NCBI RefSeq assembly: GCF_003704095.1
Contig: NW_020845755.1
Location: 248,001 to 312,000 of the forward strand
Direction: 5' to 3'
From: Pocillopora damicornis
Taxonomy: Eukaryota
Length of the DNA stretch: 64,000 bases
The notes under the pieces were generated by a model, which was given only the letters and a program-made list of their open reading frames with translations, searched no databases and was not told the DNA's origin. This document shows, piece by piece, positions 1 through 64,000 of the stretch (position 1 is its first letter; each line of letters begins with the position of its first letter). The translations under genes and the position numbers were made by a program.

Positions 1-517
1 AAGTACCTGCCAGTTCTCATTTTGCAACATGAAAGTACTGTCGAACTGAAGAACGTTCAAGTTACTGAGGTGAACAGTTGAGAGCAGATTGCTAGAGATT
101 AAATAGATTTCATAGAGAACTTAGGCAGCAAACCTGTGAAAAGATTCATTGCACTGAAATTACACGTACCCTAATTTAGGTGAACACTTTCTCAAACCGA
201 TACATTTTGTGATTAGCAAACAATACCTTTGGCTGTTTATGGTTAATTTGTGTTTTGGACCATATTACCTCACTGACTATTTTCACATGTTATGTACTGA
301 TAAACACTCTTCAAGTCTCAAGGGTAAGATTATACAGGAAATGTCTGGAATGGAAAATGAAAACAATCAAGTTGGTTGATATGAGATTGTAATGGTTACA
401 GTTATGAGGAGTGAACTATTTAATTAAAAACTAAACAACTTCGTTGGTTTCTGACCAGAATTTAGCTCAGAAAAGCCACACAAGAATTTTGAAAGGTTAA
501 ATTCATCGATTTATTAA

Positions 518-716
518 CCCTTTACCCCCTAACATCAGTATCCATATTCTCCATACTATTCACTATACATTTCCCAAGGTGTTGACAAAGAGAATTTGTT
601 TGATAAGCAAGAGCTGCTTTGGTTGGTGATCCTCTATTCTCATTACCTTAATGTTTGATTCAAAGTTGTTATTGTAAGAAGAAATTGGATGCTAGTCACT
701 CTATGGGGTTAAAGGG
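518..716. mobile_element. piggyBac-type MITE (CMITE-like), about 200 bp, TTAA target-site duplication
   Basis: TTAA(514-517)-CCCTTTACCCCC...GGGGTTAAAGGG-TTAA(717-720). Imperfect terminal inverted repeats starting CCCTTT, no ORF, same layout as 27139-27342. Confidence 0.8.
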
Positions 717-3333
717 TTAAAGGAGTTTTATTGCTACATTTAGTGTCCAATTCTTTTAACCTATTGACATCTGATGCGCCCTCATGGGCCTGGAAACAAA
801 ACCCCTCTGAAATTTCAATGTGCCCACATGCACCCTGTCAGAAATGGCTTGTTTTGATTGGTTGTAGCTAAGAAACAAAACTCTCCTGGGTATTGGAAAG
901 AAGTGGAACATGAAATGCAAGACATAAGCTTTCATTTGAGACCAAACTCACTATTCCACATTCACTGTGCAATTTTTCACAAATTTTTCTTGGTCTTGGA
1001 CATGGCTTCTGGAAGAATTGATGAAAGTCAATTTGGCAAAATCTCTGCACACCCCCATACTTCATTATGCATCCATACATGGGGCTTTTTTATTCAGTGT
1101 ATCATTATTAAGATGTGCTTACATAAGGAAATATGGGGCTGTGCGGAAATTTTTCTGAAAATGCAAAAAAAACATCGCTGTACATCATGAAGTTGAGTCA
1201 GTTCTCTAGCTTTAGAATTTTTTTGAGAGAGCCTGATGCTCATGTTGAAAATAAAATTTGACAGAGAGAAAGTATATTATTTTACATGCAACTTTGTGAA
1301 GTTTCCCTTCAGTAGAGTAAATTGAAGACATTAAAATCTTAAATTATTTTGCCAGTGGTCTGTGTGTTCACTGTGGCAGCCATTTTCTCTGGAATTTCAA
1401 AACATGGAGCTGAGTCAAAGCTATTATGCCATCTTCCAATGTGCACAATGTACAACCATTTCCTGGACTTCATGTAGCTTTTTTCATTGTTTGAAAGTGA
1501 AATTTCAGAACAAGTGAGTTGGCAGGTAGCTACAGAAGAACCAAAGGAACATTTTTAAACATGCCAAGTGACATTATTTTACCATGAGCAGAGATGAAAA
1601 TCTCCAAAGAGAAAACAAAATGAACTGTTAAATTTCTGAAGGTTTTCACACACAGTCAGATTGTAAGCCTACATACATAGTTGAATGATGGTTAGTATTC
1701 AAACATGTGTGATGGTTGAAACTATCGTCAGCTGTCATGACTGTTTGAATGGGGCTTTATGAAAAATGATAAAAAGCCATGTACTAACTCTTGCTCTAAC
1801 CAAACAGTAAGCATAAGAACACAGTCTTCCTCGCTTTCTACAGGAAATGCAGCTTGCTTTTAATAAAACTTAAGACACTAAGTGTTCAATGGCTGTTTTT
1901 GATTCTCTCTTTTTGTTTAAGCCTTGGTGAGCACGTTTATGCCCTATGAATTTAAAACCTTTGTAAAAAAGTTCAGAATGTGATTTATCTGTGTTATTAA
2001 CACATGTGCAATTTTGATTTTAAAGTTTGATATCCAACTAGCATTGAGAGGAAAATATTTGATAATTTTAGTTCAGCATAAAGTTGCTTGAAAATTAAGT
2101 AGCTGACAATGTACTTCTATGCATAATGAATGTATGTAGAACATGCAAAACAAGCATAAAAAGGAAACTGTGAGTGAAAGAATGAATCTAACAAACTAAG
2201 ACTGCAGATGTGAAAAATAAAAAATGGTGAATACTCTAGTACTAAATTAAAAGTGACTATTATTTTCCATGGAATTTATTTATTTGTTCTGTAAATTTGA
2301 CTAGGAATTTGTAATTGTATTACACTCCTCAACCAACTGAAATAATTTTCATTTTGTTTGGAATTGCATTTATAAAATGCTAGAGTAAGCTTTGTGACAT
2401 TACTTTGCACTGAAATTTTAGCAGCTGGGTTGCGTACATATATTAACTATTTTTTCATTTGGCTTGGTTCACTGAATGTATTCGTTGATTTTTTGAATAT
2501 GTCATTGATTCATTGAATATATCAGTAATTACTGGTTCACAGAGTTTATTTATTATATGGACGTGAGTGTCTTATTAAGATTTAAAACACATATAGAATC
2601 AATATGACCATTACATCAGGGAACTGAATGATGTATTTTCCTATGTAACTTGAGTGACAATTATAGTTTTAAAGGAATTTCTCAAAAGTTGGGATGAGAT
2701 AAGGTGAATTTGTTCTGTTCGCGCTGAATAGCCTTCAAAGGTTTGTAGTGAAAAGAGCTTAAATAAAAGTATCTGTTGATTCAAGTCAGAGTCAGTAATC
2801 AAATTTTTATTATTTTAAGCTTATATTTTTGTCTAACTGATGGTGTTACATGTAAACCTTTGTATAATTTGGGCAGAGAGTCTTTTGTTTCTTTTAAAAC
2901 TTAGTATTTGTATACAGCCTGCTTTTCAATCCCTATTAGGTATATTTAACCACTATTGTTACTTTACTATCCATTTAATGAAAAGGAAATGACACCCTAA
3001 CTCAAAGATATGAATTTTATGTTCTTGTGGCACAAATAATATCTCACTCAGGACTGAGATATCATACATTGATTGACCAATTAAAAGTCTAATAATGCTT
3101 GGTTCTCTGTAAATTACATGGCCTAACATATCTTTTAATGTGCTTGCCATCTCTCTCTTTCTTGGGTAAGGTAGATTTTGTCTTAGACTTGGAAGGGATA
3201 AACAATGTGTATTATTGATGAAGCTCAGCTCCAAAATTTAGAGTATAAGCAAGTTGGCCCCTTTTCTTTAAATGCCCCCAAGCATCTTGTTTGTACAAGT
3301 ATGGTATGACTCTAATGGGCTAACTTTTACTAG

Positions 3334-4701
3334 GATTTTATGACAAATGGACATGTGGCTCCAAAAGAAGATGGTCACGCAGACTGGAACGTCTCAAATA
3401 TAATTGAGAGTAATGGTACTACAACGATGGAATTCTCTCGGAAGAAAGATACTGGTGATGCTAATGATGACAATGTCATTGAGGTGGGTTAATTAGTTAG
3501 ATCACTTCCTCTAAAGTTTGGTAGATTGAAAGATACCCCCTATATATAAACAATAGCCTCCATTTGGTGCAAAAATATGTACTGATGTTTGTCTGTGGAC
3601 ATTATTAGTTCCAGGATGCGAACACTTTTCAGAAAACAAAGCTCAAGGAAAACTGTGAACTTTGAGGAGCAGATAATGTCTAAGGACAAATATACAAGCA
3701 TATTTTCATGGTGGAGGCTATTGTGTTTATTATCCCTCAAATATTTTTACAATGTGCAGGAAACATGTTAAAAAGAGAAACTAGGAAAACTATTGATAGA
3801 AAACTAAGTATGGGTAATTGAACAGGGCCAAGAAAAATTAAGGATTAATATCAAGGGTGTTTTGAGAAGTTGTATATCTGCATTAATTTTGTAATGACAT
3901 CACCCTGTATTGCATTTGGAATAAAATCTGCTTTGGACCTTTGACATTTTTCTCCTTTCATGGAGGTTATTAAGTTGACTGTTGGGCTGAAACCCCCTGG
4001 CCATAAGGGGAAAGAGGTATTTGTGGATTTGATATATATGTAGATTTCCTTATGAAGTTAACTTTGTCAGTGTGAAGTCTATGCTTTTAAGGTTAGTCAA
4101 TCACACCTGATAAGATTTATCATTCACATGTCTATTGAGTCAAAGTATTTTTCAACCTTGGAAATATAAGAGCTTCTCAAGCACAGGATTAAATTTATTT
4201 ATCATTGCTTTCTTCAAACATATTGGTTTGTCTTCTACTGAATCTTGCAGCATCGTGCAATTCTTTTCAACTCTAGGAAAAGATAGAGCTTAGGTATTCA
4301 GTTAAAGTCTGGATAGGCTGGGTACAAAGGGACTTACAAAACCCAAAGGATTCAATACCTATACCTCAGTTTTAGATGACATTACAAGTTTGTTATCATG
4401 GACAGTATCTTACTCATTGTTGTTACGTAATATTGACCTGAAGTTCATTGTTTTTCAGCCTGGTCTGAGAAGGATGGTGTGTGCTTACCATGATACTGTT
4501 GATTATAACATATCTATGAGCAAGTTTACAAAACACACATGGAATGGCTATGAAGATATTGAATTTATTGAGAAACCAAAGGAAAAAGCTGTGCTTGCCT
4601 ATCGTGCAACCGAACCACCAACCACTGGGGCCAGTACACTAGCTGTGTCTATTGTGGGCCACTTGTTACTTATTGTTATTGCAGTCATTTTCTTCTACTA
4701 G
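3334..4701 (+). CDS. DOMON-domain protein, last two coding exons, with C-terminal hydrophobic (TM or GPI-signal) tail
   Basis: Exons 3334-3483 (tag|DFMTNGHVAPKEDGHADWNVSNIIESNGTTTMEFSRKKDTGDANDDNVIE|gt) and 4459-4701 (cag|PGLRRMVCAYHD...TKH...LLLIVIAVIFFY*). The E-x-NG-x-T-x-x-x-FSR-x-x-x-TGD-x-x-D pattern is typical of DOMON domains. Upstream exons were not identified in the window. Confidence 0.75.
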
Positions 4702-5948
4702 ATCATGATGATGAATCGTCTCCTTTTGCTTCTTGCCTATGTTGTTGTAGCATCAGGCATTAAAGAAGAAAGATCTCGGGATCTATGTTCATCTGATGCC
4801 CTTAAAGATTGGAATGATAGAGAGAAAGAGAAACCCTTCACTGGTGCACATAATCATTTTAAATTACAATCATGTACAAATAATCTGTTAAGATTAAAAA
4901 TTCCTGATTTTGCTAACATGTTAATATATCTTAAACCTCTTTAGACAATTTTGGAATTGAGGTAGGTCAACTTCTGAAAGACATGTTGACTATTAACATG
5001 TAGCGCACATGGTGGTATAAAGCCATAACTGCCTTTGACACCACAAGTCTGGTGCATTTGTGAACATTGAGGGGTGATTATTTAAACTGAATTTAGCCAT
5101 CATCTAATGTAACTGCATTCTAAGCCATTTTTTCAATTTAGCCAAACCTTTTATCAGAACATCTAGTTTAGTGAATAGTGTCAAGAGGGCCAAAAGCTAA
5201 GGAGAACATTTATTTCATTATTAAATAATAATTAAACCACAGTTTGAGTTTGATCTCGAGTAAATAATTGGCCTTAAGTTTGAGTTTAGATGAAAAAATA
5301 TACTTTATAGTGTATTTTGAAGGTAGATATCTTATGCTATAAACCACATATTTATTTGGGACACATGTTGTCCTATAGTTAGGCAGGTGTCCACTGATAG
5401 CTTTGACCATTAAAGACATGTGCTTGTCTAAGTTGAGATGAATAATTCCTAAGCATCTTTTTGTATTGATCAGTCCACCAGACAAAATTTGTTCCAAGGA
5501 AAAGCCTTCTCCAGAAACCATTTAGTTTTTATTTCAACCATTTGAATTATTAATGCAAGTCATGGTTTGATATTCTATAAAGTAACCCTAATGTTCATCG
5601 CATGACCTTGAAGCAGCTGCTGTGTCCCAGGTTATCAAAGAAAATTATTCTTTTATGCCAGAGTACCTTTACAGCTCCAAATTGCTGCGATAGACTTCCA
5701 ACAGCAGGGAAAACAGGTTTGAACCCTAGTTCAGAGAAAGTTCGTTGACAAATTCAAAAGAAAGCATCCTGCTCTAGTCTTTTTAATTTTTTTATATACT
5801 TTTTTAAGAGTTAGTTACTTGCCTGGTTGTTAGCTCACATAATCAATAGGAGGTTGAGATGTGTAGCCTGAGAATTTGGTCCAATAAAATGCAGTAAGTT
5901 TTCTCCCTCTAGTAGGTTTTATCTGTTGGTGGGTGGGAGGGGCCCTTA

Positions 5949-7291
5949 NNNNNNNNNNNNNNNNNNNNNNNNNNNNNNNNNNNNNNNNNNNNNNNNNNNN
6001 NNNNNNNNNNNNNNNNNNNNNNNNNNNNNNNNNNNNNNNNNNNNNNNNCGGCGCACATCCCCGCCCCTTATGTATAGGGATTCCACGGGGGTGCAGATAC
6101 GTGCAGCACACTTGAAATTTAGCAAGGACGAATTCTGATGTGATTTTCGGTGAAGAGAAAAAAGTTTCGACAGCGTCTTGTAGCTAGTACGTAAGGGCCC
6201 CTTACCTCTGTGCTTAATTACGCGTCCCACCAGACGNNNNNNNNNNNNNNNNNNNNNNNNNNNNNNNNNNNNNNNNNNNNNNNNNNNNNNNNNNNNNNNN
6301 NNNNNNNNNNNNNNNNNNNNNNNNNNNNNNNNNNNNNNNNNNNNNNNNNNNNNNNNNNNNNNNNNNNNNNNNNNNNNNNNNNNNNNNNNNNNNNNNNNNN
6401 NNNNNNNNNNNNNNNNNNNNNNNNNNNNNNNNNNNNNNNNNNNNNNNNNNNNNNNNNNNNNNNNNNNNNNNNNNNNNNNNNNNNNNNNNNNNNNNNNNNN
6501 NNNNNNNNNNNNNNNNNNNNNNNNNNNNNNNNNNNNNNNNNNNNNNNNNNNNNNNNNNNNNNNNNNNNNNNNNNNNNNNNNNNNNNNNNNNNNNNNNNNN
6601 NNNNNNNNNNNNNNNNNNNNNNNNNNNNNNNNNGGCACTCTATATCTACTAATGGAACCACGACTCCACCCAACACCGATACCGAGATTTGATCTACGAA
6701 TGGGGCAAATTGTAAAATCATCGATATCTTTTGGCGTCTCGAAGATGCCGGCTCNNNNNNNNNNNNNNNNNNNNNNNNNNNNNNNNNNNNNNNNNNNNNN
6801 NNNNNNNNNNNNNNNNNNNNNNNNNNNNNNNNNNNNNNNNNNNNNNNNNNNNNNNNNNNNNNNNNNNNNNNNNNNNNNNNNNNNNNNNNNNNNNNNNNNN
6901 NNNNNNNNNNNNNNNNNNNNNNNNNNNNNNNNNNNNNNNNNNNNNNNNNNNNNNNNNNNNNNNNNNNNNNNNNNNNNNNNNNNNNNNNNNNNNNNNNNNN
7001 NNNNNNNNNNNNNNNNNNNNNNNNNNNNNNNNNNNNNNNNNNNNNNNNNNNNNNNNNAAATGTCTTTTTTACAACTACGCAAGGGAACGACCTGAGAGAT
7101 GCAAAGTCGGTCTTCTCGATAACTATACCCAAAAGTCACACCAGCGAACGATTTATATGAACAGCAAATCTCCTTGTTAGCATGTAAGATANNNNNNNNN
7201 NNNNNNNNNNNNNNNNNNNNNNNNNNNNNNNNNNNNNNNNNNNNNNNNNNNNNNNNNNNNNNNNNNNNNNNNNNNNNNNNNNNNNNNNNNN
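5949..7291. other. Assembly gaps (four N runs) with short repeat-like islands between them
   Basis: N runs at about 5949-6048, 6237-6633, 6755-7057 and 7192-7291. Confidence 0.95.
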
Positions 7292-7782
7292 CCTTAAATA
7301 AGCAAAATGGAAAATAATTTGCATAAATTCTGGTAAACTGCCATGTTTTCAGGGGCAATGTTCAAAAGCTTAATGCTTGAATGTTTAAGCACAATATATC
7401 TGACTCTAAACATGGTCATAGTTTGTCCAAAACACAGGTAAATGGGCCTAAAAAAAGAGAGCAACAGTATATTGTCTGATTTTGCCATATAAGAGCTTTC
7501 CCACAGAGAACTTTTTGACAAATTACTGTAATAAAAATTAACAAGACTCCACAAAAATTATCATGTCTAATTTATTTGACCACAATACACTTAAATGATT
7601 GACTGAAAAAAGTTAAGTGAATTGTCCCTAATGCTTATCACAACGAGAACTCAAAACAACAATCTAAAAAGATAAAATAACATCAACGGCTAATTTGGGC
7701 TGAACAGCGACTGAACTTGAAGCAAGAGCTAACAACCACAATATTAATGAGAATACTTTTTGTAAAGCAACCCAGTCCTTAA

Positions 7783-10700
7783 TTAACTTGAGTATAGTCG
7801 TCTTCCAGGACTGCCACTAGGGCGTGGTGATAGTGAGCGGCCACGTTGAGCCAATGGAGAGCGCGAGTGGCGTCCTCTGGTGGCAGGTGAGTGTGACCTC
7901 CTTGGCGAACGTGACCTAGACCTACTGTTGAGAAACAAACACCTTGCTCAGTATAGCCTATAGTTCTGGGCCCAGCTGTTCAAAGGCCGATTAGCTCTAA
8001 CCCTGGGTTAAATTTTAATCCAGCTTTCTTTATTTCTTTGTTCGAAAGTCTCTTTGAGAAAATTTTCACTATTCTTTTAGAACATCCAATGATCAAATTG
8101 CAAGCAAAAGATTTGAACTGAATTTTCTCTTAAAATTTTCAGACCTGAAATTAAATTTCACACTAACCCTGGGTTACCTTAACCCAGCTTTGAACAACTG
8201 GGGCCTGAAGTTAAAGTGGGGGAGTAATGGACTTAATTTTCTAAAAGAAAGGACACAGTTTGAGTAACCATTTTGATAACAATGTGTTAGAACAACATGG
8301 TTGAGCATGTTTGTGAGAAAAGTTTAGCACTATCAAGCAAAATTGAGATAGCCAACCTTGTTCGGCGCCGTGGTGAGAGTGAGCGGGATCTTCGTGGTCG
8401 GTTTCTCTATGGTAAACAAATAATGGTAAATTACAAAATCAAGTTGCTCTCAAAGGTTGTTTATGCTCATCCAAAGAGTTGGACAGCCCCAGGACTAAGC
8501 CTTTAATACAGATTTTCCATAATTCAATACTATGACGACAAGGCAACAACAAAAATAAGAAAAATTTCAAGGATTAACCTTCAAAGGTCTCACATGTAGC
8601 AATTCATGTCTCCATATCAAGAGCATAGAACCTCAAAGCAAGCAAATTCCCCAATATAGTTTATAAATAAGCAGGAGTTTATTTACTAACCAATCATGCT
8701 CAGAAGCCTAGATGCACTTTTCCTAATTAAGGAATCAGAGCTACAGGCATTTTGCTTCAATAACACTAATGGCTGCTTTCTAATAAGCTGTGAAGAGGAG
8801 ACCTTTTAGGAAACCCACATAAAGAGAAGGGGAACGTGCACACTTCCAAAATCTCAGCATGGCTAGTTGCGTCACATTTCACATGACATGATCAATTCAA
8901 TGGCAGCAAATCTCTACACCAAAATTGTAAATCACTTCATAATTACCAAAATATGTACCACAGGTTAGCTAGATGATAAAACTTCAAGTCAAGTAAGTAC
9001 TTGCTAAAGATCTTGCCACAGCTCTAGTCTGAAGTTCCATCATTCAAATGTTTAAGGCATTATTCAAAAGTTAAGTAGCATAACTAATATTTAAGACTTG
9101 AACATGAATAGCTTTCAGGATTACTAACATACCTCTGTCAGCCTTATGCGCTTTCCCAGCAACTCAGTACCATCTAAACGTTTCAGTGCCCTTTGCATGT
9201 CATTAAGGCTGGCAAATTCAACAACCCTGAAATATATCAAACAAGTAATTATGTCAATATATGCCACTAATAAACCATTTTACAATATCATGCAATGGGA
9301 TGCATTAAATATGCAACAACATTACACTGAAGAGCAGGGCAAAAATGCTACAAAATGACCAAACAGTCACTGAACTTTGATTGGTTTTAGTCTTTTAGGG
9401 TTGACTTTTTAAGAAAGGAACTTCAATGCACATCATATTTTTTTTTGTTGGGCATAAAGAAGACTTTAAGGGTCTCTTATGTTATCATCTTTAGCCAGTG
9501 CCACCAATAATGCTTAGATAAGGTCAAAGGATTTAATGCAAAACTAGAAGCTAAAGTACAAGAAAATAAAAGAATAGTGGTATAATATATCCCTTATTCC
9601 ATGGTTTAACACACAATATGAGTGGACATCAAATAAAAACTGTCACACAAGTCAGTATTCCTGGACTAGTGCTTTTAAATACACTACAACAAATGATGCT
9701 AACCCCTCTCCTATTCTATCTCTATGGCACTGGGTAAAGGTCACTTCCCCTGCTTGGCGCATGTAATCTTTCAGATCCTGCAAAACAGCAAAGACATTAG
9801 TACAAAGTACAGTGAAGAGTACTTTTCTTTGCCTGTCCAAAGGAGATGACAAGTTTGTTTGATTGACTCTATAAAAAGACATTCATGATAAAATTGGGTA
9901 AAACAAGACTTCCAGCTAAATATGTAAAAAAAAATTAACCTAATAATTTACACTGTAGGTGCTGAGTGTGCAAACTGAAATGCAAGTTACACCTTTCAGT
10001 ACATTAGATGAATTACAAAAAAAAGCATCTTGTGAGTAACACAATACATTTTGACAAGGGCACTCATTTACACTAACAAATTAAATATTTCAAACCTTTG
10101 AGCTGTACAAAAAAATCCCTAAAGAACAGAGATACGAACCTTACCTTTGCAAAACTAACTATTAAGACCAAGAACTTCAAATTAAACCGAGATGATAACC
10201 AAGGCCTTCATGCCATACCAATTCCCATGTCAGCTTGTTAATGAGCCAAAAGGGTTGCCATGAGCAAACAGGGCCACTGAGCAACCAAGCAACCACACCA
10301 CGAATTGAATGATCTACACAATCTTAAGACGGCAAGCCAAGTGTCATATTTTATGCCAGGGCCACTAATTTTCCCCTTTTTACGCACAGACCAGGTCATA
10401 GATCAGGAATTGATTTCTGCCTAAAACCAAGCTCCCATAAAGTACCTTACCACTAAGTACTGTGGCTAAAGATGGAAGAAATGGAAGGAAGGAAGTTACT
10501 GATATGGTACTTAAGCCTACACCAGATTCAGAACTCTAAATAGACTGGACAGTCACTCTGACTGAACTGTGAAAGTTACCATACTTTCGTTTTTAAAACA
10601 ACACTCTTGCATGCTTGTTGGCGAAGACCAAGTATTTATCAGGCTATAGATCACGCTGATGATGCAGTAGCAAGCCACATTGGTATGGGCTACTACCTGT

Positions 10701-13700
10701 TGTAATTTGGCATTACTCTGGCAGTGTATTACATACTTCTGAGTCCAGGAATCAAGCATGAACTTCTACTTAATGATGTATTCAAAAGAAATTGACCAAG
10801 TTTATGAATGTACTGCTTATGAAACTTTGTTCTAACAAACAGTTGCACAAGGAAAAGCTAAAGGTAAAAATACTTGTTCACTTCAAGAATGAGGCCATAA
10901 CTCAATCACAAAATGAATGAGATTTCTATTTGCATTCTTTTTGATCAACTCTTTTTATCATTTTTGTTAACCCATTGGAAAACTTTTAACAATTTGGGAG
11001 GAAGACTTCCATGGCAGAAATTGAAAAAAAGTTTTGTTGACGGATATGCACAATTGGTCCCTGCTAGAAGAGCAACGTGCTTTTTTGAGACAAAACTAGA
11101 TCGCAAGTGCATTCATTGTAAACTCAGGCACTTAAAATAGTAAAATTTAGAAGTCTGACATACTTCACATTAAGAATTTCTTGTGCAAGTCAAATTTGCA
11201 AAATGAAAGGTACTGTATAGGTAAAGCAAAACAAATTGTGAGAACTTTCATCCTTTCATATTAGTGTTTTCACATGCTTTTTACAAATTCTTGAAGCCTT
11301 TATGTGAAACACTTTCTCTCATCATTGCATTTCTGAGCCTAAAAGGCAAGTTGTGAATAAGCCCAAATAACTTTAGCCTAGGCCTCTTCCTTAGCAGGAA
11401 AAACTGTTACAATCCAGGGTACAATTATTATCATTAACTTTATGTCTTTGCTTTAAGTGTTGCTGATGTGACATTTCTTGGAGAAAAACATACATAGTGG
11501 CAGATATGACCAGTTTTGAGACTTCCTTATTTTTCAGCTCAACTCCATCTATATTCACCAGAGTCTGGCCATTGACCTTTGCTTTCTCTGAAGAGGCCAT
11601 TGGGCTTGCAAAAAAAAAAAAAATTGAAAAACCAGGTAGAGTTCACGGACAACTGTTTAAGGAGCTGAGCTGTTTATATTTCCATATGCATATAACGTGA
11701 AGATCGCTGTTCTTTCATAAATTTATTCACCTTCTAGCTTAACCTTTTGTGAGGCCTACAGTAGCTATACAGTTTGTGCAACAGTAATAATAAAATAATG
11801 TTGAACATGAAATTCACAGCACAGCATTTTGGGACAACATCTGTGGATGAGTACGTGACTAGAAAGACATGCAGTAACTATAAATAATTACTTAACAAAG
11901 CACTGGCTGTTTGAGCAAGTCAGTTTTGCCCTTAGGTAAATTCCTTAAGCCATGTTTAGTAGGGTTGAAAAGTAATGAAAAAAACAACAATTTTGTCATT
12001 CATCACCAGTGAATCCTACAAAATTAAACAGGAATACATAAGGAAAAAGGATAAATTTATGAAGGAATAATGAACTTTCAAATGAATGGTAGAGCACACA
12101 AGATGTTACAGGTGATAATAAAATAATGTTCTTTTAGTTTAAGACATAACTGCTGCTTTGATCAGAACTTAAGTTTCACAGCAGCATGAAGTTGGCATTG
12201 CCATGTAACTTGAATCACCATTTAACTTGCATAGGGAAAATGAGTCACTAGAAAAGGTCTTGCTTTTAGTTCTAATTGTTTAATAAATTGTTTCCACAAG
12301 TTTCTACTGTTGTAAACAAACTTGCTAAGTAATTGACAGTCTTGTGTAATCATCTGCATGAGAATAATCCTGAAATGACTGTTGTTGGTGAAAACTAGCA
12401 AAAGTTGACTTCTACTCTAAGGAGGTCATCATCACAGGAAAGTGAACAGCTGTTTGAAGATAGAGTTTTGCCTGTTAGCTGGAAGACCCACAAGGCTCGT
12501 CAGATGTGATTGGTCAGTTTTGTCCGTTGGTAATTAAAATGTAACATCATGTTATCATATTTTGCACCTTCTGAAGTAGGTCTAACAATTTTGCATCTCC
12601 CTGATCTATGTCTAAAGGTTGAGGGTACTTGCATATTTGAAATATTTTCTTTTGCTTTAATTAGTATTAATAGTTCACACCAAGGAAGGCTTTGTAAACC
12701 CTTAATGAAGAGGTACAGTACTATCCTGGATACAAATAATGAGAATCAACCCTGTCTAGTATTTCTCACCTGCCAACTTGCACGTGAGGACAAATTTTCC
12801 ACTGTCAACTTGAATTCAGTGTTATAAGGTGCACCATATCTAAATAAATGTAGAATCTTAAAAATGGGTAGTCATGGACTACAGGTGGCTTCTAAATGAA
12901 ATAAAAATCGAAAATCACCATACAGAACTGGTCCTGCTTACTGGAATTAATAATGGAATATGACTTGGACCACTTACCACTGTGGCTACTCACATAAAGT
13001 AGTGACCATAATAACAACCACACGACTGTGAAAGGCAAAAAGAACACTAACGGTTATCTGTTCGAATGGGGAAACTGTTTGTTATCTGTTTGTCATCCAT
13101 TCGAATGCCTAAAAAAACAGTTCAAAGCATTCTGCAAACCATTCAAACATTTTGCATATCTGTTCGAAAATCATTAGCATCCATTCGAAGTATTATGACA
13201 TCTGTTTGAGCAGTTCTGACACCTGTTCAAATGGTTTCAACATCTGTTTGAATCGTTCACCAACTAGAAGTGTCTGTTTGGAGAACTGCAGCATCCATTC
13301 AAATGGTTTGATGTCTGTTCTGTTCATCCGTTCAGAAGGAGAAAATTAAACTTGTCATTTCTTTACAGATAATCAGTATAGCGGTTGAAACATTGCAATC
13401 CACATCTATGTGACTAAATTGTGAGACGAAAGATTAACTCAGCTGTCATTTTAAACCATGATGATAAAACAACTTTCATGAGATATTCAGTAGTTTCAGA
13501 CAATAACTAAAAACATTATTTCGATGAGAAATTGAAATAGTCTCCATTTTCGATCCTGAGAATAAAGGCCTTGAAATTCACAACAATGGCAAATGAAATG
13601 GAAACAATGCACAGCAACATTGCCCATTCCATGATTAAGCCATGCGCTCAGAATGGTTTCGCAAACTGATTAAGCAATTTATTCATCCAACCAGTCAAAC

Positions 13701-35600: not shown

Positions 35601-38600
35601 CAATTTGTACTGAAGAAGAAAGCACATCTCAAATCAGTTAGTGATACACAGCCAGTGGCTATCCTTAATTTTTTTTTTTGTCTAAAACTGTGTAGATAAG
35701 CGTTTTGCGTAAAATGTTTAGGACAGTAAGAGAATGACTATAAATTGCAAAATTGTTACAAAGAATCACTGAAACAGACTGCAGTATTTAGGGATTATAA
35801 TTGCACAATTTACCAGGCATGTATCAAATTTCCACAAGTTAGGATTTTGTGGGTTTCCGTTTTACGCAGGTTTTTCTGCACAGTTGTACAGATCGTATGC
35901 AGTACCGCGGACAGTTCCTTTAGTTTGGCGTAAATTTTTTCGCAAAATCACGTTCCATAATCAGTAGAACTAACACTTTTAACAGGTTAACTAAGGATAG
36001 ACAGCGGGCGATAGGAATTACAGTCGTTTCGCCTACGTCTTAAATCTTAAATCTTTTATCTTAATACTCAGTTTTTTTTTGTGAGGTTCAACAAGGACTT
36101 TTAAAAACAATTCAATTTTAACGCTTTGACATACGAATCGTAGGCGAACTGACATATTGGACGTAAGCTAACCGACTCTAGACTTAGGCGAAACGACCGA
36201 TTACCGGCGATAGAGCAGTGCTCCTACTCCGATTTGTTTGGTCTTCTCAGACACAGTCAGATTTTTCTCACCAAGCAACCTAAGTTGCAGCCAATGATTC
36301 TTTCCATTGCATGCGATCGAATATGACGGATAAGGATATGAGAGGGTGCCGTCGCAGCATTATGTGTACCTTGGTTTTCTTCTCACTCTAACAGTCTTAA
36401 AATCAATAATTTTTGGAGCTTAAGGTTCCTGTGAAATTGGCAAAGTGATTTATTTGTGTTGGGTATCGAAAAGCTAGTTCTTAGGAAATCTGTGAATTCT
36501 GTATTGTTTACCTGTAAGCCAGCTTTGTTTATTTTTGTTACCTATCCTTACGTGCTTGAATGTTGTTCCCAGCTCCCTCTGAACTTCCATATGGGAACAG
36601 AATGGGCATCACTGAAAGTAGAAGTGAAACATGAAAAGGGTATCCCTTCCCCTCCCGATTGGCCCAAAACGCTATAAAATCTGCTTGGTAGCAGATATGG
36701 CGCTGGAGAGCCAACTTTGTAGCAGCTTATTGCTTATTCACCACAAATATTTTAATGTACTTTGTTTCTTTTTACAGGCATGCACACCACGTGCTGGAGG
36801 ATCCTGCCATGAATGACATTGTCACCTTTTTTGTTGTATTTGTTTGTTCACCAAACTACATATCAAATCCTTATCTTGTGGCGAAAATTGTCGAGGTTTG
36901 TGAAAATGACTTGTAACCGATTACGTGTTATTTTTCGTGATACGGTTAACCCCTTATCTTTTACTGCAGGATTGTTTAGTCTAGTCAAATTAAAGAAATG
37001 CGCAGTGAAGAGGTTATTTTGACTCAAGCACCAGAGCCAACTGGTCAGCTGTTAAAACTTTTATATTTGCTACCCGTCTGCTAAGATCTGGTGTCCCCTT
37101 CCCCGCACCTCACCTGCGGCGAGTAAACGTTTTTGTTCAGTAATTTTTAAGACACGTCTAAACGAACTTGACAGCCTTCCAGAAAGTTTTTTTCCTGACA
37201 AATTATAAACCGTGTTGATATTCCATTTATTCATGAAAATAAATCACTCTGTGTTAAAGTTCGTTTTTATGGAAAAGTGTTCAACTGACAGCAGCCTTTA
37301 GTTGAGGCTGTTAGTTTTGTTTTTGAACGTTTAAACTTGGTTGAAGCAAAAGATAATGCGGAACAGAAAGCGGAACATGGCATGTGTGGGTCGTCGTCAC
37401 CGGCAGTCATCACGGGATATGATTGTGTACATTTTAGATTGTGGAACTAGATGCCCATTCCCTTCCCTTCTCCATTCCCTTTCGTTTACCAGAGGGGAAT
37501 GGAGAAGAAGATCCCTTAAAGGGTTAATACTGTGACACAACTTTGCCTCACTCCACAGCTGACTGTAAAGGCATCTAATGTTATCTATTGGGGCGGACTG
37601 TTCTGTATTTGTCCTCATGAAAGGAGGTAGCAATGCTGAGCCACTCTTAGGGACAGCTGATCTTACTTGCCAACTAGATCGAGGACCTTTGTCAGATCAA
37701 TGAAAGGGATGTAAATTGCAACTAGTCCTGCAGCGAACGTAGTCAGGAGATCTTATCCACGGTAGATCTGCTTTCTAGAACTGCACTGAAGCTCTGGATA
37801 AATTTGCAAATCGAAGCTTTGCTAGTGTGCCCAGATGACACGGGCGAAGACCTTGCTGACATTTTTGAGGAGGGAAATATCTCTAAAGTTGTTACAATCG
37901 CTACATTCGCCACATTCTTGTATAGGTTCACCAATGTTGGCGTCGCCCATGTCGTATGCAACTTGTTCCTTTACTCAGCACAAGCTCTGGAGCTCATGTA
38001 GGGGCTATCGTAGTGATGGTTTGCCTCTATTTAGGAGCACAGGCTGTTTGCCGTCTTTCTCAGAGGTTTCTTTGCAAATGAGATGGTCTACAGCTTTTCT
38101 TACCTCTTCTGTTGTAGGCTAGTTATGGGACTCTTAGATAATAGTAAGAGTGAGTAGAGCATCCAAGGCGGCATTAGTCACCGCGTTCTGGGTTCCATAA
38201 AGCTTAAAGTGGTGCTCAACCAAGCGTTGGAGTTGCTCGCCTAAAAACTCTTTGAATTGGCAAAACATGTTTCTCGCCTTGCTGCACATGGAGGTTTTAT
38301 GTGACAAGGTTGCGTCACCTGTGATAAAACCTTTTAACAAAAACTGTCCAAATACTACAATGCAAGAGTCACGTTTCGCGTCTTTAACCAGCGTTCATAA
38401 TTGTGGATATTCATGTTGCGTTTTGCCATCGATATCGTGTTACTTATTTGCTTTGGAAAAAACTTCCGTGCTCTAAAATGGAGCCTGATCCGCCATTTTT
38501 TTCAAGTCGCTATAGTCATGCAAATAAAGCTGATTGTTGTCGTTACTTCAGAATAGCAAATCCGTGTTAGCTTTTATGTGAACTTTTTCGGAAAAATTTA

Positions 38601-41600
38601 GCAATTTCCGCCGATGAATAACTTAAGTGCGAACAAAAAAATTTCCCAAATCATCAACCAGGAGCCAAATACTCTATTCCCCTATTTTCTCCTGGGTAGA
38701 GCCCAGTATCAACATGAGTGTTTTGCACTTCAGGTATTGTTTGTGATGAATCCCAGCATTCAACCAGCAGCCTCAAAGATCCATGAGATGATTGTCTCTC
38801 ATCCATTGGCGTTGGACCATTTAGCCCCAGCACTTATGAATTTTTATACAGGTACATACTCCTCTGTCACAAAATATTTGTCTATTATTCGTCCATTTCT
38901 TGGACCTTTTATGTATTACATAACATTAGCACTGATTTTTATCGTTCGATAGACTTACTAGTTGTTCATAGGCGTTTATTAGCGGCATTTTCCGTCGGCT
39001 GGGAGCGGGAGCTCGCTGGGAGTTGGTCTGTCTCACGCAATCCCATTTATTTTTCCAGTTAAATTTTACATTTTTGCCCTTGAAGTTATGAAAAAATTAT
39101 TCAGATTAAGACAAAGGGGACAAGGTGTCATCGCTTTCATAGGGGAGAAGCAAAGTACGAGTTGAGGTCTCGGTGACGTACGGTAAAAGTCTTTAAAGAA
39201 ATAGATGAGAAGAAACTCAACTGACTCTCTGTGCTCTATCGGAAATTATTGTAATAACTCTCGAAAACCGTCAAAACAAGGCACATTCTGACACAACGGC
39301 CAATTCACCAAAATCACTCAGGTACGGAAACAAAACGTCCGGTTTATGGTAAAATACTGATTATCTGCGTTTTCTTTTTAATTGACTTCTCTGTTTGATT
39401 TGCAGATGTAGAAACGACTGGCAGCTCAAATGAGTTTTATGATAAGTTTAGTATAAGATATCACATTTCCATAATCATGAAAAGTTTATGGCAAGATGTG
39501 GGCCACAGGGGAGCCATCATGAAGCAAAGCAGGTGAACCTAAAACTATAATATTGTGTCTCGTTGAACGTCTTAATCATTGCGAAAAGTCTTTGGCGACT
39601 GTTAAACAAAAGCAATGCTTATACTATCCCTCAAACAAACCACGATGGCCACGGACACGAGGACGTACCAAAACAAAACGTCTTATAGGAATGTGCGACA
39701 GCTCGGCCTCTTTTTTGACACTTTCAAGATCTTCTTTTTGGAGATTTCCAACCTAACAGCATTAAGTTTAGGCTAGGCAGAACCTCATTAGTATGTTAAT
39801 GTCAGGTTAAGTCGCATGTTTTGTATCCATTTTAGGACGGTTCAGTTTGTTCGCTTTGTAAACATGTTGATTAATGACACAACATTTCTGCTGGATGAAT
39901 CCTTGGATTCATTAAAAAGCATCAATGAAACTCAGCAGATGATGGCCAATGTAGCAGACTGGGAGGCATTACCAAGGGTAAGTCTGTGTGTGTTTGGGGT
40001 GTCACATGATGACACACGCAACCAAAAAAGCACAAAAACTGAGTTTTAAATACAATCGTTAATGGTTATCGTTGTCCTGCTACAGTTTTGATAATAGCGT
40101 AAATCTTTTGTTTGAAAGGGCGTCGTTATCCATGTAGACGAGGTATGGACACACAAACAAAACAAAAAAACAACTGGCTTTACGTTCAAAATAGTGTATG
40201 GCACTGTTGTAACAACTGAACTCTCAATACTTTTGAGACGAGCCCAGACGAGCTATTTTCTTTTTTTTTGTTTTGTTTTTTTCCCTTTTTTTGAGAAGTC
40301 AACATAATGATTGAAAATAATCGCAAGGAAAATGGTGTTCATTACCCCAGGAATACAAGCTAATTTGACTTTGATCTGTTGACAGGACATGCGTACCTCT
40401 CGTCTTCGACAACTTTCCACTGACGAGCGGCAGTGCCGGTCTTATCTTACCCTTGCCTCGGAGACATTAGATATGATGCTTTACCTCACTAAACATGTAC
40501 AGGCGCCTTTTCTTAGGCCGGTAAGTTTCAACAGATTTTACATTTGTCTTCTTTTAAGGTTAAAGGATTGTGGTATGACGTCGTTTAAGTGGCTGGGGCG
40601 TTAGCCACGTTCTGGCCATTTGCCTTACCAGGACAACGATCATATTCAGTTGTATGTATCCCTCGAGGGATGCGATGTGCTTCCGAATGTCATATCTACT
40701 GTGTTAAGACGACAGTCGAATCAGAATTTCATTGGCTGGAATTCGTTCTATGTTATATTTTACTGTCTCAATTAGTTAGGTGCCATTGGAACAAACGCGT
40801 TGCATTTTCTGTAAGTTTATATTGGATTTAGAGTTTTGGTCAATATCGGCAGTGCGACTGTGAGAGTGTTACGAAAACCAGGCTAGCGTGTATGTCCTTG
40901 TTTCAGTCACTGAAGGCGTGAAATCATACAAATCTTTGTACCGGTCTTCCAACTTTTCGCTTATTTTCTTATTTGCAGGAATTGATTGATCGAATAGCTG
41001 CTATGTTGAATTTTAACCTACAACAACTTTGTGGACCGAAGTGCAGGAATTTAAAGGTAATATTTTGTCACTGGATTGATCCTGTACCAGAGCAAGTGGG
41101 GGCTTTAGCAAACCTGTATTGGCGGGTTATAGTTAGAAATCGGTTTAAGGACAGATGTTATAGCAGTTTCATTCATTATTTTACGATGGCGTCGATCTTT
41201 CTGCAGGTTAAAAACCCAGAAAAATATGGATTTGAACCCAAGACTCTTCTGGATAGATTAACACAGATTTATGTGAATCTAGACTCGGAAGAATTTGCAA
41301 AAGCTGTTGCTGGTGACCAGGTATGAAAAGAATCAATAATTCGTAACGTCTGGATGTGGTGTTATTCAATTTTATGAACAGTGATAACGAACTTCCAGTT
41401 ACACCTAATTACAAAAACTTTTACCGAAAAAAGCAAAAACATGGGAAAAGCCAAATAAGCACAATTAGCATATATAACTTGATTACGTTGTGGTTTTTAG
41501 CTGGTTTTCAAACAATTTCCACTGAAATATTCCCACAAACTTTCTGAGATTATCAGATGTATGTTCACAACTGTCGAGCGATTCCTAAAATGAAGTTGGT

Positions 41601-44044
41601 TTCTAAGTTTGCAAAATATCAGCGTTTGGGCGCATTATGAAATAACTATCTTCTTGACTGTTGTTTAAATTGCACCCTCAGGTAAGCATAAGCTCGGATA
41701 ATTCGATCACTTCAAAAAGGAAATGATTTTTGAGAATTTCGTGGCATTTCAAAACAAGTATCAAATACTCATTGGATTTGTATGATCTTTCTGTGGGAAT
41801 TTAGTCAATATTTCGGACTACTAGGGTGAGCGGAGTGCATGCAGAACACTAACAGCGGAGCGGAGTACCATGCAGAACACTAACAATTTTCGGAAACGTT
41901 TGACATGTCTAGACAAACACCAGATACTCTAAAAAGCCTGAAAGAACCCATCAGTGGAAATTCAGTGGAAATTGCCCGGCTGCCGGGCTTACAATCACAG
42001 GATAATTTTATAAGCGTTTTACTCCTACTTGTATTTTTCCTTTTTAAGTATTGCTTTTTGATTTTTGTTTTTTTCCATGACTTTATGGCTATGAGATGTG
42101 CATTTAAATTCGTCAATTGACAGTTTAAACATCTGAAAATTTTTATGGTACCACACTGATTTCCAATGAACTACTTAGTTAGACAGTCCACGTGTTCAAG
42201 CCGGCAATTTAAACCTTTACGGATTTCTCTCCTTTTTCAGCGATCATATAGGAGAGAATTATTTTCCGACGCCGCGAAACATCTTCACAAAACCTTGCTG
42301 AAGACAGAGGTAAGAACTGGGCGCACGTAACGGAATTTGAAAGGACTGAATTCTTCAAATTTGACCTTGCTGCACAATATTTGCTTTCGTTTTCTCTTCA
42401 TTACACCGTCAACCGTTGAGTAAGTTGGGTTTGCATGAAGAACAGTTTGTACCACCAACAAAGTTATTATCATCACATCATTTGTTGTAAATTTTTTCAG
42501 GCAGAGATTTACCGGTTTAAAGAATTTGCCTCAAAGGTAGAAATCAAAGCTGCCGAAAACGCTGCTCGCAATGAGGACTATGATGATGCACCGGATGAGT
42601 TTAAAGGTATTGACGCATACCTTGCGAAAGGATCTTTATTCAGACCCAAAAAGTCTTATGTTGTGTGGAAATGAAGTTGATAACTGAACACAACATATCA
42701 AACAGAACGCTACTCGAAAGTTGTTAACAGTCTTCTCTACGATGCCAGTTGCGATTAAGATTGAGCTGACTGTTTGATGACTAAATCAAGTGACACTTGA
42801 GCTACTGCTCTCTTGTTCTATGTCGGGGCAAGGTACTTTTCAACTTGGTTGTTATCGGCCTTTGCTTTCAGGACTTCACTCAACTTCAAATATCCAGTAT
42901 ACTTTTGAATTGGGGTGTTGCTAAATGTTTGCAGAGAAGCATGTAAATGAATTTTTTTTTTCGTCACAGATCCTCTCATGATGACGCTCATGCTTGAGCC
43001 TGTGATCCTACCAACTAGTGGTAAAATTATGGATAGGGCAGTTATCACGCGCCATTTATTAAACTCTGACACGGATCCTTTTAATCGACAACCACTTACA
43101 ACTGACATGCTACAGCCAGGTGGGTCACACAATAACAATGATCTATAGTGACACCTATTGCTCACTTATTACATACCTTTTGCAAACTAGTTGATTGAGT
43201 GGGTTATTAGTTGAAATCAACAGGGTAATTAAGTTTTATCAACTGAGTTGATAACGTCAATTGGCCGCCGTAAAGAGTTTTAAAGCTGAAGTTTCGAGCG
43301 CTAGCCCTTCGTCAGAACGAATGGAGCAATTGTGGGTTGTGCCGGTGTGTGTTTACATGCAGAAAATGGAGCTACGCTATTGGTGTAAACATGGTAACGG
43401 GAAAATAAGAATTCAAGAGAACAAGAGTTCGGCTTTCCGAACTGCCAAGCCTCAAAATTCTAAAACAAAAATTTATCTTTCAAATCGGTGCTCTTAATCC
43501 CCACGGTTTCAACGAGCGCTTTTCATTCAACTAATTTATTCTAGTTTTCCCGTCACCATATTTACACCTCCATTCGGTCTGACGAAGGGTTAACGCTCGA
43601 AACGTCAGCTTTAAAACTCTTTACGGCGGCCAATTTACGTTATCAACTCAGTTGATAATACTTAATTACCCTGTTATACTCTTCATCTGACGCAGCACCA
43701 CAGTTTCTTTAGAACTTAACCCTTTTATTATTTTAAATTAATTGGGTGATCTTCAGTACTGAGGATGAGAAAAAAATACGAAAAGAGCGGCAGTCTTTCT
43801 TTTTTTTCTTGACAACCGACTCTATGAAACGCATCCGTTCAATAGACGATACATGAACAAGAAATATACTGTATCCGAAGGCCTGCATAACCACCACAGT
43901 GCGGAATAAAAACCATGCATTATGTATCTAATACCTAAACATAATCACTGAATTTCCTGTAACGAATATTTCTATCCATTGTTAGCGACTGAACTCAGGA
44001 TACAGATAGAGGAGTGGCTACAAAACCGCCAAAGAGAGGATTAA
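20637..44044 (+). CDS. UBE4B: Ubiquitin conjugation factor E4 B (UFD2 core plus U-box), about 1114 aa, 28 coding exons
   Basis: Exons 20637-20660 (MSELPPDE), 22985-23290 (VRRRRLARL), 23985-24050, 26004-26079, 26451-26755, 28272-28372, 28492-28612, 29633-29716, 30121-30183, 30724-30843, 31123-31212, 31939-32052, 32512-32601 (SDGFMLN), 33538-33643, 34240-34475 (KFPTECFF), 34606-34733, 35228-35326, 36778-36895 (NPYLVAK), 38734-38851, 39406-39532 ([10 protein letters not shown]), 39836-39977 ([17 protein letters not shown]), 40386-40520, 40979-41056, 41207-41320 ([11 protein letters not shown]), 42241-42309, 42501-42606, 42970-43119 (U-box DPLMMTLM...DPFNRQPL), 43986-44044. Total 3345 nt, phases consistent. 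Confidence 0.95.
21590..22170 (+). mobile_element. Penelope-like element reverse transcriptase remnant in UBE4B intron 1
   Basis: Decayed translation [28 protein letters not shown]...YIED...[15 protein letters not shown]...[19 protein letters not shown] matches PLE RT motifs; contains stops and deletions. Confidence 0.8.
23619..23760 (+). mobile_element. tRNA-derived SINE-like fragment
   Basis: GTAGTCCAGTGGTCAGTGCACTGGACTCC...CCCGGGTTCTAGTCC gives A-box/B-box-like spacing and resembles a degenerate tRNA; an A-rich tract follows. No intact cloverleaf. Confidence 0.45.
24143..24183 (-). ncRNA. Minimal type I hammerhead ribozyme motif (PLE pseudo-LTR copy, antisense to UBE4B)
   Basis: Reverse complement CCC-CUGAAGA-GUGAA-GCGA-UUCAU-GAAAC-AGGCUU-GUC-GGG. 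Core intact; the base pair of stem II is G-U rather than G-C. Confidence 0.75.
25381..25421 (+). ncRNA. Minimal type I hammerhead ribozyme motif (sense to UBE4B pre-mRNA)
   Basis: CCC-CUGAAGA-GUGAA-GCGA-UUCAC-GAAAC-AGGCUU-GUC-GGG: CUGANGA and GAAA cores, 5-bp stem II with GNRA loop, near-palindromic stem III (ACAGGCUUGU), GUC cleavage triplet ending at 25418, CCC/GGG stem I. Confidence 0.85.
25521..25592. repeat. (TA)n and (TATG)n microsatellites
   Basis: TATATATATATATA at 25521-25534 and about 8 TATG units at 25561-25592. Confidence 0.9.
27139..27342. mobile_element. piggyBac-type MITE (CMITE-like), 204 bp, TTAA TSD, perfect 14-bp TIR
   Basis: TTAA|CCCTTTCACTCCCA...TGGGAGTGAAAGGG|TTAA. Confidence 0.9.
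27368..27736. repeat. Tandem duplication of a unit of about 184 bp
   Basis: TGAACCAGG[T/C]CAGATGGGCAGGTTCAC...GATATTTCTGACACATCCAT occurs twice head-to-tail with scattered substitutions. Confidence 0.9.
31515..31632 (+). repeat. Degenerate fragment of the PLE terminal repeat seen at 43590-43715
   Basis: CGAAATGTCAGC...AACTCTTTATGGTGGCCAAT...TCAACTCAGGTGATAA...TGTTATAC...CTGACGCAACACCACA aligns by eye to 43598-43702. Confidence 0.65.
33197..33462. mobile_element. Foldback/palindromic MITE, about 265 bp
   Basis: Termini AGCCTTTTGCAGGCGT...ACGCTTGGAACAGGCT; internal arms such as GGAGGCTTGAGTCGGCTTGCGTAAAGGAGGGAAGCTTGG / CCAAGCCTCCCTCCTTTACGCAACCCGACCTAAGCCTCC are complementary. Confidence 0.8.
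33877..34156. mobile_element. Degenerate MITE-like repeat
   Basis: AGAGCCGTTTTCAAATGA...TCGAGTCAAAACTGCT imperfect inverted termini; internal GATTGG/CCAATC motifs. Confidence 0.5.
36019..36203. mobile_element. Short TIR element (MITE)
   Basis: GTCGTTTCGCCTA...TAGGCGAAACGAC 13-bp inverted repeat, with internal TAGGCGAAC repeat. Confidence 0.65.
37530..38340 (-). mobile_element. Decayed RTE-clade non-LTR retrotransposon RT fragment in UBE4B intron 18
   Basis: Minus-strand fragments [81 protein letters not shown] follow the order of RTE RT motifs; many stops and frameshifts. Confidence 0.8.
43219..43720. mobile_element. Second Penelope-like 3' remnant with inverted terminal repeat, last intron of UBE4B
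   Basis: Arms 43219-43328 and 43568-43675 are inverted copies of about 110 bp. 43463-43534 (+) encodes [23 protein letters not shown], resembling the C-terminus of a PLE GIY-YIG domain. Each arm holds the palindrome TTATCAACT[G/C]AGTTGATAA. Confidence 0.8.
43575..43610 (+). ncRNA. Variant minimal hammerhead-like motif; mirror copy at about 43284-43317 (-)
   Basis: CUGACGA-A-GGG-UUAACG-CUC-GAAAC-GUC-AGC. Core boxes present with an extra A, stem III reduced to palindromic ACGU, weak stem I. The mirror copy has GAAACUUC. Confidence 0.55.
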
Positions 44045-45874
44045 TCATGAGAGCAAACAGTGACCTCTACCAATTTGCTTTTCCACGTTACCAAAGCGTG
44101 GAGGATCTCTTTGCTCATCAAGCAAGGAAAAGTGCTTCATTGATTATGCTCACGGGTGTTATTTTTTTTTTTTGCCATGTTTTGGGAAATAAAGGTCGAT
44201 CATCTTCCTCAGTTTACTTTGATCCTTTGTAATCAAAATAAGAGCTTTTTTTAGTTACAGTGGATCTCAAAAGACTACCTGACTCAGTCAAGTACACCGA
44301 TAATTCCTTTTGAAATACGTGTCAAAGATAACCGCTACTTTTTATTTGCTTGAAATTATTTCAGTCACTGTTTATCCTCTCCGCTTAAAGAACCGCTGCC
44401 TTTCTCAAAAAAATATAAACACGAGAAACCATCTCTTGAGCGGGTTGAACGATGTTTCAAAGTAATGCCAATAATCAAGAGGCAGGTTCGTTCCATCAAT
44501 TAACTACCATTATTCAGCAAAACTATTTTTATGTATATTATATTTACTGAGGAGAGTTTCAATCAATTATATCTCTTTTGTTTGATGTCCACAAAAAACA
44601 CTGTAAGGTGGTGTAATTGTTATGAACGGTTGTGTTAGTTTCTATGTCATGTGATATTGGGTGGAAGGGCTGGGTTATGCTACACGTGCAGACACAAAAA
44701 TGCTACGATACTACAGTACTCACCGGTCTAGGTAGGCCTCTGGTTTTGCCTACGCAAAGGTCAAACGCAAAGGCATATATACACTCAGAGGTAATGTTCC
44801 AAATATTGTCTGATAAAGCTGTCGACGACGCCACGATGACGTGATCGACAGCTGTTTAGGACTAGAAATCGGCCAAGGGTGCTGGGGAGTATCTTTAAGG
44901 CAAACAATGGGAGCCAAGTATAACCTGAGGTAAAGTTTGCTGATAAAACGAAAGAATTAGGACTACGTCCAATTTATAAAAAAAATTTTCTCAAACTACA
45001 CAAGCTTGCACTTGAGCATAACCTAAGACATGTTGAGAACAATTGTCAGATTCTCATCTTGTCCGTCTTGGGGAAAAAAGCACTCGGACAATCTCTACGT
45101 ATCATACGTTCCTTACATTTACGTATGACATGAACGTCCCCTTCCATATTTGCACTTTCGTTTGCGTTGGTGCATGTGCGCCACACATACCAATTTCTGC
45201 TTACATTATAAACGCTGTCTGAGCGTATCCTTTATCGTAGAGATAATTCCTGGATCATTCATGCTGTGAATCTATTCTGATTAGGTAAGAATGAAAACAA
45301 GTCACTGAATTAACTCGCCTCTACTTGACCTCTTTACGAATGTAGTCCTTCTAGGGAAATATATAAAAATTATTGCATGCATGGATCTCGGCGTATGATA
45401 TGCGGCAAACCTAGGTACGGCTTACGAATTACAGCTAACTAAACTAACTAATGTAACGCGTACATTTGAATAGTGAATAATACTGTTCCTTCAGAGGTAT
45501 AATTCAAATTATTAACTTCGCTCCCAAAACATTTCCACAGTTAGTAAGCCAATTTTTTCAAGCTCTCTTAATAGTACTGCCATTTTCTCCTCCTTTCCTC
45601 TCGATCACCTCTCGTGCACCTCATATCTTCTCTTTGTTAGTTAATACATCTGGTAAAGTTGATCAGAGAACAGTTGTCTTTACGACTAAACAAAAATAGC
45701 ATCTTTGGCCACTTATTAATTAGCTTAAGTCCTAAATTCTTTTTTAATTATTTTTTCCACCTAAGAAGCGACAATGTAGTAAGGAACTAAGCTACCACTA
45801 GCGGTCAAAACTGAATACTGAGATTGTGTTGCATACATCATCAAATTCAACAATGGAAGAGGCTTTTTCAATTT

Positions 45875-46708
45875 TCATCGTCTATTGGACGGAGAGTTGA
45901 ACGATTCTTTGATATCAGCCACCTGACCTCGAAGTGTAACAGCCAGCCAAATGGTTATGATCTGTAGCAGTAGTATGCCGAACGACGAAATCCCGATAGT
46001 AATGAGATTGTTTTTGAACCAGTTAACAGCGATCGTCAGACAACCAGTTGTATAGATCCTCTTCTCTCGCTCGATGGAATCCATTCTTCCGACTCCATAC
46101 CCACACTGGCTGTTAATCCTGTCTTCTTCAGTCTTACAGCATGTTTTCGGCACTCCGCACGCCTCTGCCCCCGGCGAAGAACAGTTGTAGTATAGGTTAG
46201 CCTGCCAGTCTTCATGCGAGGTGATTCCGCAACATTTGAATTCAGTTTGTACTGTCTCAATAATCAGCTGTAAGTCTGGTTTATCTGGTTCACGGTAAAG
46301 ATTAATTGCATCGTTTAATTTTTTTCGGATGTTCTCCTCCACCTTTTCGCGGAAGATGAAGCCCAAAGCGCCACAAGCAACTTCGATTAACAAAAGCACG
46401 CCAACAATGATGGCATAACAGCATAACATGCAAGTGTTCTCTCGTAAAGCGCCTAGACATCCGAGGAAGGTAATGAGAAACAATAATCCGCCGAGAATCA
46501 CGAACAGCACTGCAGGATCAAACGACAAATCGCTCAAACTTTGGTAATCTACGTCTTTGTCGACCATCATGTACACTCCGACTCCAAGGATTAAGATCGC
46601 AGCTAACCAGAAAAGAACATTTAAGAAAAACAGCGAGAACTTGATGCATTTTGAAGGATCTTCTGGAGAACTGGATCTTGGACCAATTCTACGGCCTTTG
46701 TTTTGCAT
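45875..46708 (-). CDS. Tetraspanin, TspanC8 subgroup (TSPAN5/14/17/33-like), 277 aa, single coding exon
   Basis: Four hydrophobic segments, GCLGALREN, and a large loop with CCG, NLYYNC, CGVP.TCC, CG and GC, totalling 8 Cys. Confidence 0.93.
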   Translation of the reverse strand: MQNKGRRIGPRSSSPEDPSKCIKFSLFFLNVLFWLAAILILGVGVYMMVDKDVDYQSLSDLSFDPAVLFVILGGLLFLITFLGCLGALRENTCMLCCYAIIVGVLLLIEVACGALGFIFREKVEENIRKKLNDAINLYREPDKPDLQLIIETVQTEFKCCGITSHEDWQANLYYNCSSPGAEACGVPKTCCKTEEDRINSQCGYGVGRMDSIEREKRIYTTGCLTIAVNWFKNNLITIGISSFGILLLQIITIWLAVTLRGQVADIKESFNSPSNRR

Positions 46709-47614
46709 CTTTATTAAGATGGTTTCCTTATGTTAATTTGCCTTGCGGAAATCTGTTTATAGAGTTGGATAAACTCGGCTGAAATATAGTTTGCCTAGCT
46801 CGCTTGATATCCTGCCTTTAATTGCTTGACTAAGACTGAAGATTACGGGTACAGAGGAACAAATTAAATCCCTTTCGTTCGTCTTGCTTGGCTCGATGCT
46901 CGGAGGACTTTGGCAGCTGAGAGACTTGACAAGGACTACAAACGATCCTCGACCTCGACCTCGTTCGTCTGATTCTTGATTAAAATTTTCTTTTAAGCTC
47001 CGAATCAATTGCCAACAACTGTAAAAGAAATACACTGTATTTAGGACCTAGGAAATAAACTTCGTTCGGTAAAAACAATGTTGAAATGTCGCCCTTCTAT
47101 CACACGGGCAAATATCCCCGCGCGATTTGCAGTGGGACTTGATGACAGCTGCAGAAACGGTTTAAAACTTACCACAACCAAAGGAAAGTTAAAGTTTGAC
47201 CGAAAATTGATAAAATTGCAAGGAGCCTGAACCTCCGACGGGTCGTATTCGATAAAAAGTTGACAGGAAAACTGAATCGATTTAAGTTTATCGGGAGTCT
47301 CTTTTAAAAGAAATTTGCATAAAAGAATGCGCAATATGTGACCAACAGTGTTGATGACTTAGCAACCCAAGAAATCTGAATATTCATTTCATGTGTTGTT
47401 GAAATAATTCTCTCCTTAGGCTTAATGACGTCATAGTGTTAAGATTAGATCAAGAGTTTAATGAACAATAGGAACAACATTAATTAAAAGTAGGTAGAAC
47501 TCATCAAAGGTTGCTCTTCACATTTATGTGTTCTACTCAGTCTCTAAGATGAAGTCGCGCGGTCGTTCGCCTAAACCTTGTTCATTTCACGAGGACATTA
47601 ACGAGTTATTCTTA

Positions 47615-48250
47615 CTTTTATTATTATTATTACTATCATTAAAATTAATGTCATTGTTATCATTATCATTGCTATTATTATTATCATCAAAATCACTACA
47701 ACTATTATGCAATTATCTCCAGTTTTTTTCTGTTTTTCTGGGTCTTCTAACTTAAGTTCCAGGAGCTCTGGCAGCTTAGGGCCACAACACTTACGCAACT
47801 CAAGGGGAGTTTTGAGGATAGCCGACGACTGCGCACCCCCAATTAAGTTAACTGTTTATCTAGCTTCCAATACTAGGTCCCTATTCGAGATAGTACAAAG
47901 TGCACGATGGTTACCGCTGTCACTTTTGATGCTCGATGAATTCTTTGACTTCGAATTATACTTTTTCACCTTCTCCTTCTCGGCCCTGATGATATTCTGA
48001 TCTGCTGACAGAGCTGTGTCAATAAATGACCACTCCCGAGTGTCTTGATACACTCCTGTAATGTGTGACTGATTGTGTTTCAGTTCCTTCTCTAGGAATA
48101 CGGTCGAGTCCCAGGTTATCCTCATGGCTTCATTGACTGCGACTAGCGAGGGTTGATGGTTGCTCCTCTCTCGACCGTGTACTTTAGCATTTGGACAAAT
48201 ATTTCGTTTTGGCTCTTTACCACGAGTAAGAGCTTGTATCTTGGGCTCAT
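47615..48250 (-). mobile_element. 3' end of an RLE-type (R4/Dong-like) non-LTR retrotransposon followed by degenerate (TAA)n
   Basis: NHQPSLVAVNEAMRITWD...HNQSHI...FIDTALSADQNIIRAEKEKVKKY...ALCTI...AQSSAILKTPLELRK resembles the restriction-like endonuclease C-terminus of R4/NeSL-type elements. A TAA/TGA-rich tract at 47615-47712 lies immediately 3'. Confidence 0.65.
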
Positions 48251-48875
48251 TCATGAACTGTCTATTATGTGTAAATACATCAAAAGATTAATCAAACTTT
48301 CGTTTTGCACTGATTATGTTTTGAGATCTACGCTTCCGATTGATCAATCGCTCTTTCTGGTTCAAACTTCAGCTCACATTTGACAATCTCATCAAGGTCA
48401 CTAAACTATCGTACGTAACTGGGTAAAGTCTCCTAGATGATATTCTGGGTGCAGTCTCCTAGTCTCTTAGTCATTGCGACTGCTGTCTCATAACGCAGCG
48501 TTGTATGTGTAGTCACTTTCTCTTACTTGTTCATTTTAGAAAAGGAAATATAAAGAAAAGAGATTCGATTATTCATTATTTAATTATTCATTCATTAGCA
48601 CCTAAGATTACCACTAATCGAGCAAAAAGCTTTTGATTTGCCTCTGAAAATTTTATGATTCTCTAACTTTTGTCTTCCTCTCTAAAACCGGTTCCTTAAA
48701 AGGCCTGTATTCTGTGAGCTATCACTTTTAATAGCTTCCTCTTTTACATAACAAAAGTTGTTCGTAGTTAATTAGTGAACCCTCTTTGAGTCCTATGAAT
48801 GGACGTATGTCCCTCGAGGGGTACCTACGTTCGCTAGCGTTTCATAGCGACTACAACTATTTGCTTGTTTTGTCA

Positions 48876-51800
48876 ATGGCTACCCTACTAAGCTACATAG
48901 CAGCCATTTTACCCCGACTGTTATTTGTGGCTCACAGTATTGTAGCCTTGTGGCTTCTAGTAAAATTCAGTCAAGGTCAGACTATTTTTTGGGGTTTCTG
49001 TGTCGGCCTGGTATGCCTGTTCGTGGAGTCCATTTACACCATTCTTGTGCGCAAAGGAGTGGAGTACAAGTAGTGAGTATATCATCTTCTAAATCAAACT
49101 GAGTGTTTTTCGAACCTTAACTTTCGCTTTAATTTAGTGACACCTTGGTATGGTTTATAACATGAGACAACTAATCATTACATTGATTAGCAAGGCCTAT
49201 ATTTTTACGGATCACCTTAATTCTAGAACAGCCGAGTGCAGTCAACACTTGGCGTTTTACAATACCTTGAATATCATTCACTCACACGCCTTTTGACTTC
49301 TAGGTGACACTTGCTGTAACACTAATCAAAAACGCTCTCTCCCCAAGTTTCTGTTTTACGGACGGTTTTAAGGCAAAGTTTTGACAATAATACCTCAACA
49401 GGGTGCATGAAATGGTCGAGTTCTGCTCGTATCAGACTGGTATCCAGCTTATGGTATTTTGAGCAAACAGTTTGAAAAGAATGTTCCTTTACCTATCCTG
49501 TCTGTGTTGTGGTCTTAAAAGGATTAACACTTGCGATCAAACGTTTCACAAATGCATGATGTATTAGCTAGACATGTAATTTACATGAACTTGCTCATGC
49601 ATTATATTCCGGAGCTTGAAAAGAATTCATATTTCATAATACAATTAACATACACCGATTTTCTGGAACATGAAAGTCCACCATTTGATTCTAAGCTCGT
49701 TTGTGAGACTCGCCATCTATACCGTCACCTCAATTTAAATTTCATGGGTTCAGAAACTTTTCTACAGTTCTATCTAGCGTTATGCTCCTTTTCTTTCTTG
49801 CCAGCAGATTCGCGAAAGTTGAGAATAATCTAACATCCCAGTCGCAAAGGCAAATTTTATCACATCAAATCTTTTTTCATGTAGGTATGGAAAAACAATC
49901 TTAGAAATAAAAAGAAAAAAAGAATCTATAGGAAGCAGATCTGTAAAAGTTTCGACTTAAATACTTAAATTCCTTTCATTCCTTTTATCCCCAGATAAAA
50001 TAGACTTTCTCCCACATCCGATCAAACTATGATCGCTTTTAATGAAGTGTTGCATTACCAATGGTATCGCTCCGATCGATGAATGCTTGATATCATGATA
50101 GTCTATTCAAATTTATTTCCTTTGTCAGAACCGTAAGCTGCCAATTACGGTGATAACTGAAGCTTCCCGGCTCAGTTTTCAACTACTGAGGAGATGACCT
50201 GACTTGAAGAGAATTAATGTAAAAATTTTATATTTTAGTGAAAAGTCGTGAAAAGCCATCAAATGTTTTAATTAAAAAGAAGAGTATGAAGTCGCTTTAA
50301 CGCAGTCCGGATGTTTGACGACGTGTTTCTTCAAATGGCATTTATATTAACGGCTAAGAAAGGAGATACCAAAACCACGTGTGACGAAAGTCTCTTAAAA
50401 AAGAAACACATTTTCACTTTGTAAGAAGATTCTTAGGACTCAATCTTTCATTCTGTCTCACATAATTTCATTGATTTATTCATTGGCTGCCTATTTTTGT
50501 TTGGTAGGTTTTAAATAGGTTTTTAAAAAGTAATATTTCCTCACCACAAGGAGTGATCAAAATAAACGAAACGGCGAGTGAATGGCCTGCTTTGAGGATT
50601 TTCCAGTTTTTTTTTTCACAGTGTAGTTTAATAGGGCTTGAAGAAGTGCAGCGGAAACAGTTCAAAACTTAAAACTAAGCCTATCCGAAATTAAGCGAGC
50701 GCCATGGTCCTCTAAATAATTATGATTTCGATTTCATGGTGATGCTTGAATAGCAACTGTTATCAAAATATTTAGAAAAGTATTTATCTGACCAGTTTAG
50801 CGAGGAAATTTTCTGAGAAACCTACAATATTTGTTTTGATCCACTACGCTGGCGGTTTCATTGGCTTGATCTAGAAAATTTAAATTCATGCTAAGGAATC
50901 AATGGGTTAGGTCAGGGTGATATGTTAGGTTTACTGCAGCAGTCACAGAGTATCATTCAAATGACTCTGGATTTTTCTATCACTTTATAAATTTTTCAGT
51001 GCCTTAAACTGTTCCAACTATGACAATATATCACTACATTGAAGTTCTAGTCATGCCAAATAATTCCCTGTGCCGCGAACCCCTGATTTTTAAGTATACG
51101 TAATTTTCTTAGTGGTAGTTGGTCAAATTTTCATTTTCTCCTTATTGCAGCTTTTGGCCAAGTTGTTTTTTCTACCTTTGTACCCTTCTACCCATTACTT
51201 GGTTTGCTGAGTTAACTCTACTGGAAGGAAGACTAAATAACGTAACTGATGAGAAAATAATGATTGTTTCTATGGCGCAAACGGTAAGTCAGTAACAGAA
51301 AAGAAAGCGATACGAGCGTGACTTTTCAATCGCCTGAAAAGTTGGCAGAATATGATGCAAAAATTCGGGCTGAAAAAATCTTAAGCCACCGTAACATCTG
51401 AGCTTTCCTGACATAATTAATGAGGACCTCACCTTATTTCAAAGGATGTAACATGCCGACATGACCATATCTATTCGACAGAAGCCTTGCCATTCCAAAC
51501 ACGGCCGCGATAACTGGTTTGGCAAGGAGAGAAAAGGAATCTTTTGGAGAGATACATGTAATTTTACTAGACAAGTGTCGTCAGGAAATTGTTCTCGATT
51601 TTTTAACCGTGGCGCAAGCAGGGTTTTTTTACGGAAGGAGGACACCAAACTCAGCAGCGTTTTACTGGTATGACAGATCGTTTCGCCATTTCAAGCACTG
51701 AACTATAGCATTTGATAAATAAGTTCACCGAACCAGAGTATTTACCTCAAGTCAAAGAAAAAAGAATAGATTCTTCCAAGTACAATCTATATGGTGGTCG

Positions 51801-52063
51801 GTTGTTTGCCTTGGCTTCAGCAATAGTGTGGAACTCTCTCACACAGTCATTAAGAGACTGGCAATCAGTTGAAACTTTTAAACGGAAACTTAAAGAACAT
51901 TTATTTTTACGGGCTTACATGGAAAATTGAATTTTCATTGTTGTTGTACTTTTTGTAAATAATATTTTATTTTCATAGACATAGTTAGGTAATATATAGT
52001 TTTTAATCATAATTCCCTTCCGTGAAGCGTTCTTGGACCACTAGGAAAAGACGCTATATAAAT

Positions 52064-52098
<35 letters not shown>

Positions 52099-53322
52099 GT
52101 TGTTGTTGTTATTATTATAGTCCTGCGATAACAAAAAGACATAGAAACAAATAGGTTAGTAAGGCCTTGATGTTTGCGATGCATGAACAAAACTTGTTAA
52201 GTTCGTGGAATCATCTTTTTCTTGGTAAATAATAAATGTGCATATTGACTTCCTGCTTCAGTTCTACGTTGGGCAAGAGGAGCTGAAGAAGTTTTGTGAG
52301 ATTGGGTTGATGTTAATCATCATCTTGGGTCGGTGGATGCTTCCTCGTGGTGCAATAACACGCGACCAGCTGTCGATCCTTCTTCTTGAATACGTGGCCA
52401 TTGCAGCCGATATTTTAGAGTTGTTCGAGGCTTTTGAAGATGATCAGGTGAGAGAGTTTTATACCATACGAAATGTGTGCAATAAATAAAGGCATCTAAG
52501 TAGACCTTTCACACGAAGGACATGATTCCTTTCACCAGTTCCTAATGGAGAGCGACTCATTTGAGCTTAACCTTTGCCTACTTTTTGATTAAAGCAAAAC
52601 AGTATATGTAACTCCATTTTGGTTTGATTGCAGGTAGCCCGCAATAAGGATATAACATTGGCTACCCTGGGAGTGTTTTCATGGAGTCTTTTTCAATTCA
52701 CTTTGGTGACTACGTCAATGGGGATGAACATTGAAGATCAAGAAGAAGAAAATCTACCACAAGTATAAAAACAATTCGTAAATTGAGTTTGAACATCTAT
52801 ATTATCTCATTATTTGCTTTAAATTTGCCACTGACTTTGAGAATTGCTTCTCATTTTCTCCAGAATGGAAACTATTTATGGGTTGAAGATGGTTTGAACA
52901 GAAGATATCTCCGAAAAGCTTCTGAGGCTAGGAAACACGAAAGAAAAAAACAACGTAGACAATTGTATCAATTGTACAATGAAGACGAAGAAATGAGAAA
53001 ACTTGAACTCCAAGGAGACCGATATGGTATCATAGCGGCCATGTTTATGCAAGATGGCCCTTTCCTAATCCTTCGACTTTATCTTGTCTTCAAATACGAC
53101 TTCCTAATAGACTCCAAATTTTTGTTTTACATCGGCAAGAATTTAATTTCCCTTGTTTTGATGATATATCGTCTTTACGTAATTCACTTTCATAGTAAAG
53201 AGGAGGAATTCGCCTTGCCAACAAAACGATCATTTCGAAACCTTTCCTCTATGCTGATAGGAGCTCAGAGGTTCAAGTCAAGAAAATCAAACCCAAGGAA
53301 ACAAAGCCAGCCAAGCAAGTAA
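48876..53322 (+). CDS. TMEM26-like: Transmembrane protein 26-like, about 367 aa, 5 exons
   Basis: Exons 48876-49072 (RLLFVAHS...RKGVEYK), 51151-51283 (FWPSCFFYL), 52262-52447 (GRWMLPRGAITRDQLSILLLEYVAIAADILELF), 52634-52762 (FSWSLFQF), 52864-53322 (QDGPFLILRL...KN). Phases consistent. Confidence 0.9.
51720..52118 (+). mobile_element. 3' end of an L2/CR1-group LINE with (TTA)n tail
   Basis: YGGRLFALASAIVWNSL..SLR...SVETFKRKLKEHLF is a typical L2-group ORF2 C-terminus, followed by GTGAAGCG...CGCTATATAAAT and a (TTA)n/(TTG)n tail. Confidence 0.75.
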
Positions 53323-53717
53323 AAGACTTGAGCAGGCTGCAATGGATTTAGAGTGTTTCAACAATACTTGCGTGTTAAAGTGGTGAAAATCTGCTTAAGT
53401 TGTCGAAAAGGGCCACTTTCTAACAGTCAGTGACCCTCACCCGTACGATCACATTACAATGCCACGCAATCAAATAATTCTTCTCTCTATTTGTTGTAAT
53501 CTACTTCTCTTGGCTTGAAGTCAATTGCATTTTATGTGAAATGGCTGAATATAAGAAAACAGTTTTATCTAAATTTCAAATTTTGTTGAAATAAACACAT
53601 TTTTTCCTTTAAGTTGAACAAAAGACAAAAAGTATATTTAGATGTCATTTCCTTAATTGGAATGAAGAGTTGCACATGAGTGTTTTTAAGATGAGTATTT
53701 CTTCAAAATCATTCAGT

Positions 53718-56700
53718 TTAGATAGTAGCAGAAATAGTTACAAGATTATTGCTTGTCTCTGGACTAGACTCTGACCATCTTGTGAACATGCCACCAAAGA
53801 TAATAATCTCCCCTCTAGCAACCACAACAGAATGTAAAGAAGTAGCAGGAAGAGAGCACTGCATTTCTGGAGGAGGTTTCCAAGAACATGAAAAATGTGA
53901 GCGTATTTGACTACAGTCTAAAACAAATGTTTGCATGGGCAAAAACCCGTCAAGACCTGGCCTCTGCCCAGCTCCAAGACTGCCTTCAGGAGAGAGTACA
54001 TGTCCTTGATGGCGAGGTACACTAAACACAAGAACTGTGTCCTTGATGTAGACTGCAGGATGACACCATAACTGGGGAGCTTCCCACTGACGGTTCTTCA
54101 CTTCCAACTCTTGCCAGATCCATTCATTTGTGTCCAGAATCCAAACATCCCCAAATAACTAAAATGGAAAAATGAACCTTATAAACAAACACTATCACAA
54201 TTGACTTCAATGTACTACTCAAAGTAAAAAAATATCTCTTCAACTGGAAGCACATTATTAACAAGTGCACAAATAAATAAATACAACTTATGTGGGCTGA
54301 AAATAAACCAAAAATGTTACAAAACAGCCTCTAGGTCTCATATTCTTAACCATTATTGATAGCTCTCATGAAATTTATTCTCAAGTTGTGTAGCCCCCAA
54401 GAGAAAGTTGATGGTAATGGAAGTACATGTTACTGAAGGCTCAAGCTGCTTACAAGGTTTGGGAAATACTTTCCAAGCAGAAAATTGGAAAATAAATGCA
54501 TCATATTAGATGTTTGGGTGTGTAGTATTGCTGAGTATCTTTACGAGTTGTGTTGTATTTTGCAAGACTGTAGGGCGAGTCAAAATACAAACAACAAGTC
54601 AAAATGCCAAGTGACACTACACACCAAAATGTCTAATAAGTTTTTTAATATCTGACTACTTTTTTCAAGCTAAGTCTCTCTGTTCATTTCTCATAAGGCA
54701 GGAAAAGCAAAGCAAATTGAGAAGCATAGAATACACAGCCAACTGGTTAAACAGGATTTTTACAGTACAAAATAACCAACAGTCCAAATAACCATACAAT
54801 ATTGCAGGATATTTGTACTCTCTTTACACATTATTATACTCTACTTTGTGCAGTTGGATACTTAAAGAGACTTTTGCCTATTTGCTTAAATTTAAGAATA
54901 GAGCCACACAAAACCAACACAGTAATGATAGGTGCCAACAGCCTCTAAATTAGTGTTAAATTAATTAAACAAGTCTCATTTTAAGGTCATCAAGATGGGT
55001 TTCCAATGATCAAAAATCTACTAATTCAATATCTTGATAGATTTAATTTTTCAACTTATGTGAAGTTTTTTTTAAAGAAATATTGTAAATACTATGAAAC
55101 TATACCAATTAGCATTTGGTTCTCACCAAGTTTGGTCCACCACATCCACCAATCATAAGTACTGTGTGATCATCTAACACCATCTAAAGAAGATCAAACC
55201 AAGTCAAAATTCATTTTTTTTTTTTCAAAGCTTAAAACGATTTTAACCTATACAAAGAGATAACACAAGCCCAAACACAAAGATACAAAATGGTAAATTT
55301 ATATGATATTTTGAGAACAAGTATAGAGATTGGGTGAAAAAGATGAAATTGCTTTAAGGTACAACACTTAATACTCTCCATAAACTATACCCAATGGTTA
55401 GCATTTGGCTGGCCACACAGCACCTTAAATCATCCAACAATTTGAGCATTGTAAAGCAAAAGCTATCAAAAAAAGGCTAATGCAATAACTTTTTACTGGC
55501 CTTTGGAATTCCCACTAGAAGCAGTTTGCTCCCTTTTATTCTACTGCACCCTTTTCCTGACCCAAATTAAAAAAAATTTATTTCCTCCTCTTGTTATTGG
55601 TAAACAGGGGAATATTTCTGGTACTTTTGCAAGGCTGAAGTGTCATTGTTATCCTTAATTATTTTGGAGTTTTTTTCTTAAACAATATTCTTTACTTTTC
55701 AATAATTTCAAACTGTATTTGGTTTTTCCTTAGGTATATCTTGTTCCTTAGAAATTATCAGTGCTAGTGATATTGTTGATAACCTTACTAGTGAAGATAC
55801 AAAAAACTTGCTGCTAAGGTCCTGGAATTTTGTTTATCAGTGGTGTATTTTATGATAAAACACTTGGTCCATACAATAAATAAGATTATTACTCCAATAA
55901 TGATAAATACTGTGATTTTGTTACTGAAAAGGTAAATTAAGAAAAAAATCCACTGTATTGCATTACAAGCAGGCAAAAAATTTTTCTTGGAGTACATCAG
56001 CTTGAGGCATTGAAATACCTGTGAATGGCCAAATCTTCCAGATGGTTTTTTTCCTCTTATGCTGGGACAACTCCATGTCATGTTTACCATGTCTAAAACC
56101 CAAACATCATTGAACCTAACAAAATTACAAGTTCAGGTAAAAACACATTAGTGACGGTGACCTGGCTCACATCTCGCACGTTTTAAAGTCTTGTTTTCAG
56201 CTACTCCTTCTCTTCCTGGAGCTTGCAGCAACCTTTATTGTATAGTATAAAAAAAGCAATATTCTGATGGCACTAATTGCATGCTTAATCAATATTGAAA
56301 CAAAGAAAAGTGCCTAGGAGAAATGCTGCCCAGGGAACCAAACACACAACCTTCAGAAATGTAAACCAAGATTGCAGGCTTCAAAATGTTTTTGATACCA
56401 AAGCCACATAAGCCTATGAAATTACTTATTAAATTACAATAGTCAATGAAGGCCCAATTGAATATACTTAAAAAGACAAAACCTGTGCATTGTTGGTCCT
56501 TCACCTCTTTAGAGATTGAAGTTAGGAGAGCTATCAGGTCAGAAAAAGCTATCAGAAAAAAGGTCAATTATTTTCTCCGTAATTACATACTTAAATACAA
56601 ACCAGACAATTTGCTAATGCATTCTGAAAACCATAGAATGTATGCAGTTGTTGACAGCTGTTGCTGGATGCCTGAAATACTCTTACTAAGTGTGAATGGG

Positions 56701-57540
56701 AATAGCAAATAAAATTGTTTTCGTGAAACTCAGCATTTTAATAGTACGGAGAAGTACTGATACTCCTTGATGCGTCCAAGTTACATGACTTTTGTTAAGA
56801 TATCTGAACTAAGAAGCGACGACTATCTCCCCCAAATTTACACACAACTGCACTGGTCATAAAACTGAAAGATAGTCTGACCTCAAATGTCTTTGAGCTC
56901 CTCCAAACACAACCATGCTGTGACCCAAGGCACAAGCTGCATGTCCCGCTCTCTTGCATGGCCGTGGCCCATTTAGGTTAACAGCAGGTGAACTCCATGT
57001 CTGACTATGAGTGTTAAAAATGTACAAGTCATCAAAAAATTTTGCTGCAGAATTGATTCCTGTCCTAGCAGGCTGACACCAGCCACCAAATATGACAATA
57101 TCCCTGTTATCATACGCCACAACAGTTGCACATTCTTTCGGAGGAGGAGGAGATCCTGAACTACGAAGCTTCTTCCACCGCCCTTCCCTTAGATCAAGAC
57201 AATGTAGATCATTAAAAGCCTTGTTTGATGAGGAGCAACCTCCATATATATACATTTTAGTTCCTATGATACAACAACTGTGGGAAAACCGTGGAAAAGG
57301 TGATTCTCTTGACTTTATGCTCACTGTTTGAAAACGTAAATTACCACTTCTCACAGCGTCTCGAAAATTTTGTATGCGTTGATTGCAAATCCTAGAAATC
57401 AAACGATACCATAAACGACACACGCATTTAGCGTCACATAAGTCACCATATGGTGACAAGTAAGACATTATCTTTTCAACAATTTCGTTGGGAAGACCTG
57501 AAAAGTAACATACTGTTTCGATTCCCATCGCGTCCGCCAT
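53718..57540 (-). CDS. FBXO42: F-box/kelch protein FBXO42-like, about 417 aa, 4 exons
   Basis: Exons (-): 57540-56882 (F-box LPNEIVEKIMSYLSPY; kelch YIYGGC, AFNDL, FGGW), 56115-56019, 55183-55127 (IGGCGGPN), 54158-53718 (APQLWCHPA, TSLHSVVVARGEIIIFGG). Phases consistent. Confidence 0.92.
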
Positions 57541-57771
57541 ACTGTTTGATTGAATATTACACAATAATTCCGTTTAAATGATGTAGTATTCTTTCGATTA
57601 AGGTCTGAGCTGGTTCGTACCAGGTCCTCGGTTGAGGGTCGCGTTGAGTTCATGATGTAATTGCATAATTCCGAACAGTTCAGAAGATCGAGGTGGTTTG
57701 TAGGGATCGGCTAGAGAAAAGAAACAAACAGCAACCATAAGGTAAAGATAGACAGTGTAATACCAACTAAA
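57541..57771. promoter_or_regulatory. Bidirectional promoter region shared by FBXO42 (-) and SLC2A-like (+)
   Basis: 231 bp between divergent ATGs; locally CpG-rich relative to both gene bodies. Confidence 0.7.
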
Positions 57772-60700
57772 ATGACGGAGGAGGAGGTATTTACTGTGGC
57801 TCCAAAAGATTCTGAGAAGGATGAGCTTCTTCCAAGCCGTTCAAAATCATCGCCAAGCTCAGGCTGTACATTCTGGTTGGTGTTTACAGCAGCTGTTATA
57901 GTGTTCGGCTCGTCTTTTCAATTTGGATATGGTACTTCGTGTATCAATGGACCAGAAACGGTAAAATCTACGGGATACTGCTTTTAAACGCATTGCAATG
58001 AACTATTACTTAACTGATGGTATACTATACAAATGTTATTTATGGCTATTTTATTTTTGAGTTAATTTTCTTATTCAAAAAAAGACAACTCTATGTTAGC
58101 GTGTAGAGTGGTATGTTGCTTGCACCAATCAGATTGCTGCATAAGGGTACATACCTCACACCTATCAGATTGCTGCAGTAGGGTATATATCATGCAACAA
58201 TCATATCACAGCATTTGGATATCTTGCACCAATCACAGTGGTGGGGTATGGTCTTTTTTCAAATGATGTCATGGAATGAGGGGGCTGTGCACAGAGAATG
58301 ACAATAACCAAAAATTTTGGGCTCATTTGATGAGTATAACAGTTTGTAGTGTTCATAAGGACCTCATTGATTAAGGTCGAGATTTATCACAGTATGAAAG
58401 GTTTGCATTTAACCTTTTGTGTCATTTCAAAGTTGAAACATGTTTTTCTGCTTCCTTACTCACAATGCACATACCAACATGTGTGACAGAATTGAAGTTC
58501 GCTTTCTGTAGTAAAATTCACACACTGTATGACAGAATTGAAGTTAGCTTTCTGTAGTAAAATTACTTGGAATAATACTTTTGAGGCAACTAACCGTAGA
58601 CGAATAATAGAGGGGAATATAGGGCATCGTGTGACAAGACCAAACAACAACTGCAAGGAGACAACAGTAAGCATGGCACAGCACAAGGTTCATTCACCAC
58701 TTTTAATTACATCCATTTTGAATATGCCAAATTCAATCGCTCAAATACAGGATATTTTAGTCTGTACTAACATTTTATTATCCAGTACTGAGCTGGTTTG
58801 TAAAAATTTGCAAAGTTATCTTTCATTCTGACTGGTTACTTTAAACAAGCCTCAAAATCTGATTGGTAGATGTGTTTTGTAATAATTGGTTTCTCACTAG
58901 CTGGGTAAAACATGCAATTTAGAGCAAAAAATTATACATTTTGTGAATAAATTACACTGATGAGAGCCAATCAGATAGCAAGGATCATCAGTGATTTCAA
59001 AATGGATGTTGTAAATATAGTGCAGTACTGATAAATGGATTTATGTAATGTATTTCTCAGCCATCAGGTTTTTTTTGTGGATATTGCAATTTTATTTGCA
59101 CCCCCAAATTAATGAGGATAGTGAAGAGGAGAGAAAAAATGAGGAGCTGAGGTGCATCTTCATACGTGTTTTTGATTGCTACTTTTTGTTGAATGCATGT
59201 TCTTAATTTGAAAAAGATCCAGCCTCCTATCATACCTATACCTTCGTATCACTTGCTCATTCAATGAGCAGTTAGTTTGTGTGGCTTTTCTTATGTAGTA
59301 TAAATATGTGTTTACTATGACTTTCATTTCCAATAGGACATAAGAAATTATTTCCGTGAGAACTCGAGTTTCAGCCAGTTAATGTGGTCCACTGCTGTGG
59401 CAATTTTTGCAGTTGGAGGAATGCTTGGTGCTCTCATCGGTCCAGTTATTGCTGATTCCCTGGGCAGGTAATTTACCCCTGTATTTGCTTTTGTGTGGTT
59501 GTGAAGCTGGTGATGCAGAGGACTATGACAGGTGATATTTCAGAATTTCAGCCAGTTATTCTCAGAGTCAAGTGAACTTTTTTTCTTGTTCAATTGGAAA
59601 AGCTTAGCTTGCTTGAACTGATTGTTCAATTGAGAAAAGAGTCTCATTGGTGATTAGAGGTTTAGCTGATTGATAGCTTTTTGTTTTTTTGTGTGTTTTT
59701 GTTTGCTTTTGTTTGTTTTTGTGTGTTTTTTAGTGTTTTTGTTTGTTTTTGTTTGCTTTTGTGTGTTTTTGTTTGCTTTTGCATTTTTACCAATGTTACA
59801 AAGACAAGATGTGTACTTCTCCATGAAATTTTCAGATGGCTATCAAGGATTTTAATATCAGAGGAAGATTGAAAATAGAAATAATTTTTTGCCAAGGGGT
59901 GGAGCTCCATCATTAAAGCTGTTGATATTTTTTTCAGGTTATTTTTAGCATGATATTTATAAAAGCTAAGCTATGTATAGATAAACAAAGATGATGTACT
60001 CATAATCATACAAAAATGTATCTACTTTGCTTTTGATGACTCGTTGATTTTACATGATCTGTTAGTCTCCTTTAAGAAACTCTTTCCTGGTAGTTCACTT
60101 GGTCGCACAAAAGCAAATCATTTTGGGATGATAGAGCCATGGCCATTTAGCTATAATCTATGGCTAATAAAATTATTGATTCACAGCTGACATATGTAAA
60201 TCAGTTATGTTTGCCCTGCAAATTGAAAAATTGACGGTCAAAGAATGCATGTGGCTACTTGTATAGCATAATTTGAAAAGCATTGAAAAGAACTAGAGGT
60301 TGTATGATGACGCTAGAAGGTAGTTTTGCAGAATACTTGTCTCCCATGCAAAACAGAAAACTTGACACATCCTACATATTTACAAGTACCCTCTTCCATA
60401 AGAGAAAGATGATTCAAGAATATATTGTCTAATTGACATTCAACCAATAATTAAACGGGAACAAATAATAATATTAACGATTATAATAATGGTAGCGATA
60501 GCAGTTTAATAAAAATTTTCAAGGGGCTAGCTTCATGGTTCCCCAATCCTCTGGGCTCCAACAGTAGGTACCTGAGCTTCTTTTTATTTCCCCTGTTAAT
60601 TATAAATAATTTTCTTATTTTATTGCAATTCCATCTTTTGGGACTTTTGTTTCATAAAATAAGACATTTGGCATTTTAGGATATTTCATTAATTCACATC

Positions 60701-62014
60701 TTAAGATATTCTGCTGTAACTAGTGATTATTTTCTTGGTAACCCAACATAATCAGTGGTATTGTTACTAATCTAAAGTATAGTAGTAAGAAATATTAATT
60801 TGTAAGGAAGGTTGCATGTAATTAGTAGCATTTAGTATTGCATCTTTGATCATATTATTTAGTATTGTATTGCCACTTTGTAAATATTGTTTTTGTAATT
60901 GAAAAAAAAAATGTTTTAAGACTCTTTGATAGATCAATTTACTTTTGTCTTATCCAGTAAACGAACTTTGTTGCTGAACAACCTCCCAGCCATGGTTGGA
61001 TCTTTGATGATGTTTTTTTCATACCATGCAAAAGCTCCTTCATTACTTGTCATTGGACGGCTTGTGGTTGGATTTAATGGTGGTAAGTTTATTTCTAATA
61101 TTGGTGTACTTATTGTAAAATAACTGCACTATACACTTACCAGGACACTTTTGTGTTTAAAATCTTGTGTAAAAGTTGCCAATCTTTGCATACCTTATAT
61201 CATGACCTCAGTATGAAGATACATCATGTTTATTGGGAGCAAGGATAAACCACTCTTGGGAAGTGTTAAAGGTATAATATTTTACCAGTCAGAGATGGTT
61301 TTTTAATCTTTTTTATGTACCATATAAATTAATTTGATCATCAACGTGGTCTGCCTTTGCGAGCATGTGTGCTATGTCAAAAAAACTGTTGTCACTTTGC
61401 AAGGTGCTCCACTGTTGTCTAGCTGTTTACAGCATTCTATTCTGTTCTACCCTCTATGTTATTATATATGTGAGATTGAGTTAGTGAAGGAGCGAGTGAG
61501 AGTCAGTGTCTGTAAGTAAACAGGGAAAACAAGGCCCTTTTATTGAAATGTATGTAGTGAAGAAGTATGAAATTTGTAGACTGAACTGAGTTTCTGCCTT
61601 AGTGTCCCTTTTTAATGAAACTGAACATTCAGTACAGGGGAAGACTGAGTAATATAATGTTTGCAATTGCAGATTTTTAAAATTCTTAGTTTTTATAGTA
61701 TAGTCATACATATACATGTATCTTTATGTTAAAGAATGTTGATCCATAATAGACAAACTAATAGTAAGGATAACTCTGTTATGAAAAATTTAAAGTACAT
61801 TAAATAATACCTCTGTTTGACAGTACATGTGGATGTAGAAGCAGTAAAACCCAGGTACTTATTGCTGCTTTTAAATGCAGGTGTAAATACAGCTGTGGCC
61901 CCTGTGTACTTGTCAGAGATTGCTCCTGTTAGATTAAGAGGTTCTCTTGGTGTGCTTAATCAATTTGGAGTTGTCACTGGAATTCTTGTGGGATTTATAT
62001 TTGGACTTACTCAG
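57772..62014 (+). CDS. SLC2A-like: Facilitated glucose transporter (SLC2A/GLUT family), first 4 exons; continues beyond the window
   Basis: Exons 57772-57960 (GSSFQFGY), 59337-59467 (WSTAVAIFAVGGMLG), 60958-61082 (LLVIGRLVVGFNG), 61881-62014 (PVYLSEIAPVRLRGSLGVLNQFGVVTGI). Confidence 0.92.
58484..58564. repeat. Near-tandem duplication of a 35-bp unit
   Basis: TGACAGAATTGAAGTT[C/A]GCTTTCTGTAGTAAAATT occurs twice. Confidence 0.85.
59677..59788. repeat. Degenerate T-rich simple repeat (GTTTT/GTTTG-like units)
   Basis: Low-complexity TG tract read directly. Confidence 0.9.
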
Positions 62015-64000
62015 GTATGTGCATAAAATCAGGGTGTGATTAACTATTTATAATAAAATTAATTTTTACATTTCACTGTATACATGAAAATAATTTCCAA
62101 AATACTTCCATCCATTGAGAATAATATTATTAGCAAAGCCTTCAGTGCCTACATGTAGAAAAGCCCCATAGGTAAGAGAATACAGAACCATACATTAAGC
62201 CAACATCTTTGTGCATCTGTCCATTCACACTTTTTTTCAGACTGTGTCCCACCATGTATGATATAAAGATTTAGCCAACCTGAAAAGCAGAACTCCAATT
62301 AATTTATTTTACAGCCTTTCTCTTTTTTAAAACTCTTCAGCATTGGCTGTTGAAGTGCTTATTTAAGGGGGTTTAGGAAACAGCCTGGGAGGGGAGGGGG
62401 GGAATTGATGGGGTCTGGAGCTAATTGATGATGTTCTCACAGCTTGCAAGGAGATCAACATACATGCTAGTCAGTGGTATTTTCTAAAAGCTGAAGACCT
62501 TTATTGATTTTCTTGATGTTTTGACCAGATTTTGGAGGATTGGGAAATTTTCGTGAGATGAAGTGTATGATTTCAGTATCAGTTGAAATGATATGATCTA
62601 CTTTACAGAGCAAGGCTGTTAATTTCAATGTGGGAAAATGAGCAAAAATTGAAAGATACAAGAGATCTAGTATCACATGTACATGAGCACATACTTTTAG
62701 ACATAATTTGCACTTGCCTTCTTAGAGGTTATTTTTCTTCCCTCTCATCCCTACCTGTGCCTGGTTTTGCTGGTCTTAGTATCTGTCCAGGTGTTTTATT
62801 TCCCAGATGGCTGGCCTTTAGATTTGTTTGTTAATATAACTATGTTTGAGTATTATTTTATTATTACCTTATATCTATCATATAGGAGTTATGTATTTGT
62901 AAAAACATTAGTTAATTAGTAATCTTGTAACAATAAAGGCTGTCTTTGTCCCACACATTGCTTGGTGTTTTGTTTTGTGGTTGAGGACTTCTCTATAATG
63001 GTAAGTATATACAACTGACATGTATAAGTAACACATGTCAAGCATTAAGGTATGATGTGCTTTTCATTACTTGCGAACAGATAATTTTGAGCATTCTTTA
63101 ACGGTTTTTTTAGTAGTAACAATCCACTTAAAATTTTCATATTGATTGACAGCTTGAAATTGTAATAAAATTTGCCTGTATTGTTTGCAATACAAATAAT
63201 ATTATGAAATGGTTTAAAGAATTCAGTTCCTTATGTCTGGTAGCTTTGAAAACTTCTGTATCTTCGCCTGAACATTAAAGACATAAGCTATCAGCAAAAG
63301 GTTTTCCCATTGTAAGTGTTTCATAAGATCAAATTTTATCTCATTGTTTTTTTTGGTATTTGAAAGCTCAAGTATGTTTTAATCATTAAAATATAAATAA
63401 ATTCCCTTTTTTAAAACACTTATAGTGACTGTCATATGTATGAGAAAGACAGCAAATAAATATAACAGTATTATACTCCATCAAAGTGTTCTTGTGTAGA
63501 ATGAAGTTTCACACTCATTGAAATTAACTTGACTTCCTTATACAGGTTTGAAATAAAGAAATGTGTAATACCTCTATATAGGGATGAAAAAGCAATGCCA
63601 TTGAATGTTCCATAGAGTAAATGCCTAAATCCTACGCAGGGATATAAAAGAGACTTTCTAAAAAAAAAAACAAGGGCAATAATATTATAGATTCAGGAGA
63701 AGCATATGACATGAAGTAGTTTACAGACAGAAACCTGTTCCACTGATTTCAATCCAGAAACAGAACTCTGGAATTCCTCTCACACTTAAATTGAAACATA
63801 TTTAATTAAATTATTTACATGCAGGTTAGGGAGGAAATTAAAAGAATGGATATATGTCACACTAAAAAACACATTAATTAGCATTAAATAAAGCAGAAGT
63901 ATATTAACTAAATGTCTGCTTCTGAAGGCAGCTATAATATTCATGAATTATATAATTACATATTATGTAAACCTGGTGCAATACACAGTAGTAAATTAAA

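What the first reader, a model, noticed from the sequence alone, without database searches (positions are those of the whole stretch)
10145..10500. Candidate poison exon / alternative 3' splice site in the SR gene at the SWQ|DLKD intron
Seen (minus strand): inside the 3-kb intron 4 there is a strong acceptor, GTAACTTCCTTCCTTCCATTTCTTCCATCTTTAG| (AG at 10467-10466). It is followed in frame by [17 protein letters not shown] (stop 10423-10421) and a strong donor AAG|GTAAGG at 10145/10144, giving a 321-nt stop-containing cassette. Established: SR genes autoregulate via NMD-coupled splicing, and in SRSF5 the unproductive event lies in the intron splitting SWQ|DLKD. Inference: this is the cnidarian version of that ancient circuit. 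Unlike introns 1-3 and 7, this intron shows no transposon I could recognise, which hints at constraint.
Basis: partly seen in the sequence, partly recalled or inferred. Interest (0 to 1): 0.7.

Follow-up and report, generated by a model that had tools for sequence, protein, structure and literature searches.

The report
Coral SRSF5-like gene's conserved poison exon
A reef-coral splicing-factor gene splices in a hidden 321-base exon carrying an early stop signal, shared with other stony corals, which likely marks those messages for destruction so the gene limits its own output, a switch already described in people, flies and sea anemones.

Summary
Confirmed, but a known circuit. The gene is a Pocillopora SRSF5-like SR factor (spliced model equals RefSeq proteins). 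The 321-nt cassette (10465-10145, minus strand) is real. One RNA run shows both predicted joints at the exact bases, a second shows the upstream joint, and a DNA-like run shows none. Four other RNA runs hold the whole intron as one contig. In another stony-coral lineage only 10500-10115 of the intron aligns: 83% identity, against 65% at 4-fold sites and shuffle-level flanks, with both splice sites kept. Stylophora-like and Acropora-like transcript products carry the same exon after SWQ. The first stop moves between species, so the constraint is on RNA, not protein. Four junctions lie 276-494 nt downstream of the stop, so NMD is predicted. NMD and autoregulation are untested. Lareau and Brenner 2015 already reported this event in sea anemone, and this scan noted SRSF5 poison exons before in a cartilaginous fish. 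New detail: a UGG-rich exon conserved across stony corals. The 'no transposon' argument is weak: constraint is local.

The parts
10145..10465 (-). 321-nt poison cassette exon, UGG-rich
   Evidence: Joints at both ends in run X9 and a cassette contig 10144-10467; 83% identity (90% of aligned pairs) to L033/L040; TGG 18 vs 3.2 expected
10466..10500 (-). Conserved C/U-rich polypyrimidine tract and AG acceptor (AG 10467-10466)
   Evidence: conserved in L033/L040; joint 12770>10465 in X9 and X14
10421..10423 (-). First in-frame stop (TAG, codon 15 of the cassette)
   Evidence: the stop falls at codon 3 in L033/L040 and later in P0002 and P0010
10115..10144 (-). Cassette donor GTAAGG and about 30 nt of conserved flank
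   Evidence: Joint 10145>9777 in X9; conserved in L033/L040
10445..10451 (-). Internal donor-like site GTG|GTAAGG (would give a 15-nt in-frame micro-exon); use not shown here
   Evidence: Conserved in L033/L040; Acropora cervicornis model P0135 has a 5-residue insert there; no such joint in the 4 runs
9778..12769 (-). Intron 4 (equivalent of human SRSF5 intron 5), frequently retained in RNA contigs
   Evidence: Unbroken contig 9752-12798 in X1, X5, X6 and X8
12770..12839 (-). Exon 4, ends in SWQ
9704..9777 (-). Exon 5, starts DLKD
7783..20401 (-). Host gene: SRSF5-like SR protein, 8 coding exons (20401-20267, 15912-15842, 14535-14413, 12839-12770, 9777-9704, 9226-9133, 8406-8357, 7924/7921 onward), 252/251 aa; low coordinate approximate
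   Evidence: Spliced model equals P0121 and P0122; joints

Best explanation
The 321-nt block is an alternatively spliced poison exon in the SWQ|DLKD intron of a coral SRSF5-like gene; including it puts a stop 15 codons in, which likely sends the mRNA to nonsense-mediated decay and likely lets SR-protein activity throttle the gene's own output. Shown: both junctions are used, the intron is often retained, the stop is early, and the sequence is conserved across stony corals while the stop position is not. Inferred: (i) decay by NMD, because four junctions lie 276-494 nt past the stop; (ii) the conserved, strand-specific UGG-rich sequence and C/U tract are binding sites that set inclusion; (iii) the activator is this protein or a paralog, giving negative feedback, as reported for other SR genes; (iv) retained-intron RNA is a slowly spliced nuclear pool or a second unproductive form (stop after 7 codons).
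For:: in X9, joints 12770>10465 (contig depth 187.9), 10145>9777 (260.8) and the skip (197.4), with the cassette as its own contig (360.3). In X14, 12770>10465 (28.4) vs skip (107.2). X15 is flat at about 8 with no joints; of the 2992-nt intron only 10500-10115 aligns to L033/L040 (E about 1e-119); flanks and intron 5 are 46-50% identical against 47% for shuffles; third codon positions of exons 5-6 are 38 of 56 identical and 4-fold sites 13 of 20, so the cassette is better kept than synonymous sites. P0002 (132 of 132 to Stylophora over exons 1-4) and P0010 (137 of 137 to Acropora digitifera) continue after SWQ into this exon. Stops occur in all three frames in all three DNA copies. 0 of the 35 substitution sites listed in the intron fall in the cassette. 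Paper PMC4379411: same event in the same intron across animals, NMD confirmed in human, fly and Neurospora.
Against: No NMD-inhibition, nuclear/cytoplasmic or binding data for corals. The downstream joint was seen in 1 of the 4 runs and the upstream joint in 2 of 4. X1, X5, X6 and X8 show an unbroken intron contig with no cassette branch (contigs drop rare forms; 10 joint rows were not shown). In X9 the poison joints are as deep as the skip joint, more than efficient decay would predict unless NMD was weak in that sample or the RNA is nuclear; contig depth is a poor measure. Runs were found with this intron as query, which favours retention. In X8, intron 6 is as deep (108.9) as intron 4 (100.8). 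X8 carries an 8-nt deletion inside the cassette. L033 and L040 are one lineage, and their taxon was not identified.
Confidence: 0.85

Rival explanations
1. Detained-intron switch: the conserved block mainly slows splicing of intron 4 so that RNA is held in the nucleus and released or degraded there; cassette inclusion is a side route and NMD is secondary.
For: Whole-intron contig in 4 of 6 RNA runs. Its depth was 126, 98.7 and 88.8 in X1, X5 and X6, against about 7-42 for the listed contigs of other introns. X14 shows the upstream joint but the contig runs on through the donor. PMC4379411 notes that retention next to the exon is common.
Against: Both splice sites are conserved exactly and both are used in X9. 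Runs were selected for holding this intron. X8 retains intron 6 as much. Not exclusive of the best explanation.
Confidence: 0.3
2. The exon yields a functional truncated protein (147 aa: RRM1, glycine linker, no RS domain) acting as a dominant negative.
For: The tail peptides of P0002 and P0010 resemble the window's frame 0 for about 14 residues; inclusion appears high in X9.
Against: The tail is 14 residues here, 22 in P0002, 47 in P0010 and 2 in L033/L040, where a 4-nt and a 1-nt gap shift the frame. Conservation runs 280 nt past the stop.
Confidence: 0.05
3. The conserved block is an independent element (structured ncRNA or enhancer) and the splicing is incidental.
For: High nucleotide conservation over about 390 nt.
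Against: Conservation starts at the polypyrimidine tract and ends about 30 nt past the donor. Folding is no better than shuffles (z +1.24; 92 of 100 shuffles fold as well). Rfam was not searched.
Confidence: 0.03

Closest known systems
SRSF5 (SRp40) / Drosophila B52 intron-5 poison exon, unproductive splicing (Lareau and Brenner 2015, PMC4379411)
   Same: Same intron position, stop-containing cassette, flanking and whole-intron retention, strong sequence constraint on the exon without coding constraint.
   Different: NMD is not tested in coral. The coral gene is one of several cnidarian co-orthologs, not a one-to-one SRSF5 ortholog.
Nematostella SRSF5-like genes NV1, NV2, NV4, NV6 (supplement table S1 of PMC4379411)
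   Same: Cnidarian multi-paralog family with alternative-exon junction ESTs in this intron (NV1: 3 upstream, 4 downstream, 18 skipped); six anemone genes vs four intron-bearing plus one intronless copy found here.
   Different: Which NV gene is the ortholog was not determined; the paper text and the table I read give no coral data and no sequence description of the anemone exon.
SRSF4/SRSF6 intron-2 poison exons
   Same: Same logic of a conserved stop cassette.
   Different: Different intron; per PMC4379411 these genes lack the intron in question. The RefSeq label 'SRSF6-like' for this coral gene is therefore misleading.

Membership tests
SRSF5-type unproductive splicing (intron-5 poison exon) | Host gene is in the SRSF4/5/6 subfamily | tested here: met
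   Two RRMs and an RS tail; in a 25-row tree it groups with B52/SRSF4/5/6 apart from the SRSF1-like row (85/88 support, midpoint root), in a cnidarian clade with Rhopilema (100/99)
SRSF5-type unproductive splicing (intron-5 poison exon) | SRSF5-like gene structure with the intron at SWQ|DLKD | tested here: met
   the same acceptor position in the animal loci; fish SRSF5a isoforms also diverge right after SWQ. Numbering as human intron 5 rests on PMC4379411 and recall.
SRSF5-type unproductive splicing (intron-5 poison exon) | Alternative exon in that intron is spliced in | tested here: met
   Both joints in X9, upstream joint in X14, none in DNA-like X15
SRSF5-type unproductive splicing (intron-5 poison exon) | Premature stop well upstream of a later junction | tested here: met
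   Junctions 276, 350, 444 and 494 nt downstream of the stop
SRSF5-type unproductive splicing (intron-5 poison exon) | Exon sequence under non-coding constraint | tested here: met
   83% identity to L033/L040 with unalignable flanks and shifting stops
SRSF5-type unproductive splicing (intron-5 poison exon) | Isoform is stabilised when NMD is blocked | not testable with these tools
   No treated samples could be identified
SRSF5-type unproductive splicing (intron-5 poison exon) | Inclusion is driven by the SR protein itself or a relative | not testable with these tools
   Needs binding or perturbation data
SRSF5-type unproductive splicing (intron-5 poison exon) | Exon is homologous in sequence to the bilaterian SRSF5 exon | tested here: inconclusive
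   A profile of the three coral copies found nothing below E 0.97 in 101 other loci or 5 own-genome regions; many loci are short, and no human or urchin intron was held
Ultraconserved element (200 nt or more of perfect identity) | Long run of perfect identity across distant species | tested here: not met
   Longest identical run to L033 is 29 nt; the formal definition is for human and rodents

The most novel reading that the evidence does not exclude
The exon is a UGG-coded, pan-cnidarian regulatory module whose inclusion swings widely with conditions (contig depths range from no branch kept to parity with skipping) and acts as a temperature- or stress-responsive SR/CLK switch in reef corals, with paralogs cross-tuned by their own poison exons. 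A distant cnidarian ortholog (L057) has a UGG-dense island and a perfect donor at the same distance from exon 5 (372 vs 367 nt) without a significant alignment.
Probability: 0.15. Interest if true: 0.6.

Novelty: new member of a known kind. Interest (0 to 1): 0.3.

Why it matters
It confirms and maps to the base an ancient SR-gene feedback exon in reef corals, which the listed RefSeq protein isoforms do not show. It gives a compact conserved RNA element (about 390 nt, UGG-rich) for dissecting what sequence controls SRSF5-type poison exons, a point PMC4379411 calls undissected. SR poison exons respond to temperature in mammals and plants (PMC7726792, passages read), so the two junctions are a ready assay in coral heat-stress RNA-seq. 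The circuit itself is already published, also for a cnidarian.

Tried and rejected
RNA structure: no support. Deep sequence homology: none significant outside L033/L040. The L057 local alignment ends exactly donor-on-donor, but 32 of 300 shuffles score as well, and nhmmer restricted to that intron gives E 0.022 and 0.19, so it is a hint only. UGG islands are not general: 25 non-redundant introns were scanned and 8 had at most 3 of 200 shuffles reaching the observed peak (window, L033, L040, L057, L005, L038, L061, L072); the 3 coral paralogs did not. A protein search with the tail region of P0002 returned only itself (1 of 2 candidates). Coral loci L051 and L056 start just downstream of where the exon should be, and L085, L094 and L100 hold only 305 nt upstream, so they are uninformative; a search of their records was not possible, leaving the exon untested there. 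The 15-nt micro-exon joint was not seen. Inclusion levels (PSI) cannot be derived from contig depths. Literature: no paper held all of 'poison exon, cnidaria, SR protein' or 'Pocillopora, alternative splicing, nonsense-mediated'; two searches listed nothing on coral SR exons; the library lacks most subscription journals. One supplementary file of PMC4379411 could not be searched, and its figures were not seen.

Full report
Observation. The acceptor has the most pyrimidines of 183 AG sites in the intron but ranks 28th on a matrix trained on 71 animal exon-5 acceptors; the donor ties for best of 192 GT sites. The block is single-copy in the own genome, and the whole intron matched only itself (a search that skips very common words).

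Gene. Exon 1 is 100% identical to a Pocillopora damicornis protein. The eight-exon model translates to exactly P0121 (252 aa) or, with a 3-nt shifted last acceptor, P0122 (251 aa), both labelled SRSF6-like in RefSeq. The own genome has three further intron-bearing relatives with the same SWQ|DLK intron, one intronless relative and one SRSF1-like gene among 14 matches. In a 25-row tree the gene falls in a well-supported cnidarian clade with other stony corals, an unnamed protein like L057 and the jellyfish Rhopilema; its relation to the paralogs and to the bilaterian clade is unresolved. It is thus one of several SRSF5-like co-orthologs.

RNA evidence. Eighteen runs were listed; seven were laid, all as assembled contigs. 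In one search (4 runs, all 5 joint rows shown), X9 has 12770>10465 (depth 187.9), 10145>9777 (260.8) and the skip 12770>9777 (197.4), with the cassette as its own contig (360.3) between retained segments of 108.4 and 200.6. X9 is labelled 'probably DNA', but it has spliced joints at the constitutive exons. X14 has the upstream joint (28.4; skip 107.2), and its contig runs from 10467 through the donor to exon 5. X8 has only the skip and an unbroken intron contig. X15 is flat at about 8 with no joints and serves as the DNA control. In one search, X1, X5 and X6 hold intron 4 as one contig (126, 98.7, 88.8) deeper than the listed contigs of other introns (about 7-42); 10 joint rows were not shown there. 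Cautions: contig depth is not an inclusion level, contigs drop rare forms, runs were found with this intron as query, and in X8 intron 6 is retained as deeply as intron 4.

Conservation. A pattern for the exon-5 acceptor found 103 metagenome loci. Seven have the stony-coral exon-5 peptide, and two of these (L033, L040; one lineage, taxon not identified) reach the exon. Of the whole intron only 10500-10115 aligns (83%, E about 1e-119). Identity is 90% of aligned pairs, against 85% for exons 5-6 overall, 38 of 56 at third positions and 13 of 20 at 4-fold sites for L033; flanks and intron 5 are at shuffle level. Both splice sites and the pyrimidine tract are kept. Independently, two unnamed assembly-derived proteins continue from SWQ into this exon: P0002, identical over exons 1-4 to Stylophora pistillata, and P0010, identical to Acropora digitifera. 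The joint is therefore present in sequence assemblies of another pocilloporid genus and of an acroporid; that these two families belong to the two deep clades of stony corals is recalled, not tested. The first stop falls at codon 15 here, codon 3 in L033/L040, 23 in P0002 and 48 in P0010, so frame is not conserved. Within the Pocillopora-like runs 0 of 35 listed substitution sites in the intron fall in the cassette (about 4 expected; 16 rows were not shown, though piece counts give none for X9 and X14), while X8 has an 8-nt deletion in it.

Anatomy and mechanism. Inclusion gives a 147-aa product lacking most of RRM2 and the RS domain, with four junctions 276-494 nt past the stop; full retention stops after 7 codons. 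By the established exon-junction rule (recalled) both are NMD substrates. The cassette has 18 TGG against 3.2 expected from the rest of the intron, 2 of 500 dinucleotide shuffles reach that count, and the opposite strand is poor in it (TGG was the best of 64 trimers tested). It does not fold better than shuffles. I infer a linear protein-binding code that sets inclusion, and negative feedback by the SR protein or a paralog. These last steps are untested.

Known context. [quoted passage not shown] So the circuit, also in Cnidaria, is published. Searches for a coral description found none (open-access library only). PMC7726792 (12 passages seen) shows temperature-dependent SR poison-exon inclusion in mammals, flies and plants, which motivates the novel case but is not evidence for corals.

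Weak leads. L057, a more distant cnidarian ortholog with a complete 2640-nt intron, has a UGG-dense window (0 of 200 shuffles) just upstream of CAG|GTAAG 372 nt before exon 5, like the window's 367 nt, but its alignment to the cassette is not significant (32 of 300 shuffles). Two of three paralog introns contain a perfect internal donor where the background is 0.046 per kb.

Verdict. Real, spliced and conserved; a new, base-resolved member of a known kind. Interest 0.3.

Noticed in passing
window 10451/10450 (minus): Conserved internal donor-like site 15 nt into the cassette; an Acropora cervicornis gene model (P0135) has a 5-residue in-frame insert at this place, but in L033/L040 the piece would be 11 nt. 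No joint in the 4 runs.
   Followed up: partly
window 7924 and 7921 (minus): Tandem (NAGNAG) acceptor of the last exon explains RefSeq isoforms X1 and X2, which differ by one serine in the RS domain.
   Followed up: yes
L119 (G000:C1951) and L121 (G000:C1899), SWQ|DLK introns: Perfect CAG|GTAAG internal donors 383 and 639 nt before exon 5: candidate poison exons in two paralogs; none in L120. No reads were laid.
   Followed up: partly
L123 (G000:C406:14255-14917): Intronless, divergent two-RRM SRSF4/5/6-like gene, probably a retrocopy; it cannot carry the poison exon.
   Followed up: partly
L057 about 2500-3055: UGG-rich island ending in a perfect donor at nearly the same distance from exon 5 in a distant cnidarian ortholog; candidate homologous poison exon.
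   Followed up: partly
window 8407-9132 (intron 6) and 14536-15841 (intron 2): Intron 6 is covered as deeply as intron 4 in run X8, and a contig of X5 joins exon 1 to exon 2 and runs on into intron 2: other retained introns in some samples.
   Followed up: no
window 16140-18324 (intron 1): No cover in X5, X6 and X14 and very little in X1, while 18325-19635 attracts many repeat contigs; possibly a polymorphic insertion.
   Followed up: no
P0001, P0126: Public gene models that lack exon 2 (P0001) or replace exon 5 with other sequence (P0126) look like annotation errors for this gene.
   Followed up: no
L007/L053/L089, L021/L044, L027/L028/L034/L059, L029/L047/L060/L078/L095: Other animal groups show their own conserved blocks inside the same intron, likely their lineage-specific poison exons.
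   Followed up: no
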